Shown here in pieces: positions 1 through 63,979 of a stretch of 63,979 bases of DNA (positions are counted from its first letter, which is position 1; each line of letters starts with the position of its first letter). This stretch comes from Candidatus Omnitrophota bacterium (GTDB taxonomy: Bacteria; Omnitrophota; Gorgyraeia; Duberdicusellales; 4484-171). Below the pieces are notes generated by a model. It had not been told where the DNA came from and did no database searches. It was given only the letters and a program-made list of their open reading frames with translations. Location of the stretch: NCBI GenBank assembly GCA_024542985.1, contig JAMXCX010000002.1, positions 1-63,979 on the forward strand. The letters are read 5' to 3'. A program made the translations under genes and the position numbers.

Positions 1-458
1 GAACTCTTCGGGTAGGTAATTATAAAACTCTTGGCAGGACTTACTGATTGGGGAATTGAGGTTACTCTCTCCAATATACCTTCAGGGACATCACTGCTTC
101 CTCTCTGAACAAAAACACCCTCATCAAACTCAATAATTGTCCAGCCAATCTTTGCAGGCTTTTCTTTCTTGCTGCGGGAAACATATATTGTTTTTGAATC
201 ATAAAAGTCCGGAACAAAAAAACTCCCGTAGTCATGAGTGCTGGCTGTCTCTACAGAAATTAAAATAATAGTTTTGGAGGTATCAACTTCTCTTATGGAA
301 ACTATTCTTGCGATATCTTCAGCAGAAAATTCGACTATCCCTGACTGGACTTTTTTAACCTGGACTGCTTGGGCTTTAGGAAGGAAAAAGGGGAGAAAAA
401 CAAACCCTTCTAAAATAATTATTTTAGCAAAAAAAAATAGAAATCTTTCTCTGGTCAA
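1..458 (-). CDS. hypothetical secreted protein (gene continues past window start)
   Basis: Not in the ORF track. The minus frame is open from TTG at 458 to base 1 (152 codons). The N-terminus TRERFLFFFAKIIILEGFVFLPFFLPKAQA looks like a signal peptide. Start codon uncertain. Confidence 0.5.
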   Translation of the reverse strand, partial: MTRERFLFFFAKIIILEGFVFLPFFLPKAQAVQVKKVQSGIVEFSAEDIARIVSIREVDTSKTIILISVETASTHDYGSFFVPDFYDSKTIYVSRSKKEKPAKIGWTIIEFDEGVFVQRGSSDVPEGILERVTSIPQSVSPAKSFIITYPKS

Positions 459-510
459 CCGATCTGTCTTCTTTTTTTCCTAAATGACTATTTATACCCA
501 ATTATCTTTG

Positions 511-595
511 CCCCGTTAGAGAAAGCCACCGTTAGATAGTAAACATCTAATGAGGGTCAGCGCAAACCGTTAGAGGAGGAAGTTCTCTAACGGGG
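511..595 (-). other. cluster of four copies of a CCGTTAGAG-type motif (three direct, one inverted)
   Basis: ccccgttagag at 511-521, ccgttaga at 529-536, ccgttagag at 567-575, and the inverted ctctaacgggg at 585-595. Lies in the spacer between two minus-strand genes. Confidence 0.6.
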
Positions 596-599
596 TTTG

Positions 600-1022
600 C
601 TAATTAGTCGCCTGCTTTAACATCCTGCTTCGTATACGCTCTCTGTCAGCGACATCTTCTCCCAGCCTTATAAACTCAATGGTTTTTGCGATATTTTTTA
701 CCTCTCCTTCTCCCTGGTCGGTTGTATCTTTTATCTGGTCATAACCCACGATTACAACATCTCCCATTTTTATATTGCTAATAAAATCTTTGCCTATTAT
801 TCTGTAACCGGGCTCTAGATGAAAATGCATATCACGATTAAGGACCCCTCTTTCGGTCATGGCTTCTATACCTATATATACCGGGTTAGCAAGCGGGCTA
901 AGCGATATTAGCCTGCCATAAATTTCCTTTCTGGTTATAGTTTCCTCGCAATAAACCGCAAAAAAATAAAGCATGAAAACACTCGTAAAGAATGCTAAAA
1001 TTATTGCTTTTCGTTTGTTCAT
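600..1022 (-). CDS. hypothetical membrane-anchored protein
   Basis: 140-aa ORF with an N-terminal hydrophobic helix (AIILAFFTSVFMLYFFAVY). Co-directional and tightly packed with its neighbours. No recognisable motif. Confidence 0.55.
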   Translation of the reverse strand: MNKRKAIILAFFTSVFMLYFFAVYCEETITRKEIYGRLISLSPLANPVYIGIEAMTERGVLNRDMHFHLEPGYRIIGKDFISNIKMGDVVIVGYDQIKDTTDQGEGEVKNIAKTIEFIRLGEDVADRERIRSRMLKQATN

Positions 1023-1075
1023 ATTTGCTTAAAAAGGCTCTAGACCCATCTTGCGCGAATTTGCTTTGAGCTTTA

Positions 1076-2533
1076 TCATTTAGTTTTTCTTGTTTTTATA
1101 TAGGCTTTTATGATTTTTTGTACTTTCTTAGGCTTATCATTAGAATCTGTTGCTATATTATTTATTTTTTCAACTACTCTGTATCCAGAAATAACCTCAC
1201 CAAATATCGTATGTTTTTTATTTAACCGGGGTACCGGTTTTACTGTTATAAAAAATTGGCTTTTATTTGTATTTGGCCCGGAATTAGCCATGGCTAGGAG
1301 TCCTTGCCGGTCAAAGGAAACCTTATCGGTCATCTCGTCAGAAAAAGCCTCTCCCCAAATAGATTCACCCCCTGTACCTGTTCCCGTAGGGTCACCCCCT
1401 TGAATCATGAAATCTTTTATAATCCGGTGGAATATTGTATCGTCATAATAGCCTTTTTCAACCAATCCAATAAAATTCTCACAAGTCTTAGGCGCAATGT
1501 CAACAAACAACTTCAATTCTATCTCACCTCTATTAGTCTTTAAAACCACTAAAGATTTATTCTTAAGCTCCTCTATTTTCGCAGTCTGTTTATTTTCAGC
1601 TACATAATCTCTGTAATTGGCCTGCTTAAATAAATTATCGAAATAATCTTTAACTATTCTGCGGGTTTTAAACCTGGTAAGCATATCTTTATAATATTGC
1701 TTCTTTTTTTCATCGTATTCCTTAATGCCTGCCTCTCTTTTGCGAAGCAGGCGAAAAACAGCATCGCCATAGTAAAATTTTGCTACAATAAAATCACCTT
1801 CTTTATGTCTTAGAATGCGGTAAGCATCGCTTTTAGGTATTTTCCAAAGATCTATTAAAGCATCTAGGGCCATTATGTTTATCCATGCAGCTCCTTTTTG
1901 GCCTAGAGATTTTTTAGTATCATAAGTCTGCTTCCAAAGCCTAGGATTTCTTTTAACGTTCTTTAAGAATGTTCTAGCTTCCTTTTCATTTTCGAACTTT
2001 ATATACTCACTCTCAAAAGAATTATATTGATTCAAAAATTTCTGTTTTGCCTCTTTGGCTGTTACTTTTACCCGGGGGTTAGTCTTTATACTTAAAAATT
2101 TATTAATTATCAACAAATCCTCTATCCTATGCTCAAAAATACTTGTGTCTTCATAAAGCTGCAGTTTTACCCATTGGCTGTATGCGGCAGTATCCTTTTC
2201 TATTCCCTTCTCATTAAGCAGGCGCTTCAATTCCTCCTCTAACTCACTCCGTCTAACCTTTATGCCTTCCTCTTGGGCTGCCCGCCTAAATATTAAATTC
2301 TGCCAAGCTTCCTGGCGAGTCTCTTCGTCGCTGCGATCCTGAGTCCCGCTACGGGTAAAAATAGCGGCAGTTTTATAATAATAGTTAAACCTATCTCGGG
2401 TTATTTTCTCTCCGAAAGCCTCACCAACAACATCCTGCAACGACTTTATATCTTGAGCAGAAATAATATCCGCGCCAAGGCTTAAGGAAACTAAACAACA
2501 TAATGTAAGAAACAATAATCTTTTTATAAACAT
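1076..2533 (-). CDS. periplasmic chaperone-like N-domain fused to cyclophilin-type peptidyl-prolyl isomerase
   Basis: Signal peptide, then a helical SurA-N-like region. C-terminal cyclophilin signatures FHRIIKDFMIQGGDP and SGPNTNKSQFFIT. Confidence 0.85.
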   Translation of the reverse strand: MFIKRLLFLTLCCLVSLSLGADIISAQDIKSLQDVVGEAFGEKITRDRFNYYYKTAAIFTRSGTQDRSDEETRQEAWQNLIFRRAAQEEGIKVRRSELEEELKRLLNEKGIEKDTAAYSQWVKLQLYEDTSIFEHRIEDLLIINKFLSIKTNPRVKVTAKEAKQKFLNQYNSFESEYIKFENEKEARTFLKNVKRNPRLWKQTYDTKKSLGQKGAAWINIMALDALIDLWKIPKSDAYRILRHKEGDFIVAKFYYGDAVFRLLRKREAGIKEYDEKKKQYYKDMLTRFKTRRIVKDYFDNLFKQANYRDYVAENKQTAKIEELKNKSLVVLKTNRGEIELKLFVDIAPKTCENFIGLVEKGYYDDTIFHRIIKDFMIQGGDPTGTGTGGESIWGEAFSDEMTDKVSFDRQGLLAMANSGPNTNKSQFFITVKPVPRLNKKHTIFGEVISGYRVVEKINNIATDSNDKPKKVQKIIKAYIKTRKTK

Positions 2534-2539
2534 ATCGAG

Positions 2540-3052
2540 TTATTCAACTATCTCTATTGTGACCGGCTCTGAGGTAATTCTACCTTTATAAACGTTGAGG
2601 CCAATTTCTCTGCCGTATACATTCTGATAAATTCCGGTAATCTTATAAACTCCTAACTCCAAAAAATCAAAATAAGGTTTTATACCTCTCTTTCTTTGGG
2701 AAACTGTTTCTTCGCCAGATTTTAATAAAATAAAATCATCAGTTTTTGGCAGTCCTGTTTCTTGAGATATTTTAGAAGGCAACCCTATTCCCTTGGGAGA
2801 TATAACAGAAAGATAAATTTCTCGGTCATCTTTTTTGCTCACTTTTGAATTTAAATAAAACCTATTATTAACATATACAGCTTCTTCGCCATTATTTTTC
2901 AATTTAAACTCTACGTATATTTGGTCTGATTTCTTATACTGGGATTTATCAAAGAGGAGGGTTAAAACTAAATCTCTACCTACAGCCGTCACCTCGAATA
3001 AAAAAACAAAAAATATTACGAATGTAACTAAAGCCCTGCGGCCTGACTTCAT
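2540..3052 (-). CDS. hypothetical secreted protein
   Basis: 170-aa ORF with a signal/anchor helix (LVTFVIFFVFLFEVTAVG), 7 nt upstream of the next gene. Beta-rich composition, no known motif. Confidence 0.55.
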   Translation of the reverse strand: MKSGRRALVTFVIFFVFLFEVTAVGRDLVLTLLFDKSQYKKSDQIYVEFKLKNNGEEAVYVNNRFYLNSKVSKKDDREIYLSVISPKGIGLPSKISQETGLPKTDDFILLKSGEETVSQRKRGIKPYFDFLELGVYKITGIYQNVYGREIGLNVYKGRITSEPVTIEIVE

Positions 3053-3109
3053 TTTAATATTTATATAATTAAAGGTTGGTGTTTTTAAAACTTATAAAAA
3101 CTTAAAGTA

Positions 3110-4306
3110 TCAATGAAAAGTCCTTTGGCCTTCATAGGTTTCCCAAGTAAGCAAGTATTTTTTTACCCAATCAACATCCTTATCTCCGCCTTTAACTAGT
3201 CTTAAGAAATTTCGAAAATGATTTATAGCTTTTTTTCTGTCTACGAGATACTCTGAATAAATAAATCCTAGGTTAAAATGAACATAGGCATCATCCGGTG
3301 TCATATCTGCAGTCTTTTTAAATTCCTCAAGCGCCCTTTCATATTCTTTGTTCCTTGTGTAAAATACCCCTAAATTATAATGCATGCGGGCAGTTTCTCT
3401 AACCAGCACTCTATTTTGGCGCACAATTTCCGTAAACTTTGCCGGCAAAACCCTTGCTTCTTCCTCCAATAACTTATTTTTTTCTACCGCTTTTGCATAT
3501 TTTTTCTTGTCCTCTCGAAGACTCATATCCAATTCTTCGATTCTTTGATTAGAGCGGTCTCTCGCCGCTTTAAGCTGCTCAGACTCAGCTTCTTTTTTCT
3601 TTAAAAGCGTTACTACATCCTTTTTCTCTTTCTTAATCCCGGTAATTTTTTTCTCCAATTCTCTGACTGCTGTTCCATCGCTTAAATCCTTATAAGCGGC
3701 CTTAAAGCGATTTCTTTCTTTAACTAACTCTGCCTGGGAAGACTTAAACTCTTTAACCTCATCTCTTAACCCCCTAATGATTTTTGAGTTAGAAATCTTA
3801 AGCTTCTCGTTTTCGTCTTTTAAGCCCTGGACCCTCTGGGCCAGCATTTTTTTAAGTTCATCATTTTCACTTTTTAAGACAATATTGTGGCTTAAGGCAT
3901 CATCTTTTTCTTTTCCCATTAATTCTAGATTTACTCTGATTTTGTCTAAAGAATTCTGGAGCTCTTTAATTCTATTTTTCACTGGAAGTAAATTCCGCAC
4001 CTGGGCCAAAAGATTCCTGCGGTCTTCTTTTATAGCCTCAAACTTTTTAAACAACTCCATATATTTTTCTTTTAACTCTTGTTTTTCTTGACTAAGCTTT
4101 CTATAGCCCGGCATCATACCTTCTAACTCGTCCGAAATATCATCTTTTATTGATTCAAACTCAGCGAATAAATCTGAATATCCACCACCTGCTCCTTCTC
4201 CCTCCAGCAATCTTGAATTATCCTGCGAATATGCAAACCCAAAGTTTAAAGCTCCAGAAAAAAATAAAACGCCTATTAATATAATAGGCAGCTTAAGGTT
4301 GTTCAT
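3110..4306 (-). CDS. coiled-coil plus TPR protein (MshN/PilF-like secretin-associated)
   Basis: Start moved to the ATG at 4306 (MNNLKLPIILIG...), which follows the SD aaggagagag. Long heptad-rich coiled coil and C-terminal TPR-like repeats (YNLGVFYTRNKEYERALEEFKK, HFNLGFIY). Confidence 0.65.
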   Translation of the reverse strand: MNNLKLPIILIGVLFFSGALNFGFAYSQDNSRLLEGEGAGGGYSDLFAEFESIKDDISDELEGMMPGYRKLSQEKQELKEKYMELFKKFEAIKEDRRNLLAQVRNLLPVKNRIKELQNSLDKIRVNLELMGKEKDDALSHNIVLKSENDELKKMLAQRVQGLKDENEKLKISNSKIIRGLRDEVKEFKSSQAELVKERNRFKAAYKDLSDGTAVRELEKKITGIKKEKKDVVTLLKKKEAESEQLKAARDRSNQRIEELDMSLREDKKKYAKAVEKNKLLEEEARVLPAKFTEIVRQNRVLVRETARMHYNLGVFYTRNKEYERALEEFKKTADMTPDDAYVHFNLGFIYSEYLVDRKKAINHFRNFLRLVKGGDKDVDWVKKYLLTWETYEGQRTFH

Positions 4307-6146
4307 CTTCTCTCTCTCCTTTAATTCCAATTACTAATTCTGAATCTGATTCTTCCCTTCTATCATAATAATATGACTGATATGGTTTTATCGCCTCATC
4401 TAGAGTCTTCCTAGATTCTTCCAGTTCTGTTTGATAAGTAAAAGCAGGATAACCTTTATATTCTTTAATATTTACATCATCGCTAACGCTTCGCCCATCT
4501 GCTGTAATTAAAGCGTCTGGTGCTGAAATGTGCGGAGTTATTAAAACCAGCAATTCTGTTACATCAACTCTATCCGTAGAACTTTTAAATAGAAAGCCTA
4601 AAAAAGGTATCCTGCTAAAGAAAGGAACTTCATCAGAGTTAGCAGTTTTTTCCTCTTTACGCATCCCCCCAATAATTACAGTAGCACCATCTTTTACCAT
4701 TACGGTTGTCTCAGCAGTTGAAGTATCAACTATAGGTATTTTATTATTACTGGGAGTAATTAAAAAATCAACTACACTGGAAATTTCCGGTTTTATTTTT
4801 AAGGTAACATATCCATCATCATTTATAGTTGGTGTAACTGATAATTTAATTCCGACATCGATGAAAGTCACATCTTCAGATATAGTAGAAGTAGTTTGGC
4901 CGGTAGTAGTGGTAGTAGTAATATAAGCCTGTCTTTCTCCCACGTGAATTCTTGCTTCATGGTTATTTAGTGCTGATATGGTAGGATTGGAAAGAATTTT
5001 GGTCTCACCCAAAGTGTTTAGGTAATTAACTACTACATCAAAATCATGGTCGTCTGTCACCATACCGATATGCATATTTTTACCAGGTTTAGTTGTCCCG
5101 CTGCCGGTATAACCGCTAGTAGTTCCTGAGCCGGGAAAAGAACCGACTTGTCCTCCTATGCTATTAAGCCAGTCTAGCCTAGACATCCAATCCTCTGAGC
5201 TATCCTGCAACATGCTAAAAGGATAAGACCCAAAATAGGTCATTCCCCCTGGATTTAGATTAAACAACCCCTCCCACTCAATACCTCTAGCCTGAGAATT
5301 AGATAACTTTATCTTAATAATTCTAGTATCTATCATCACTTGTTTAGTTTTTTTATCTAAGGCGGCGATTAACACCTCTATCTCTTTCATCCGCTCCGGA
5401 AGGGCCCTGACAATAACCTGGTTCGTGCGCTCATCTGCCTTAATTGTACCTATCTTTTTAGCATCTATTTGGGCTTTAAGTTGTGTTTGTACATCTTTGG
5501 CGTTAGCATACTTTAAATCAAAAATCTTCACTGTATTTCTTTCCTCGAGTACGGCCAAAGCCTGCTCAATTCTTTTAATGCTTTCCGGAGTATCCATAAT
5601 TAAAGCCGTTCCTGAATCCGGCTCAACTAGCACTCTCCCAATGGCGCTCTTTAAAGTATCAAAGAGACTAAAAGCCTGGTCAGGTATAGCGTACTGAAGC
5701 CGAAACACCTTAACCTGACGCTGATCAGAAAACCTGCGGCCGAATAAAGACTTGTATTCGTTTTCGGTCATTATATTATAAATATTACCTTGTTTAACAT
5801 AAGCAAGGTCATTGGAACGCAGTACAATATCAAAGATATCCTTAACCACTACATTGTCAACTTTAAGCGTAACTCTTCCGGTAATATTCTTTGAAGAAAC
5901 AATATTCAAACCGGCTTTCATTGCTAAAAACTTCAAGGTATCACCCACATCAATATTGCGTAAATCCAAAGAAACCAAGCCTTCCATGCCCACGGGTTTA
6001 GCTGCTTCCTTTATCTGTTCTGCCGACGCTAAAGCCTGCTGGACACTTTTCTGCTGGGCATAATTACTGCCAGGGATAAGCAATAATATACCCACAAATA
6101 ATCCCGACATAAAAAGCGCCTTAAATAAGCTTTTAAAAATAATCAT
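4293..6146 (-). CDS. secretin (PilQ/GspD/MshL family outer-membrane channel)
   Basis: N-terminal secretin-N/STN-like domain (DVGDTLKFLAMKAGLNIV). C-terminal secretin core ILSNPTISALNNHEARIHVG...VPFFSRIPFLGFLFK...LLVLITPHI. Confidence 0.9.
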   Translation of the reverse strand: MIIFKSLFKALFMSGLFVGILLLIPGSNYAQQKSVQQALASAEQIKEAAKPVGMEGLVSLDLRNIDVGDTLKFLAMKAGLNIVSSKNITGRVTLKVDNVVVKDIFDIVLRSNDLAYVKQGNIYNIMTENEYKSLFGRRFSDQRQVKVFRLQYAIPDQAFSLFDTLKSAIGRVLVEPDSGTALIMDTPESIKRIEQALAVLEERNTVKIFDLKYANAKDVQTQLKAQIDAKKIGTIKADERTNQVIVRALPERMKEIEVLIAALDKKTKQVMIDTRIIKIKLSNSQARGIEWEGLFNLNPGGMTYFGSYPFSMLQDSSEDWMSRLDWLNSIGGQVGSFPGSGTTSGYTGSGTTKPGKNMHIGMVTDDHDFDVVVNYLNTLGETKILSNPTISALNNHEARIHVGERQAYITTTTTTGQTTSTISEDVTFIDVGIKLSVTPTINDDGYVTLKIKPEISSVVDFLITPSNNKIPIVDTSTAETTVMVKDGATVIIGGMRKEEKTANSDEVPFFSRIPFLGFLFKSSTDRVDVTELLVLITPHISAPDALITADGRSVSDDVNIKEYKGYPAFTYQTELEESRKTLDEAIKPYQSYYYDRREESDSELVIGIKGEREDEQP

Positions 6147-6826
6147 TTCAACTCAACTTCCTCTCCACCGTAACCTAAAATAATCTTATCTTTGAAAATT
6201 GCTTCGACTTTAAATTTATCTATCATCTCACCTCTTTTTATAAAGAAAGTCCTGCCGGTATTGGTATCTTCAACCATTGCGTCTGGATCATCTGACCAGG
6301 AAATCCCGACCAATCTTAAATGTTTTATTTCATCAACCAATCTTGCCGCTATAACCGGCGCAAAAACTTTGCTAAGATCTACACTATCTGCACCGCCTAT
6401 CCGAAATATATTTCTTTGCCTTACTTTTCCTAGATAATACGTTGATGATTTTTTTAAAACCGAAACTTCAGGAAAAGCCGCTGTCTTTATACTTTCTTTA
6501 CTATCCAATTGCAAATCAGGCATATTTCTTAAGTTAGTAGTAGAAAAATAGGCATTATACAAAAAATAACCCGCTAAAATAATAATACAAAGAACTAAAA
6601 TGCTATTTATTAGTTTAAAATCTAAAGGGCTGATGCCTCCTTTGACGCTTTGTTTAAATTTCTCAGCCCAAAAAGAAAACCTGCTTATCCAAGCAGCAGG
6701 CGAAAGCAGGCTTAAACCGCGATGTTTAACCTTTTGTGCCTGTAATGCACCTTTATTCTGTAACTTCGGGTCTTCAATTAATCTTAATAGCTGTTTTTCT
6801 GGAGTAATATCTCTTTCTTCTGCCAT
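6143..6826 (-). CDS. GspC/PilP-like secretin-interacting inner-membrane protein
   Basis: Single TM helix (ILVLCIIILAGYFLY). The C-terminal segment LRLVGISWSDDPDAMVEDTNTGRTFFIKRGEMIDKFKVEAIFKDKIILGYGGEEVEL resembles the HR domain of GspC/PilP. ATGA overlap with the secretin start. Confidence 0.6.
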   Translation of the reverse strand: MAEERDITPEKQLLRLIEDPKLQNKGALQAQKVKHRGLSLLSPAAWISRFSFWAEKFKQSVKGGISPLDFKLINSILVLCIIILAGYFLYNAYFSTTNLRNMPDLQLDSKESIKTAAFPEVSVLKKSSTYYLGKVRQRNIFRIGGADSVDLSKVFAPVIAARLVDEIKHLRLVGISWSDDPDAMVEDTNTGRTFFIKRGEMIDKFKVEAIFKDKIILGYGGEEVELK

Positions 6827-7653
6827 CCGGCTTTAATCTCTTCATCAACTATTTTACGAATCAGAGCAGCGTCTACCACAGCTCTTCTGTCAAGTATTAA
6901 ACTTTTTAAAGCTTTATAACAAAGCATGGTTATTCTTCTCGGATAACCCTGGCTGTATTGATAAATCTCTTTTACTGCCTCCTCGATGAATAAATGCATA
7001 TTTGCTCTATAACCCGCCTGTCTGATACGAAACTTAATCATTTCCTTAGTCTCGTTATAATCTAAAGGATTCAAGGTATATTTAAAACTAATACGGTCAA
7101 AAAAATTAGCCATATTCATTATCTTAGAATGTAACTCCATCTGGCCCAAAAGGACTAACTGCAGAAGTTTAAATTGGTTTGTTTCATAATTCAAAAGGGC
7201 TCTTAAATCCTCCAAAGAATCCTCTTTTATTTTCTGAGCTTCATCAATGATAATAACAACAGTTTTGCTTTCTGTTATGCATTTCTGAAAAAGAAACCTC
7301 TCTAAAGATTCTTTTAGGTCCAAAATGCCGTAAGAACTACCTCTGTCTATGTTAATACCGAAATTCCTCACTAGAGAATTCAAAAATACATGTTCATTTT
7401 CAAAATAAGGGTCTAAAATTATATGAAAGATGAAATCTTCTCTCATCTTTAACTCTTGGATAAGCTTTCTGGAAAGCGTGGTTTTTCCGGTCCCAACATC
7501 TCCGAGAATAACCGATAGCCCCCGTTTAAGCCGAAGCTCTATCAAAATATTTGTCAATGCGGTTTCATGCTTCTTAGACAGATAGAAAAAATCCGGGTCA
7601 GGGCTTGTAGAAAACGGTTCTTTTTCGAATCCCAATAATCTGTAATAACTCAT
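6784..7653 (-). CDS. ExeA/MshM-like AAA ATPase
   Basis: Walker A GDVGTGKTT and Walker B VVIIIDEAQ. Size and layout match the general-secretion-protein-A family. Confidence 0.85.
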   Translation of the reverse strand: MSYYRLLGFEKEPFSTSPDPDFFYLSKKHETALTNILIELRLKRGLSVILGDVGTGKTTLSRKLIQELKMREDFIFHIILDPYFENEHVFLNSLVRNFGINIDRGSSYGILDLKESLERFLFQKCITESKTVVIIIDEAQKIKEDSLEDLRALLNYETNQFKLLQLVLLGQMELHSKIMNMANFFDRISFKYTLNPLDYNETKEMIKFRIRQAGYRANMHLFIEEAVKEIYQYSQGYPRRITMLCYKALKSLILDRRAVVDAALIRKIVDEEIKAGWQKKEILLQKNSY

Positions 7654-7662
7654 ATTTTCCTT

Positions 7663-7920
7663 TTATATACCAATTAATTTTTTTCGAATCAGCCGTAAAG
7701 AATAACCTTCTTCCCTTAACTTTTTTATCTTTTTCATTCTTAAATCCACAACAACTTTACTATAAAATCTTGCATTTCCTTTCTTGGCCGATACAGGCAA
7801 AAGACCAAAATCAGTATAGTGATTTACGGTTTGATAAGAAACCTTATACCTGTTCATTATACTTCTTGCGGAAATCAACTTGTTTTTTCCGCCGTTATTG
7901 TACTTATTATTATCTCGCAT
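7663..7920 (-). CDS. MerR-family helix-turn-helix protein
   Basis: 85 aa. The HTH-like segment ISARSIMNRYKVSYQTVNHYTDFGLLP is followed by a basic helix. First gene after a consensus-like promoter. Confidence 0.6.
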   Translation of the reverse strand: MRDNNKYNNGGKNKLISARSIMNRYKVSYQTVNHYTDFGLLPVSAKKGNARFYSKVVVDLRMKKIKKLREEGYSLRLIRKKLIGI

Positions 7921-7976
7921 CCTTAATTCCCCTTTTCGTTAAGATACCCAATATACTGTAATTACCATAACTCCAG

Positions 7977-8004
7977 TATATACCGTAATCTTAAACTTTG
8001 TCAA
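7977..8004 (-). promoter_or_regulatory. sigma70-like promoter of the MerR-like/secretin operon
   Basis: On the minus strand, TTGACA (8004-7999), a 16-nt spacer, then TATATA (7982-7977), about 55 nt upstream of the ATG at 7920. Confidence 0.55.
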
Positions 8005-8126
8005 GAAAAAAGTAGTGCTAAATCCTTACCCCTGCAATATTCATTATTCTGTGGATTGATTAGATGTGTTAGTATTGAAAACTTTTATGCGGTTCTCAAT
8101 TTTTCGGGTCTAACTTTATATCACTT

Positions 8127-8397
8127 TTCTTATCTTAAATCTTTTATTTTATATCTATCATCTCTTCTCTTGTCTTCTATCTTCTTAGCTTACAGCTTAT
8201 AACTTACAACTTAAAGCTTGTATAGCTTACAGCTTATAACTTACAACTTAAAGCTTGTATAGCTTACAGCTTATAACTTACAACTTAAAGCTTGCATAGC
8301 TTACAGCTTGTATCTCTTAAATCTTCTATCTTAAATTTCTTATTTCTTATCTTTTAGCTTAAAGCTTACAACTTATAACTTACAGCTTATAGCTTTA
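8127..8397. repeat. composite heptad-periodic intergenic repeat (CT-rich heptads plus AGCTTAY heptads)
   Basis: 7-nt periodicity of NNNCTTA throughout. Shares a 16-mer, a 17-mer and a 19-mer with the locus at 43181-43282. Abuts the stop codon at 8398. Confidence 0.9.
8186..8312. repeat. 37-bp tandem repeat, 3.4 copies
   Basis: The unit tagcttacagcttataacttacaacttaaagcttgta occurs at 8186-8222, 8223-8259 and 8260-8296 (one T>C change). A partial copy covers 8297-8312. Confidence 0.95.
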
Positions 8398-8787
8398 TTA
8401 CTTATCTTTAAGCTTTTTATGCGTTCGCAAAACTGATTCCAGTAAAGTCAACCCCTCTTCGAAATTATTGCTCTTAGGAAATACTCCTGATATTCCGGAA
8501 GCCATTGCCTCTCTAGCTTTGGGATCGCCTGTATGGGCACTAATAACTATTACCGGGACATCTTTGTTAAATGTTCTAATCTCTTTGAGTGCCGTAACTC
8601 CATCCATAACCGGCATATGCAAATCCAAAAAGATTATATCCGGGGCTTCATTTTTTACAACTTTTACTGCCTCTTGGCCATTAGAAGCAGTTAGTATTGC
8701 GTAGCCTTTTGACTCAAGCCAAAAAGCCATAAGCTGTCTGAAATCCTCTTCATCATCAACTAAAAGAATTTTGATACTCTTATCCAT
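8398..8787 (-). CDS. single-domain response regulator (receiver only)
   Basis: Receiver-domain (REC) residues: KILLVDDEEDF, IIFLDLHMPVMDG, VIVISAH, K at PKS. Confidence 0.9.
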   Translation of the reverse strand: MDKSIKILLVDDEEDFRQLMAFWLESKGYAILTASNGQEAVKVVKNEAPDIIFLDLHMPVMDGVTALKEIRTFNKDVPVIVISAHTGDPKAREAMASGISGVFPKSNNFEEGLTLLESVLRTHKKLKDK

Positions 8788-8881
8788 TATTTGACCTCCT
8801 TCATTATGGGGTTACGAAGCAAGGGATACTGATTATGAGAAAAAAGATATAATATTCGTTACACGTATCCTGTAATCCGCA

Positions 8882-10288
8882 CTATATTGGTAAAGTAAAA
8901 ATAAATTTTGCTCCTTGGCCCTTATCGCTCTCTACCCAAATTCTGCCTCCATGCAGCTCTACTATTTCTTTAGCAATTGACAAACCTATACCTGTCCCGT
9001 TTATATCGGTAGAAGACCTTTCCCCAGACTGATAGAATTTATTAAAAACCTTATCCAAATCTTCTTTTGCTATCCCGGGGCCGCTATCTTGTGAACTAAC
9101 CTCTAGTTCTTTTTTATCCCTGCCTAAGACAGCCTCAACAGTAATAATACCTCCTGCAGGGGTAAATTTGATAGCATTGCCGATTAAATTTATTAAAACC
9201 TGGATTATTCTATTATGTTCTATGTTAATTTTTGGCAAAGATAAAGGAATCTTTTGCTCAATTTTAATTGACTTTGTACCAGCCCAAGCCTTCAAAGTTC
9301 CAACAGCTTCATTAATTGTATTTTCGATTGATGAAAGCTGCCGCTTAATTCCCATTTTTTTGGCTTCAAGTTTAGACAAATCAAGCAAATCATTGATAAG
9401 AAGACTTAATCTTTTTAAATTACGGTCAGCAATATCAAGAAATTTCTCTTGAGTGGCATTTATCTCTCCGGTAGCTTTACTTAAAATCAGAGAAATTGAT
9501 TTTTCAATAGCTACAAAGGGAGTACGTAACTCATGGGTTACGTTAGCGACAAAATTAGTCTTCAACCTATCTAATTCTTTCTGCTTAGTTATATCGCTCA
9601 AAACAGACACCATACCTACGGTCTGGCCGTTTTCATCCTCTACAACCGCACTGCTTGCTCGCAAAATCTTCTTAGTCTCATCGTCCGGGCTCGTAATCTC
9701 TATTTCCCTACTTTCTGCTGAACCTTTAGCTAAAGAAACCAGTTTATCTTCACTCAAGCCATCTAAAAGAGACTCACCAATTTTATCCTCCCTTGAAGTA
9801 TCAAGAAGTTTCTCTGCCGCAGGATTCATCATTATTACCTTACCTTTAGCATCAACCACGACCAATCCTTCGGCGATGCTACGAACAACAGCCTCTGTTC
9901 TTTTCTTATCATCAAGAACTTTATTGTACTTATCCCAAGCAAGCTCTTCATTTTGGACGTGTTGTTCAATCGCATCGTCATACTTTTGGCGTATCTGTTC
10001 CCTATCTAATTCTACCCGTTTTTGCAATTCTTTCTCTAAAACGTTTGATGCCTTTCGGGCAATTTCTAAGCTTTGCTGTTCCGTCTTTACTACCCCTTTA
10101 ATCTCCTGAAACAAAACCTTCCTTAGGCCATCATCATCCAGAGAAGATGAATCATCATTGGTTCCTGTTAATTTTGTATAATCTTTTGTTCTTGCTCGGG
10201 CTGACCGCCGAGCGAAATTAGCCAAAATTGCAGCCGCAATTATACTGAGGACTGCTGTCACTATATATACTATAACTATAAATTCCAT
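8882..10288 (-). CDS. PAS-domain sensor histidine kinase
   Basis: N-terminal TM helix, coiled coil, PAS. H-box THELRTPF, N-box LINLIGNAIKFT, G-boxes DSGPGI and GTGIGLSIAK. Confidence 0.9.
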   Translation of the reverse strand: MEFIVIVYIVTAVLSIIAAAILANFARRSARARTKDYTKLTGTNDDSSSLDDDGLRKVLFQEIKGVVKTEQQSLEIARKASNVLEKELQKRVELDREQIRQKYDDAIEQHVQNEELAWDKYNKVLDDKKRTEAVVRSIAEGLVVVDAKGKVIMMNPAAEKLLDTSREDKIGESLLDGLSEDKLVSLAKGSAESREIEITSPDDETKKILRASSAVVEDENGQTVGMVSVLSDITKQKELDRLKTNFVANVTHELRTPFVAIEKSISLILSKATGEINATQEKFLDIADRNLKRLSLLINDLLDLSKLEAKKMGIKRQLSSIENTINEAVGTLKAWAGTKSIKIEQKIPLSLPKINIEHNRIIQVLINLIGNAIKFTPAGGIITVEAVLGRDKKELEVSSQDSGPGIAKEDLDKVFNKFYQSGERSSTDINGTGIGLSIAKEIVELHGGRIWVESDKGQGAKFIFTLPI

Positions 10289-10403
10289 AATGAATTATAA
10301 AGCAATGGGTTGTTAAATAAATAATATCACAAAGGGTTTATTAATTCAAGAAATTTCAAGGCTTCTAGGTCCAATCTGCTGATTTTAGAAACAGCAAATA
10401 CTA

Positions 10404-10431
10404 TTTACATCGAAGAAAAAAGTCGTACAAT
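10404..10431 (+). promoter_or_regulatory. candidate promoter of comF-lptF-lptG (leaderless geometry)
   Basis: TTTACA (10404-10409), 16 nt, TACAAT (10426-10431). The ATG at 10439 is 7 nt after the -10 and has no SD. Confidence 0.45.
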
Positions 10432-10438
10432 ACACCTT

Positions 10439-11251
10439 ATGTTAACCCCACTAGAAACGCGCCTAGCTAGCCAAAAAGATAACCTTAACGACCCTTGTTA
10501 CGTTAAAAATCAGACGTTTCTAACGGGGCTGAAAGAATATATAACAGCAGCAAAAAATATCTTCTTTCCGCAGCTTTGCATGCCTTGTGGGCAAAAAATC
10601 CTCCGGGGTTACCTTTGTGCCGAATGCCAAGGTAAAATAGTCTTTCTCTCCCCCTCCTTATGCCGATATTGCGCTTTGAGTATTGATAAGAATTTAAACC
10701 AGGTCTGCAAAGGATGTGCCGGTAAAATACACCCTTACGATAGACTTATAAGCGTAACTGTGTATAAAGAGCCAATTGTAAGCTTAATATACCTTTTTAA
10801 GTATAAAAATTATGACTATATTGCCGAACTTCTGGCATCCTTAATGCAAAGGCACTTATTAAAAATAGGGTTTGATGCTTGCGGCTATCATTTTATAACA
10901 TCTGTTGCTATGCATAAACACAAACTAAAAATGAGAGGATATAATCAAGCTGATATTTTAGCGAAATTATTATCAAACTATTTCAAAATCCCTTTCAAAA
11001 ATGATATAATAAACGATACAAATATCCGGTCTTCTCAGACAAAACTTACCTTGTATAAAAGACAAAAGAATGTAAAAGATGCGTTTATTGTAAAAAAAGA
11101 CTTAAAAAATAAAAGGATAATTCTTGTTGATGATATCTTCACAACTGGAGCAACTATTAGATCTTGCTGCCAAGCCTTAAAAAATAAAGGTGCCGAAATA
11201 ATTACGGTATTAACTTTATCAAAAACACAACAGGCAAAAATACTCGCCTAA
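10439..11251 (+). CDS. comF: ComF-family phosphoribosyltransferase
   Basis: N-terminal CxxC...CxxC (CMPCGQ...CAECQ) and PRTase motif ILVDDIFTTGATI. Confidence 0.8.
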   Translation: MLTPLETRLASQKDNLNDPCYVKNQTFLTGLKEYITAAKNIFFPQLCMPCGQKILRGYLCAECQGKIVFLSPSLCRYCALSIDKNLNQVCKGCAGKIHPYDRLISVTVYKEPIVSLIYLFKYKNYDYIAELLASLMQRHLLKIGFDACGYHFITSVAMHKHKLKMRGYNQADILAKLLSNYFKIPFKNDIINDTNIRSSQTKLTLYKRQKNVKDAFIVKKDLKNKRIILVDDIFTTGATIRSCCQALKNKGAEIITVLTLSKTQQAKILA

Positions 11252-11261
11252 AAATATTAAT

Positions 11262-12353
11262 ATGAAGATACTACGAAATTACATTCTTAGAGACTTTTTT
11301 TCAATATTCATATTTTCTCTTCTTATTCTAAGCATGGTAATGCTTATGGGTAATATGATGAAAATATCGGATATGGTAATACGAAAAGGCGTAAGCATTA
11401 CTGACGCTTTAAAAATATTTTCCTTCTTTGTTCCCTACCTCCTAGGCTTTACTATCCCCCTAGCTTTTCTGTTAGGAGTATTATTGACCATGGGAAGGCT
11501 GATAGCTGATAATGAAATTACAGCTATAGGCACTGCCGGGATAGCCGTTTCCAGAATTTTAAAAGTTTTTCTAATACTCGGCGTTATATTTTCTCTTTTT
11601 CTATTTATCTTGAACGATAGGGTTATACCTAATTTCCACTACCGCTATCGTAAACAAATAAAAAATATTTATTCAAAGAATATTTCCGGATTAATTGAAC
11701 CGGGTGTATTCTTAGAAAATTTCAAAAACTACATCCTTTATGTGTCGGATAAAAACGAAAATAAACTGAAGAATATCTTTATCTACGAAGTCGACGAAAA
11801 AAATACAACGAGTAAGGTAACTTTCGCAAAACGAGGAGAATTTATAGTTGAAGGCGACACTCTAAAAATAAAGCTTGAAGACGGTTTCCGGGATGAAACA
11901 ATCTCTAAAGATAAGATGGAGCTTTATCGGTTAAACTTTAAAATATTCTTCATGGATATACCTATTAATAAAAAGGAAAAGGTGAAGGTAAATAAAAAAG
12001 CTGCCGACATGAGGCTTAAAGAATTACTGGAAAAAATAAACCATCTTAAAAAACTGGGTATTGACCCGGCAGAATTGCAAGGAGAATTTCACAAAAGGAT
12101 AAGCTTTTCGTTCTCAGTTATTGCTTTTATCATTCTTGGTTTTGGAGTATCTTTAGTGGTAAAACACAGAGAGAAATCTATAAACTTTGGCATTGCATTA
12201 TTCGTTGCTGGAATGTATTATTTGTTATTTGTTATGGGAGAAGCACTCATCGAGCACCACTTAATCATACCCTATATAGGAATGTGGCTGCCTAATATAA
12301 TAGTAATTGCCATAGGAGGGCTCTTAATTTTTAAGAATGCGCGTTTTAGATAA
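11262..12353 (+). CDS. lptF: LPS export permease LptF (YjgP/YjgQ family)
   Basis: 363 aa with six predicted TM segments and a central periplasmic domain. Paired with a paralogue directly downstream. Confidence 0.8.
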   Translation: MKILRNYILRDFFSIFIFSLLILSMVMLMGNMMKISDMVIRKGVSITDALKIFSFFVPYLLGFTIPLAFLLGVLLTMGRLIADNEITAIGTAGIAVSRILKVFLILGVIFSLFLFILNDRVIPNFHYRYRKQIKNIYSKNISGLIEPGVFLENFKNYILYVSDKNENKLKNIFIYEVDEKNTTSKVTFAKRGEFIVEGDTLKIKLEDGFRDETISKDKMELYRLNFKIFFMDIPINKKEKVKVNKKAADMRLKELLEKINHLKKLGIDPAELQGEFHKRISFSFSVIAFIILGFGVSLVVKHREKSINFGIALFVAGMYYLLFVMGEALIEHHLIIPYIGMWLPNIIVIAIGGLLIFKNARFR

Positions 12354-13425
12354 ATATATAGTAAAACACGTTGCCTCAGGATATTTTTTTATCCTTTTAA
12401 CATTTATCGGTCTATACCTCATAATCGACCTCTTTTCCAACCTTTCTGATATATTAAAAACAAAACCCCCTTTAGCAATCCTTGGGCAATATTATTTGAA
12501 TTCTCTACCTTTAATAATATCGCGGGTAAGCCCACCATCTATTCTTATAAGCACACTTTATACCTTCGGAGAACTAAATAAAAACAATGAAATTATAAGC
12601 ATAAGAGCATCCGGGCTAAGTGTCTTAAGAATCGCTACGCCTGTTATATTTTTTTCTTTGCTTATCTCTGTATCTGTATTCTCTATGCAAGAAAAAATAC
12701 TCATACATTCCCAAAAAAAAATTGAAGATATAAAATCTCGTTTTATAAAAAATAAAATTGCTCTTGTCTCTGAAGAAAGAAACCTTGCTTTCACTTCCGG
12801 AGATATGATATTTTTTGTGGAAAAATTTATACCGAAGACAAAAACCTTACAGAATGTGATAATTTTTAAAGAAGACGAAAATAGAAATATTGTCAAAAAA
12901 ATAATCTGCAAAAGTATAATATACGAATACGATTTCTGGATAGCCCAAGATGTTATAGAGTATAGCCTCAATGAAAAAGGAGATATCTCTGATATACCTG
13001 TTAATTTAAGCACAAAAAAAATTGGCCTAAAAGAGAAACCCCATGAACTTATCTTAAAAAGAAGTATTTTTTCTCAGTATGCTTCCTTAAGCAGTTTGAG
13101 GGGTAAGATTGAAAGGCTGAAAAAAATAAAATCAGGCAACCTATTATCAAACTTGGTTATCGACTACTATCAAAAAATAGCAGAACCATTCTCGCATTTT
13201 TTTCTCGTTATGGGAATTTTGCCCTTAGCTTTAGAAATAAAAAAGAGGAAAGTTGGGCTTTCCTCTTTAGGGGTAGGTCTAATATTTTATATTATCTATT
13301 ATACTTTTTCTTCCTTCAGTGTTGCTTTAGGAAAATCGGGAATTATTCTGCCAATTCTTAGCGCTTGGCTTACTCCGCTGTTTTTCTTAACTGTGGGCAT
13401 AACCGGACTTAGCCTAACGCGATAA
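12337..13425 (+). CDS. lptG: LPS export permease LptG (YjgP/YjgQ family)
   Basis: Begins MRVLDKYI, typical of the family. Same architecture as lptF. 17-nt overlap with lptF. Confidence 0.8.
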   Translation: MRVLDKYIVKHVASGYFFILLTFIGLYLIIDLFSNLSDILKTKPPLAILGQYYLNSLPLIISRVSPPSILISTLYTFGELNKNNEIISIRASGLSVLRIATPVIFFSLLISVSVFSMQEKILIHSQKKIEDIKSRFIKNKIALVSEERNLAFTSGDMIFFVEKFIPKTKTLQNVIIFKEDENRNIVKKIICKSIIYEYDFWIAQDVIEYSLNEKGDISDIPVNLSTKKIGLKEKPHELILKRSIFSQYASLSSLRGKIERLKKIKSGNLLSNLVIDYYQKIAEPFSHFFLVMGILPLALEIKKRKVGLSSLGVGLIFYIIYYTFSSFSVALGKSGIILPILSAWLTPLFFLTVGITGLSLTR

Positions 13426-13444
13426 TTCTATACCGATATTTTTC

Positions 13445-13951
13445 TTACCAAAATTTTTCGCTAAATTTCTTATCCAATTCCTTAAACATGCCAAAAAAAC
13501 CACCTGTTCTGCCTTGGTAAGGTTCGTAAGTATCATAAGGCGGAACTAGAAAAAAAGCGGTATTAATAGCCCCCTCAACAGAATCCCTGACTACTAATGC
13601 TGTCCCCACAGTAGTACCTAGAATTAAACCGGCAAAAGGATCGTATCTTTGCGAATAAGAACTTATAGCCATAGGTATCTCTGTCCAGCTAAGAGCCATC
13701 TGGCTTATACCTCCGGCTAATTTAGTTACTGGACCGCTCACATAATCTTGCCGGTAATAATCCTTGCGTGAATAATCAGGGTAGCTTTCCCGATAATAAT
13801 CCCTGCGTGAATAATCAGGATAACTCTTCCGGCAATAAGACCTGCGTGAATAACTAGACTTTCTGTGTCTATATTTTTTGTGAGCATAAGCTTGGCCTGA
13901 TAATACCAACATTACTAGCACTAATGTCAAAATGGTTACTTTTCTAAACAT
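13445..13951 (-). CDS. secreted protein with Arg/Tyr/Ser-rich repeats and an exosortase-associated (TIGR04073-like) C-domain
   Basis: Start moved to the ATG at 13951, after the SD gggaggtg. Signal peptide, then the duplicated segment SYPDYSR(R/K)DYYR. The C-terminal KLAGGISQMALSWTEIP...GAINTAFFLVPPYDTYEP matches my recollection of the TIGR04073 pattern. Confidence 0.55.
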   Translation of the reverse strand: MFRKVTILTLVLVMLVLSGQAYAHKKYRHRKSSYSRRSYCRKSYPDYSRRDYYRESYPDYSRKDYYRQDYVSGPVTKLAGGISQMALSWTEIPMAISSYSQRYDPFAGLILGTTVGTALVVRDSVEGAINTAFFLVPPYDTYEPYQGRTGGFFGMFKELDKKFSEKFW

Positions 13952-13980
13952 ATCCACCTCCCTTTTGGGTTTTACCCGCT

Positions 13981-14014
13981 AAAAAATAAAAAACCCCATA
14001 GCCTAGACTATGGG
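13981..14014 (-). terminator. rho-independent terminator
   Basis: The minus-strand RNA forms the hairpin cccatag-tctagg-ctatggg, followed by gttttttatttttt. Lies about 220 nt after the alr stop. Confidence 0.65.
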
Positions 14015-14236
14015 TATGTTTTTAAAATAATGATTTTTTTCCGGTAGCTGACTGCCCTAGCTAAATATAGCCTTAGGCTCTTTTAAGCTTTGCGTTATCA
14101 CCTTTTCAGGTGCTTTGCCTTTATCGAAAAGCTCTATTTTAAAGAACAATTTTGAACATATTCTATATACCATATATTTTTAATAATTTCAAGAATAGCG
14201 TATAAAATCATCTTAGGAAGATAGCTAAAAAGGTCG

Positions 14237-15379
14237 CTATTGTCCCTTTTTTTTACCTATCCATCTGGAAGAAAAAGAGTTGTACACTCGGGGTATCTTT
14301 AAAGACAAACGGCTGACGATCTCATAAGGTATGGTCTTTGCCCATTGGGCCAAATCTTCAGGCCTTATTCTAGCGGTTTTAGCCTTGCCAATTAAAATAA
14401 CTTCCTGGCCAATTTTAATATCCTTGCTATCTCCTAAATCTATCATTACATGGTCCATGCAAACTCTTCCGGCGATGTTAAAGAAGCTATTGTTAATTAT
14501 CACTTTACCGCGATTTGATAAAGACCAGGGATAACCATCGGCATAACCTACTGCTACAGTGGCTATTGCTTTAGGCTTATCGGCAATATAAGTCCTTCCA
14601 TAGCTTACCCCTCTACCTCTATCTATTCTTTTAACGAAAATCACCTTCGATTTTAAAGAAAGAATCGGCTTTATATCTAAGCCAAGGTTTGGTGAAGGCT
14701 TAACGCCATAAAGAACTAACCCCGGCCTGACCATATTAAAATGGGCCTTAGGGTAATTTATTATGCCAAGGCTATTAGCGCAATGACAAAACCTAAAAAA
14801 AATACCCTCTTTTTTCAACTCCCTAATAAAACCATTGAAGGCTACTATCTGATAATTGGTAAATTCCGGATCGCTGTCAGCAACTGGAAAATGCGTATAA
14901 ATCCCCTCTAAAGATATGTTCTTTAACTTACTTAATTTTTTAATAAAGACCCGAGCTTTTTTATAATAAAGGCCTAATCTGCCCATACCAGTATCTATTT
15001 TTACGTGAGCGGAAACTGTCTTTCCTCTCCTTAGAGCTTCGGCATTTAGCTTCTTAGCGAATTCTAAATCTACTATGGTAGGAATCAAATCATACTGTAA
15101 AAAATAAGTAACAAATTTGTCTAATATCGCGCTAAGAATAATTATAGAACCCCTGAAACCATCTTCTCTTAAAGAAATAGCTTCTTCTATATCACCTAAG
15201 CCAAAGAAATCAATTCCCGCTCTAGCTAATTCTCTGGCAACAGGAACTAAACCATGTCCATAGGCCGATTGCTTTATCGTCGCAATTATTTTAACTTCAG
15301 GTTCCATGTGATTTTTAACAACTTCGAGATTATGCCTCAAAGCTTTTAAGTCAACTTCTATCCATAGCGGCCGTATCAT
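14237..15379 (-). CDS. alr: alanine racemase
   Basis: PLP-lysine motif ATIKQSAYGHG. Length and a C-terminal beta domain with VCMDHVMIDL. Confidence 0.9.
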   Translation of the reverse strand: MIRPLWIEVDLKALRHNLEVVKNHMEPEVKIIATIKQSAYGHGLVPVARELARAGIDFFGLGDIEEAISLREDGFRGSIIILSAILDKFVTYFLQYDLIPTIVDLEFAKKLNAEALRRGKTVSAHVKIDTGMGRLGLYYKKARVFIKKLSKLKNISLEGIYTHFPVADSDPEFTNYQIVAFNGFIRELKKEGIFFRFCHCANSLGIINYPKAHFNMVRPGLVLYGVKPSPNLGLDIKPILSLKSKVIFVKRIDRGRGVSYGRTYIADKPKAIATVAVGYADGYPWSLSNRGKVIINNSFFNIAGRVCMDHVMIDLGDSKDIKIGQEVILIGKAKTARIRPEDLAQWAKTIPYEIVSRLSLKIPRVYNSFSSRWIGKKKGQ

Positions 15380-15388
15380 GTTCTTAGT

Positions 15389-15406
15389 CCTAAGTTATAA
15401 GTCATA
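15389..15406. repeat. short heptad array in opposite orientation (cctaagttataagtcata)
   Basis: TAAGTT/TAAGTC heptads 10 nt upstream of the alr ATG, inverted relative to 15527-15710. Confidence 0.6.
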
Positions 15407-15526
15407 TAGTGACGATAAATACATTTTTTAAATACTTTAATGCTCAATTCAATAACAAGCATACGATTCTCTTGCGACTCTAAAAGCCATTACTCACAAT
15501 TTATCTATTACTTTATCTTTTCTTAT

Positions 15527-15710
15527 TTCTCTCCATCTTAGCTTGTAGCTTATAACTTATTACTTATAGCTCTTTTAGCTTATAGCTTACAACTTGCAAC
15601 TTATAGCTCTTTTAGCTTACAGCTTTCCCCTCTTCTCTCGTTTCTTTTCTTATTTTTCTCCATCTTAGCTTTTAGCTTATAACTTATTACTTATAGCTCT
15701 TTTAGCTTAT
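15527..15710. repeat. heptad-array repeat block with a 53-nt direct duplication
   Basis: ctccatcttagctt(g/t)tagcttataacttattacttatagctcttttagcttat occurs at 15531-15583 and 15658-15710. The 21-mer acttatagctcttttagctta occurs at 15562, 15599 and 15689. Confidence 0.9.
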
Positions 15711-16374
15711 TCCTTATTTGGCAAGTTTTGGGATGTAAATATAAAGGTTCTAATTTCTCAACAGAAATAAATTTACGGTTTTTATAATGAACTTTTGCAG
15801 GTAATAATAAATACCGGGCCTTAGGATAAACATCTTTGGGGTAAAAATCTATATTGCCATCTCGCTCTAAAGCCTGCTTTCGTAAATGAGAATTATGAGT
15901 AATAAATAAGTGATTCCTTTTCTGCCGGATAATATCCTCTAGTTTGACTAGGTATTCTTTTCCATTACTTTGAAGGGTATTATTCTTTGGCTTAAAACAA
16001 GCAGCATATATTAATCCTTTACGGGCATCGGAGATAACAGCTATTCTTCTCTGAGCATTGCGGAAAGGATAGGCACAAGAAAAAAAACTGGACACTGCTA
16101 TTACTGGTTTTTTAGTGGCCAACATAAAAGCTTTGATTATGCTAAAAGATATCCGTAAACCGGTAAATGAACCCGGCCCCGAGCCGATAACAAAAGCGTC
16201 AAAATCAGACAGACTCAAGGCAATTTTCTCTAGGTTTTTCTTAATGTAACCAATGAGCTTGGTTGCGCCAAATTGCATTCGGCGATTATAGTCAGCGGCG
16301 ACTTGGCCTTCCTTCATTATGCAAAGAGAAATATTCTCTGTTGAGGCATCAATAGCTAAGATATTCATAAACAT
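15691..16374 (-). CDS. tsaB: tRNA t6A biosynthesis protein TsaB
   Basis: N-terminal NILAIDAS and GPGSFTGLRI motifs. The start could be the ATG at 16368. The last six codons and the stop lie inside a repeat copy. Confidence 0.85.
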   Translation of the reverse strand: MFMNILAIDASTENISLCIMKEGQVAADYNRRMQFGATKLIGYIKKNLEKIALSLSDFDAFVIGSGPGSFTGLRISFSIIKAFMLATKKPVIAVSSFFSCAYPFRNAQRRIAVISDARKGLIYAACFKPKNNTLQSNGKEYLVKLEDIIRQKRNHLFITHNSHLRKQALERDGNIDFYPKDVYPKARYLLLPAKVHYKNRKFISVEKLEPLYLHPKTCQIRNKLKEL

Positions 16375-16409
16375 TATTGGGGACTCTATTGAGAGACAAC
16401 GTCCTTTTT

Positions 16410-16943
16410 TTATGAAGCCTTTATGCTTAAAAAGGACTCTGCCCCCTTCTTGCCCTTCTTCCTTATTTTTACGGCTTTAAGTATGGATTCAATTTTAGAC
16501 CTTTTATAACCTTTTGTAGAAAATATTAAACAACGTTTATTTTCTGCTGAGAATAAAAACTTTACTTGGATGTATCGGAGTAAATCTTTCTTTATTTTAT
16601 TTCCCCATTCAATTAAAGATATACTTTTCTGAGAATAAAATAAATCCTCAGCCCCTAAATCAAATAAGTCAGCTGCATCTATTCGATAAAGGTCGAAGTG
16701 ATAAATTAGTAAATTCTTCAAACTATACTGGCGTATTAAAGTAAAAGAAGGACTTAAAACTCTTCTTTTAAAATTAAACCCTTTTAATATGCCTTTGACA
16801 AAAGTAGTTTTACCTCCTCCCAAATCTCCCTCTAAAATAACTATATCTTTGGCTTCTAGGGCTTGCGAAAAAGCTTCTCCGCAATCGATTGTTTCTTGAC
16901 AAGAATTGCTTCTTATATTAATCATTGCAGGTAAAGAAATCAA
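16410..16943 (-). CDS. tsaE: tRNA t6A ATPase TsaE
   Basis: P-loop GDLGGGKTTFVKG. The track start is a TTG overlapping the thiL stop. An alternative ATG lies at 16925. Confidence 0.8.
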   Translation of the reverse strand: MISLPAMINIRSNSCQETIDCGEAFSQALEAKDIVILEGDLGGGKTTFVKGILKGFNFKRRVLSPSFTLIRQYSLKNLLIYHFDLYRIDAADLFDLGAEDLFYSQKSISLIEWGNKIKKDLLRYIQVKFLFSAENKRCLIFSTKGYKRSKIESILKAVKIRKKGKKGAESFLSIKAS

Positions 16944-17827
16944 AAATGACTGTATCCTTTAATTTTAACATCAAATAAACCGGTTTTCCTCCTCAGCTTA
17001 TACCCAAAACTTTCCGGTTTTACCCGCCCTATTAAATAGAATTTTTTTTCTAGAAAATTTAAGTTTTTTTCTTTACTATCCACAGTAAAAATCAATTCGT
17101 AATCCTCTCCGCGATAAAAATCTCTTTCTCCGTTTTTAGATGGTATTTTATCCTGATAGATAACAGTACCCTTTTTACTCGCTTCTATTATGCGGTAAAG
17201 ATCTATGATAAAACCATCTGATATATCAATCATGGCATTTATTTTAAAGTTTCTGGTTAACTCCTGAGATTCTTTGACCCGAGGGCTAAAGGGAGCATTA
17301 AACTTTCTTTGGCCTAATTTACCACTTAAAAAAATATAATCCCCTACCTTAGCTGTGCTTCTTGATATGAATTTTCTAGCCTCACCCACACCCCAGATAT
17401 CTAAAAATAATTCCTTAGCCCGTGATGTATCTCCGCCTACCAGAGAAAATTTATATTTTCTAGAATATTCAATAATCCCCGATAATATTTTTTTTAAATT
17501 CTTCTTATCTATATAATCGGGAAAACCTGCTGATACGCCGATAAATTTAGGCACTCCGCCGCAAGCAGCAAAATCAGAAAGCACTCTAGCTACGGCTCTC
17601 ATTCCTAAAGACTTAAAACTCATGCTCTTTCTTTTAAAATGGATACCCTCTATGAACAAATCACTCTTAAGAAGTAACTTTTGCCGGCCAGCTTTAACTA
17701 ACGCACAATCATCTCCTATGCCTACTAAAATATTTTTGGATTTAGGAGAATTGTTCTTTAAAAAATTTACCCACTCTAGCTCTCTGAACTGCATAAAATC
17801 TTCTGCGCTTTTTTTCCAGGCATCCAA
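16940..17827 (-). CDS. thiL: thiamine-monophosphate kinase
   Basis: GIGDDCALV and DLFIEGIHF motifs (AIR-synthase-like fold). The true start may be the internal ATG at 17794 (MQFRELEW). Confidence 0.85.
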   Translation of the reverse strand: MDAWKKSAEDFMQFRELEWVNFLKNNSPKSKNILVGIGDDCALVKAGRQKLLLKSDLFIEGIHFKRKSMSFKSLGMRAVARVLSDFAACGGVPKFIGVSAGFPDYIDKKNLKKILSGIIEYSRKYKFSLVGGDTSRAKELFLDIWGVGEARKFISRSTAKVGDYIFLSGKLGQRKFNAPFSPRVKESQELTRNFKINAMIDISDGFIIDLYRIIEASKKGTVIYQDKIPSKNGERDFYRGEDYELIFTVDSKEKNLNFLEKKFYLIGRVKPESFGYKLRRKTGLFDVKIKGYSHF

Positions 17828-17856
17828 ATTTCTAAATACTTTTGCCTACTTAGGAC

Positions 17857-18903
17857 TTAAGGCTTACGGTTTATGACTCTTTTAATATTTTTCCTAAAAG
17901 GCGGATAAATTACTCCTTTATCGCTTACTATTGCTGTAATGAGCTTACTGGGCGTTATGTCAAAGGCCGGATTTTTGACTTGCATATGTCTAGGGGTAAT
18001 ATATACCTTCCCCAGCACCTTTCTCACCTCATCAGCACATCTTTTCTCTATAGGGATAAATTTACCGCTCTTTAATTTTAAGTCAAACGTGCTAAAAGGA
18101 GCAACTACATAAAAAGGAATTTTATGATAATGAGCTAAAACAGCTAAGCTGTATGTACCGATTTTATTAGCAGTATCACCGTTAGCAGCAATTCTATCGG
18201 CTCCTAGAAAGATTTTATCAATTTGCCTTTCTTGCATAAGAGAAGCAGCCATATTATCACAAATTACGGTAGAAGGTATCTTCCTTTTATCCAGCTCCCA
18301 AGCTGTTAGGCGTGAACCCTGCAATAAAGGCCTGGTCTCATCAGCATAAATCCTTATATTTTTATGCAAGCGATGGGCCTTATAAATAACCGCTAAAGCT
18401 GTACCATCACCTGAAGTAGCCAAAAAACCAGTGTTACAATGAGTTAATATCCTATCTCCCTTTTTAATAAGTTTAACCCCATAACCAGCCATTTTGCGGC
18501 ATAAGTCTATATCTTCTGCATGTATATCTTTTGCTTCTTTTAAAATTTCGCTTTTTATTTTAAAAATGCTTTCTTTTTGATTCTTTTTAACTACTAACAC
18601 CAATCTTTGCAGAGCCCAGAATAAATTTACTGCTGTCGGCCGGGAAGTCTTAAGGTAATCAATTGCTTCCTTTAGCTGTCTTAGAAACTTTTCTTTTTGT
18701 GAAGAAAATTTTTTTGAGGCAATAAAAACATTGTAGGCGGCAAAAACCCCTATCAAAGGAGCTCCTCTTATCCGTAAATTCTTAATCGCCTTATAGCCGT
18801 CACCTAAAGATTTACATTCCCGCCATAGCTCCTGCAGCGGAAGCTTAGTCTGGTCAAGATAGAAAAGCCGGTTATTTTTAAATCTTATAGAACCCATATT
18901 CAA
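17857..18903 (-). CDS. mtnA: methylthioribose-1-phosphate isomerase (eIF-2B-like family)
   Basis: IRGAPLIGV and GADRIAANGDTANKIGTY motifs. Confidence 0.85.
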   Translation of the reverse strand: MNMGSIRFKNNRLFYLDQTKLPLQELWRECKSLGDGYKAIKNLRIRGAPLIGVFAAYNVFIASKKFSSQKEKFLRQLKEAIDYLKTSRPTAVNLFWALQRLVLVVKKNQKESIFKIKSEILKEAKDIHAEDIDLCRKMAGYGVKLIKKGDRILTHCNTGFLATSGDGTALAVIYKAHRLHKNIRIYADETRPLLQGSRLTAWELDKRKIPSTVICDNMAASLMQERQIDKIFLGADRIAANGDTANKIGTYSLAVLAHYHKIPFYVVAPFSTFDLKLKSGKFIPIEKRCADEVRKVLGKVYITPRHMQVKNPAFDITPSKLITAIVSDKGVIYPPFRKNIKRVINRKP

Positions 18904-19646
18904 GCCAGGGAAAAAACTCTCTTTGCATTAGATAAAACTATTTTTTCCAACTCTTTTTGTTCTATTTCTTTTACAAAAGCAGAAAAAGCATATACTTTAT
19001 CTATATCTAAAGGAGTGGAAGAATTACCCTTAATCTTCATATAAGGCGAATCAGTTTCAAGGAGCATATTTTCTAAAGGGCATCTTTTTAAGGAAGAGGT
19101 AATTTCCTTATTCTTTCTCAAGACATTAAGAGAAAAGGATACAAACCCTCCCCGCTCCAATATCTTTTCAAGGAACTCTCCAGAATAGGAAAAACAATGG
19201 AAAACAACATTTTCATAATCCTGATAAAACTCATCAAGGATATCTATGACCCTAAAATTATTCAAACGGTTATGTATCACAACCGGCAAGTTATTATCTC
19301 TAGCCAACTGGATAAAATGCCTTAAGACATCTTCTTGCTCTTCTAAAGCACTATCCGCTTTATAATCCAAGCCTATCTCTCCTATTGAAACTATTCTTTT
19401 ATTTTCTTCAATTAGCTTTTCATATTCTGCCAATATATCCAGTCTAAACTTTTTAGCGCAAAAGGGATGAAAACCTAAAGATGTGTATATAAAATCATAC
19501 TGTTTGGAAAAAGATACAGATGCTGATGAACTCGCCCTATCAATACTAGAATCGATAAGAGAATAATTACCCAAACCTTGAGAAAGAAGTTCCACTCTTA
19601 AATTTCTGGATAATGAGTTAAAATGGCAATGCGTATCAATCAACAT
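18900..19646 (-). CDS. tatD: TatD-family metal-dependent hydrolase/DNase
   Basis: N-terminal LIDTHCH, internal GEIGLDY, and C-terminal LLETDSPY. Confidence 0.85.
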   Translation of the reverse strand: MLIDTHCHFNSLSRNLRVELLSQGLGNYSLIDSSIDRASSSASVSFSKQYDFIYTSLGFHPFCAKKFRLDILAEYEKLIEENKRIVSIGEIGLDYKADSALEEQEDVLRHFIQLARDNNLPVVIHNRLNNFRVIDILDEFYQDYENVVFHCFSYSGEFLEKILERGGFVSFSLNVLRKNKEITSSLKRCPLENMLLETDSPYMKIKGNSSTPLDIDKVYAFSAFVKEIEQKELEKIVLSNAKRVFSLA

Positions 19647-21189
19647 CTATTCGCGGGAAAAGGGGCGATTCTTTTTTTATCCTAAATTTTTTCTGGTTTG
19701 CCCATGTTTTATTATGCAATACGAAAGGCTTCCCATCTAAACCTAGTTGTCTATTTATAGACTCTGCAACAGTAGGCATAACTGGATAAATATGCAAAGA
19801 AATTATTCTTATTCCCTCTAAAAGAGAATATAAGAAACTTTTAATCTTATCTTCTTTATTTTCTTTCCATAAAACCCAGGGTTTTGTATCTTCAATGTAT
19901 TTATTCATTACGCTGATAAACTTAAAAACTTCTTCTAAGGCACAGGAGAATTCGCACCTGTTCATTCTATCAAGATATTTTTTGTCTAAACCCACTATGC
20001 TCTCTTTGAACTCAGAAGGTAACTCATGATCTTTAGGGCAAACCTGGCCCTGTAAATATTTCTCTGCCATATTAAGGGTACGGAAAACCAAATTCCCTAA
20101 ATCGTTAGCCAAGTCGGAATTTATGCGGTTGACTAAAGCTGACCAGGAAAAAGTTCCGTCTAATCCAAGCGGAACTTCACGTAGGAGAAAATAACGTAAG
20201 GCATCTACGGCTATTTGATCATCCCTTGAAAGACTTTTACTCAAAGCAGCTATTAAATCTAAAGGATTAACTATGTTGCCCCTTGTTTTTGACATCTTTT
20301 CTCCTTCAAACTTCCACCAGCCATGCGCAAAAATAACTCTAGGCGGTTCGATATCCAAAGCTTTGAGCATTATCGGCCAAAAAATAGCATGGTGGCGCAA
20401 AATATCTTTAGCCATAAAATGTATATCAGCCGGCCATAAACTTTTAAATTTTTTCTCATTGCTTCCAAAGCCTATCCCGCTTATATAATTTGCTAGAGCG
20501 TCAAACCATACATAAACGACATAATTATCATCAAGAGGAAAATCTATCCCCCAAGACAACCGTTTTTTTAGTCTGGAAATACAAAGGTCTTCTAAGGTAT
20601 TTTTCTCTAAAAACGAAAGTACTTCATTGTATCTTGTCTTTGGCCTTACAAAATCAGTGTTACTCTTAAGATACTTAATCAGCCAATCCTGATATTTAGA
20701 TAACTTAAAGAAATAATTATCTTCTTCTAGAATATCTACGGCTCTTGAACAGTCAGGACATTCTGCAGACCTTTTGAGTTGGAATTCTGTCCAAAATGAT
20801 TCACAAGGGATACAATAATAACCTTTGTATTTTTTCCTATAAATATCTCCTTTTTGATGCAGAGAAAGTATTATTTTTTTAACAACTTCTTTATGAAAAT
20901 CACATGTAGTTCTGATAAAAAAATCATAGGATACGTTTAATTTTTCCCATAATTTCTTAAAATTATCTGAAAATCTATCTACAAATTTTTCTACGTCTTC
21001 TCCTGATTCTGTAGCAATTTTTTTTATCTTTTCTCCATGCTCATCTGTTCCGGTAAGAAGGAAGACATCTCGTCCCTCCAGGCGTTTAAAACGAGCCATG
21101 CAATCAGCTATAATATTTGTATAAGCATGACCAACATGGGGTTTTGCGTTTACATAATACAAAGGTGTAGTAAGATAATATTTATTCAT
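19636..21189 (-). CDS. metG: methionyl-tRNA synthetase
   Basis: HIGH-type motif PHVGHAY, KMSKT motif, and zinc knuckles CIPC...CPDC. Confidence 0.95.
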   Translation of the reverse strand: MNKYYLTTPLYYVNAKPHVGHAYTNIIADCMARFKRLEGRDVFLLTGTDEHGEKIKKIATESGEDVEKFVDRFSDNFKKLWEKLNVSYDFFIRTTCDFHKEVVKKIILSLHQKGDIYRKKYKGYYCIPCESFWTEFQLKRSAECPDCSRAVDILEEDNYFFKLSKYQDWLIKYLKSNTDFVRPKTRYNEVLSFLEKNTLEDLCISRLKKRLSWGIDFPLDDNYVVYVWFDALANYISGIGFGSNEKKFKSLWPADIHFMAKDILRHHAIFWPIMLKALDIEPPRVIFAHGWWKFEGEKMSKTRGNIVNPLDLIAALSKSLSRDDQIAVDALRYFLLREVPLGLDGTFSWSALVNRINSDLANDLGNLVFRTLNMAEKYLQGQVCPKDHELPSEFKESIVGLDKKYLDRMNRCEFSCALEEVFKFISVMNKYIEDTKPWVLWKENKEDKIKSFLYSLLEGIRIISLHIYPVMPTVAESINRQLGLDGKPFVLHNKTWANQKKFRIKKESPLFPRIDVD

Positions 21190-21976
21190 TTTCTTTAAAA
21201 CTAACTTTCTCTACTCTACCATCTTCTAACTCAACATGAACAAGCCTCTTCAAAATATTGACTGAGGTAACTTTGCCCTTTCCTTGAACAGTTTCTATCG
21301 TTTGGCCCTCCTTAGGAAGGCCTTTGGATAACTCTTTATAATTCTTGTATTCATAAAAAAGACAACACATGAGCCTGCCGCATATACCTGAAATTTTACC
21401 TGAGCTTAAGGGTAACTTTTGCAGTTTTGCCATCTTCATACTGACCGGCTCAAAACTTTTTAAAAATCTTATGCAACATAATTTTTGCCCACAAGGACCT
21501 ATACCGCCAAATAATCTCGCCTCATCCCTTACCCCGATTTGCCGCATCTCTATCCGAATTCTAAACATCTTTGCCAACTCTTTAACCAGCTCTCTGAAAT
21601 CTACTCTGCCTTCTGAAGTAAAATAAAAAACTATTTTCTTTTTATCTAGAGAATACTCGGTATCCACTAACTTCATAGCTAATTTATATTCTTTTATTTT
21701 ACGTGAACATAATCTCATAGCATCCTTGGCCTCTTTTCGATTAGACTTTATTTGTTTTAAATCCTGCTGGCTAACCTTTCGCATGATATTCTTGACAACA
21801 CCACATTTTCCTTGATGCTTAGCAGATAAATCTACATCGTTTATTTCAATAACCTCACCATAATCAATGCCTCTATCAGCATCAATCACGACATAATCAT
21901 GGACTCCTATATCCTCACTAACTCGATAGGTCATTATCTGACCGGCTTCTCTTAATCTTACCAAAGCAACTCTCAT
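21182..21976 (-). CDS. PSP1-domain protein (YaaT/RicT-like)
   Basis: PSP1 C-terminal core with a Cys cluster (GPCGQKLCC...GICGRLMCC). Sits in the conserved position after holB. Confidence 0.85.
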   Translation of the reverse strand: MRVALVRLREAGQIMTYRVSEDIGVHDYVVIDADRGIDYGEVIEINDVDLSAKHQGKCGVVKNIMRKVSQQDLKQIKSNRKEAKDAMRLCSRKIKEYKLAMKLVDTEYSLDKKKIVFYFTSEGRVDFRELVKELAKMFRIRIEMRQIGVRDEARLFGGIGPCGQKLCCIRFLKSFEPVSMKMAKLQKLPLSSGKISGICGRLMCCLFYEYKNYKELSKGLPKEGQTIETVQGKGKVTSVNILKRLVHVELEDGRVEKVSFKENE

Positions 21977-21993
21977 ACTCTTTCACTCCTGTT

Positions 21994-22020
21994 GTAAGCT
22001 ATAAGCTATAGGCCTTAAGA
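21994..22020. repeat. heptad array (gtaagctataagctataggccttaaga)
   Basis: Fills the holB stop to PSP1 SD spacer. TAAGCT orientation. Confidence 0.7.
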
Positions 22021-22803
22021 TTAGTTCAATTTTAGCCTTATTAAATTTAAAGCCAAATTGATATTTATGCTCTTATAAACACTATAAATCTTCAATACAT
22101 CATTTAAGGCGTTGTGTATTCTTTCTGCATCATAGAAATTAAAGAATAATCCTTGTTTATCTTCCGCGAAAATACTGCTGCCTCTACCTGTAGTCTTAAA
22201 AAGCAAATCATTGTGCAAGAACATAATGAGCGTCCAAAGAAAAGATGAAAATTTAACCCTATCCTTAAAAACTATCCTACCTCCTTTTAAAAATTCAGCA
22301 ACAATATCAAAATTGCAAAGAGCATTTTCTCCTGCGTTAAAGGGCAAGAAAATTTTTCTACAACGAGAAATTATCGTAGGTAGAATTCCCTCCAATTTAG
22401 ATACACAAATAGCAATAAAAGAATTACCCGGCGGCTCCTCCAGAGTTTTAAGAAAAGCATTGGCAGCGGCAGGGCTTAGGCTATTTCCATCTTTTAGAAT
22501 AACTATTTTCTTTTTTAACCGGAAACTCTTTAAATAAAGAAAATGTATGGCTTCTCTTATTTTATCAATCCTTGTGTTGAGGCCTTGGGGCTCAACACAG
22601 AATAAATCCGGATGGTTGTGAGCCTCTATCATTTTGCAATCCCAACAACTACTGCAAAAATAGGAATCATTCTCACAAGATATCACTTTTAGGATATCAT
22701 CAAGAAGAGTAAAATCCCGGCCGATAAAAAGATAAGACGCCGCAGAAGAAGAATTCTTTTCTAAAATATGAAAATAATCCAAAATGCCTTGATTGCTTTT
22801 CAT
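22021..22803 (-). CDS. holB: DNA polymerase III delta' subunit
   Basis: NAFLKTLEEPP and TIISRC motifs. Follows tmk, as in many bacteria. Confidence 0.8.
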   Translation of the reverse strand: MKSNQGILDYFHILEKNSSSAASYLFIGRDFTLLDDILKVISCENDSYFCSSCWDCKMIEAHNHPDLFCVEPQGLNTRIDKIREAIHFLYLKSFRLKKKIVILKDGNSLSPAAANAFLKTLEEPPGNSFIAICVSKLEGILPTIISRCRKIFLPFNAGENALCNFDIVAEFLKGGRIVFKDRVKFSSFLWTLIMFLHNDLLFKTTGRGSSIFAEDKQGLFFNFYDAERIHNALNDVLKIYSVYKSININLALNLIRLKLN

Positions 22804-22840
22804 TGTGAAATCACTCTTTTTTAATTCGTCTTATGTTTTT

Positions 22841-23458
22841 TTAGAAAAACTTTTTAACTATGCTCCCTTGTATCTGATTGTAGATTTTATCTAAACTGCC
22901 TGATGCGTCAATTACTTTTATCCGCTTAGGATATTTTTTTGCCAGCCTTAAAAAACCGCCTCTTAATTTATTATGAAAACTTAAAGGCCTAGATTCAATC
23001 CTGTCTTTATTTTTTAGCCGCTTAAGGCCGACTTTAACCTGGGTATCCAGGAAAAAAGTTATCTCGGGTTCAATGCCCAAGGAAAACATTTTTACTCCCT
23101 TTTCTGCTATCTGCCCTAAACCTAAAGCAAAACCCTGGTAGGCTAAGGTCGAATCAAAGAAACGGTCGCAGATGATAAAATCATACTTAGAAAAATCTCT
23201 TCTCAATCTTTCTTCAATAAGCTGCGTCCTTGCTGCTAGATATAGGAGCAACTCCGTATGTCTAGATAATTCTTTGTTTTTCTTATCCAAAAGAATATTT
23301 CTTATTTTTTCTCCTATGCGGGTTGAACCCGGCTCTCTGTATATTTTTACGGAAAACTTCTTGAGTCTTAAAAACTTATGCAAAAACTTTATCACGCTGC
23401 TCTTTCCGCTGCCTTCCAGGCCCTCAATCGTAATAAATATAGCCTTTTTTTTCATCAT
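22841..23458 (-). CDS. tmk: thymidylate kinase
   Basis: P-loop IEGLEGSGKS and DRFFDSTLAYQG motif. Confidence 0.9.
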   Translation of the reverse strand: MMKKKAIFITIEGLEGSGKSSVIKFLHKFLRLKKFSVKIYREPGSTRIGEKIRNILLDKKNKELSRHTELLLYLAARTQLIEERLRRDFSKYDFIICDRFFDSTLAYQGFALGLGQIAEKGVKMFSLGIEPEITFFLDTQVKVGLKRLKNKDRIESRPLSFHNKLRGGFLRLAKKYPKRIKVIDASGSLDKIYNQIQGSIVKKFF

Positions 23459-23465
23459 AAATTAA

Positions 23466-24908
23466 TTAGTTTTCCCCATCAAATTTTTCAATAAAAATCA
23501 CTCCGGCATTTGTATCACTTAAAGCATAAGACGTCTTCGTTTCAAATTGCAATCTCATATCATCAGCCCTCGCATAATCTTTATTTTCTTTAGCCTTATT
23601 TCTCTCTATGGCCATTTTTATCCATTCTTTAGGTATGGATTTTTTTTCTTTTCGTTTGAGGCCGAAAATATGGAAAAACTTCTCCACCTTATCATTTATA
23701 TAATTAACCGTTTCCTCATTATCGCAAGACGAAAATTTTGCCCCTAAATCAACTAGCTCAAATAAGCTGGCTAGAGCCCTTGGGGTATTAAAATCATCAT
23801 CCATAGCTGTTTCAAAATTAGCACATAACGAATCTATTTTGCGCTTATTTTTCTCCGGCATTAGAGGCTCAGCTTTCGAATCTTTCAGCGACATATGCAT
23901 ATCAACCCTATCGAAAAAACTATAAAAAGTCTTCTTTTGCTTTTTAACCTCTTCTATTTTTTCCTCGCTAAAATCTATAGGTTGTGAATAATGCGCAGAT
24001 AAAAAGAATAATTTTAAAAAATCATTATCTTTATATTTATCTATAAAATCTTTTATAGTAATAAAATTTCCTAATGATTTAGCCATCTTCTGTTTATTTA
24101 TAGTTAAAAGGCCGTGGTGTATCCAGTACTTGGCAAAAGTTTTTCCGGTTAAAGCTTCTGACTGAGCGATTTCATTTTCATGGTGCGGAAAAACCAAATC
24201 TCGGCCTCCTCCGTGTATATCTAAAGTATCTGTTTTTAAATATTTTTGGCTCATTACTGAACACTCAATATGCCAGCCCGGCCGCCCCTTTCCCCAAGGA
24301 CTATCCCAAAAAGGTTCATCATCTTTGGCTTTTTTCCAGAGCGCAAAATCTAGAGGGTCTTTTTTTAAAGGGTCGGAATCAATTCTAACTGATTCTAATA
24401 AATCATCAATTTTTTTGCCGGAAAGTTTACCATAATCTTTTGACTTTCTAACTCTAAAATACACGGCACCTTCTGCCTCATAAGCAAACTCTTTATTAAT
24501 AAGCCCTTTAATATACTCAATCATCTCTGAAATATTCTCAGTAGCTAAAGGTTCTTTATCGGCTCCGGGGATATTAAGAAGTTTTAAATCTTTCCGATAA
24601 CTATCAATATAAGCTTTACGCACCTGGTTAAAAGCATCTTTTAAGGGTATGTTTTTTTCTTTAGACCGTTGCCGAGCTTTATCAATTATCTTATCATCAA
24701 CATCAGTAATATTTCTAACCAGTTTAACTTTGAAGCCGTTATATTTTAGGTATCTTCTGATAACCTCGAATATATATATAGAGCGCCCGTGGCCAATATG
24801 ACAATCATCATACACAGTAACCCCGCAAGTATACATTCTTACTGTTTGAGAATCTTGTGGTTGAAATTCCTCTTTTTTTCTAGTTAAAGTATTGTATATT
24901 TTCAACAT
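23466..24908 (-). CDS. cysS: cysteinyl-tRNA synthetase
   Basis: HIGH-type motif CHIGHGR, KMAKS motif, and WHIECS zinc site. Confidence 0.95.
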   Translation of the reverse strand: MLKIYNTLTRKKEEFQPQDSQTVRMYTCGVTVYDDCHIGHGRSIYIFEVIRRYLKYNGFKVKLVRNITDVDDKIIDKARQRSKEKNIPLKDAFNQVRKAYIDSYRKDLKLLNIPGADKEPLATENISEMIEYIKGLINKEFAYEAEGAVYFRVRKSKDYGKLSGKKIDDLLESVRIDSDPLKKDPLDFALWKKAKDDEPFWDSPWGKGRPGWHIECSVMSQKYLKTDTLDIHGGGRDLVFPHHENEIAQSEALTGKTFAKYWIHHGLLTINKQKMAKSLGNFITIKDFIDKYKDNDFLKLFFLSAHYSQPIDFSEEKIEEVKKQKKTFYSFFDRVDMHMSLKDSKAEPLMPEKNKRKIDSLCANFETAMDDDFNTPRALASLFELVDLGAKFSSCDNEETVNYINDKVEKFFHIFGLKRKEKKSIPKEWIKMAIERNKAKENKDYARADDMRLQFETKTSYALSDTNAGVIFIEKFDGEN

Positions 24909-24921
24909 CTTAATTTATTCT

Positions 24922-25398
24922 TTATCTTTTTCGTACTGATGCAAGCGCAAGGCAGGCGATAGAATTTTTACCGCCTAGAATATTTAAAGCCTCCTTGGAC
25001 TTTACTTTCACATTTACACAAGGGGCAGAAAATATTTGCCTTAAAGAACTCGTAATTTCTTTTTTGTAAGAGATAAGGCGGGGTTTTTCAGCCACTATCG
25101 TTACATCGATATTGTTTATCTCGTATTTTCCATCTATTTTACCTAATATGAAGTTTATTATTTTCCGGCTATCAATTCCCTTAGATTCCTTTGCCTGGGG
25201 AGGAAAATAGTCTCCTATGTCGCCCAGTAAACAACATCCGCATAAAGCATCACTTAGGGCGTGTAAGACCACATCTCCGTCGGATACAGCTTCAAGGCCG
25301 GGTGAGTTGTAAATCTTAACCCCTCCTAGAATCAAAGGCTTCTTCTTTCTGGAAAAACGATGGATATCAAACCCCAAACCAACCATGTAGTCTTTCAT
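24922..25398 (-). CDS. ispF: 2-C-methyl-D-erythritol 2,4-cyclodiphosphate synthase
   Basis: GLGFDIHRF and SDGDVVLHAL motifs. Confidence 0.9.
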   Translation of the reverse strand: MKDYMVGLGFDIHRFSRKKKPLILGGVKIYNSPGLEAVSDGDVVLHALSDALCGCCLLGDIGDYFPPQAKESKGIDSRKIINFILGKIDGKYEINNIDVTIVAEKPRLISYKKEITSSLRQIFSAPCVNVKVKSKEALNILGGKNSIACLALASVRKR

Positions 25399-25402
25399 AT
25401 CA

Positions 25403-25472
25403 GCTTTAAGTTTTAGGCTCTAAGCTTTAAGCTCATCGATACATAACTCATAGCTTACCGCTTATAGCTTAC
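25403..25472. repeat. heptad arrays in both orientations within one spacer
   Basis: The left half ctttaagttttaggctctaagctttaagctc is in TAAGCT orientation. The right half tagcttaccgcttatagcttac is in AGCTTA orientation and covers the ispD stop. Confidence 0.75.
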
Positions 25473-26144
25473 TAGCGCTTTTGCTAATAAGATATCTCCG
25501 GGATAGGTAATTTTAAAATTCCGAGAGTCAGATTCTATAACCTTTACTCTTCTTCCCATCAACTCTATAATTTGAGCCTCATCGGTAAAATTTATTTTTT
25601 TAAACTTTTTATATGCGCTCAATATCAGGTCTTTTTCAAACCCTTGAGGAGTTTGTGCAAAAAAAATGTTTTTGCGGTCCAGGGTTTTTTTAACAAAGCC
25701 GCCTCCAACCAGCTTTAATGTATCCGGAGATTTTATCCCGCAAATCACTGCCTCCTGGCGCTTTAGCGCTTTTATAACATTAAGGACGGTTAACTTACTT
25801 ACAAAAGGCCTTGCCCCATCATGAATAAGAACGTGACTAATATCTTTTTTCAATACTGATAAACCATTAAATACAGAATCCTTTCTCCTCTTGCCTCCTT
25901 CAACCAATAAGACACGCTTTTTATTAATAACTTTATTCGCCAATCTGAAATTTCGCCTATTTAAAACTAATACAATTTGTTTTATCTCCTTTATGCCGTT
26001 AAAAATATTAACGCTGTGCCAAAAAAGAGGTTTTATTCCCAAATTTAAAATTGCCTTATCCGTCTCTCTTAGCCTTATCCCCTTTCCGGCACAAACAATA
26101 ACTGCACCAACATTAAACCTCATAATATGTGAAAAAGGGGGCAT
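25455..26144 (-). CDS. ispD: 2-C-methyl-D-erythritol 4-phosphate cytidylyltransferase
   Basis: AVIVCAGKGIRL and VLIHDGARPF motifs. Start set to the ATG at 26144 (SD-like gaggg 7 nt upstream); 26123 and 26150 are alternatives. Confidence 0.85.
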   Translation of the reverse strand: MPPFSHIMRFNVGAVIVCAGKGIRLRETDKAILNLGIKPLFWHSVNIFNGIKEIKQIVLVLNRRNFRLANKVINKKRVLLVEGGKRRKDSVFNGLSVLKKDISHVLIHDGARPFVSKLTVLNVIKALKRQEAVICGIKSPDTLKLVGGGFVKKTLDRKNIFFAQTPQGFEKDLILSAYKKFKKINFTDEAQIIELMGRRVKVIESDSRNFKITYPGDILLAKALVSYKR

Positions 26145-26190
26145 TCGCAAGCCCTCAAGTCTTGATTAATAAATAGGTGTGACCCCTTTT

Positions 26191-27177
26191 TCATGCCAAT
26201 TTTGTAAATATTATTCTTCCGCTGGAGCTCTGTAAAATCGAAGTAACCTCCACTGAGAGAGTCTTACCAATAAGTTTCCTACCACCTTCAACCACCACCA
26301 TGGTGCCGTCTTCTAAATACCCTATGGCCTGATTTTGCTCCTTGCCCTCTTTGATAAGCTTTAAAGTCATCCGCTGTCCGGCGACAAATGAAGGTTTGAG
26401 AGCATTAGCAAGATCATTGATGTTTAATACCGTCACTCCTTGAAGCTGAGCGATACGATTCAAATTGTAATCAGTAGTTAAAACCTTAGCATCTAAAATT
26501 TGGGCTAATTTTATGATTTTCTCATCTACACTTTTTGCACCCTCAATAGTCTGGTCAAATATTTCAATCTCGATATTTGACTCTTGCTTTAAAGAATGCA
26601 AAATCTCTATACCCCGTTTTCCTTTCTGGCGTTTCATATGGTCTGTTGAGTCTGCCAAGGTATGCAGTTCATTAAGGACAAAACGCGGTACAATAAATTT
26701 TGCTTCGATAAATTTTGCCCTGACAATATCAAAAATCCTACCGTCAATAATGCTGCTGGTATCTACTACTATCCCTTCTTCTCTTAAATCCTGCCGCCTA
26801 AACCTAACATAAGGAATTATTAAGTTGAATTCATCTTTCCCCTTAATTCCCAAAGTCAATCCTAAATAAACAAATATAAAAGTAACAAATAATTTAATGT
26901 TATCTAGTATTCTGACCGGTAAATTCTCAGGTAAAGGGAATTGGTCTAAGGTTTCGCTGAATATCCAAGCAAGCAAAAGCCCCAAGACTATTCCAAAAAC
27001 TGCGCTGGATAAACCTCGTAATGAGGTCCGACGGGCAAAAATCTCAAAAACAACAATACCTACACCGATAAAAAAACCAATAACTGCAGCCATAATAGAA
27101 GTATAATCTCCTACAGAAGCGCCTACCGCGGTAAAAATAAGGATAAAAAATACTCTCAGACAAACTAAACTCCACAT
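26191..27177 (-). CDS. membrane PIN/TRAM-domain protein (YacL-like)
   Basis: Four N-terminal TM helices, a PIN-like region (VVDTSSIIDGRI), and a C-terminal TRAM-like beta domain. Confidence 0.8.
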   Translation of the reverse strand: MWSLVCLRVFFILIFTAVGASVGDYTSIMAAVIGFFIGVGIVVFEIFARRTSLRGLSSAVFGIVLGLLLAWIFSETLDQFPLPENLPVRILDNIKLFVTFIFVYLGLTLGIKGKDEFNLIIPYVRFRRQDLREEGIVVDTSSIIDGRIFDIVRAKFIEAKFIVPRFVLNELHTLADSTDHMKRQKGKRGIEILHSLKQESNIEIEIFDQTIEGAKSVDEKIIKLAQILDAKVLTTDYNLNRIAQLQGVTVLNINDLANALKPSFVAGQRMTLKLIKEGKEQNQAIGYLEDGTMVVVEGGRKLIGKTLSVEVTSILQSSSGRIIFTKLA

Positions 27178-27230
27178 ATAAAGACCTCCTTAATGAGCCC
27201 TTGGCATCTTTGATGTCAAGGACGAATTAT

Positions 27231-27288
27231 GTCCGATCCGCTTCGGGAAAATGTTGAAAAGATTTTCCCGATATACAGGCGGCCGGAC
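27231..27288 (-). other. three-segment 17-bp hairpin in the radA-yacL spacer
   Basis: GTCCG/CGGAC, CCGC/GCGG and GGGAAAAT/ATTTTCCC nest in order. Locally GC-rich within an AT-rich genome. Confidence 0.5.
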
Positions 27289-27321
27289 GATTTTCAAAAA
27301 TCTTCAGTCGAATTGAATTAA

Positions 27322-28650
27322 TCATTTAAACATCTCTCCAACAATTTCCTTTAAAGATGAAAACTCAAGCACATTAAAGCTGAACCTTTTATCCACCTCC
27401 TTAAGATTAACGCTAGGAATAATACACTGCTTGAAATTAGCCCTATCAACTTCTTTTAATCTTAAATTTATGTTATTAACCCGCCTTAGCTCCCCTGCTA
27501 GGCCAATCTCGCCTATAAAAACTGTTGCTTTGGGCAGGCTTTTTTCTTTAAAACTAGAGATAATTGCCATAACTGCTCCTAAATCTGCTGCGGTATCCTT
27601 TATTTTTAATCCCCCGGCAACGTTCAAGAATACATCTTCACTGGCAAAAGAAAACCGCAACCTTTTTTCAATTATTGCGACTAAAAGAGAAAAGCGATTA
27701 AAATCAAATCCTAGGCTCCTTCTGCGCGGAATACCAAAACCAGCCCTGCTTACTAAGGATTGAAGCTCTATGAGGATAGGACGCAAACCTTCTATAGCGC
27801 AAATTACACAACTGCCAGAGAATGACTGCTCCTTATGAGGAAGAAAAAGATCATTTATCTTTTTAACTTCTGCCAAGGCATCAGATTTCATCTCAAATAC
27901 TGCTATATCTCCTGTAGGTCCGAATCTATTTTTCATTGATCTTAGAATACGGTAATTGGAAAGGTTTTCCCCTTCGAAATAAAGGACGCAATCAACAATA
28001 TGCTCTAACAATTTCGGCCCGGATATTATTCCTTCCTTGGTAACATGGCCTATCATGAAAATAACTACTCCTAGCGATTTAGCAATTTGAGTAAGATAGT
28101 CTGCGCTTCCTTTAATCTGTGAAACACTGCCCTTATAGCCTTCACACTCAGGATAATAAACAGCTTGAATAGAATCTATAATCACAAACTTAAATTTTTC
28201 AGTATTTATATAGTCATAAATGTGCTTAAGATTATCTTCAGCAAGTATATAGAGACTACTGAAATCACTCCTTAGACGTTTTGCCCGTAGAAAAATCTGT
28301 TCACAAGATTCCTCAGCGCTCACATATAGAGTTTTATCTTTCTTTGATAATCTAGAGGCAACCTCCAGGAGCAAAGTTGATTTCCCTACACCCGGCTCAC
28401 CTCCGACAAGGACTACCTCACCCTTAACCAAGCCTCCGCCTAAGACACGATCAAACTCACCTATGCCTACTGATATCCTTTTTAACTCCTCCTGGCTGAC
28501 GTCTTTTAATAATTTAGGGTAAGCTTTTTCCTTTACGATTACACTGGATTTCTCCTGCATCTCTTCAGTAAAGGTTTGCCAACCCGAACAGAGAGGACAT
28601 TTTCCTAACCACTTAATTGATTTATACCCACAATCGGAACAATTGAACAT
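27322..28650 (-). CDS. radA: DNA repair protein RadA
   Basis: N-terminal CxxC...CxxC zinc finger, Walker A GEPGVGKST, KNRFG motif, and a Lon-like C-domain. Confidence 0.95.
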   Translation of the reverse strand: MFNCSDCGYKSIKWLGKCPLCSGWQTFTEEMQEKSSVIVKEKAYPKLLKDVSQEELKRISVGIGEFDRVLGGGLVKGEVVLVGGEPGVGKSTLLLEVASRLSKKDKTLYVSAEESCEQIFLRAKRLRSDFSSLYILAEDNLKHIYDYINTEKFKFVIIDSIQAVYYPECEGYKGSVSQIKGSADYLTQIAKSLGVVIFMIGHVTKEGIISGPKLLEHIVDCVLYFEGENLSNYRILRSMKNRFGPTGDIAVFEMKSDALAEVKKINDLFLPHKEQSFSGSCVICAIEGLRPILIELQSLVSRAGFGIPRRRSLGFDFNRFSLLVAIIEKRLRFSFASEDVFLNVAGGLKIKDTAADLGAVMAIISSFKEKSLPKATVFIGEIGLAGELRRVNNINLRLKEVDRANFKQCIIPSVNLKEVDKRFSFNVLEFSSLKEIVGEMFK

Positions 28651-28739
28651 AACAAAACAATATTAAAATCCGAAATCCGAAGCACGAAATAAATAAAGTA
28701 TACCAAGGTACCAGTATATCAATAGGCAGAATAACAGGT

Positions 28740-28782
28740 TATCAGAATATCAGATAAAACCTAATATCCTGATGTTCTGATA
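28740..28782 (-). other. 14-bp-stem hairpin upstream of radA
   Basis: tatcagaatatcag ... ctgatgttctgata (13/14 complementary), with a 15-nt loop. Confidence 0.5.
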
Positions 28783-28812
28783 TGCTTATATTGTTTTCGA
28801 TATTCGGATTTG

Positions 28813-29529
28813 TTACTTCTTTTTACGTCTAGCTTGTCTGGGTTTATGCAGCAACTTCCAAGGATGCGCTTTTAAATCCGTTATGAATTCTTCTGTCACT
28901 TTATATAAAGAATCATCATGAAGCAGCCTCCCAATTGTCCCTTCTTTATTTTTCATGCCTGCAAACAACTCTTTTATACTTACACTTGCCTCTTCAAGAT
29001 TAAGCAATGTGTTTTCTACTGTAGTTTTAATTTTTCCTTCTTGAAGAAAACTTTTTACCTCATCCATAGTCTTGGTAAAATTAACCACAACATTAAAAAG
29101 CGGCACTGGAGAAATTCCTTCTATCTCCTCTCCTTCAGCTATATAGCCTGTAATTAAAGGAGGGGGAGCTATTTCTAAATATTTTTCACCAAACAAGCTT
29201 AAACTGTTAACGAAAAAGTATGCCCCTTCTGGAATCATTACCCCCTCCTGTATCTTTGTTCTGACAAAAACTAACGGCCTGCCTCCCTTTTCGTCAACTG
29301 TTACTGTTTCTACCTCGCCGACATCAACTCCGCAAAAGCGTACCGGTGAAGACCTACGTAGGCCTTCAACAAATTCAAAGGTAACAGTTAAAGGATAAGT
29401 TCCTTTAAAAAGATTAACTTCTCTTATTGAAAGGAGGGTAATAAAAAATAAAAAAAATGCCACTAGAAAAAAACTGCCTACTTTTATATATAAAAGATTT
29501 CTTTTCCTATCCCATAAATTTCTGGGCAT
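28813..29529 (-). CDS. MlaD-like MCE-domain protein
   Basis: N-terminal anchor followed by an MCE fold segment (GLRRSSPVRFCGVDVGEV). Confidence 0.75.
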   Translation of the reverse strand: MPRNLWDRKRNLLYIKVGSFFLVAFFLFFITLLSIREVNLFKGTYPLTVTFEFVEGLRRSSPVRFCGVDVGEVETVTVDEKGGRPLVFVRTKIQEGVMIPEGAYFFVNSLSLFGEKYLEIAPPPLITGYIAEGEEIEGISPVPLFNVVVNFTKTMDEVKSFLQEGKIKTTVENTLLNLEEASVSIKELFAGMKNKEGTIGRLLHDDSLYKVTEEFITDLKAHPWKLLHKPRQARRKKK

Positions 29530-29702
29530 TTATTACCTCCCCTTTTAGAGTATATTTGACTATGAATTTAATTATATTTAATCTTCACCGCTTTTTATCT
29601 ATGCCTTCTGTATTCCATTCTTTAATTTCCAATATTTTATTTTCTTTACCTTTTCTTTCTTGTACATTTTTTAATTTTACATTTTTAATTTTTATTTTTT
29701 GT

Positions 29703-30455
29703 TTATACCTCCATCTCCTCTATAGGTCCGCCTGAACTCCCCTTTAAAAATTGAATCAAGCGGCTGTCGTCAGTGTTATCTAAGGCATTCCTGTCGCCTT
29801 CAAAGATAACCTTACCACCTAATAAAAATGCAAAGTGATCAGCGATTTTTAAACCAACCTCTAAATCATGTGTTACTATCAAAGAAGTTATAGCCAAACG
29901 CTTATGCAAATCATCGATTAAGGATACTATTTTATCTACAGCAATAGGATCAATTCCGGTTGTAGGCTCATCGTAAATTAGAATTTTAGGCTTATATATA
30001 ATCGCCCTGGCTATTGCTACTCTCTTTCGCATACCGCCGCTTAATTCATAAGGATGCAAATCCTCTATGCTTTTTAAACCTACCATAGCGAGAGTATCAG
30101 TCACTTTCTTTCTTATTTCCAGTCTACTCATCTTGGTATGCTGATGAAGAAAAAAACCGACATTTTCTTCGATAGTCAAAAAATCAAAAAGGGCACTGCC
30201 TTGGAAAACCAAACCAAACTGCAACCTGACCTTTTCTAATTGTTTTTTGTTAAGCTGTGTAATATCAACACCGTCTATGCGGATAGTTCCTGAATCCGGC
30301 CGAAGTAATCCAATTACATTCTTCAAAAATACAGTTTTGCCTGCTCCGCTTCTTCCGATAAGTAAAGCACTCTCACCCCTAGCCACAGTAAGAGTGACTC
30401 CCTTTAAAACTTCCTTATCACCGAATGATCTAAAAACATTTCTTATTCTTATCAT
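29703..30455 (-). CDS. mlaF: Mla-type ABC transporter ATPase
   Basis: Start moved to the ATG at 30455 (ATGA overlap with the mlaE stop). Walker A GRSGAGKT, signature LSGGMRKRV, Walker B ILIYDEPT. Confidence 0.85.
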   Translation of the reverse strand: MIRIRNVFRSFGDKEVLKGVTLTVARGESALLIGRSGAGKTVFLKNVIGLLRPDSGTIRIDGVDITQLNKKQLEKVRLQFGLVFQGSALFDFLTIEENVGFFLHQHTKMSRLEIRKKVTDTLAMVGLKSIEDLHPYELSGGMRKRVAIARAIIYKPKILIYDEPTTGIDPIAVDKIVSLIDDLHKRLAITSLIVTHDLEVGLKIADHFAFLLGGKVIFEGDRNALDNTDDSRLIQFLKGSSGGPIEEMEV

Positions 30456-31219
30456 GTCCAGGAAAAATAAAAAATAGCTGTTAAGAGACAATCACAAATT
30501 ATTATAAATATAAAGGAACGCACCACAGATAGAGTAACTGACTTAGAAACATCTATGGAAGAAAAAGGGCGAAATCCCTCATAGCAAGAAACAAAAGCAA
30601 TTACACAGCCAAAAGCAGTACTTTTAGCAAGGCCGCTTAAAATATCCCTGAGAGTCAAAGCATCAAAGGTCATCCGGAAATAAAGCTTATAAGGAATACC
30701 AAATTTAAGTGCGCCTACTATATAACCGCCGAAGATACCTAAACAATCAGCGTAAATAATCAAAATAGGCATACAAACAATTAAAGAAATAAATTTCGGT
30801 ACCACCAAATAATCTATAGGCTCAACCCCAAAAGCCTCCAAAGCATCAATTTGCTCGCTTATCTTCATTGAACCAATACCAGCAGTAATAGAAGCTCCTG
30901 TCCTGGCTGCGACTATCAGAGCCCCTATTACCGGGCCCAATTCCCGCACTAAAGACATAGCCACCAAGGGAGCAAGCTGAATTTCTGAATTAAACATTTG
31001 CAGCTGATAAGCTGTCTGAAAGGCTATGATTATTCCTAGAAAAAAACATATCAAAGACACTAAAACGAGGTTATCTACTCCGATAAAAACCATCTCTCTA
31101 ATCAAAGAGGCGAAGTCTCTTTTTCTTGTGAATAGCCATCGTAGAGTATCTCGTATAAAAAATCCCATGCTGCCTATATACCGAAATAAATCTCCAATTG
31201 CTCTGATCGGACTCATCAA
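30452..31219 (-). CDS. mlaE: Mla-type ABC transporter permease
   Basis: 255 aa, polytopic. The MlaE/YrbE-like LVRELGPVIGALIVAARTGAS motif is present. Confidence 0.85.
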   Translation of the reverse strand: MMSPIRAIGDLFRYIGSMGFFIRDTLRWLFTRKRDFASLIREMVFIGVDNLVLVSLICFFLGIIIAFQTAYQLQMFNSEIQLAPLVAMSLVRELGPVIGALIVAARTGASITAGIGSMKISEQIDALEAFGVEPIDYLVVPKFISLIVCMPILIIYADCLGIFGGYIVGALKFGIPYKLYFRMTFDALTLRDILSGLAKSTAFGCVIAFVSCYEGFRPFSSIDVSKSVTLSVVRSFIFIIICDCLLTAIFYFSWT

Positions 31220-32103
31220 AATTCCTTTTTCTTTTCAAACTTAAGAACTGTTTTAGACTCCTGCATCCTTAATTTTAAAAATTTATCATCTTTTAAATTG
31301 TATCTCACTTCTGCTCCCGGCCTAACGAGTTCATTTCGATCTCTGTTTGCATCTAAGACAATATCGACCCTTTCATCTATACTCTTTTTCATCACTATGC
31401 TTTCATTATTTTCAGAAAACAACTGCCATTTATCGAAAAAAATCTTCTCAGCAACAAACTCCACCCCCGGCAGAAGATTTGAGAAATCCCTCAAGTCTAA
31501 TACACCTTCCATTTTTAATACGCTGCCATTTTTAAGGATAAGTTGTGAATCTGTGATATTAAAAAATGGGGCTTTGCCGAAAAAATCTAAACGGAGCTTG
31601 GAAAACTCCTTATTTTTATACTTACCGTCTTCTGCTACTAAATAGCCACTGGCAAGGAAATCGCTGAAACTACCCCATAGTTTCATTTTCAAAGTTGCTT
31701 TCCCTTGAAGCGTTTTGAATTTCCCGCTAAAACTGCTATCTATTTTTAAAGATAACTGCTGATTTACTAAATTAATATTTCCTTTCACTCTAAGCTGTGG
31801 TGAAGAGAACTGATTTATAAAAATAATCCTTCCCTTTTTAACTAAACGCACTTTCAGCCAAGGAATTTTTTTATCGGCAAAGGTCATATCTTTTCCTTCT
31901 AAGTCAAATATCAAATCGCCATCATCCTGACTTAAAGCAAAAGAAAAATCTCCGTTAATTTTAAAATCCCCCAGGTAAAAATTAACAAACTTCAGCCGGT
32001 GATTATTTAAATCAATTTCTATCATATCCTGTGAATGGCAGAAACCATCTTCAGATAATCCGAAAAAAACTAAAAAAATAAGGATAAAAAATCCTCTATT
32101 CAT
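31216..32103 (-). CDS. hypothetical secreted beta-rich protein
   Basis: Signal peptide (FFILIFLVFFGLSEDG). Start overlaps the clpC stop and stop overlaps the mlaE start. No recognised motif. Confidence 0.55.
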   Translation of the reverse strand: MNRGFFILIFLVFFGLSEDGFCHSQDMIEIDLNNHRLKFVNFYLGDFKINGDFSFALSQDDGDLIFDLEGKDMTFADKKIPWLKVRLVKKGRIIFINQFSSPQLRVKGNINLVNQQLSLKIDSSFSGKFKTLQGKATLKMKLWGSFSDFLASGYLVAEDGKYKNKEFSKLRLDFFGKAPFFNITDSQLILKNGSVLKMEGVLDLRDFSNLLPGVEFVAEKIFFDKWQLFSENNESIVMKKSIDERVDIVLDANRDRNELVRPGAEVRYNLKDDKFLKLRMQESKTVLKFEKKKEF

Positions 32104-34544
32104 TCAAACCTAAGCTCCTCACCCTTGCGTACTATTTTTATCTTAACCAGCTCATCTTTCGTTCTTTTCTTTAACCTTTCAGAAAATCTACCTTTAATTA
32201 TATCTTCAGCCAAAGGGTCCTCTAGAAATCTCTGGATAACTCTTTTAAGCGGCCGGGCCCCAAAAACCGGATCAAAACCTTTCTCAACAAAAAAATCTTT
32301 AGCTTTTGGCATCAATGCTACCTCAAGCCCCTGCTCCATCAAACGCGTATTTATATAAGCAATTTCTAACCCTACTATTATCTCTAGATGTTTCTTCTCT
32401 AACGGCCTAAAAACAGTAGTCTCATCCAAGCGGTTTAGGAATTCGGGTTTAAAAGTCTTTTTTACTTCTTCCAACAGTAAATTTTTCATATCCTCATAGC
32501 TTATATTATCAGAGACTGTTTTGAATCCTAAAGACCCTCTTTTTCGAATAATTTCCGCACCTACGTTTGATGTCATTATGAGAATAATATTTCTAAAATC
32601 AACTCTTCGGCCATAGCTATCAGTAAGTCTTCCTTCTTCTAGGATCTGCAAAAGCAAATTAAAAACATCCGGGTGGGCTTTTTCTATCTCATCTAAAAGC
32701 ACAACTGAGTAAGGCCTGCGTCTAACTCTCTCTGTCAACTGCCCGCCCTCTTCATAACCAACATAACCTGGAGGAGCTCCTATGAGACGGGAAACATTAA
32801 ATTTCTCCATATATTCACTCATATCTAATTGGATTAAAGCTTCTTCGTTGCCAAACATAAATTCTGCTAAGGCCCGGGCAAGAAGTGTTTTACCTACACC
32901 TGTAGGGCCTAAAAATATAAAAGAGCCTATTGGCCTGCGCGGTTCTTTTACTCCTGCTCTAGCCCGTCTGACTGCCCGTGCGATTGATTCAATGGCGTCG
33001 CGCTGTCCGACTACTTTTTTATCCAACTCTTCTTCCATTTTCAGAAGTCTCTCTGATTCCTTTTCTTCTAAGCGATAAATCGGTACACCTGTAATCTGAG
33101 ATACTAACCTAGCAATCTCTTCTTCTCCTACTTCCGGAGTAATCCTATCTCTTTTTTTCCCCCAGTCTCTCCTTAAACCGTCCAACCTAACTCTTAATGT
33201 TTTTTCGTCATCGCGCAAACGGGCTGCTTTTTCAAAATCCTGCTGTTTTATAAGGGCTTCTTTTTCAGTAATGATATTGGCTATTTTTTCTTCCAGCTCT
33301 TTTATCTCTTTAGGAGCAGTTAAAACTGTTAAGCGCGACTTCGCCCCTGATTCGTCAATTAAATCTATAGCCTTATCCGGAAGAAACCTTCCTGAAACAT
33401 ACCTATCAGATAATTTTGCTGCTGCCTCCAAAGATGCATCAGTAAATTTTACTCTATGATGAGCCTCGTATCTATCTCTTAGACCCTTTAAGATTTGAAC
33501 AGTTTCCCCAACCGTGTTCGGCTCGACATATATAGGCTGGAACCTTCTCTCTAAAGCTGCATCTTTTTCAATATGCTTTCTGTATTCATCAAGAGTAGTA
33601 GCCCCTATACACTGGATTTCTCCTCTTGATAAAGCCGGTTTTAAAATATTAGAAGCATCAATAGCTCCTTCAGCTGCTCCCGCACCCACTAAAGTATGTA
33701 ATTCATCAATAAAGATTATGACATCTTTAGAGCGTTTTATCTCTTCCATAACCGCTTTTATTCTTTCTTCAAATTGACCGCGATATTTTGTTCCGGCAAC
33801 CATTAAAGCCAAATCCAGCACAACTATTCTTTTACCTCTTAAAACTTCCGGCACATCGCCTTTCATAATATTCTGGGCCAGACCCTCTACTATGGCAGTT
33901 TTACCTACACCAGCTTCTCCCAAAAGAACAGGATTATTTTTAGTACGGCGTGATAGAATCTGAATAACCCTCTCTATCTCTACGCTTCGTCCAATTACTG
34001 GGTCAAGCTTTCCTTCTATGGTCAATTTAGTTAAATCCCGGCCAAAAGAATCAAGGGCAGGTGTTTTCGAACTTGCCTGAGTGTTTCCTATCGCACCTTG
34101 CTGAGCTTCTCCGCCTAGGAGCGCAGAAATCTCCTCTTTGACCCTTTTTAAATCAATCCCTAAAGCAAAAAGGACCTGTGAAGCAATTCCTTCTTCCTCG
34201 CGAAGCAACCCCAAAAGTATATGTTCGGTGCCTATGTAATTATGGCCTAAACTACGGGCTTCTTCTGCTGAAAGCTCTAGAGCTTTTTTTGCCCGAGGCG
34301 TAAAAGGTATATCGCCCAAAACTGAAGATGCGCTTCCTGTTGAAACCAACTTTTCAATTTCAATTCTTAGGCGCTCTAAGTCCGCCCCTAAATTCTGCAA
34401 AACAGCACAGGCGACCCCTTCACCTTCCCGAATTAGACCTAAAAGTATATGCTCTGTTCCTATGTAATCGTGATTAAATCTGCGTGCTTCCTCTTTAGCT
34501 AATATCAAAACCTTTCTTGCTCTTTCTGTAAACCTATTGAACAT
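32100..34544 (-). CDS. clpC: ATP-dependent Clp protease ATPase subunit ClpC
   Basis: Two Clp-N repeats, Walker A GEAGVGKT and GPTGVGKT, and a UVR-like linker. Confidence 0.95.
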
Positions 34545-34713
34545 TCTTAAACCTCCTTAAAGCTTAAATAAATAGAGTGTTTTTTAAAATAAAGCTTCCT
34601 CGGGCTAAAGTTTTTCGGTTCCTTGCCCCCTAGTATCAATATCACCAACCATACAAGTATTCATCTTCGCATCTCTAACTGGGTTCAGCCCTCGTTTGAA
34701 AGCAAGGATTTTC

Positions 34714-34733
34714 CCTGCCTACCGGCAGGCAGG
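34714..34733 (-). other. GC-rich hairpin in the mcsB-clpC spacer
   Basis: cctgcct-accggc-aggcagg. No adjacent U-run on either strand. Confidence 0.45.
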
Positions 34734-34773
34734 TGTGAAGAAGGATAAATACATATTTTCATACCTTCTGCCT

Positions 34774-35841
34774 CTAGACCTTTAGCTTATTTCTTAAAAT
34801 CTCTGCCCTGATATAATCTCGTTCTTTTTCCTTCAAGGATTTAGATTCTATTTTCTGCAAATGCGCAGGCTGAATCATGATAAATAAGCTATTTATTAGT
34901 TCTTTCCCCTGACCGGTGCTTGATAAATCAGCATTTTTAATTATACCTAAATCTAACCCTAAAGACAAGATAGAAAGATGACTAAGAGCCTCTTTGCTGT
35001 TGATTAAACGGCAATTTTTTAGAATTCCCAGGGCTCTTCCCACACTATCTTCTAAACTAGGCTTATACCTTTTAAGCAGTATATCCCGTGCATCCATCTC
35101 CTGGTCTTTTACTTGATTCACCACACCTATAAGATTATCAATTAATTCATCTTCTGATAGTCCCAAACTAACTTGATTAGAAATCTGGAAGAAATCCCCC
35201 AAAGCTTGAGTTCCTTCTCCGAATAAACCCCGGGTAGTAAAGGATATCCTGGCCAGCAATTCTAATATTTTATTTATCCTTTTTGTAAGTATAAGGGCCG
35301 GTAGATGCATCATGCAAGACGCCCTCATACCTGTACCTAGGTTTGTCGGACAAGATGTTAAATACCCTAAGTCCGGCAAAAAAGAAAAAGAAATCTTCTT
35401 GCTAAAATCATTATCAATACTATCTAATATCTGCCAGCATTTCTTAAGGTCAAACCCAGAAGCAATAGCTTGCATTCTAAGATGGTCCTCTTCATTTATC
35501 ATGATAGAAATTCTCTCATCTTGCGCTAAAATTACGCCTTTTCCCTTACCGGCTAAAATGTGCTCCTGGCTTACTAAATGACGCTCCAACAACAACTGGC
35601 TATCTAATTCACTGAGTTCTTCCATGTCAACAAAGTTAGATTTTTTTAACATTCTTACGTTAGAATACTCCTCTTTTATCCTTTTTAGAATACTATCTTT
35701 CTGAATATCGCTGGCACGCGAAGGAAAAGGCAAAGTGTCTATATTGCGAGCCAAGCGTATACGAGAAGAAAAAACAATCTCTGACTCAGGGCCCTTTCCG
35801 TTCAACCAGCTATCTTGATTATTTATAAGCTCTTCAAACAT
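34774..35841 (-). CDS. mcsB: protein arginine kinase McsB
   Basis: Guanido-kinase signature CPTNLGTGMRAS. Positioned between mcsA and clpC. Confidence 0.9.
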   Translation of the reverse strand: MFEELINNQDSWLNGKGPESEIVFSSRIRLARNIDTLPFPSRASDIQKDSILKRIKEEYSNVRMLKKSNFVDMEELSELDSQLLLERHLVSQEHILAGKGKGVILAQDERISIMINEEDHLRMQAIASGFDLKKCWQILDSIDNDFSKKISFSFLPDLGYLTSCPTNLGTGMRASCMMHLPALILTKRINKILELLARISFTTRGLFGEGTQALGDFFQISNQVSLGLSEDELIDNLIGVVNQVKDQEMDARDILLKRYKPSLEDSVGRALGILKNCRLINSKEALSHLSILSLGLDLGIIKNADLSSTGQGKELINSLFIMIQPAHLQKIESKSLKEKERDYIRAEILRNKLKV

Positions 35842-35851
35842 ACTTCATTAC

Positions 35852-35880
35852 TAGCTATAAGTTATAAGTCTTAAGCTGTC
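35852..35880. repeat. heptad array (tagctataagttataagtcttaagctgtc)
   Basis: Lies between the mcsA stop and the mcsB start. Confidence 0.7.
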
Positions 35881-35894
35881 AGCGGCAAAACTTA

Positions 35895-36377
35895 TTACTT
35901 TTTTTCTAATTTTTTTATTTCATCTCTCAATCTTGCCGCTTCTTCATATTCTTCCAATTGGATTGCTCTTTCAAGGCGCTTGCGTAATTCCTTTAACTTT
36001 ACCTGAACAGACATCTCTCTATCTATCTGGAAAGGTGCCTTCCCCGTGTGTTTTATTAGACCATGAATTCTTTTTAAAAAAGGTAACAGTTGCTGCCTAA
36101 AAGTCACATAGCACCGCCCACATCCCAATCGGCCTTTCTTCTTAAAATCTCCATAATCAAAGCCGCAGGCTGAACACTTCGGCAGCTGCTTTTGGGCCTT
36201 AAATTCTCCCATAGCTGCCAAGCCACCAAGAAAATCAGATATATTCAGTTGTTCATTTAACTCACTTGCTTTAGACTGGGCACAGGTTTGACAAACATGC
36301 ATTTCCACAACCTTTTCATTAATAATTTCTGTAAGATGCACGGTGGCAATATTTTTATGGCAGACATCACACAACAT
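35895..36377 (-). CDS. mcsA: McsA-like zinc-finger / UVR-motif protein
   Basis: Four CxxC pairs (CDVC, CQTC, CSAC, CGRC) and a C-terminal UVR motif (YEEAARLRDEIKKLE). Confidence 0.8.
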   Translation of the reverse strand: MLCDVCHKNIATVHLTEIINEKVVEMHVCQTCAQSKASELNEQLNISDFLGGLAAMGEFKAQKQLPKCSACGFDYGDFKKKGRLGCGRCYVTFRQQLLPFLKRIHGLIKHTGKAPFQIDREMSVQVKLKELRKRLERAIQLEEYEEAARLRDEIKKLEKK

Positions 36378-36437
36378 AATAAATAATTAAAAATTAACAA
36401 TTAAAAATGAAAAATTATAGATACAAAGAGAGTATCG

Positions 36438-37313
36438 CTATAGCTTATATTTCACTCCCTGGGTTTTAGTCAGTTTCCTAAATTCTTTCATTATCGTTTT
36501 CGTAATCTTACCTGGCTTACCATCCCCGATAGGTCTTCCGTCAAGTTTTACTACGGGTATAGTTTCAGCTGCTGTCCCGGTTAGAAAACACTCATCGCTT
36601 ATATAAACTTCATGACGGGTCATAACATGCTCATGGGTTGATATTTTCAACCTTTTAGCTATAGCTAGAACCGTATCCCGGGTAATTCCTCTCAAAATAC
36701 CCATGCACTGAGGAGGAGTGTATAACTCCCCGGCTTTAACCACAAAGATATTATCTCCTGTGCACTCGGCAACATAACCAAGATGATCCAGCATCAAAGC
36801 TTCCTCATAACCTGAATTTGTTGCCTCTATCTTCGCTAAAATATTATTCATATAATTCAAAGATTTAATCTGCGGATTCAAGGCTTCAGGAATATTTCTT
36901 ATTGTGGGAACAGTAATTATCTCCATGCCTTTATCGTATAACTCTTTAGGGTAAAAAGTAATTTTATCAGTAATAATAACTATTGTCTCATTACCCTTGC
37001 ATTTTCTGGGGTCAAGGCCCAAATCGCCTTCACCGCGTGACACTATAACTCTTAGGTAAGCATCTTTTAAATTATTAGCTCTAAGGGTTTTAATTATGGC
37101 GTCTATCATTTGTTTTTTGGTCAAAGAAATACTTAACATTATAGAATGGGCTGATTCAAATAATCTATCAACATGTTCTCTTAATTTAAAAACAAGGCAA
37201 TTATAGGCTCTGATGCCTTCAAATACGCCGTCTCCGTAAAGATAACCGTGATCAAAAACAGAAATTTTTGCTTGCGCCTTATCGACTAATTTTCCATTTA
37301 TATACACTTTCAT
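36438..37313 (-). CDS. ilvE: class IV (branched-chain amino acid) aminotransferase
   Basis: FDHGYLYGDGVFEGIRAY and a length typical of fold-type IV enzymes. A D-amino-acid aminotransferase cannot be excluded. Confidence 0.8.
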   Translation of the reverse strand: MKVYINGKLVDKAQAKISVFDHGYLYGDGVFEGIRAYNCLVFKLREHVDRLFESAHSIMLSISLTKKQMIDAIIKTLRANNLKDAYLRVIVSRGEGDLGLDPRKCKGNETIVIITDKITFYPKELYDKGMEIITVPTIRNIPEALNPQIKSLNYMNNILAKIEATNSGYEEALMLDHLGYVAECTGDNIFVVKAGELYTPPQCMGILRGITRDTVLAIAKRLKISTHEHVMTRHEVYISDECFLTGTAAETIPVVKLDGRPIGDGKPGKITKTIMKEFRKLTKTQGVKYKL

Positions 37314-37373
37314 TTTATCCCCCTTCGCTAAAAATACCTAAATTATCATAAAAACTTTTATGTCCTAATAACT

Positions 37374-38090
37374 CTAGAAAAATTTGAATAATTTTCGTGA
37401 GCTCTCATCGCTACCTTGCGGACTTTCGATTATTCGTCCTTGTTTAAGAAAAAGTATCCTTTTCGCTTCTTTGGCTAGCTCTAAATTATGCGTAACTAAA
37501 ACTATTGTCTTATTTTTCTCCTTATTTAACCTACCAAGCAGTTTGACTATTTTTTGCTGGGAGTCTATGTCAAGATTGCCTGTAGGCTCATCGCAAAGAA
37601 TTATCTCAGGATCATTAGCCAGAGCTCTAGCAAAAGCTGTCTTTTGCTTTTGGCCGCCGCTTAATTCTGAAGGAAAAGCTTTCTGCTTTTCTTCTATATC
37701 TAAATATCTTAACAACTCCTGTATAGTTTTTAAAGAATATTTTCTCCCGCTTAACCGCAAGGGCAAAACTACGTTTTCTAATACATTTAACTCCTCTATA
37801 AGATGATAAAACTGAAAAACAAAACCTATGTGATTGCTTCTCCAGGAAGAGATGACCTTATCTGTTAATTTATATATATCTTTTCCCTTAAAAAATACTT
37901 CACCTTGTGTAGGAAAATCCAATCCTCCCAGAATATGCAAGAGAGTGGATTTCCCGGCGCCTGAAGGGCCTACGATAGAAACATAATCTCCGGCTTCAAG
38001 CGATAAAGACACACCCTCAAGCGCCCGCACTGATTCTTGAGTGCTGCTATAAACTTTTGTTACAGACTTTAATTCTATTAATCTACCCAT
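37374..38090 (-). CDS. lolD: LolD-like ABC transporter ATPase
   Basis: Walker A GPSGAGKST, signature LSGGQKQK, Walker B ILCDEPTGNLD. Overlaps the permease gene. Confidence 0.8.
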   Translation of the reverse strand: MGRLIELKSVTKVYSSTQESVRALEGVSLSLEAGDYVSIVGPSGAGKSTLLHILGGLDFPTQGEVFFKGKDIYKLTDKVISSWRSNHIGFVFQFYHLIEELNVLENVVLPLRLSGRKYSLKTIQELLRYLDIEEKQKAFPSELSGGQKQKTAFARALANDPEIILCDEPTGNLDIDSQQKIVKLLGRLNKEKNKTIVLVTHNLELAKEAKRILFLKQGRIIESPQGSDESSRKLFKFF

Positions 38091-39240
38091 AGCGTAAAGC
38101 TTCAGAAGCTGATAATCTGGCCGCTTTTATGGCCGGCAATAGGCTAAAAACATACGATAGAAAAAGCCCCACAAATATAATCAAAGATATATCCCTGTAA
38201 TTTATGGCCACGGGTAAATACTTTATATAATAAATCTCCGCCGGCAGCTTTATAAAAGGGTACTTTTTTAACAAAATGCATAACCCCAATCCTAAGACTG
38301 TTCCGCCAATAGTACCTATAAATCCTAAAAGTAAACCTTGCAAACTAAAAACAGTTAATATTTTTTTACTTGTAAATCCCAAAGACTTCAAAATTCCAAT
38401 ATCTTTGGTTTTCTCAACTACCTTTATACTCAAAGTAGCAAAAATATTAAAAGAAGCCACTAGAATAATTAAGCTCAGAATAATAAACATTGTTATCTTC
38501 TCAAGCTTCAAGGCAGAAAATAAAACCCGGTTTGACTCCATCCAGGTAGATATGAATACACCTTTGCCTAAATCTTTTTTTAATTTTTGCTTTAGGTCAC
38601 TGACCTTAAAAGCATCTTTGAGTCTTACCCCTAAAAAAAGAATATGATTAGGAGAAAGACTTTTGGCTTTCTCTAAGTCAGTAATAATATAGTTATTATC
38701 AATATCGTAAAGCCCTATTTTAAAAATACCTCTTATATGAGCCTTTTTTAGTTTTAGTTTTTTTCCCAAAGGGTAAAACTCAATTTTATCAGAAATAAAA
38801 AACTTATCTCTTAAAGCCTGCCCCACGAAAAATCCATCCTGGTGATTGTCCTCTTTTATATATTTGCTAAATATTTTAAGTTCTTTTTCATCGGTAAAGT
38901 CAATACCCTTTACCACCAAAGGAACAATTAAATTGTCAAATTTAGCGAATACTTGAGTCTGTAAAAATATTGATGCTCCTTCTATTTCCTCCCTAGCCTG
39001 GAGAATTTCTTTTATCCGGGGCAATCTGGTTTTATCAAAACTTTCTATTCTTAAGTGATGATTAAATTTCATTAGGCTATCAGTTAAATCGCGGTCGAAT
39101 CCGTTCATCACCGACATCACAATTATCAAAGTCGCAACCCCCAAAGCAACTCCCAAGCAAGATACAACAGCTATGAAGGATATATGCCGGGCCCCCCCTC
39201 TAAAAATATAACGTCGGACTAAATATAACTCAGGTATCAT
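38083..39240 (-). CDS. LolC/LolE-family (FtsX/MacB-type) permease
   Basis: Four TM segments, a large periplasmic loop, and a C-terminal FtsX-like domain. Confidence 0.8.
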   Translation of the reverse strand: MIPELYLVRRYIFRGGARHISFIAVVSCLGVALGVATLIIVMSVMNGFDRDLTDSLMKFNHHLRIESFDKTRLPRIKEILQAREEIEGASIFLQTQVFAKFDNLIVPLVVKGIDFTDEKELKIFSKYIKEDNHQDGFFVGQALRDKFFISDKIEFYPLGKKLKLKKAHIRGIFKIGLYDIDNNYIITDLEKAKSLSPNHILFLGVRLKDAFKVSDLKQKLKKDLGKGVFISTWMESNRVLFSALKLEKITMFIILSLIILVASFNIFATLSIKVVEKTKDIGILKSLGFTSKKILTVFSLQGLLLGFIGTIGGTVLGLGLCILLKKYPFIKLPAEIYYIKYLPVAINYRDISLIIFVGLFLSYVFSLLPAIKAARLSASEALRYG

Positions 39241-39335
39241 TTTATACAGATTTAAATTACTATCCGGCTAGCAATCTCTAGTTATAGATATGCTTTATTA
39301 ACATTCCTAAAAATACACCTACACAAGCCAAACTG

Positions 39336-40772
39336 TTAGCATTTATGTTCACCTACATCAGTCAAGGGTTTAAGGAGGGGGAAAAGAATTACATCTCTTA
39401 TTGAAGACTGGTTAAGAAGAACCATTGTTAATCTATCCATCCCTATCCCTAAACCTGCGGCAGGCGGCATTGCGTATTCCAGGCTAAGCAAAAATTCCTT
39501 ATCAATTTTCTTAGGAAGCTCCTCCTCTACTTCTAATTGCTTCTTAAACCTCAAGCGTTGTTCTATGGGGTCGTTCAGCTCCGAATAGGCATTCGCAACT
39601 TCTAAGCCGCCGACAAATAACTCAAATCTATCTACAATATGAGGATTATCCTTATTTCTCTTTGCCAAAGGAGAAGTCCAAGTAAAATAATCAATTATAA
39701 ATGCCGGCTTATCTTTAGGATAATTCTTTTCAATAAGTTCTTCGGTGATATTAAGAATTTGGCTCCGGCTTAGACTTTTAGTTAATTTCATTTTCTTGCC
39801 GATTTTTTTGAGCATAATTTCCTGAGAGTCACTACAATCAATGCCAAATTCCTTACTAAATAACTCAGCGAAAGAAATCCTCTGCCAAGGCGGAGTAAAG
39901 TCAATTTTCTGGCCTTGATATTCTATCACTAAAGAAGAACATATGTTGCCGGCAAGATAGGAAAACAAGTTCTCACAAATATTCATCATATATTCATAAT
40001 TATCATAAGCAGAATAAGCCTCAAGCATAGTAAATTCCGGATTATGCCGGGTGGAAACTCCTTCGTTGCGAAAACTTCTGTTTATTTCATAAATCTTCTC
40101 TAAGCCTCCCACTAAAAGACGTTTTAAGTAAAGTTCGGGAGCAATCCTTAGATAAACATCAGAATCAGTTGCATTATGGTGGGTAGAAAAAGGTTTACCG
40201 GCTGCTCCTCCGGCTATATGATGAAGCATAGGAGTTTCTACCTCTATAAAATTAAGCTTGTTAAAAAATTCCCGCGTTAAAGAAATTATTTTCGACCTCT
40301 TTATAAAAACTTCCCGTACTTCCGGATTAGCGATTAAATCCAGATACCGCTGGCGGTATCTTACCTCAACATCTTTAAGCCCATGCCACTTCTCAGGCAA
40401 AGGCCGCATAGCTTTAGACAGAAGCTTTATCTCGCTGACTGAAATAGTTGACTCGTCAGTTCTGGTTTTAAATAATACTCCTTTTACTCCGATGATATCT
40501 CCAATATCAAGCTCTTTAAACAACTCATAAAGCTCACCTAGCTTATTTAGCTGAGCATAAAACTGCAGCTTTCCGCTATAGTCACTTATATGGGCAAATC
40601 CTGACTTTCCGTGTTCGCGCTTAGAAATCAGGCGGCCGGCAACCGAAACCTCTTTATTTTCTTCAAATCCGTCCAAAATCTCCTTTATAGACAAGGACTT
40701 AGGAAAATCCGTCTCCAAGAAAGGATTGCCGAATTTAGAAGTAATTTTTTCCAATTTAGCCTCTGACTTCAT
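39336..40772 (-). CDS. lysS: lysyl-tRNA synthetase, class II
   Basis: OB-fold N-domain and class II motifs (RYRQRYLDL, FRNEG, GLGIGMDRL). Confidence 0.95.
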   Translation of the reverse strand: MKSEAKLEKITSKFGNPFLETDFPKSLSIKEILDGFEENKEVSVAGRLISKREHGKSGFAHISDYSGKLQFYAQLNKLGELYELFKELDIGDIIGVKGVLFKTRTDESTISVSEIKLLSKAMRPLPEKWHGLKDVEVRYRQRYLDLIANPEVREVFIKRSKIISLTREFFNKLNFIEVETPMLHHIAGGAAGKPFSTHHNATDSDVYLRIAPELYLKRLLVGGLEKIYEINRSFRNEGVSTRHNPEFTMLEAYSAYDNYEYMMNICENLFSYLAGNICSSLVIEYQGQKIDFTPPWQRISFAELFSKEFGIDCSDSQEIMLKKIGKKMKLTKSLSRSQILNITEELIEKNYPKDKPAFIIDYFTWTSPLAKRNKDNPHIVDRFELFVGGLEVANAYSELNDPIEQRLRFKKQLEVEEELPKKIDKEFLLSLEYAMPPAAGLGIGMDRLTMVLLNQSSIRDVILFPLLKPLTDVGEHKC

Positions 40773-40781
40773 AGTGAATAG

Positions 40782-40810
40782 ATTATATATAATATACCTA
40801 TATATGTCAA
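40782..40810 (-). promoter_or_regulatory. consensus sigma70 promoter of lysS (leaderless or near-leaderless)
   Basis: On the minus strand, TTGACA (40810-40805), 17 nt, TATAAT (40787-40782). The ATG at 40772 is only 9 nt downstream and has no SD. Confidence 0.6.
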
Positions 40811-40862
40811 ATTAAATCACTAAAAAGCTTGATTCTGTTCTAATTGGAAAATTTGAGGCGAG

Positions 40863-41828
40863 TCAGTCTAAGGGGAAATGACAGGCAAATTGCCGATTAT
40901 CTTTTCTAATCAGTTCAGGTTCTATATATTTACATTTATCCTGAGCATAAATGCACCGGGTATGAAAACGACAGCCTGAAGGCGGGTTTATTGGCGAAGG
41001 TATATCTCCTTTCAGTATGATTCTTTTTCTTACTTTTACTGGATTAAGCCTAGGAATTGCTGACAAAAGCGCCTCAGTGTAAGGGTGATAGGGCTTCTGA
41101 TAAAGCTCTCTTGATGAAGCTACTTCCACAATCTTTCCTAAATACATTACTGCTACCCTATCGCTTATATGCGCAATAACCCTTAAATCATGTGCTATAA
41201 ATAAATATGTAAGCCCAAACTCTTTTTGCAAATCAACTAGAAGATTTATTATTTGAGCTTGGATAGATACATCAAGGCTAGAAACCGGCTCATCGGCAAT
41301 TATAAGTTTGGGGGTTAAAGATAAACTCCTAGCAATACCAATTCTTTGACGTTGACCCCCGCTAAATTGATGCGGATAGCGATTAATTATCTCTGGGGAA
41401 AGTCCAACAATATCCAGCAAGTACTTAACTTTGTTAGTAATTTCACTCTTATCGACAATATGATGTATCAGCAAGGCTTCACCAATAATTTGACCGGCGC
41501 TCATTCGAGGGTTAAGTGAAGCATAAGGATCCTGAAATATGACCTGTATATTACGGCGAACGGGCCTGGCTTCTTGAGAATTGAGATTCGTTAAATCTTT
41601 ACCATCAAATTGTATTTTTCCGGAGGTAGGCTCAAGCAATCCGGCGATAAGCCTGCCTAAAGTAGATTTACCACAACCGGATTCACCTACCAGGCCCAAA
41701 GTTTGACCTTCTTCTATGACTAAGCTAACCCCATCAACTGCCCTGACAATACTCTTATCTGTTTTAAAAAAACTTCTCTGGGTTAAGAAATGCTTTACCA
41801 AATTATCTACTGTTACTAAATCCTTCAT
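40863..41828 (-). CDS. oligopeptide/dipeptide-type ABC ATPase (OppF/DppF-like)
   Basis: Walker [10 protein letters not shown], signature FSGGQRQR, and the C-terminal oligopeptide-transporter extension with a Cys cluster. Confidence 0.85.
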
Positions 41829-42787
41829 TTTACCTTATGACAAGATACCCAATGACTACTTTTTACCTCAATCAACTCCGGCTGGTGTTTCCGGCATTCA
41901 GAATCTGCTTTGTCGCAACGTTCACAAAACGCACACCCCGAAGGCAAATTTAAAAGATTCGGCACAAGGCCCGGGATAGTTTTAAGTCTACCATTTGCAT
42001 CTTCTTCTAAGGAAGGAACTGAAGCTAATAAGCCTAAAGTATAAGGATGCAAAGGTTCATTTATAACAGCTTGGGCAGTAGAATATTCTACAATTTTTCC
42101 GCTATACATAATTGCCACATTATCAACAGTATTAGCAATAATACCTAAATCATGAGTTATTAAAATCATGGCCATATTTTTTTCTTTCTGGATTCTAGCT
42201 ATTAATTCCAGTATCTGTGCTTGGATAGTAACATCTAAGGCAGTTGTTGGCTCATCAGCAATCAAAAGGCTAGGGTTGCAAGAAAGGGCCATAGCAATCA
42301 TTACCCGCTGGCGCATTCCTCCGCTTAATTGATGAGGGTAATCCTTGAGCCTTTTCTCTGAGTCAGCAATACCAACTTCTACTAATAGTTCAATTGTCTT
42401 AGCAATGGCTTTATTTTTCTCCAGTTTCTGATGAAGCATAAGGCCTTCAATTATCTGCTCCCCAATAGTAAAAACAGGATTTAAAGCTGTTAATGGCTCC
42501 TGAAAGATAAGAGAAATCTCTGAACCTCTGAGTTGCTGCAGTTCTTTATCTGAAAACTTACAGATATCTTTTTCTTTATATAAAATTTCGCCTTCTACAA
42601 TTTTTCCCGGATAAGGAACGAGACCTAAAATAGACAAGGCTGTTACGCTTTTTCCGCAGCCGGATTCTCCTACCAAACCCAAAGTCTGCCCTTCGTCAAT
42701 TGAAAAACTTAAGCCCCTTACTGCTTCTACCTCTCCGGCATCAATAAAAAAAGAAGTGCTTAAATTATTCACCCTTAATAAACTCAT
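41825..42787 (-). CDS. oligopeptide/dipeptide-type ABC ATPase (OppD/DppD-like)
   Basis: Walker A GESGCGKS, signature LSGGMRQR, and a C-terminal Cys cluster. Confidence 0.85.
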
Positions 42788-42795
42788 ATTCAGTC

Positions 42796-42826
42796 GTAAG
42801 CTATAAGCTTTAAGTTATAAGTTAAG
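42796..42826. repeat. heptad array (gtaagctataagctttaagttataagttaag)
   Basis: Fills the spacer between the four-helix-bundle gene stop (42829) and the oppD start (42787). TAAGCT orientation. Confidence 0.8.
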
Positions 42827-42828
42827 AA

Positions 42829-43176
42829 TCATAACTTTTTAATTAATCCGAACAGCATTTTACCAATTTCCTCAGACAGAGGAAAAATCTTTTCATAATC
42901 CTTATCCTTAATGAAACCTAAGTCTTTACTTAATATAAGATAACATTTCACCTCTTCTAAAGATCCTTCTGACATATTAAGAAAATGTCTAAAATCCTTG
43001 CTGCTTCTTCTTTTATTCCCTTCAACTATATTCGCTATAACAGAAACTGCCGCACGCCTTATTTGTTGAGTCAAGCCAAATTTTTCGTCTTGAGGAAAGC
43101 TTTTAGTAAGTTTATAAATTTCTAAAACTAATTCATATCCTTTATTCCAGACTTTTAAATCTCTAAAATCCTTCAT
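42829..43176 (-). CDS. four-helix-bundle protein (23S rRNA intervening-sequence protein / Avd-like family)
   Basis: 115 aa. Family hallmarks: FRDLKVWNKGYEL...QIRRAAVSVIANIVEG...SEGSLEEVKCYL. Confidence 0.85.
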   Translation of the reverse strand: MKDFRDLKVWNKGYELVLEIYKLTKSFPQDEKFGLTQQIRRAAVSVIANIVEGNKRRSSKDFRHFLNMSEGSLEEVKCYLILSKDLGFIKDKDYEKIFPLSEEIGKMLFGLIKKL

Positions 43177-43180
43177 CTCT

Positions 43181-43282
43181 CTTCTTAGCTTACAGCTTAC
43201 TCTTTTCTCTCTCTTCTTCTTATCTTAAATCTCTTATCTCTTAGCTTAAAGCTTACAGCTTATAGCTTATAGCTTATAGCTA
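43181..43282. repeat. composite heptad repeat (AGCTTAC, CT-rich block, AGCTTAT x4)
   Basis: Fills the spacer between the trpS stop (43285) and the four-helix-bundle start (43176). AGCTTA orientation. Shares modules with 8127-8397. Confidence 0.9.
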
Positions 43283-43284
43283 TT

Positions 43285-44274
43285 TTAAAGTTTCAATATC
43301 TCCTTGACTTCATCCAGGGTTTGACTGGCTATTTTTTTAGCTTTCTTTCTTCCCTCTTGTAATATATCATCTATATAATGTTTCTTCTTTAAAATCTGTC
43401 GTTTCATTTCTCTATGAGGGGCTATAAAATCTTTAATATACTTTAATAATATCGTCTTACACTCCTGACAACCTTTTTTAGCCTTAACGCACCAATCGTA
43501 AACTTCATCTTTAAGGTCTTCTTTAAAAATAGAGTAGTAACTGAAAACATTACAAATATCGGGATGACCGGGGTCATCTTTCCTTTTCCTGGCGGGATCT
43601 GTAAACATAGACAAGACTTTACGCTGCAAGTTTTCATCATCCTCGCTGAGAGAAATATAGTTATCATAGCTTTTACTCATTTTTCTTCCGTCAAGGCCTA
43701 AAAAGCGAGGAGTCTTGGTGAGCAGCGCTTTTGGTTCTATGAAAATTTTCTTTTTATAGATAAAATGAAACCTGCGTACAATCTCCCGGCATAATTCCAA
43801 ATGAGGCAGTTGATCCTCTCCTACAGGAACAGAATTTGCTTTATAGAGAACAATATCTGCCGCTTGCAAAACTGGATAGCCCAAAAAAGCATAGGTATTG
43901 ACATCCTTTTCCTTTAATTGGATGACTTGCTCTTTAAATGTTGGGCATCTGGATAACCACCCTAAAGGAGTTAAGGCCGATAAAATCATAAACAATTCTA
44001 AATGTTCGAGTACCTGTGATTGGACAAAGATAATGCTTTTTTGAGGATTTACGCCATAACTTAACCAATCAGCCACATTATCAAAAATATACTTCTTTAT
44101 GAAAGTTGTGTTTTTGTATTCGCTCATAAGCGCATGCCAATCAGCAACCATAAAAAAACATTTATACTCTTTCTGCAGCTCAATCCAATTCGAAAGAGCC
44201 CCCACCCAATGCCCCAGGTGCAAATTTCCTGTCGGCCTCATACCGCTTAAAATGACTTTACGGCTTGTATTCAT
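43285..44274 (-). CDS. trpS: tryptophanyl-tRNA synthetase
   Basis: HIGH-type motif GNLHLGH and KMSKS motif. Confidence 0.95.
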   Translation of the reverse strand: MNTSRKVILSGMRPTGNLHLGHWVGALSNWIELQKEYKCFFMVADWHALMSEYKNTTFIKKYIFDNVADWLSYGVNPQKSIIFVQSQVLEHLELFMILSALTPLGWLSRCPTFKEQVIQLKEKDVNTYAFLGYPVLQAADIVLYKANSVPVGEDQLPHLELCREIVRRFHFIYKKKIFIEPKALLTKTPRFLGLDGRKMSKSYDNYISLSEDDENLQRKVLSMFTDPARKRKDDPGHPDICNVFSYYSIFKEDLKDEVYDWCVKAKKGCQECKTILLKYIKDFIAPHREMKRQILKKKHYIDDILQEGRKKAKKIASQTLDEVKEILKL

Positions 44275-44330
44275 TTTATTAATTTTGTTAAAAGGCCGGG
44301 CAGGCCCGTCCCCTACAACTATATGTAAAA

Positions 44331-46238
44331 CTACTTGAGGCGGCGGGCAATTATTTCTTCGTTAAAAACATCGATAACATCGCCTTCTTTTATCTTGTCA
44401 TTACCGATACTTATTCCGCACTCAATCCCTTCAATTACTTCTTTTACATCCTCTTTAAATCGTTTTAAAGTCTGAATTTTACCTTCAAAAATCACCTCAT
44501 TTCCGCGAAAAAGATGGGCAATTTTTCCCCTAAGGATTTTTCCTTTTTCTACCATGCATCCTGCTATTATGCCTGCTTTTGAAAGCTTAAATACTGTTTT
44601 AACTCTTGCCCTCCCCAGAAAGGTACGCTTTATTTGAGGAGTAAGCAACCCCTCTACTGCTGCCTTAACATCATCAACAAGCTCATAAATAATCTGGTAT
44701 GACCTAACCTCTATGCCTTTCTTTTTAGCCAACTCCCTAACCTGACTATCAATAACAACCTTAAACCCGACAACTATTGAATCAGTAACATCAGCCAAAA
44801 GAACATCGGAAGAATTTACTGCTCCTACCCCTTTGTGGACTATGACTAGTTCTACCTCTTGAGAAGGAATCTTTCTTAAAGCTCCCTCCACTGCCTCCAA
44901 AGTCCCCCCTACGTCTGCTTTTAGAATAACTTTTAGCTGTTTTAGATGCTCTTCTTTCACCTTTTTATATAAGTCTTCTAGTTTGAGATGAGCAGTAGGA
45001 GTAAGTTTTTTCTTTCTCTCCTTTTCCCTTCTTTTTTCTGCTATTTCTTTTGCGCTTTTCTCATCAGGAACAACTAAAATCTGCTCCCCGGGATTAGGAA
45101 CGCCGTTTAAACCTGAAATCTCAACGGGATACGAAGCAACAGCTTCCTGGACTCTATCTCCATTATCATCGTGCATTGCTTTTATTTTTGCCCAATAAGG
45201 GCCGCACACGCAGAAATCCCCTACCTTAAGAATCCCCTCCTTAATCAAAACTGTTGCCAAAGACCCTCTACCTTTAGAAAGTTTAGCCTCAACCACAACG
45301 CCTATAGCCGGGCGCACGTGGTCAGCCTTTAGCTCCATCATATCGGCATGAAGAATAATAAGATCCAATAATTCATTTATGCCTTGACCGGTTTTTGCCG
45401 ATACTGCCACTGTAGTTGTTTTACCACCCCAATCCTCAGGAACAAGTTCAATCTTGGAAAGCTGTTGTTTTACTTTATCCGGGTTAGCATTTGGCCTATC
45501 AATTTTATTAATTGCAACGATTATCGGCACTTGAGCTGCTTTTGCGTGATCAATAGCTTCTATAGTCTGAGGTTTAACACCTTCATCAGCATCTATAACT
45601 ATAACAACTATATCGGTAATATCAGCTCCTCTTGCCCGCATAGCTGTAAAAGTTTCATGGCCAGGCGTATCTAAGAAAGTGACTCTGCCTTTATCTAAAG
45701 CCACCTGATAAGCACCCATATGCTGGGTAATACCTCCGGATTCTTTTTCAGCAACCTTACTATTTCTTATATAATCCAAGATGCTGGTTTTACCATGATC
45801 AATGTGGCCCATAAGAGTAATAATAGGGGCCCGCTTGGTGAGATTTTTTGACTCAATCTTTAAAATCTCTTCTTCTTTTGAAAGTTTCTCTCTTAGATTA
45901 ATCTTGTAGCTATAAGCAATATCCCGAGCTATTGACTCATCAATATTCTGATTTATGGTAAAAAATTTACCTTGCTTTATAAAGACGGTCAAAAGCTCAG
46001 AGGGTTTTTTGTTTAGTTTAACCGCTAGGTCCTTAACGGTAATAGGGAAATCAACCTCAACAACATTTTCTTCGATTTCTTTTTTATCTAGCTCTCCTAC
46101 CTCATGCTTAATAATCTCTGCAGTTTCTTTATCTACGCTGGACATATGATTCTTTACGGGAAAATTAAGAACTTTTAGCTTGAGAATCAATTGTTTACTG
46201 TCTATGCCTAGCTCTTTAGCAAGTTCATGAATTCTCAT
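44331..46238 (-). CDS. infB: translation initiation factor IF-2
   Basis: G-domain motifs [19 protein letters not shown]. Follows nusA. Confidence 0.95.
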
Positions 46239-47478
46239 CTTTGGCTATCTCCTTTTTTGCTTCCTCTTTAGAAACCGGATTCTCATCTTTGGCTATCTCC
46301 TTTTTTGTTTCCTCTTTAGCAGCCGAAACAGAGGTTTTTACGTTTGCACTGAGCGTTTTCTTTGCCTCTTCAATTATACTGGTTGCTTTCTTTTTTCCAA
46401 TGCCTTTAAGCTTAGAAAGCACATTTGGTTCAATCTTAGCTAAAACTCCCAAATCACCGTAACCGGAATCCACCAGCGTCTCTGCTGCTTTCTTGCCCAC
46501 GGCCTTTAATTGAAGTAATTTCTTAATACTTTCTTCAATGCTTTCCCGCGAACGCACATCTATTTCCCAAGAAACCAATCTTGCAGCCAAACGAACATTT
46601 TGACCTCTTCTGCCTATAGCCAAAGATAGCTGATCTGAAGCAACCAAAACCTTCGCTCTTTTGTTATCCCTATCTAGGTCTATCATAGATATCACAGCCG
46701 GCGAAAGCGCAGCCTTCATAAATTCCTTTATATCCTCACTCCAGCGTACAATATCAATTTTCTCACCCCGCAATTCTTCTATTATACTTTTTACCCTAGA
46801 GCCTCTTATCCCTACGCATGCACCAACACAATCCACCTTTTCATCTTTAGATGCAACTGCGACTTTTGTCCTTTCGCCAGGCTCACGTGCTATAGATTTA
46901 ATCTCTACGATCCCCTCTCCTATCTCAGGAACTTCTAAATCGAACAGCTTCCTCACTAATCCTTCATGTTTGCGGGAAAGAATTATCTGTACACCCTTCT
47001 CTTTCTTAACTTCATATACAAAAGCTTTTACCCTTTCTCCCAACCTGAACCTATCTAAAGGAGAAAGAAAAGAATTAGGAATTATACCTTCTGTTTTCCC
47101 CATAAGATCTAAAATGATGGCCCTTCGTTCTATCCTATACACTAGTCCGCCTACGATACTTCCTTCTTTATCCTTATACTCCTTATAAATATTATCCTTT
47201 TCAGCCTCTCTTATTTTTTGGATAATTACCTGCCTTGCAGTTTGAGCGGCAATTCTACCAAACTCGCTAGATAGAATTTCTTTATCTCCTACATAAACAT
47301 GTATATCTCCTTTTAAAGGGTCAATTTCCACCTTAACCTCTTCCTCTTGAGAAGCTACCTTGGAAATCTTTTTAGCCGCTACAGTCAAAGCACTTTTTAC
47401 CGCTTCGAGAAGAATATTCCTATCTAAGCCTTTTTCCCGTTCTAATTGTGTAAGTATACTCAAAAATTCTTTTCCCAC
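46225..47478 (-). CDS. nusA: transcription termination/antitermination factor NusA
   Basis: S1 and two KH domains (GACVGIRGSRV, AIGRRGQNVRLA). The C-terminal Lys/Glu tail contains a duplicated 16-residue unit. Confidence 0.95.
   Translation of the reverse strand: MGKEFLSILTQLEREKGLDRNILLEAVKSALTVAAKKISKVASQEEEVKVEIDPLKGDIHVYVGDKEILSSEFGRIAAQTARQVIIQKIREAEKDNIYKEYKDKEGSIVGGLVYRIERRAIILDLMGKTEGIIPNSFLSPLDRFRLGERVKAFVYEVKKEKGVQIILSRKHEGLVRKLFDLEVPEIGEGIVEIKSIAREPGERTKVAVASKDEKVDCVGACVGIRGSRVKSIIEELRGEKIDIVRWSEDIKEFMKAALSPAVISMIDLDRDNKRAKVLVASDQLSLAIGRRGQNVRLAARLVSWEIDVRSRESIEESIKKLLQLKAVGKKAAETLVDSGYGDLGVLAKIEPNVLSKLKGIGKKKATSIIEEAKKTLSANVKTSVSAAKEETKKEIAKDENPVSKEEAKKEIAKDENS
46231..46319. repeat. 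48-bp-period tandem duplication at the nusA 3' end / infB start
   Basis: The 41-mer attctcatctttggctatctccttttttg(c/t)ttcctctttag occurs at 46231-46271 and 46279-46319 with one mismatch. Confidence 0.9.
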
Positions 47479-47499
47479 TTTTTAGCCCTCCTGCTTTAA

Positions 47500-47958
47500 T
47501 CAAATTTTTATCTTTTCTTTTCCTAATTTAATTTTACTAAAATCAACTTTTATAACCTCATCTTTATACTTTAGTGACAATGCACTATTATTTGCATCTA
47601 GAACTTGAGCCTCTAGATAGGCTTTGCCACAAACCGGCTCATTCAGCCATAAAGAGACTACTCTCCCCTTTACCCTCAAAAAATCATTACTTTTTCTTAG
47701 CGGCCTATCAAGTCCGGGAGAGTTTATTTCTACTACGCAATTATCACCTAAAACATTATCTTCGTCTAAATAGGCACATATTTTTTTATTAATCTTACTG
47801 CAAACATCAAGGGTTATACCTCCCTCAGAATAATCTACAATGCAACGCAAAATATGCTTACCGCCGGAGAAAAAAATCCTAAAATCTATCAATTCTGCCC
47901 CTTGATTTTTAATGATGCTTTCAACCTTAAGCCTAATTTGGGTGTCGTTATTAATCAT
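47500..47958 (-). CDS. rimP: ribosome maturation factor RimP
   Basis: 152 aa with INSPGLDRPL motif. Directly upstream of nusA. Confidence 0.85.
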   Translation of the reverse strand: MINNDTQIRLKVESIIKNQGAELIDFRIFFSGGKHILRCIVDYSEGGITLDVCSKINKKICAYLDEDNVLGDNCVVEINSPGLDRPLRKSNDFLRVKGRVVSLWLNEPVCGKAYLEAQVLDANNSALSLKYKDEVIKVDFSKIKLGKEKIKI

Positions 47959-49177
47959 ATTCTTTTTTAAAAAAGCTGAGCAATTCTTCCTTTTTTAGAC
48001 TTTCCTTAGCTTTAGTTCTGCGGTTCTCTAAATCTATAGTTTTGTCTTTCAAATATTTCTTACCCATAATCAGAATATAAGGGCTCCCTATCAAATATGC
48101 ATCATTGAACTTGACCCCGGCCGGGGAATTTCTATCATCAATCAAAACAGATATTCCTTGTTTATCCAAGGCATCTTTTATATTAATTGCTTCATCCAGC
48201 AGCTTTGCGTCCAAAACAAGTAAATTTATTTCAAAAGGCCCTACTCCTTTAGGCCATATTATGCCTTTCTCGTCTGAACATACTTCAGCAATTGCAGAAA
48301 GCATTCGACTCACCCCTATGCCATAACAACCCATAATAAAGGGTTTTCTTTTTCCTTGCTCATCAAGAAACAGTGCTTCTTGAGAAAGTGAATATTTAGT
48401 TCCTAATTTAAATATATGCCCTATCTCAATCATCTTTTTTTCTGCTAAGCTCTTTTTACAGTTAGGACAACTCCCTCGTTCCTTAAAGTATTTTTTACAC
48501 TCACTGCAATGAAAAAGTATATCTTCGCCTATCAAGGCAGGAACCATAAATTCATGCGAGAGGCTTCCCCCCATTGCCCCGGAATCTGCTTGCACCATCA
48601 CAAAGTCCAATCCGCAATCTCTGAATATACTCTGGTAAGCCTCAAACATTTTCTCATAGTTAGCGTCTAGGCCTTCTTCGTCTTTATCAAAGCTATAGGC
48701 ATCCTTCATAACAAACTCACAACTTCGCATAAGCCCAAACCTAGGCCTAGGCTCATCTCTGAATTTGGTTTGTATCTGATAAAGTATAAAGGGAAGCTGC
48801 TTATATGAAAAAACAGAACGCCGTACAATCTCAGTTATTTCCTCTTCGTGAGTAGGCCCCAGGCAAATCTGTTTATCTCTTCTGTCCTTGAACTTAAACA
48901 TTACCTCTTTCAAATCTTTATCCCGTCCTGTTTTCTGCCAAATTTCAATAGGCTGTAATACACTCATGAGTAATTCCTGAGCCCCGCATAAATTCATATG
49001 CTTTCTTATTATGCTGTTTATGTTACTCAATACCCTTAAGCCTAAAGGAAGATAAGAATATACCCCGGAAGAAATCATAGTAAGAAAACACCCCTTAAGC
49101 AGAAGCTTATGGCTTTTACACTCAGCTATTTTAGGATCTTCTCTTAAAGTAAAAATAAAACTCTTAGAAAATAACAT
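47951..49177 (-). CDS. proS: prolyl-tRNA synthetase lacking the INS editing domain
   Basis: Class II motifs (QIQTKFRDEPRPRFGLMR, GHIFKLGTKYS, GCYGIGVSR). Only 408 aa. A CSEC...CPNC knuckle sits where bacterial INS normally is. Confidence 0.9.
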   Translation of the reverse strand: MLFSKSFIFTLREDPKIAECKSHKLLLKGCFLTMISSGVYSYLPLGLRVLSNINSIIRKHMNLCGAQELLMSVLQPIEIWQKTGRDKDLKEVMFKFKDRRDKQICLGPTHEEEITEIVRRSVFSYKQLPFILYQIQTKFRDEPRPRFGLMRSCEFVMKDAYSFDKDEEGLDANYEKMFEAYQSIFRDCGLDFVMVQADSGAMGGSLSHEFMVPALIGEDILFHCSECKKYFKERGSCPNCKKSLAEKKMIEIGHIFKLGTKYSLSQEALFLDEQGKRKPFIMGCYGIGVSRMLSAIAEVCSDEKGIIWPKGVGPFEINLLVLDAKLLDEAINIKDALDKQGISVLIDDRNSPAGVKFNDAYLIGSPYILIMGKKYLKDKTIDLENRRTKAKESLKKEELLSFFKKEYD

Positions 49178-49184
49178 TTTAGTT

Positions 49185-49228
49185 GTAAGTCTTAAGTTTT
49201 AAGTCTTATAGCTTGTATCTTGCATCTT
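49185..49228. repeat. heptad array (gtaagtcttaagttttaagtcttatagcttgtatcttgcatctt)
   Basis: Fills the spacer from the cpaF stop (49229) to the proS start (49177). Confidence 0.75.
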
Positions 49229-50476
49229 TTATGTAAAAATCTTCTCATCAATTTTAACTCCCCTCTTTTTAAAAATAGCGAAAAAGCTAGGTTTTGCGCA
49301 AGCTTTAAATTCTCCTTTTACCTTAAAATCCTCAGTAACTTCTTCTACCTCATAACGGAATATATCCTGCAAATTAATCTGGTTCTCTTTCATCCTACCC
49401 ACTTCAGTAATATGAGTTATTTTCCTTGAGCCGTCAGTCAGCTGTTCATGCTGAACAATGATGTCTAGACCTGAAGCAATTTGCGCCCGTATAGCCCAGG
49501 CCGGAAGATTTATACTAGCATATAAGGCTGTGGTTTCTATGCGAGTTATAGCATCAGTAGGACTGGAAGCATGTATAACCGCTAAAGATCCTCGGTGTCC
49601 GCTATTTAGAGCCTGCAAATAATCCATAGCCTCAGCCCCTCTTATTTCTCCTAAAATTATCCGGGTCGGCCTCATCCTTAAAGTATTACAAAACAAATCG
49701 CGAGGCGTTATCTCTCCTTTCCCTTCAATATTAGGAGCCCGGGTAAGCAGCCTCACAACATGCTCCTGACGCAAAGTCAACTCCAAAGCATCTTCAATGG
49801 TAATAATTCTTTCCAAGGGGCTTATATACGAAGAAAGCACCTCCAGGGTTGTTGTTTTACCGGAACCGGTTGCTCCGGAAAAAAGAATATTAAGCCTGGC
49901 CTTGATAGCGGCAACAAGAAACTCTGCCATCCGTTTATCAATTGTTCCCAGTTTAACTAAATCATTAATTTCCTGTATAGATCTTAAAAATTTTCTGATT
50001 GTTACTGTAGCGCCCCCAACAGAAAGAGGGGGCAATATGACATTCACCCTTGAACCATTTGTAAGCGCAAAATCAACATAAGGATAACTTTCATCAACGC
50101 GCTTGCCGGTAGGAGAAATCATTTTCTCAATTATATATTTTAGGTGCTGGTCATTATCAAACTTTATGTTCGAGACAGCTTTCTTTCCGTTCTTCTCTAT
50201 ATATATCTTAGAAGGGCCATTTATCATAATTTCAGTTATTTCCTCATCCTCCATAAGAGGCTGCAAAGGGCCTAGGCCTAAATAATCTGCGCAAAGAGAG
50301 TTTGTGATTTTGTCTTTGGTTGCTTTATCAACATCTAGATATTTTCCTTGTTCAGCCATATGGGTAAAAAACAACTGCGTTCTCTCTTTAACAAAGCTTG
50401 CGGTAAGTTTTTCTTTATCTCCGACCCATAGGCTTATCTCTTTACGAATTTCATTCTTAATTTTGTTTAAGTCCAT
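49229..50476 (-). CDS. cpaF: CpaF/TadA-family secretion ATPase
   Basis: Walker A GATGSGKTT, Asp box IITIEDALEL, Walker B RIILGEIRG, His box GHRGSLAVIHA. Confidence 0.9.
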   Translation of the reverse strand: MDLNKIKNEIRKEISLWVGDKEKLTASFVKERTQLFFTHMAEQGKYLDVDKATKDKITNSLCADYLGLGPLQPLMEDEEITEIMINGPSKIYIEKNGKKAVSNIKFDNDQHLKYIIEKMISPTGKRVDESYPYVDFALTNGSRVNVILPPLSVGGATVTIRKFLRSIQEINDLVKLGTIDKRMAEFLVAAIKARLNILFSGATGSGKTTTLEVLSSYISPLERIITIEDALELTLRQEHVVRLLTRAPNIEGKGEITPRDLFCNTLRMRPTRIILGEIRGAEAMDYLQALNSGHRGSLAVIHASSPTDAITRIETTALYASINLPAWAIRAQIASGLDIIVQHEQLTDGSRKITHITEVGRMKENQINLQDIFRYEVEEVTEDFKVKGEFKACAKPSFFAIFKKRGVKIDEKIFT

Positions 50477-51509
50477 ATCTTTTCACCTCCTTCATCAAGT
50501 CAGATATTATTCTATTTTCATTACTCTGCAGCAAAATCTTATCTTTCTTAAAAATAACCCCTTTCCTTTTTCCAAAGGCAACACCGATATCAGCCTGGTA
50601 GGCCTCACCCGGCCCATTCACAACACATCCCATAATGGCTATTCGCAAGGATTTAGTTATCTTTGAGCGTGTGAGCTCTTTTTTGAACTCATCTACTATG
50701 TTTATAAGTTTAACTTCACAGCGCGAACAAGTCGGACAAGAAATAATTTCCGGACCGAACCGTCTTAAATCAAGAGCCGCCAATATATACTTTGCTACCT
50801 CAATCTCGCGTAAAGAAGGAGAAGTTAAGGATACCCTTATTACATTACCAATTCCTTCCCCAAGAAGACTTCCCAATCCTAGGGAAGATTTAACCACCCC
50901 TTCTAAAAAGGGGCCACTGGCTGTAATCCCTAAATGGAGAGGATAATTATGCCTTGAGGAAAATATCCTATTAGCAGTAATGGTAGATAAAACATCAGAC
51001 CCTTTTAATGAAACCATTGTATCAAAAAAGCTTTCTGCCTCCAAGATTTTAAGGTAACTCTCACATCTTTTGACCATTTGTTCTGCTAATTCCCCGGAAC
51101 TCGAAAACTTCCTTTTAAATCCTCCGGAGTTAACTCCTACTCTTATGGAAACACCTTTAGCTTTAGCAAGACGCGCTATCTGCCTTACTTGTTTTTTATT
51201 GTAAATATTTGCAGGATTCAATCGTATACCATCAAAGCCTTCTTTAATAGCCAAAAGAGCCAGCTGATAATGAAAATGAACGTCAGCAACTAAAGGTATA
51301 GATAGCTGCTCTTTTAGAATCCCCGCCAGTTTCGCATCTTTTTGATCTTTAACTGCCAGCCGTATTACCTCAGCGCCTTCTTTCTCTAACCTTTTAGCCT
51401 CTTTAATAAGACTCTTCCTATTACTTGTAGGTGTCTTTAGCATACCCTTTATTCTGATGGGGTTTTTGCCGCCTATTTTGAGACTTCCTATTTTTACGAC
51501 TTTAGTCAT
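50457..51509 (-). CDS. ispG: 4-hydroxy-3-methylbut-2-enyl diphosphate synthase
   Basis: Start moved to the ATG at 51509 (MTKVVKIGSLKIGG), 1 nt after the rseP stop. Cys ligands CPTCSRC and MGCVVNGPGE. Confidence 0.9.
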   Translation of the reverse strand: MTKVVKIGSLKIGGKNPIRIKGMLKTPTSNRKSLIKEAKRLEKEGAEVIRLAVKDQKDAKLAGILKEQLSIPLVADVHFHYQLALLAIKEGFDGIRLNPANIYNKKQVRQIARLAKAKGVSIRVGVNSGGFKRKFSSSGELAEQMVKRCESYLKILEAESFFDTMVSLKGSDVLSTITANRIFSSRHNYPLHLGITASGPFLEGVVKSSLGLGSLLGEGIGNVIRVSLTSPSLREIEVAKYILAALDLRRFGPEIISCPTCSRCEVKLINIVDEFKKELTRSKITKSLRIAIMGCVVNGPGEAYQADIGVAFGKRKGVIFKKDKILLQSNENRIISDLMKEVKRYGLKQN

Positions 51510-51510
51510 A

Positions 51511-52608
51511 CTACTTCTTAAACTCTGTCGACTGTTCTCTATGTAATATTTTATCCCGTATTTTGGGGCCATATTTCACAATATCGTTATAAAAAACAAA
51601 TACAATCAATACTCCTATCAGGGCAAATCCCATACGGCTCAAGGCACCTTCGACCTTTTCACTCAAGCTTTTTTTCCTTATTTTCTCCAAAACAAAAAAT
51701 AAGAGATGGCCTCCGTCAAGAACAGGAATGGGAAATAAATTTATAATAGCTAAACTTATATTTAAGGCTGCCATAAGCTGCAGCACTGCGATCACTCCTA
51801 TTTTCACAAATTCAGAAGTAATATAAAAAATAGCTATCGGGCCGCCTGCCCCTTCTTTGAAAGATATAGAACCGGTAATCATATACATAAGCCCCTTGAT
51901 TACCTTGTGAGTAAGGTCAAACAAAGACTCTGCTCCTTTAATCAAGGCTTTAGGAAAACCATACTTAACTATTTTTATATTTGGCGAAGCAGATATCCCT
52001 ATAATAGAAGTCATCTTCTTTATACCAAAATCATCGATTACTTCTTTCTCTCTTAAAGAAACATCTAAAAATATGTTTTTTCCGTTTCTTTCTAATTTAA
52101 GAGAAATATCACCCTTAGATTTACGAATTACTTTGGTCATCTGCAACCAATCACTAACTTCTCTGCCATTTACTTCTAAGATTTTATCGCCTTCTTTTAA
52201 GCCGGAAGCCTCGGCCGGATAGCCTTCTAAAACACTGCCGACTATAGTGTCTCGATAAGGATAACCTATGAAAGCAATAATGCAAAATATTATAAAGGCA
52301 AGAAGATAGTTAAATACCGGCCCGGCTAGAACAACCTTCATTTTAATTCCCGGAGCTTTAGATAAAAATTCATAATCTCGGCCCTTGCATTCTAAACGAG
52401 AGTCCCCGGCTAATTTCACGTAACCCCCTAAAGGGAAAGCGCAAATTAAAAAATCAGTCTCTTTGGACCTCCATTTCAACAAAACCGGCCCAAAGCCAAT
52501 AGCAAACTTTTCCACCTTAATGCCTGAATGCCTGGCAGCAATAAAATGACCGAATTCATGAACAATAATTAAAATACTAAAAATAACTATAGTTACGAAA
52601 ATGCTCAT
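51511..52608 (-). CDS. rseP: RIP metalloprotease RseP (site-2 protease)
   Basis: Start moved to the ATG at 52608 (ATGA overlap with the dxr stop). HEFGH zinc motif, PDZ domain, NLFPIPVLDGG. Confidence 0.9.
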   Translation of the reverse strand: MSIFVTIVIFSILIIVHEFGHFIAARHSGIKVEKFAIGFGPVLLKWRSKETDFLICAFPLGGYVKLAGDSRLECKGRDYEFLSKAPGIKMKVVLAGPVFNYLLAFIIFCIIAFIGYPYRDTIVGSVLEGYPAEASGLKEGDKILEVNGREVSDWLQMTKVIRKSKGDISLKLERNGKNIFLDVSLREKEVIDDFGIKKMTSIIGISASPNIKIVKYGFPKALIKGAESLFDLTHKVIKGLMYMITGSISFKEGAGGPIAIFYITSEFVKIGVIAVLQLMAALNISLAIINLFPIPVLDGGHLLFFVLEKIRKKSLSEKVEGALSRMGFALIGVLIVFVFYNDIVKYGPKIRDKILHREQSTEFKK

Positions 52609-53765
52609 AATCTGTTTAGGTAGTCTTTTGTTTTTATTCGGGCCCAATTATCCCAAAAGAAAACATCGTTTATATTCTTCACCTTATGCCGGGGATACTT
52701 ACTATAGATGTGTGCCATGGCCTTATAGATATCAGTAAATTTTATTCTCTGGCCTAAAAAATAATCTATGGCTACTTCATCGCAAGCATTTAAAACCACT
52801 AATCCGTTATCCTTCCTCTTGGCTGCCCCTAATACTATCTCGATAAGTGGATATTTATCGTAATTAATAGGGCTGAAGGAATACGAAAAACTATTACTAA
52901 AATCCAGCCTTTTGCCGGAATTGAACCTCTGCGGATAATGAAGAGCAAAAGAAATCGGTTTTCTCATATCCGGAGGATAAATACAGGCCAGCAGAGTATT
53001 GTCTTTAAATTCTACTAAAGCATGAACGGCAGATTCCTTATGGATTGTAATACCGATATCTTTAAAGGGAATCCCGAAAAAATAATGCGTCTCAATAACT
53101 TCAAAAGCTTTATTAACTAAAGTAGCGCTATCTACGGTTATACGCTTGCCCATCTTCCAGGTAGGATGCGCCAAAACCTGTTTTATACCGACATTGGCTA
53201 ATTCTTTTTTTGTATAATCAACCAGGGCCCCTCCAGAAGCAGTAAGATAAACTTTTCGAAAATTACCATTCATGCACTTTCCATTCTTACTTATATTAAT
53301 AAGCTGAAAAAGAGCGTTTATCTCGCTGTCTATCGGCAGAATCTCTGTGTGAAATTTTTTAGCTTCTTTAAAAACTAATGAACCTGCCGCGACTATAGAT
53401 TCTTTGTTAGCTAAAGCTATTCTCTTGGCATATTTAATATTTATTAATAAAGGCTTTAAGCAGGATATTCCGGAAATCGCCATAAGGGAAATGTCTGACT
53501 CCAAAGCAGCAAATTCCTCCAATCCTTTTTCGCCTTTAAAAAGACGTATCCGCTTTTCTAGGCTTTTGCCTATTTTGTCAGCCTGGGCTTGGTCTCTTAC
53601 ACAAACATAAGAAGGTGAAAATTCTTTAATTTGTGATAGAAGTACTTTAATATTCTTGTTGGTACAAAGGCCTGTGACTTTAAATTTTCCCTTATTCTTC
53701 CCTATCACCTTAAGGGCATTTTGCCCCACAGACCCTGTTGAACCAAATACAATTATTTTCTTCAT
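52605..53765 (-). CDS. dxr: 1-deoxy-D-xylulose 5-phosphate reductoisomerase
   Basis: NADPH motif GSTGSVG, plus LANKESIV and HPTWKMG motifs. Confidence 0.95.
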   Translation of the reverse strand: MKKIIVFGSTGSVGQNALKVIGKNKGKFKVTGLCTNKNIKVLLSQIKEFSPSYVCVRDQAQADKIGKSLEKRIRLFKGEKGLEEFAALESDISLMAISGISCLKPLLINIKYAKRIALANKESIVAAGSLVFKEAKKFHTEILPIDSEINALFQLINISKNGKCMNGNFRKVYLTASGGALVDYTKKELANVGIKQVLAHPTWKMGKRITVDSATLVNKAFEVIETHYFFGIPFKDIGITIHKESAVHALVEFKDNTLLACIYPPDMRKPISFALHYPQRFNSGKRLDFSNSFSYSFSPINYDKYPLIEIVLGAAKRKDNGLVVLNACDEVAIDYFLGQRIKFTDIYKAMAHIYSKYPRHKVKNINDVFFWDNWARIKTKDYLNRL

Positions 53766-53836
53766 GATATTTATAATCTAAATTGAAAAAATAGCCCTGC
53801 ACTTTAGCAGATAAATATCTGCCTGTTACTTAGCAA

Positions 53837-54640
53837 TTACGCCATCATCGTGAGATAAAGATAACACGTGGGTGCGGTAAAGATTAAACTATCAATGACA
53901 TCAAGTATTCCGCCCATCCCCGGCAGGAGTTTGCCTGAATCTTTTACCCGGCAATCTCTCTTTATCAATGACTCAAAGATATCACCTAACTGGGCTAAAG
54001 CAGCTAAAATTATTATTAAAAACAGTTTTCCTAAAAAATCCATGCTCTTCACAAAGAAAGAAAAAATAATCCCTATTACCAGACTGGTAAAAAATCCTCC
54101 GAACGCTCCTTCCCAAGATTTCTTTGGGCTTATCCTTTTGACAAGATGACTACGGCCAAATTTCTTACCCCAAATGTAAGCTCCAAAATCAGAAGATTTT
54201 GTCACCAAGAGCAAAAAGCCGGTAAGCATAGCCCCTTCAGGAAGCTGCCGTATTCTTATTATGAATGAAAAACACCAAGAGATATATATAACACCAAAAA
54301 CTGTTGCCGAAATAGACAAAACAGAATGATGAGCATCTTTCTTGCCCAACTCAAGAAGAAAAAGAAGCAAAAGCGCCATAACTATAAACAAAAACTGCCA
54401 GCCTTGGCCGGGTGAAAAACGAAAATAAATAGTTATGGGGATAAGAGCGCCTACCAGCAATCCTAAGGGTTTAAATAATCTTACACCCTTCTTCTCTACC
54501 ATATAGAAAAATTCATATAAACCGACTACAATAAGTAAACAAGCAAGTATCCCGCATAAGGGGCTATAGATTACACCGAATACGCTAACTATGCTTAAAA
54601 TAACAAAAGGTACTATACGCTTAGTCACCTGCACCCCCAA
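53837..54640 (-). CDS. cdsA: phosphatidate cytidylyltransferase
   Basis: Polytopic. C-terminal signature SLIKRDCRVKDSGKLLPGMGGILDVIDS. Confidence 0.85.
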   Translation of the reverse strand: MGVQVTKRIVPFVILSIVSVFGVIYSPLCGILACLLIVVGLYEFFYMVEKKGVRLFKPLGLLVGALIPITIYFRFSPGQGWQFLFIVMALLLLFLLELGKKDAHHSVLSISATVFGVIYISWCFSFIIRIRQLPEGAMLTGFLLLVTKSSDFGAYIWGKKFGRSHLVKRISPKKSWEGAFGGFFTSLVIGIIFSFFVKSMDFLGKLFLIIILAALAQLGDIFESLIKRDCRVKDSGKLLPGMGGILDVIDSLIFTAPTCYLYLTMMA

Positions 54641-55325
54641 ATCTTCTGTCTCTTTTGGAATAAACTTCTATAGCTTTGGCAAGTTCTTTCTTGTCGAAAG
54701 CAGGCCAAAAAACAGGAGTAAAATAAAGTTCGGTATAGGCTAAATTCCAAATCAAAAAGTTACTTATCCTTTGTTCTCCTGAGGTTCTAATAAGCAGATC
54801 CGGATCGCCAATCCCGTTCAAAACAAGATATCTGCCAAAAAATTCCTCATCTATATCTTCTTGAGATATCTTTTTATCACAACAGGCTTTAGCTATTTTT
54901 TTTGTCGCCTCTAGAATATCCCATCTTCCTCCATAATCTAAAGCGATATTAAAAATAAAGCTTTTATTGTCCTTTGTCGCATCCTCTAAATCATTCATTT
55001 TATCGATGAGCCTTTTCTCCAGTCTATCTTTTCGGCCGATTATGTTTACTTTTATATCATTCTTAATAAGCTCTTTTTTGTAAGCATCGAGGAATCTGTC
55101 CAAATAAGAAAAAAGAATATTCAACTCTTTTTTCGGTCTGCTCCAATTTTCTGTCGAAAATGCAAAAATAGTAAGAACCTTAACGCCTTGCTTTTTTGCC
55201 TCTAGCACAATTTCTTTTACCCGGTTTACTCCTTTTCTATGTCCCAAAATACGAGGCAAACCCCTTTTTTTTGCCCATCGGCCGTTACCATCCATAATTA
55301 CCGCTATGTGGTAAGGTATTCTCAT
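54621..55325 (-). CDS. uppS: undecaprenyl diphosphate synthase
   Basis: HIAVIMDGNGRWA and RTSGEQRISNFL motifs. Confidence 0.95.
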   Translation of the reverse strand: MRIPYHIAVIMDGNGRWAKKRGLPRILGHRKGVNRVKEIVLEAKKQGVKVLTIFAFSTENWSRPKKELNILFSYLDRFLDAYKKELIKNDIKVNIIGRKDRLEKRLIDKMNDLEDATKDNKSFIFNIALDYGGRWDILEATKKIAKACCDKKISQEDIDEEFFGRYLVLNGIGDPDLLIRTSGEQRISNFLIWNLAYTELYFTPVFWPAFDKKELAKAIEVYSKRDRRFGGAGD

Positions 55326-55332
55326 ATTTCAC

Positions 55333-55362
55333 TAAAAATATAAAGGGGGCTTAAGCCCCCTT
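55333..55362 (-). terminator. rho-independent terminator (perfect 20-nt palindrome)
   Basis: aagggggcttaagccccctt (55343-55362) is followed on the minus strand by tatattttt. It separates the OmpA-like operon from uppS. Confidence 0.7.
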
Positions 55363-55389
55363 ATAAAACGCATCCCTTGCTTTGTCTAT

Positions 55390-55710
55390 TTACTCCTTTA
55401 CTTCTTTCCGTCTAACTCTATCTCTCATTAACTTTTTCCTGGAGTTACCTTCTAGTTCTGTCTTTAGTTTATTGAAGTCTTTATTCTGAAAGGCAACTAT
55501 CTGCAAATTAAGCTCCTCAACAGTCCTTAGAAGGTTTCTGTTTTCATCCCTTAGATTCTCTGCTATAACTTCGCAATTTCTTTTCTCAACCAATTGCTTA
55601 TCACGCTCGCTGTTTAGAGAGTTCATCTTTACCGAAAGGGACACACCGGAAATAACTAACGTTACAATCAGGCCAACTAACAAGCCTATTATTAAAGGGC
55701 TGCCCCTCAC
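55390..55710 (-). CDS. hypothetical membrane-anchored coiled-coil protein
   Basis: N-terminal TM helix (LIIGLLVGLIVTLVISGV) followed by a heptad-rich helix. Overlaps the upstream OmpA-like gene by 4 nt. Confidence 0.5.
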   Translation of the reverse strand: MRGSPLIIGLLVGLIVTLVISGVSLSVKMNSLNSERDKQLVEKRNCEVIAENLRDENRNLLRTVEELNLQIVAFQNKDFNKLKTELEGNSRKKLMRDRVRRKEVKE

Positions 55711-56372
55711 TTTAATTCCTCATCGTAAACATTTAAAGAATATCCTTTTTTAACTGTAGGAACGGTGGCGCTTTTCTTAGATGCTCGAGGTAAAATTACA
55801 ATTTCTACGCGTCGATTTGTTTTCCGGCCAGAAGGAGTAGCATTAGAAACAACTGGTTGATATTCGCCGTAGCCAATCGCTGATAATCTTCTGGGATTAA
55901 TGCCTTTTTTCTCTAAGTAATAAAGTACGCCCAGGGCACGTTGCGTAGAAAGCTCCCAATTTGATTTCCATTTTGAACGCTTGATAGGTTCATTGTCAGT
56001 ATGGCCTTCGATGCCTATTTTATTGTGAAGAGCTTCCTTTTTGAGTATTCTAACTACTTTATCCAAAATAGGTAAACTCTTTTTCTTAAGTACTGCCTTC
56101 CCTGAGTTAAAAAGAACCTCAGCAACAAAAGTAATCACTAGCCCTTTCTCGGCCATTCTTAATTTTACCTGCTTATCTCTTATTTCTCCCGAGAGGCGCC
56201 GGGTCAAAGCATTCTTGGCATTCTTTAGCTGATCTAATTCTCCCTCTAAAGATTCGATTTTTTCAAGGTCGGAACGCCTTCCTTTTTGTAAAATTAACGC
56301 GCAGCCATTCATAATAAAGACAAAAATAATTAGCAAAAAAATCAATTTGCTTCTCATATCTACCTCCTTCAA
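55707..56372 (-). CDS. OmpA/MotB-family peptidoglycan-binding lipoprotein
   Basis: Lipobox-like FIMNGC. C-terminal OmpA-like core GHTDNEP...NWELSTQRA...GYGEYQPV...NRRVEIV. Confidence 0.85.
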   Translation of the reverse strand: MKEVDMRSKLIFLLIIFVFIMNGCALILQKGRRSDLEKIESLEGELDQLKNAKNALTRRLSGEIRDKQVKLRMAEKGLVITFVAEVLFNSGKAVLKKKSLPILDKVVRILKKEALHNKIGIEGHTDNEPIKRSKWKSNWELSTQRALGVLYYLEKKGINPRRLSAIGYGEYQPVVSNATPSGRKTNRRVEIVILPRASKKSATVPTVKKGYSLNVYDEELK

Positions 56373-56654
56373 TTACCTAAATTTTCGTGGATTAAATCAA
56401 TACGCAAATTCAGCTGCCAGCTATTAGATAAATACTACCAACAGCCAAATTCCAAAAGGCCATTTTATCGCTTTTAGATTATCATAATCAATCTTGCAAG
56501 TCAAGGAATTTTAAGGCTAAAAACCCTCTCTTTAAAGGCTCAAATAGCCGTTAAAATACACCTAGAAAGGGCTATAAATTAAGGTAATTTTTGCTTTGAC
56601 AAGGATAGATATATTGGAAGATAGAAAGGCAATAAGTGCTATTTTTTTGCTTGT

Positions 56655-57026
56655 TTAGGTCTTTAGAAAAAAATATCTTAAGTGCTTACAGATTTGCTCA
56701 TAGTCGCTCTTGTCTATCTGTGTAAATTGTATTCCTAACATAAAAGGAAAATCAACGCTGTTTGATTCATTACGCCTCATTATCGTACCCCAGGCTATTA
56801 CGGGGTTTTTCTGCTCCGGGAAATAAATCCCTAATTTTACAACTTCTCCAATTTCCATCTTATACGGAGCCAGCAAACATATACCATCTTCTGAGATGTC
56901 CCGGCTCAAGAAATTACTCTCAAAAAGCACTTTTGAAGAACAACGCACAACAGTTAGAGCCTCAATCGCCCTAGCGTCTTTGCGCCGTTCATTTGTTTTT
57001 GTTTTTTTGATATGTTTTTCAGGCAT
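56655..57026 (-). CDS. PilZ-domain protein
   Basis: Start moved to the ATG at 57026, after the SD gggaggg. RRKDAR ... DISEDGICL pattern typical of PilZ c-di-GMP binding motifs. Confidence 0.7.
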   Translation of the reverse strand: MPEKHIKKTKTNERRKDARAIEALTVVRCSSKVLFESNFLSRDISEDGICLLAPYKMEIGEVVKLGIYFPEQKNPVIAWGTIMRRNESNSVDFPFMLGIQFTQIDKSDYEQICKHLRYFFLKT

Positions 57027-57206
57027 ATTTCCCTCCCATAAAAACATACCACATATTGATACTACTTTTTAGGCAAGCTGAGCCAGTGAGTTAAAACGTT
57101 TACAGTCCAATATCCCTTTGCATTTCTTGAGATTACCGGCTAAGAATCTTACTAAAAAAAAGCTATTTTTACCTCAAAAAACCTCATAATTTCGTCTCTA
57201 AGCAAC

Positions 57207-57253
57207 TGGTTGAAAAACAAAAAGGCAACCTTCTAATTTTAGAAAGCTGCCTT
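57207..57253 (-). terminator. rho-independent terminator after the micropeptide ORF
   Basis: 15-nt arms (13/15 complementary: aaggcagctttctaa / ttagaaggttgcctt), followed on the minus strand by tttttgttttt. Confidence 0.7.
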
Positions 57254-57323
57254 TTCTTGCTATTTCCGGTTAAGGCTATCTATCCCTTAGCCGGAAAGCC
57301 ACGGTTGTTAAGGCCGTGGAGTT

Positions 57324-57401
57324 TCACTTTTTTTTGGTCTTAGACTTACATCCTGACTTCGTTTTTTTCTTAGGTTTACAACTGCTACGTCCACAGGCCA
57401 T
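57324..57401 (-). CDS. candidate 25-aa Lys/Cys-rich micropeptide (MACGRSSCKPKKKTKSGCKSKTKKK)
   Basis: Below the ORF-track size cutoff. ATG at 57401 follows aaagggaggtg with about 5-nt spacing, 23 nt after the upstream stop. Two hairpins and a strong terminator follow. Confidence 0.4.
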   Translation of the reverse strand: MACGRSSCKPKKKTKSGCKSKTKKK

Positions 57402-57424
57402 AATACACCTCCCTTTTGCTGAAT

Positions 57425-58105
57425 TTAATATTTACTGGGAATGCTCTCCCCCCTTAATATTCCTGGTAAGGCTCGAGCATCAATTCTTATACCGCCATCA
57501 TGCTCAATTTTAATTGTATAAATTGTTCCCGGAATAAACATCGTCCCGGGCGCTTCTATTTGGGCATTTTTTATACCTAGTTTTTTTGCTTGGTCAGGGT
57601 TTAAAGCCTCTTGCCAAAAATTCTCCCATAATTTTCGTTCAAATACACTGCTTAAATTGCCTATCCTGTAGCCTGAAGGAACTTCCTTTATTTTTGTAAT
57701 TTCATACTCCTGAGTATTCTCGCCATCTAGAAGAAATACTTTCCAAAAAAGATAGATACTCCTTCCCTTCAGCTTGTCTTTATTTTTTACATGGAGATCA
57801 TCAAAACGTATCACTAAAGACTGAAACTGTATAATGTTTCCGGCAAAAGTAAAATATTTTGGTTCCATGGCCCTGCCGTCTATATCATACTCCAGGAATT
57901 TAATTGTGGTAAGATTTTTCTGGGTTTCTTCGTCAAATTCAACCTTGCTAACAAGCACTTCGGCGATACGCGAATCTGCTTGCAGTCTTGAAATAACCTG
58001 CTTTAACACTCTATTTTCGTCAATATACTTTGCCAGAAACTCATAGGCATAAAATGCCGCTATGCAAACTACTACAACTAAAAATATATTAATAATCTTT
58101 TTCAT
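57425..58105 (-). CDS. hypothetical membrane-anchored protein
   Basis: 226-aa ORF with an N-terminal TM helix (IINIFLVVVVCIAAFYAY). No recognised motif. Confidence 0.55.
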   Translation of the reverse strand: MKKIINIFLVVVVCIAAFYAYEFLAKYIDENRVLKQVISRLQADSRIAEVLVSKVEFDEETQKNLTTIKFLEYDIDGRAMEPKYFTFAGNIIQFQSLVIRFDDLHVKNKDKLKGRSIYLFWKVFLLDGENTQEYEITKIKEVPSGYRIGNLSSVFERKLWENFWQEALNPDQAKKLGIKNAQIEAPGTMFIPGTIYTIKIEHDGGIRIDARALPGILRGESIPSKY

Positions 58106-58229
58106 AGTTAAAACCTTATTATTTTACCATACATACTTATTTATTATACTACAGAATTGGAATTCTGGCGTGTGTATTTAAAAAACTGGCCGGTAGAAAA
58201 AACGAGAAGGAAAAAACTAATATTAAAAC

Positions 58230-58988
58230 TTATCTTCGACCTCTCTGGGGACCCTTATTGCCGCCTTGTTTGGGAAAATCTCTTCTGGGCCCTTGTCGAT
58301 ATTTTCTTCCTTGCCCCCGCATGAAACCTTGTTCTTTTACTCTTCCTACTCCTTTACCATGGTCTCTTACTCCTCGAGATTCTCCTCTATGCAAACCCCT
58401 ATCATGGCCTGAATGAGGACCTCTTCCTTGACCCGGGCGACGATATTCTATCCTCTTCGGAGGGAATCCTTCCTTATGAAGCCTATCTTTTATATATTCT
58501 CTTCTTTCTCTCATATCATGCGGCTTTTCTTTAAGATCTCTATATCCATCATCCAAATACTCTTTATGCTCTCTGTAATCTTGCCTTCTTTCTTCCCTAG
58601 CCTCTCTTCGCTCTCTTAAATCCTGATGTTCTTGGTGTAAATAATCTCTTTTATCTCTCTGATACTCTCTATAATCAGACATATGATCTCCCTTATGATA
58701 CCTTCTTTCTCTAAAATCACCCTTAGGCTTATCCATTTTCTGTTCTCTTAACTGGTGTAATTGCTCAGCCTTGGACTTATGACGAAACCCTTGTGCCCCT
58801 GAAATAGGATGACGCTGCCTGTCTCCTTTTTTATCTTGAATCTTCATCCCTTGGTTGGAATACTTTCTTGCTTTGTACACTGACTGGTTACCCCTCGCCG
58901 GACCACCTCTGGGCCGGGCTAAAACTTTGCTGCAAAAACCGAAAGTAAAAAATATTATACCTATGATTAAGACCGTTTTTCTTAGCAT
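58230..58988 (-). CDS. secreted highly charged low-complexity protein (Arg/Glu/Asp/Lys/His/Tyr-rich)
   Basis: Signal peptide (VLIIGIIFFTFGFCSKVLA). The rest is a tract of RERRE / DYRE / GRG-type segments with almost no hydrophobic residues. Confidence 0.55.
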   Translation of the reverse strand: MLRKTVLIIGIIFFTFGFCSKVLARPRGGPARGNQSVYKARKYSNQGMKIQDKKGDRQRHPISGAQGFRHKSKAEQLHQLREQKMDKPKGDFRERRYHKGDHMSDYREYQRDKRDYLHQEHQDLRERREAREERRQDYREHKEYLDDGYRDLKEKPHDMRERREYIKDRLHKEGFPPKRIEYRRPGQGRGPHSGHDRGLHRGESRGVRDHGKGVGRVKEQGFMRGQGRKYRQGPRRDFPKQGGNKGPQRGRR

Positions 58989-59243
58989 TTTGTCACTCCT
59001 TTTTCTACTTTTAGAGCTTCAATTATATACATTTTTTATACCCACAATTAAAAATATAACACATTTATGCATCAAAAACCAATCAACCTGCAACGAGATA
59101 TAAGCTAAAAAACCCAATAAATAAAGGGATTTTGATGATTTTTAGGATTTAAACACGGCAAGATAGACAAAAAAGAATGTGATCGTTTTTATCAACAACC
59201 CAACAGGCTTAATGACTGTATACTGCACCTTTTGAAAAGTTGA

Positions 59244-59272
59244 TTGACAAAAAATAAGCCTTGTGCTTCAAT
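59244..59272 (+). promoter_or_regulatory. candidate extended -10 promoter of the Cys-rich protein gene
   Basis: TTGACA (59244-59249), 17 nt ending in TGc, then TTCAAT (59267-59272). The ATG at 59280 is 7 nt downstream and has no SD. Confidence 0.45.
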
Positions 59273-59279
59273 AATAACA

Positions 59280-59606
59280 ATGAATTCTAACCAGTATTTA
59301 TTTATAATAATATTACTCAGCGCGGCAATTCTTATCACTCCTTTGACTGTATTTGCTTCTGATTGTAAAGATAGTTGTAAACAATCAACAAGCTGCAACG
59401 AATACATTACCTGCCAGGTAGCAGAAACAGAATGTATAACTGCCTGCGTTCAAGCAGAAGCCTTCGAGAAGCTTGCGGAATCCTCAGAAAGAACCTCTGC
59501 AGCCCAAATAAAAGCTTTGGAGCAATTCACAGAAACGCTACAAAGAGTGACAGAATCTTTTAGCAAATTTGTGGAACAATTACAGCAAACTAAAGAAGAC
59601 TATTAA
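59280..59606 (+). CDS. small secreted Cys-rich protein
   Basis: Start moved to the ATG at 59280. Signal peptide YLFIIILLSAAILITPLTVFA. Six Cys within 30 residues (SDCKDSCKQSTSCNEYITCQVAETECITAC), then an amphipathic helix. Confidence 0.55.
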   Translation: MNSNQYLFIIILLSAAILITPLTVFASDCKDSCKQSTSCNEYITCQVAETECITACVQAEAFEKLAESSERTSAAQIKALEQFTETLQRVTESFSKFVEQLQQTKEDY

Positions 59607-59653
59607 AACATCCTAAAATATCTATTGTTTCTTAAACTACGGTAGGTCTTTCT

Positions 59654-61474
59654 CTAGCCCGGTAAAACGAAATGAAAAGTTGAACCTTTGGCGGCCTGTG
59701 AATCTACCCAAATTTTGCCTTTATGCTTTTCGATAATCTCCCTACAAACTGCAAGGCCAAGACCGGTCCCTCTTAGGCCTTTAAAATTCGGATGATAGAT
59801 ATGCTCAAAGGAAAGGAAAATTCTTTGTATGTCTTTTTTCCCAATGCCGATACCGGTATCAACGACACTAACACTCACACCTTTTTTATCCAGTTGTGTT
59901 GTAATAGTGATTGTGCCCTTTTCGGTAAAATTAATCGCATTAGATATCAGATTTATCAATACCTGGGCAATTCTGTCTCTGTCAAATTGTATTCGCGGCA
60001 GCTTCTTGGATAACTCTAGCTTGAAGGTAAGCCCTTTTCCTTCTACTAGAGGCTTCATCTCCTGGTGAACCTCTTTAACCACTTCATTGATATCGCATTC
60101 CTCCATGACAAATCCCGCCGTATCTGCCTCAAGTTTCCTAAAATCTAAAAAATTGTTGATTAAATGAGTTACTTTATCAAGATTTCTTTGAGCTATGCCG
60201 AGAATATGTTTTTGCTTATCGGTGATTACGCCCACTTTACCGTCTAAAATCAAATAAATACCTGTGTATATGGCGGCCATGCGTGTTCTTAAATCATAGG
60301 ATACCATCGAGGTCAACTTAGCTTTCATGTCTATAACTTCCTTTTCTTTTTCCTCTGCCCGTTTATGCGCCGTAATATCCTGGGCGCTGCAAATTATATA
60401 GCTAGTATTACCCTGCCCATCTTTCATCACCGAAGCGCTGAGGAGAACAGGAATATCGACATTGTCTTTTGTGCGGCAATACATTTCGTAATTTATTATT
60501 TTACCCTCCTTGATACGCCGCTCCAGCGCTGCTCCGTTAAGGAATGGGTCTCTGGTTAAAAAGATTTTTGTAATCGGCTCACCTATAAACTCATATTCCA
60601 CGCAACCCAGCAGGTCACAGACCGCTTTATTTACTTTATTTACTATTAAATATTGGTCAACGACAACCAACATGTCAGCCATACTGTGAATAATACTATC
60701 GAGGTAATCTCTGGAAACGGTTTTTCTTCGAAGCTCTTCTGCCATCGTATTAAAAGAATCCGCCAATTGGCCGATTTCATCATTAGATGATATATCGATA
60801 CGCGTCTCGAAATTTACTGCTGCAATATCTTGGGTTCCTTTACGAAGTTTGGATAAATTCCGGGTAATTGCTCTCGTCAAAAAGAAAGCCACAAGAGAAC
60901 CAAAAAGAACAATAGAAATTTCTAATATCAGAAAAATTTTTAAAATCTTGTTGACGATTGCTTTCTCTTCGGTTACGATTTTCAATGAGCGTCTCAAATT
61001 CTGCCGCTGAAATATTTTCTGAGCCACTTCAAACTTATCAAACAGCTTACTTACGGTAAGTATTTGAAGATTTATCTTATAGGCTGAATCCCGCTTATCC
61101 ATGTCACTAATCAAAGTGCTCGCCGCCCGGTTTATCTGTCCGGCAAGATTTAAAATTCCCCGTAGATGTTGCGAATCTTTTGCCTGAATAGCTTCGTTAA
61201 CGGTTTGATTGAACTGCTCTACCATGGCAAGAATTTCTTCCCGGGTTTCTTCGCTTGTTACCACAAGATATAGTTCAATTTTACTCTCTAGACGCTTAAC
61301 CCTTTCGTTATACTTCTGTGAAGTCTCCATTTCTCTCTCAAGAGGAAGGACCATAGAAGATAAAATATCTATCTTAGCCAGGTAAGGATAGCTGATAAGC
61401 AAAAATGCCACAGAGAGAAGAATAATTGCCCAAAACCCGTAAAAAATCTTCTGACCAATAGACAGCCTAATCAT
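59654..61474 (-). CDS. HAMP/PAS sensor histidine kinase
   Basis: Two TM segments flank a helical sensor region, followed by HAMP and PAS. N-box LINLISNAINFT, G-boxes DTGIGI and GTGLGLAV. Confidence 0.9.
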   Translation of the reverse strand: MIRLSIGQKIFYGFWAIILLSVAFLLISYPYLAKIDILSSMVLPLEREMETSQKYNERVKRLESKIELYLVVTSEETREEILAMVEQFNQTVNEAIQAKDSQHLRGILNLAGQINRAASTLISDMDKRDSAYKINLQILTVSKLFDKFEVAQKIFQRQNLRRSLKIVTEEKAIVNKILKIFLILEISIVLFGSLVAFFLTRAITRNLSKLRKGTQDIAAVNFETRIDISSNDEIGQLADSFNTMAEELRRKTVSRDYLDSIIHSMADMLVVVDQYLIVNKVNKAVCDLLGCVEYEFIGEPITKIFLTRDPFLNGAALERRIKEGKIINYEMYCRTKDNVDIPVLLSASVMKDGQGNTSYIICSAQDITAHKRAEEKEKEVIDMKAKLTSMVSYDLRTRMAAIYTGIYLILDGKVGVITDKQKHILGIAQRNLDKVTHLINNFLDFRKLEADTAGFVMEECDINEVVKEVHQEMKPLVEGKGLTFKLELSKKLPRIQFDRDRIAQVLINLISNAINFTEKGTITITTQLDKKGVSVSVVDTGIGIGKKDIQRIFLSFEHIYHPNFKGLRGTGLGLAVCREIIEKHKGKIWVDSQAAKGSTFHFVLPG

Positions 61475-61477
61475 ATC

Positions 61478-62461
61478 TTAGTATTCAACACCTATTATCT
61501 CTTTTGCGTTCTTTAGCATTGAGAGAGTAAATATAATATCTAACTTTCCGGCAATCTTTATATTCAAGAATAAATCCCCCTTCTTGTTGGTAACAAGGGG
61601 AATCTCTGAAGGTTTCTCTCCCTTAAGAATCCTCAAGGCCGCTGCGGCAGCATACTCGCCCTGTTCTTGAGGAACCTTTGTTAATCCGATCAAAGAATGA
61701 GAAGCTAAAGTCACCGATTCTGTCCCTATAGGTATTCGGATATTTTCTAAAACAAACTTTTCGGCTTCCTTTGCATTCCAATTTTTAATTCCGGCCGCGG
61801 TGTCAAGAATAAGCATATCAACTTTATCCTGGGCCTCAAGATACTTTTTCTTCCAGGATTTAAAATCCCGCACGTGCTCTTTAAAAACAAGTTTATCTTT
61901 CATCTGTTTCGAAAAATAATCAGCGTTCTTATATGAGCTCAACACATCAACTCCAATAAACCCTACCCGGTCGCCTTGCGCGAATCTTTTTAAATGTTTA
62001 TGAATACCCTCATAGAGGCCAACTTCTATCATACCGGTTGTATTGCTATAAGGAGCGTCATAGACTGATATATCCCAGTTAAGACCGCAAAATACAACCG
62101 GCAAATCAGCATCACGGTAATAGGGCATAATCACATATTTAAAGGCATTATCATCGGCGGCAATTACCACATCCGGTTTAAACTTTTCAATAATTTTTTT
62201 TACTTTGAGCCCGGCTTTCCGTTTAAACTTTTCACCGGGATTATTCTTAGTATCCATGTATACGACTTTTAATTCTACGCCTGAACCAGCCAAAACTCTC
62301 TCGACGCCGGCTTGTTCGCCGTCACTCCAATAATACTCTTTGTGATAGGAATTAATAAATAGAATCTTCTTACCTCGGTAATCAAAAGCCCTACTATTAA
62401 CTAGACCCGGAACTAGCAGAAAAAAGCTTAAAAATCCCAACAAAAAAACTTTTTTTCCCAT
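61478..62461 (-). CDS. periplasmic ABC-type substrate-binding-like protein (kinase-associated)
   Basis: Signal peptide. KKILFINSYH...PDVVIAADDNA pattern resembles the ABC_sub_bind family. The stop is 3 nt before the kinase start. Confidence 0.7.
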   Translation of the reverse strand: MGKKVFLLGFLSFFLLVPGLVNSRAFDYRGKKILFINSYHKEYYWSDGEQAGVERVLAGSGVELKVVYMDTKNNPGEKFKRKAGLKVKKIIEKFKPDVVIAADDNAFKYVIMPYYRDADLPVVFCGLNWDISVYDAPYSNTTGMIEVGLYEGIHKHLKRFAQGDRVGFIGVDVLSSYKNADYFSKQMKDKLVFKEHVRDFKSWKKKYLEAQDKVDMLILDTAAGIKNWNAKEAEKFVLENIRIPIGTESVTLASHSLIGLTKVPQEQGEYAAAAALRILKGEKPSEIPLVTNKKGDLFLNIKIAGKLDIIFTLSMLKNAKEIIGVEY

Positions 62462-62483
62462 TTATTTTCTTACCTTTTCCCTT

Positions 62484-62783
62484 CTATGATTTTTTAGTTT
62501 TAGGGTCGTTAGTTTTCTTTTTTTCTTCTTCTTTCTTTTTCTGTATTGCTTCTTCAACTTTCAACTGCATTTCTCCTGTTAACCCTGCTTGTCCTTCATC
62601 AACTGAATCTAGTTTCCGCTTTTTTAACGAAGAAAGATACCAAACGAAAGCCAGCACAACTACAGGAATAATCAATATAGCTAACATATTTCTTATTATA
62701 ATACTACCGCGTTTATTTTGAAACAAAAAATGCAGATATTTAGGGCCTGGTTTTATGACTCTAGCTGTCTTGGCTCTGGACAA
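62484..62783 (-). CDS. small membrane protein with a Lys/Glu-rich tail
   Basis: ORF with one TM helix (MLAILIIPVVVLAFVWYL). Start uncertain: TTG at 62783 or ATG at 62687. No clear SD. Confidence 0.4.
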   Translation of the reverse strand: MSRAKTARVIKPGPKYLHFLFQNKRGSIIIRNMLAILIIPVVVLAFVWYLSSLKKRKLDSVDEGQAGLTGEMQLKVEEAIQKKKEEEKKKTNDPKTKKS

Positions 62784-62910
62784 TAGCCCGGCCGTATAGC
62801 CTAAGACAAAAACTTCCTGTTTAGCTTAAATGAAAATTTTTGCAAAATTTTATCAATATATGTAGACTTTTTCCCCAAAACAATCGTCTAATAGTTAAAG
62901 GAGGTGGAAT

Positions 62911-63171
62911 ATGAAAAAGCATTTGGCAATTTCCGGCATCATTGCGCTGGCTATTTTTTCTTTTAGCTTTAGCGCCGGGGCTTCTGCAAACCCCTACTGG
63001 ACCAGAAAAAGTAAGGTAGTTGTTTATAGCCCTCGTCACCACAGAAGGCATGTCCAGGTTTCTAGACATTGGGAAGAGAGCTGTGGGCTTCAACAATACG
63101 TACGGATTCCAGAGTATCGGAAACACAGAAAAAAACATAGGCCGAGTATCCGGTTATTCTGGCATTGGTAG
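62911..63171 (+). CDS. small secreted basic His/Arg/Trp/Tyr-rich protein, paralogue 1
   Basis: Strong SD aaaggaggtgga, signal peptide, then NPYWTR...HHRRH...YVRIP. A paralogue with conserved 5' region lies at 63778. Confidence 0.6.
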   Translation: MKKHLAISGIIALAIFSFSFSAGASANPYWTRKSKVVVYSPRHHRRHVQVSRHWEESCGLQQYVRIPEYRKHRKKHRPSIRLFWHW

Positions 63172-63217
63172 GAATTAACCAATTTTAATTACTGCAGGCT
63201 GAGTAGTATTTTCTTCA

Positions 63218-63244
63218 AAAATCAAGAGAGCCTGGGCCTTGATT
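63218..63244. terminator. hairpin between convergent genes (possible bidirectional terminator)
   Basis: aaatcaag-agagcctgggc-cttgattt, with A/T runs on both sides. Lies between 62911..63171(+) and 63272..63619(-). Confidence 0.45.
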
Positions 63245-63271
63245 TACATTTTCTTGTTCGCCGCTAACAGT

Positions 63272-63619
63272 TTATTGGGCTGGGTCAAATTCTGTCGGGT
63301 CCAAATCTGCTTCTCCTTCCTCGAAGGGATTAGTAGCAGTCTTATCCCAGTCCTGCTCATCTGCCTTAACTTCAGAACCTATCTTTCCGACTGAACTCAC
63401 ACTTTCGGCTAAACTTGCGCTGGTTTTATCAATAGTCTGTGACTCGTTTAAGCTTGTTTCTGAATGCGATCCCTTATCCTTGGTGGACTTATCCACAGGA
63501 TTTGGCTGAGATTCTTCCGATTGCGAATATGCCGCATCAACCAGAAAAAAATCAAGGCAAACCACTGTAGTTGCAAAAATACCTACGAGAAAAAATAAAA
63601 ATAGAGCTTTTGTCCTCAT
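63272..63619 (-). CDS. small secreted acidic Ser/Glu/Asp-rich protein
   Basis: SD aaaggaggggg, signal/anchor helix, then an acidic low-complexity tail. Confidence 0.55.
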   Translation of the reverse strand: MRTKALFLFFLVGIFATTVVCLDFFLVDAAYSQSEESQPNPVDKSTKDKGSHSETSLNESQTIDKTSASLAESVSSVGKIGSEVKADEQDWDKTATNPFEEGEADLDPTEFDPAQ

Positions 63620-63777
63620 ACCCCCTCCTTTATTTTGTATACACGACTTCGTGTATATTAAGGAATAATACTACTTTAGCAAAAATTGTCAAACTATAAA
63701 ATAAGCTCAAAAAATCGCTTAATATATGTCAACTATTTTATAAAAAGCATCATCTAATAGTTAAAAGGAGGTGGAAA

Positions 63778-63979
63778 ATGAAAAAGCATCTAGTTATCTT
63801 AAACATTATTGCATTGCTTGTCCTATCTTTTAGCTTTAGCAGCACAAGTTGGGCAAAACCATACCACACTAGGTATAACAAAGCATATACTCACAGGCAC
63901 CGCCACCACAAACACCATACCTATACCCGGGGATATTGGACTTGGGACCGTAGACTCAGAGAGTATGTCTGGATTTCAG
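63778..63979 (+). CDS. small secreted basic His/Arg/Trp/Tyr-rich protein, paralogue 2 (runs off window end)
   Basis: My translation: MKKHLVILNIIALLVLSFSFSSTSWAKPYHTRYNKAYTHRHRHHKHHTYTRGYWTWDRRLREYVWIS. Same SD and upstream block as 62911. Confidence 0.55.
   Translation, partial: MKKHLVILNIIALLVLSFSFSSTSWAKPYHTRYNKAYTHRHRHHKHHTYTRGYWTWDRRLREYVWIS

Follow-up and report, generated by a model that had tools for sequence, protein, structure and literature searches.

Intergenic CTTA-type heptanucleotide arrays in a Candidatus Omnitrophota bacterium: probable STRR-like simple-sequence repeats

What kind of element fills positions 8127 to 8397 of this Candidatus Omnitrophota contig, where DNA with a 7-nt period separates a regulatory gene from a secretin operon? 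By the window we mean the whole stretch of DNA that was analysed, 63,979 nt in length. The locus directly follows the stop codon of a stand-alone receiver (Response_reg) gene on the minus strand (8398..8787), upstream of which lies a PAS-HisKA-HATPase kinase gene (8882-10288). About 120 nt downstream of the main array, also on the minus strand, is a sigma-70-like promoter (7975..8004; TTGACA, 18-nt spacer, TATACT; 11/12 matches), predicted to serve a MerR-like/ExeA-like ATPase/secretin/TPR operon; the array occupies the region 120-390 nt upstream of its -35 hexamer. No intrinsic terminator was found between the receiver-gene stop and the secretin-operon promoter.

The centre of the locus is a 37-bp higher-order unit (8186..8309, plus strand; TRF: 98% matches, score 241), composed of five heptads and two further bases (TAGCTTA, CAGCTTA, TAACTTA, CAACTTA, AAGCTTG, then TA). 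The copies at 8186, 8223 and 8260 show identities of 37/37, 37/37 and 36/37, and a partial copy at 8297 has the first 13 bases only; the copy number of 3.4 is that of the window assembly alone, the ENA scaffold having an N gap within the array at 8277/8278. The units are 97-100% identical to one another, a sign of recent duplication. Pyrimidine-rich heptad variants flank them on the promoter-distal side (8127..8185, plus strand; TTCTTAT, CTTAAAT and so on) and in a second block (8310..8354, plus strand; TCTCTTA, AATCTTC, TATCTTA and so on), followed by an AGCTTAN/AACTTAN array (8355..8397, plus strand) that adjoins the receiver-gene stop codon. On the mRNA (minus) strand, the first block reads as purine-rich AAGAKAN heptads and the stop-adjoining array as TAAGYTN. 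TRF reports period-7 arrays at 8187-8309 and 8356-8395. The first-pass annotation had described the 37-bp unit, its 3.4 copies and its pyrimidine-rich flanks, and both TRF and the alignment of the copies bear this description out. It had also seen neither CRISPR-like structure nor coding potential at this locus; indeed, the units are contiguous, with no spacers, and stop codons, 4-14 per frame, block 8127-8397 in every one of the six frames.

Heptads of the NARCTTA type are found at nine sites in 64 kb, all intergenic. A short CTTA-type run (ACTTATAACTTAGGACTAAGAAC; 15380..15405, minus strand) lies directly 5' of the alanine racemase start codon. It is followed by a composite array of CT-rich and AGCTTAN/AACTTAN heptads (15514..15718, plus strand), which contains a 70-bp direct repeat (15514-15583 and 15641-15710, 67/70 identical) as well as the stop codon, at 15691, of a gene assigned by Pfam as TsaB-like. 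Three heptads (CTACTTA, GGACTTA, AGGCTTA; 17846..17866, plus strand) occupy a 29-nt spacer between IF-2B-family and AIRS-family genes. CTTA-type arrays on the minus strand are present in the holB-like|PSP1 spacer (21994..22022, ending 18 nt before the PSP1 ATG, with GGAG between array and start), in the mcsA|mcsB spacer (35852..35880, ending 16 nt before the mcsB ATG) and between the genes for an IVP/bAvd-like protein and an OppD-like ABC ATPase, where the array (42796..42826) fills a 41-nt spacer. The ispD|ispF spacer (25403..25472) has an inverted arrangement: heptads of the TAAG type overlap the ispD stop, and the ispF ATG follows 8 nt after the last heptad of the CTTA type. Similarly, the T2SSE|class-II aaRS spacer (49185..49228) has CAAGATN/TAAG-type heptads after the stop and ACTTAAN heptads that end 8 nt before the ATG. 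Lastly, the trpS|IVP spacer array (43181..43281, plus strand) reads on the mRNA as (TAAGCTN)x6, purine-rich heptads, then TAAGCTG TAAGCTA AGAAGAGAG ATG. ATTTTTA and AAAATTA arrays likewise occur in the window.

Most of these sites had already been listed. All of the listed arrays exist, but within the interval given as 15389-15710 the array proper spans about 15514-15718; the array at 43181-43281, that at 17846-17866 and the short run at about 15380-15405 are additional. The k-mers said to be common to distant loci are confirmed, with exactly two occurrences each and all three present in the trpS|IVP spacer: a 19-mer at 8181 and 43181, a 17-mer at 8354 and 43241, and a 16-mer at 8127 and 43217. 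The claim that every copy is intergenic also stands: all array sites are in spacers, although intergenic DNA makes up only 7.9% of the window (~92% coding). The proposed motif scan and lag-7 autocorrelation, applied to the window, were both positive. A three-heptad pattern (ARCTTANARCTTANARCTTA, at most 1 mismatch) gave 28 matches vs. 0 in 100 shuffles, and lag-7 identity in intergenic DNA was 0.352 vs. about 0.29 at neighbouring lags (0.275 at lag 7 for the whole window). TRF finds 13 period-7 arrays of at least 3 copies in the window.

The arrays are not an assembly artefact, a possibility raised in the first-pass annotation, since they appear in independent ENA scaffolds and in eight Logan assemblies. 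Independent ENA scaffolds from the same sample match the arrays at 15380-15690, 21977-22020, 25399-25454, 43177-43284 and 49178-49228 (99.8-100% identity). The 15514..15718 array is seen again in one such scaffold (L514), that at 43181..43281 is identical in another (L513), and the ispD|ispF array is the one found in the eight Logan assemblies. ENA scaffold_2924 is colinear with the window, with no mis-join between the 21994 and 42796 arrays. Short-read assemblies break at the arrays, and scaffold_2924 itself terminates 20 nt from the array at 17846..17866.

The explanation that we favour, with moderate confidence, is a mutational one: the arrays would be simple sequence of the STRR-like heptanucleotide kind, produced at the DNA level, and not a dedicated device. 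Slipped-strand mispairing together with unequal or ectopic recombination would create and resize the arrays, a process that in many bacteria may prefer units of 7 nt. Blocks of several heptads, 14, 21, 37 and 127 bp long, would have been re-duplicated later, and through exchange between arrays the loci would come to draw on one heptad vocabulary, [T/C/A]A[G/A]CTTA. Arrays would persist in non-coding spacers only, because 7 is not a multiple of three and the heptads carry TAA or TAG. Since the spacers lie inside the operons of a gene-dense, co-oriented genome, the arrays are probably transcribed, as 3'-trailers and intercistronic leaders, and whatever effect they may have in cis on the downstream cistron's expression is probably small and of secondary importance. 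Heptanucleotides are reported to be the most abundant class of 5-11 nt simple repeats in prokaryotes (Mrazek 2007, as summarised in PMC4679880), with polymerase slippage as a proposed cause (PMC4679880; PMC4692102).

Comparison with relatives supports this explanation. In about 181 kb of their loci, all fetched through TrpS only (48-77% identity), there were no real CTTA arrays, with one weak three-unit match. Period 7 was nevertheless the commonest tandem period in these loci (11 arrays, with no other period exceeding 5 and shuffles giving 0.6), with ACGCAAT, CGCTATG, ATGGCTC, ATAGCGT, AGCTGTC, AAGTCAA, AAGCTCC and NNRGCYT as heptamers. One of the TrpS relatives is from Hainich groundwater. 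The comparison shows a period common to the clade and a heptamer sequence that is lineage-specific. A universal binding site is less favoured by this combination than a mechanism linked to the replication or recombination machinery or to a partner that co-evolves. One orthologous spacer seemed to hold three different heptamers (L133, L134, L143); this case was rejected, the arrays lying in frame within a SpoIID-like ORF, which itself overlaps the gene before it. These in-frame arrays are stop-free and fall in a tolerant signal-peptide region, a position that shows tolerance and not a conserved non-coding element.

A scan of genomes for ARCTTANx4 returned at least 119 loci from many phyla; among the 119 matches listed, 8 are in Omnitrophota. 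Many of the loci are perfect simple repeats whose heptamer changes inside one array, as in a Microcystis locus (L072) where AAACTTA changes to TAACTGA. In viral contigs, a different collection from the genomes of that scan, ARCTTANx4 gave 34 loci vs. 93, at least 119 and at least 119 for composition-matched scrambles. A specific CTTA family spanning phyla was therefore rejected, scrambled heptads being as frequent or more so in the viral contigs, and the CTTA heptad is not special. The dominance of period 7, the other heptamers of the relatives and the matching of CTTA by scrambles all argue for a mutational product, as do the near-identity of the 37-bp units, the breaks of assemblies at arrays, and the confinement of the window's arrays to spacers while stop-free arrays in relatives are tolerated in frame.

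Strain variation at the main locus points in the same direction. A close strain (L511), whose downstream flank is 98% identical to the window, is without about 207 nt of the locus (window ~8144-8349), all 37-bp units included; it keeps a variant of the stop-proximal array, which aligns together with the 3' end of the receiver gene at 91%. Since such a close strain does without this DNA, the main locus appears to be largely dispensable; the first-pass annotation had named a protein-binding platform, a 3'-end signal and an insulator as candidate roles. The same length difference invites the proposal that 8127-8397 is a contingency repeat of the phase or rheostat type, in which gains and losses of 7- or 37-bp units would adjust either the read-through coming from the two-component genes or how active the promoter of the secretin (pilus/secretion) operon is. 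The near-perfect 37-bp copies, a location with a sensor kinase/receiver pair on one side and a surface-structure operon's promoter on the other, and the precedents of hmw (PMC8262952, PMC12721329) and of TTTTGAT heptads at the ctxAB promoter (bioRxiv 10.1101/2021.05.14.444153) are in keeping with it. We nevertheless consider it very unlikely. The length polymorphism consists of two alleles only, from different samples; the array lies upstream of the -35 hexamer and not between promoter and gene; the heptads are imperfect; and like arrays are held by housekeeping spacers, where switching would be senseless and where one is stable. That stable array is in the ispD|ispF spacer, whose length is constant in 9 assemblies with a single SNP, at the R position. 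Purifying selection on this array was considered and rejected, the difference in segregating sites (1/56 vs. 20/269 third-codon positions) not being significant. Other-strain alleles were also sought for the alr, trpS, mcsA, hisS-like and ABC loci, where the search gave same-sample scaffolds or nothing. A polymorphic 65-nt hairpin insertion is present elsewhere in the population.

The pattern of variation within the heptads fits simple-sequence arrays less well. The unit consensus is [T/C/A]A[G/A]CTTA, and when adjacent heptads are compared, position 1 differs in 22/37 cases and the CTT core in 2-4/37 (chi-square p=2e-6). Decay of slipped arrays would strike all positions equally, so this position-specific variation counts against plain slippage. 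Moreover, five heptads recur at about 10 separate loci, a recurrence that needs either a mechanism of dispersal or a common selective or binding constraint.

A kept core beside a free position is what might be expected of a DNA-level protein-binding platform, on which a small DNA-binding protein would find sites resembling operators or centromeres; the adjacent MerR-like protein (7663-7920) or an effector of the receiver would be candidates. The omega repressor of inc18 plasmids, for example, binds contiguous 7-bp WATCACW heptads in either orientation. The window's arrays likewise occur in both orientations, the largest of them beside a promoter and regulator genes. Most, however, lie inside housekeeping operons, far from predicted promoters, with a polarity that tracks the direction of transcription. 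In addition, the large array is dispensable in the close strain, relatives with homologous genes have other heptamers, and no candidate binder was found. We therefore regard a platform of this kind as highly improbable.

The polarity itself is marked. Start-proximal heptads are CTTA-type in 6/6 window spacers and end 8-18 nt before the ATG, while in the long window spacers the arrays beginning at a stop are TAAG-type. In other genomes, with crude ORF calling, CTTA-type arrays outnumber TAAG-type within 40 nt upstream of a start (44 vs. 20), and TAAG-type outnumber CTTA-type following a stop (64 vs. 29), the latter excess being partly trivial because TAAG itself supplies stop codons. Inverted pairs in these genomes are TAAG-first in 13 cases and CTTA-first in 3.

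This polarity is consistent with a role for the arrays as RNA-level cis-elements in translation of the downstream cistron. The CTTA-type heptads 5' of a start could be a landing or standby site independent of Shine-Dalgarno pairing, or else be bound as an array by a protein that recognizes single-stranded RNA and covers about 7 nt (S1, a cold-shock-domain protein, or a HutP/TRAP-like oligomer); post-stop TAAG-type heptads could pair with the CTTA-type ones and so couple termination to re-initiation. Similar ideas have been put forward for TAACTGA (PMC4679880) and for Nostoc heptamers (bioRxiv 10.1101/2022.06.06.494920). The conserved CTT core with its free position 1 and the like polarity across phyla agree with such a role, as does the lack of a Shine-Dalgarno match in four of the five short-spacer genes, strong AAGGAGG sites being found elsewhere in the window. 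However, a Shine-Dalgarno match is missing from about 60% of all window genes, and the genes behind arrays do not stand out in this respect. The idea that arrays provide unstructured leaders was not upheld either, the start regions behind arrays folding at -5.0 vs. -4.5 kcal/mol in the other 54 (p=0.82). Orthologous spacers of relatives are without arrays or have other heptamers, for which a conserved S1 or cold-shock protein would not account, and the 270-nt locus upstream of a promoter is left unexplained. On balance, a translational role seems rather unlikely, although it would accommodate the polarity.

RNA structure bears on the same question. No array matched Rfam, whether in the whole window at gathering score or in 7900-8450 at E<=1, and folding of eight window array segments gave no significant structure (z -0.7 to +1.3); a structured RNA was rejected on these grounds. 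The first-pass annotation had supposed that arrays of opposite orientation can pair with each other, which these foldings do not support. It holds only for the pair that brackets the IVP gene, whose complementary arrays could form a 31-bp duplex (-32.1 kcal/mol vs. -12.3 +/- 3.3 for shuffles). The absence of Rfam matches, the weak folding and start regions that are not less structured are what we would expect of a mutational product. In other genomes, by contrast with the weak or insignificant window hairpins, inverted pairs are predicted to fold into long stems that span stop to start, with 6-bp helices separated by 1x1 mismatches at N (z -3.5 to -8), which speaks for the translational role.

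One could go further and propose a clade-wide intercistronic RNA "zipper", in which a stop-side TAAG arm pairs with a start-side CTTA arm. Pairing would be possible in any 7-nt register, with the same 6-bp helices and 1x1 mismatches at N, and the stems would serve for processing of the RNase III type or for translational coupling. The window's own stems would enclose the whole IVP/S23p-like ORF, by analogy with rRNA intervening sequences, and each lineage would have its own heptamer dialect: CTTA here, and ATAGCGT, AGGCTG or AAAACGA in relatives. If this were true, selection would account for the conserved hexamer with its free base, for the TAAG-first polarity and for the placement from stop to start. 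We consider such a zipper unlikely.

The bracketing of the IVP gene could alternatively suggest that a small mobile element (a MITE- or IVS-like cassette), with the IVP/bAvd-like gene as cargo, has left the arrays behind as remnants or carries them at its ends, and so spreads modules such as the 16-19-mers. The homologous S23p ORF in the Coxiella IVS has variable heptamers 5' of it (PMC4990558), identical 16-19-mers stand at two loci 35 kb apart, and the hairpin insertion mentioned above is polymorphic in the population. Such an origin is nonetheless extremely doubtful. No terminal inverted repeats, target-site duplications or transposase were found for it, common k-mers are expected between arrays built from five heptads, and a general association with IVP/bAvd-like genes was rejected, about 1 Mb of array-bearing loci containing 2 homologues, neither placed beside an array.

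The preferred explanation, that the heptads are simple-sequence arrays generated by mutation, is thus strengthened by the L511 length difference along with the evidence from period, relatives and folding. It is weakened by the position-specific variation, by the recurrence of five heptads at about 10 loci, by the polarity relative to genes, and by the constant length of the ispD|ispF array in nine assemblies, with its one SNP at a permitted R position. What remains unexplained by it is the conserved CTT core with a free first position, together with the stop/start polarity.

Cyanobacteria have been known for decades to contain tandem heptanucleotide repeats, and sightings in Beggiatoaceae, Bacteroidetes, Geobacter, Burkholderia and others have followed. 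To our knowledge, neither the preference for 7 nt nor the function of these repeats has been established. The window provides a well-resolved case from an uncultivated lineage, made useful by arrays within essential operons (ispD|ispF, mcsA|mcsB, trpS), by a conserved core with one free position and an orientation polar to stop and start codons, and by natural alleles, one locus differing by 207 nt between strains and another being invariant in nine assemblies. It should be noted that heptad arrays break short-read assemblies and can pass for novel regulatory elements.

How, then, do the arrays compare with known systems? The STRR repeats of heterocystous cyanobacteria, for which we know of no resolved function, have units such as CCCCAGT, TTGGTCA and CAACAGT. 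They resemble the window's arrays in their tandem 7-nt units, their many dispersed intergenic sites in both orientations and the presence of several related heptamers per genome. However, none of these named units is found among the window's [T/C/A]A[G/A]CTTA heptads, which are degenerate at fixed positions and organized in a 37-bp higher-order unit; the host, moreover, looks non-photosynthetic, the window encoding LptFG, a secretin, McsAB-ClpC and housekeeping genes at 36% GC, with no photosynthesis gene among them. The first-pass annotation had offered STRR as the only analogue. The analogy is apt, but others exist, as the TAACTGA repeats (PMC4679880) and the Geobacter elements (PMC2700814) demonstrate.

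The TAACTGA intergenic direct repeats of Beggiatoaceae, Cyanobacteria and Bacteroidetes (MacGregor 2015, PMC4679880) are similar heptamers that, in forward orientation, precede start codons by a few nt, contain stop codons in that orientation and have no predicted RNA structure; they differ in length between strains (in 7-nt steps for TAACTGA), and closest relatives are without the arrays. The window heptad TAACTTA is one base away, although the TAACTGA direct repeat itself (TAACTGATAACTGA, at most 1 mismatch) had 0 matches in the window and the BOGUAY genome nowhere has TAACTTA as a direct repeat (Table 3, PMC4679880). Unlike the TAACTGA repeats, the window's units are mixed and not identical, and its long arrays follow stops in the reverse (TAAG) orientation. 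With 5-11 nt simple repeats at large (Mrazek et al. 2007, as summarised in PMC4679880; PMC4692102), the arrays have in common unit length, above-chance copy number, strain length variation and a proposed origin by slippage; these surveys count near-perfect repeats, whereas the window's arrays are imperfect, with a conserved core common to loci.

The 7-bp repeats of Haemophilus influenzae hmw1A/hmw2A also stand beside surface-structure genes and differ in copy number between strains (PMC8262952, PMC12721329), but they are perfect and placed between promoter and gene, whereas the window's large array is upstream of a promoter and most of its arrays are in housekeeping operons. The ctxAB TTTTGAT and SARP heptameric direct repeats, multivalent binding sites, share with the arrays contiguous 7-bp units, for some such systems in either orientation (bioRxiv 10.1101/2021.05.14.444153; PMC5930380); they and the omega heptads lie at promoters and have identified binders, while most window sites are far from predicted promoters. 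Multicopy elements of 4-5 tandem heptanucleotides in Geobacter metallireducens (GGACCGG; MTYCTGA) are likewise short heptad-array families, with tens of loci per genome and a putative regulatory annotation, but they are GC-rich, fixed at 4-5 copies and also found inside genes (PMC2700814). A literature search by heptamer strings returned primer matches only, and one for tandem repeats in Omnitrophota gave nothing. A match to a repeat family already described would, according to the first-pass annotation, count against it, and there is such a match in kind but not in sequence: the arrays are not a new kind of element, and NARCTTA is a new sequence flavour of a known one.

The largest heptad array of the window (8127–8397) is built as the first-pass annotation had described. 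TRF finds period-7 arrays at 8187–8309 and 8356–8395, and a 37-bp unit, TAGCTTACAGCTTATAACTTACAACTTAAAGCTTGTA, present in 3.4 copies at 8186–8309 with 98% matches. The copies at 8186 and 8223 are identical to the unit (37/37), the copy at 8260 matches at 36/37 positions, and the fourth, at 8297, is partial, with 13 bases kept. All six frames are closed across 8127–8397, as had been claimed. The 37-bp units are a recent higher-order duplication; their copy number of 3.4 is without independent confirmation, because the ENA scaffold from the same sample has an N gap at 8277/8278, exactly within the array.

The array sits between the stop codon of a stand-alone receiver gene (8398–8787), which it borders, and a predicted near-consensus promoter (8004–7975, read on the minus strand) that would serve a MerR-like/ExeA-like ATPase/secretin/TPR operon. 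A PAS histidine kinase gene lies upstream of the receiver gene, and no intrinsic terminator was found between the receiver-gene stop and the promoter. In a close strain (L511, a Logan contig from run ERR10503213 that covers the region between the receiver-gene stop and the MerR-like gene), only about 62 nt of heptads are present. The contig lacks window positions ~8144–8349 (207 nt), so that none of the 37-bp units and neither of the two unique pyrimidine-rich blocks is left; it aligns to the window at 98% in the downstream flank and at 91% over the retained stop-proximal array and the 3′ end of the receiver gene. The loss of this segment indicates that the main locus is strain-variable and mostly dispensable. 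It is quite improbable, and less likely than a role at the RNA level, that the secretin operon uses it as a contingency locus.

Related arrays are dispersed through the window. The three-heptad pattern ARCTTANARCTTANARCTTA, with at most one mismatch, has 28 matches there vs 0 in 100 shuffles, and the 19-, 17- and 16-mers reported as common to the main locus and 43177–43284 are exactly placed and occur twice each. The claim that the arrays are intergenic also holds: three or more NNNCTTA heptads stand in tandem at nine sites, 9/9 in spacers, which amount to just 7.9% of the window, and lag-7 autocorrelation gives an intergenic identity of 0.352 vs ~0.29 at adjacent lags. The other array-bearing spacers lie in housekeeping operons (tsaB/alr, IF-2B-family/AIRS-family, holB-like/PSP1, ispD/ispF, mcsA/mcsB, trpS/IVP-like/oppD-like and T2SSE/class-II aaRS). 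The arrays recur in independent same-sample scaffolds and in eight Logan assemblies, which argues against an assembly artefact. Same-sample short-read scaffolds show breaks or N gaps at heptad arrays (L001:5511–5610, 5880–5979); a duplicated 55-nt stretch flanking one such gap is a scaffolding artefact, and ENA scaffold_2924 ends (window ~17887) 20 nt from the array at 17846–17866.

Heptads of other sequence occur as (ATTTTTA)x5 on the mRNA strand at 36380–36417, immediately 5′ of the mcsA start codon, and as (AAAATTA)x4.7 at 29668–29700, in the spacer following the gene at 29703–30491; the 7-nt habit is therefore wider than the CTTA unit. The minus strand carries 60/63 window ORFs (≥100 aa), GC skew is uniformly negative at about −0.2 with A>T on the coding strand, and the gene content combines McsA-McsB-ClpC with LptFG and secretin. 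A c-di-GMP-I riboswitch (RF01051; 14040–14129, minus strand; 64 bits, E=3e-10) stands upstream of a 170-aa ORF (13445–13957, minus strand), which has no Pfam match and contains a 39-bp tandem repeat (2.6 copies, 13751–13853) that would encode 13-residue repeats.

Four ARCTTAN heptads, scanned against 185,579 species genomes, gave at least 119 loci in many phyla. Among the matches listed, 8 loci belong to Omnitrophota and others to Bacteroidota, Cyanobacteriota, Planctomycetota, Poribacteria, Patescibacteria, Fibrobacter, Shewanella/Pseudoalteromonas and further taxa; perfect simple repeats are frequent among them, and in several the heptamer changes inside one array. In a viral-contig control the same pattern had 34 loci, and three composition-matched scrambles had 93, at least 119 and at least 119. 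The idea of CTTA as a special cross-phylum family is rejected on these scrambles, which outnumber it in viral contigs, a collection other than that of the genome scan. Heptad arrays of many sequences are common and CTTA is not privileged.

Among 23 loci of relatives (181 kb, picked solely via TrpS at 48–77% identity), no real CTTA array was found, only a single weak three-unit match. Period 7 is nonetheless their commonest tandem period: 11 arrays reach 3 or more copies, whereas no other period has more than 5 such arrays and shuffles give 0.6. Their heptamers include ACGCAAT, CGCTATG, ATAGCGT, AGCTGTC, AAGTCAA and AAGCTCC. It follows that the period belongs to the clade, and the heptamer sequence to the individual lineage. 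Three relatives carry in-frame arrays (L133:5594–5627, L134:13789–13817 and L143:2832–2862; AGCTGTC, CGCTATG and AAGCTCC); in each, the array falls within the part of a SpoIID-like ORF predicted to encode the signal peptide, and this ORF overlaps the DUF2905-like gene before it. No array was found at this site in L135 and L136.

The best-supported reading, which we consider reasonably likely, takes the window arrays for STRR-like simple-sequence arrays of heptanucleotides. Slippage, a presumed mechanism, and recombination would create them and change their length, confinement to spacers would follow from frame disruption and stop content, they would ride passively on operon transcripts, and a common heptad vocabulary may spread among loci. 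The annotation's observation is confirmed; its interpretation is partly supported. The ispD/ispF spacer is 56 nt long in all nine assemblies (flanks 95–99.9% identical) and has a single SNP, a G-to-A change at the R position; this polymorphism (1/56 sites vs 20/269 third-codon sites) is not significantly different. Just 3′ of the ispF stop (window 24909–24921), three related strains (L502:3478–3541, L503 and L506) have a 65-nt insertion that contains a GC-rich hairpin, GCCTGCCTGCAGGC...GGGCAGG. Neither the window nor four other assemblies has this insertion, which may be a small mobile element.

On the mRNA, the long-spacer arrays that start at a stop codon (receiver-gene, TsaB and TrpS stops) run first as (TAAGYTN)n and then as purine-rich AAGAKAN heptads. 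Start-proximal heptads are NARCTTA in 6/6 window spacers, ending 8–18 nt upstream of the ATG, and in the two spacers with both types (ispD/ispF, T2SSE/aaRS) the TAAG-type comes first. Adjacent heptads differ at position 1 in 22/37 cases, at position 3 in 12/36 and in the CTT core in only 2–4/37 (p=2e-6). In other genomes, under crude ORF calling, CTTA-type arrays outnumber TAAG-type within 40 nt upstream of a start (44 vs 20), TAAG-type prevail after a stop (64 vs 29; partly trivial, since TAAG itself supplies stops), and inverted pairs are TAAG-first in 13 cases vs CTTA-first in 3. Three features fall outside the slippage reading: the core is conserved next to a position that varies freely, the same five heptads turn up at about ten loci, and the arrays are polar with respect to stops and starts in the window (6/6) and in other genomes. 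For this reason an RNA-level role, be it in translation or in coupling, stays alive, unlikely as it is in itself. A DNA-binding platform is highly improbable and a mobile cassette more improbable still, both less likely than an RNA-level role.

The window arrays belong to no known RNA family and show no structure: none matched Rfam at gathering score, the main locus had no match at E≤1, mRNA-strand folding of eight array segments gave no significant structure (z −0.7 to +1.3), and structure was not lower in array-preceded start regions than in the other 54 of the window. In other genomes and relatives, inverted heptad pairs form long predicted stems in which 6-bp helices alternate with 1x1 mismatches at the variable N (z −3.5 to −8), often from stop codon to next start codon, which speaks for the RNA-level role (long hairpins at L092:5972–6034, L112:7238–7296, L116:2144–2203, L051:1638–1724, L128:2369–2448 and L133:1594–1663). 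That the arrays act as a register-independent intercistronic 'zipper' is distinctly doubtful. In the window, TAAG-type and CTTA-type arrays lie on either side of the IVP/bAvd-like (23S-rRNA-IVS-protein) gene (42829–43176, minus strand, within 42796–43281) in the mRNA and could pair as a 31-bp duplex of −32.1 kcal/mol vs −12.3 ± 3.3 for shuffles. This bracketed layout recalls rRNA intervening sequences, which are excised by RNase III. In Coxiella, variable GACAGAT heptamers precede the S23p ORF, a homologue of the IVP-like gene (PMC4990558).

Intergenic TAACTGA direct repeats lie directly 5′ of start codons in Beggiatoaceae, Cyanobacteria and Bacteroidetes (MacGregor 2015, PMC4679880); they show 7-nt indels among strains, closest relatives lack them, and S1, cold-shock proteins and CsrA were proposed as binders. 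TAACTTA has no direct repeats in the BOGUAY genome (Table 3 of the same paper). Mrazek et al. (2007), as cited there, give heptanucleotides as the most abundant 5–11 nt simple-repeat class and propose polymerase-linked slippage as the cause. Geobacter metallireducens has families with 4–5 tandem heptanucleotides (PMC2700814), in Nostoc, heptamers close to start codons alter the output of reporters, and no partner was found (bioRxiv 10.1101/2022.06.06.494920), and H. influenzae hmw has phase-variable 7-bp repeats (PMC8262952, PMC12721329). Our literature search found no paper on heptad repeats of this sort in Omnitrophota. An array of Microcystis wesenbergii (L072, ~6231–6300) passes in phase from AAACTTA to TAACTGA units, a direct tie between the CTTA flavour and the TAACTGA repeats already in the literature. 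With NARCTTA, a kind of repeat already known gains a new heptamer flavour and a new lineage.
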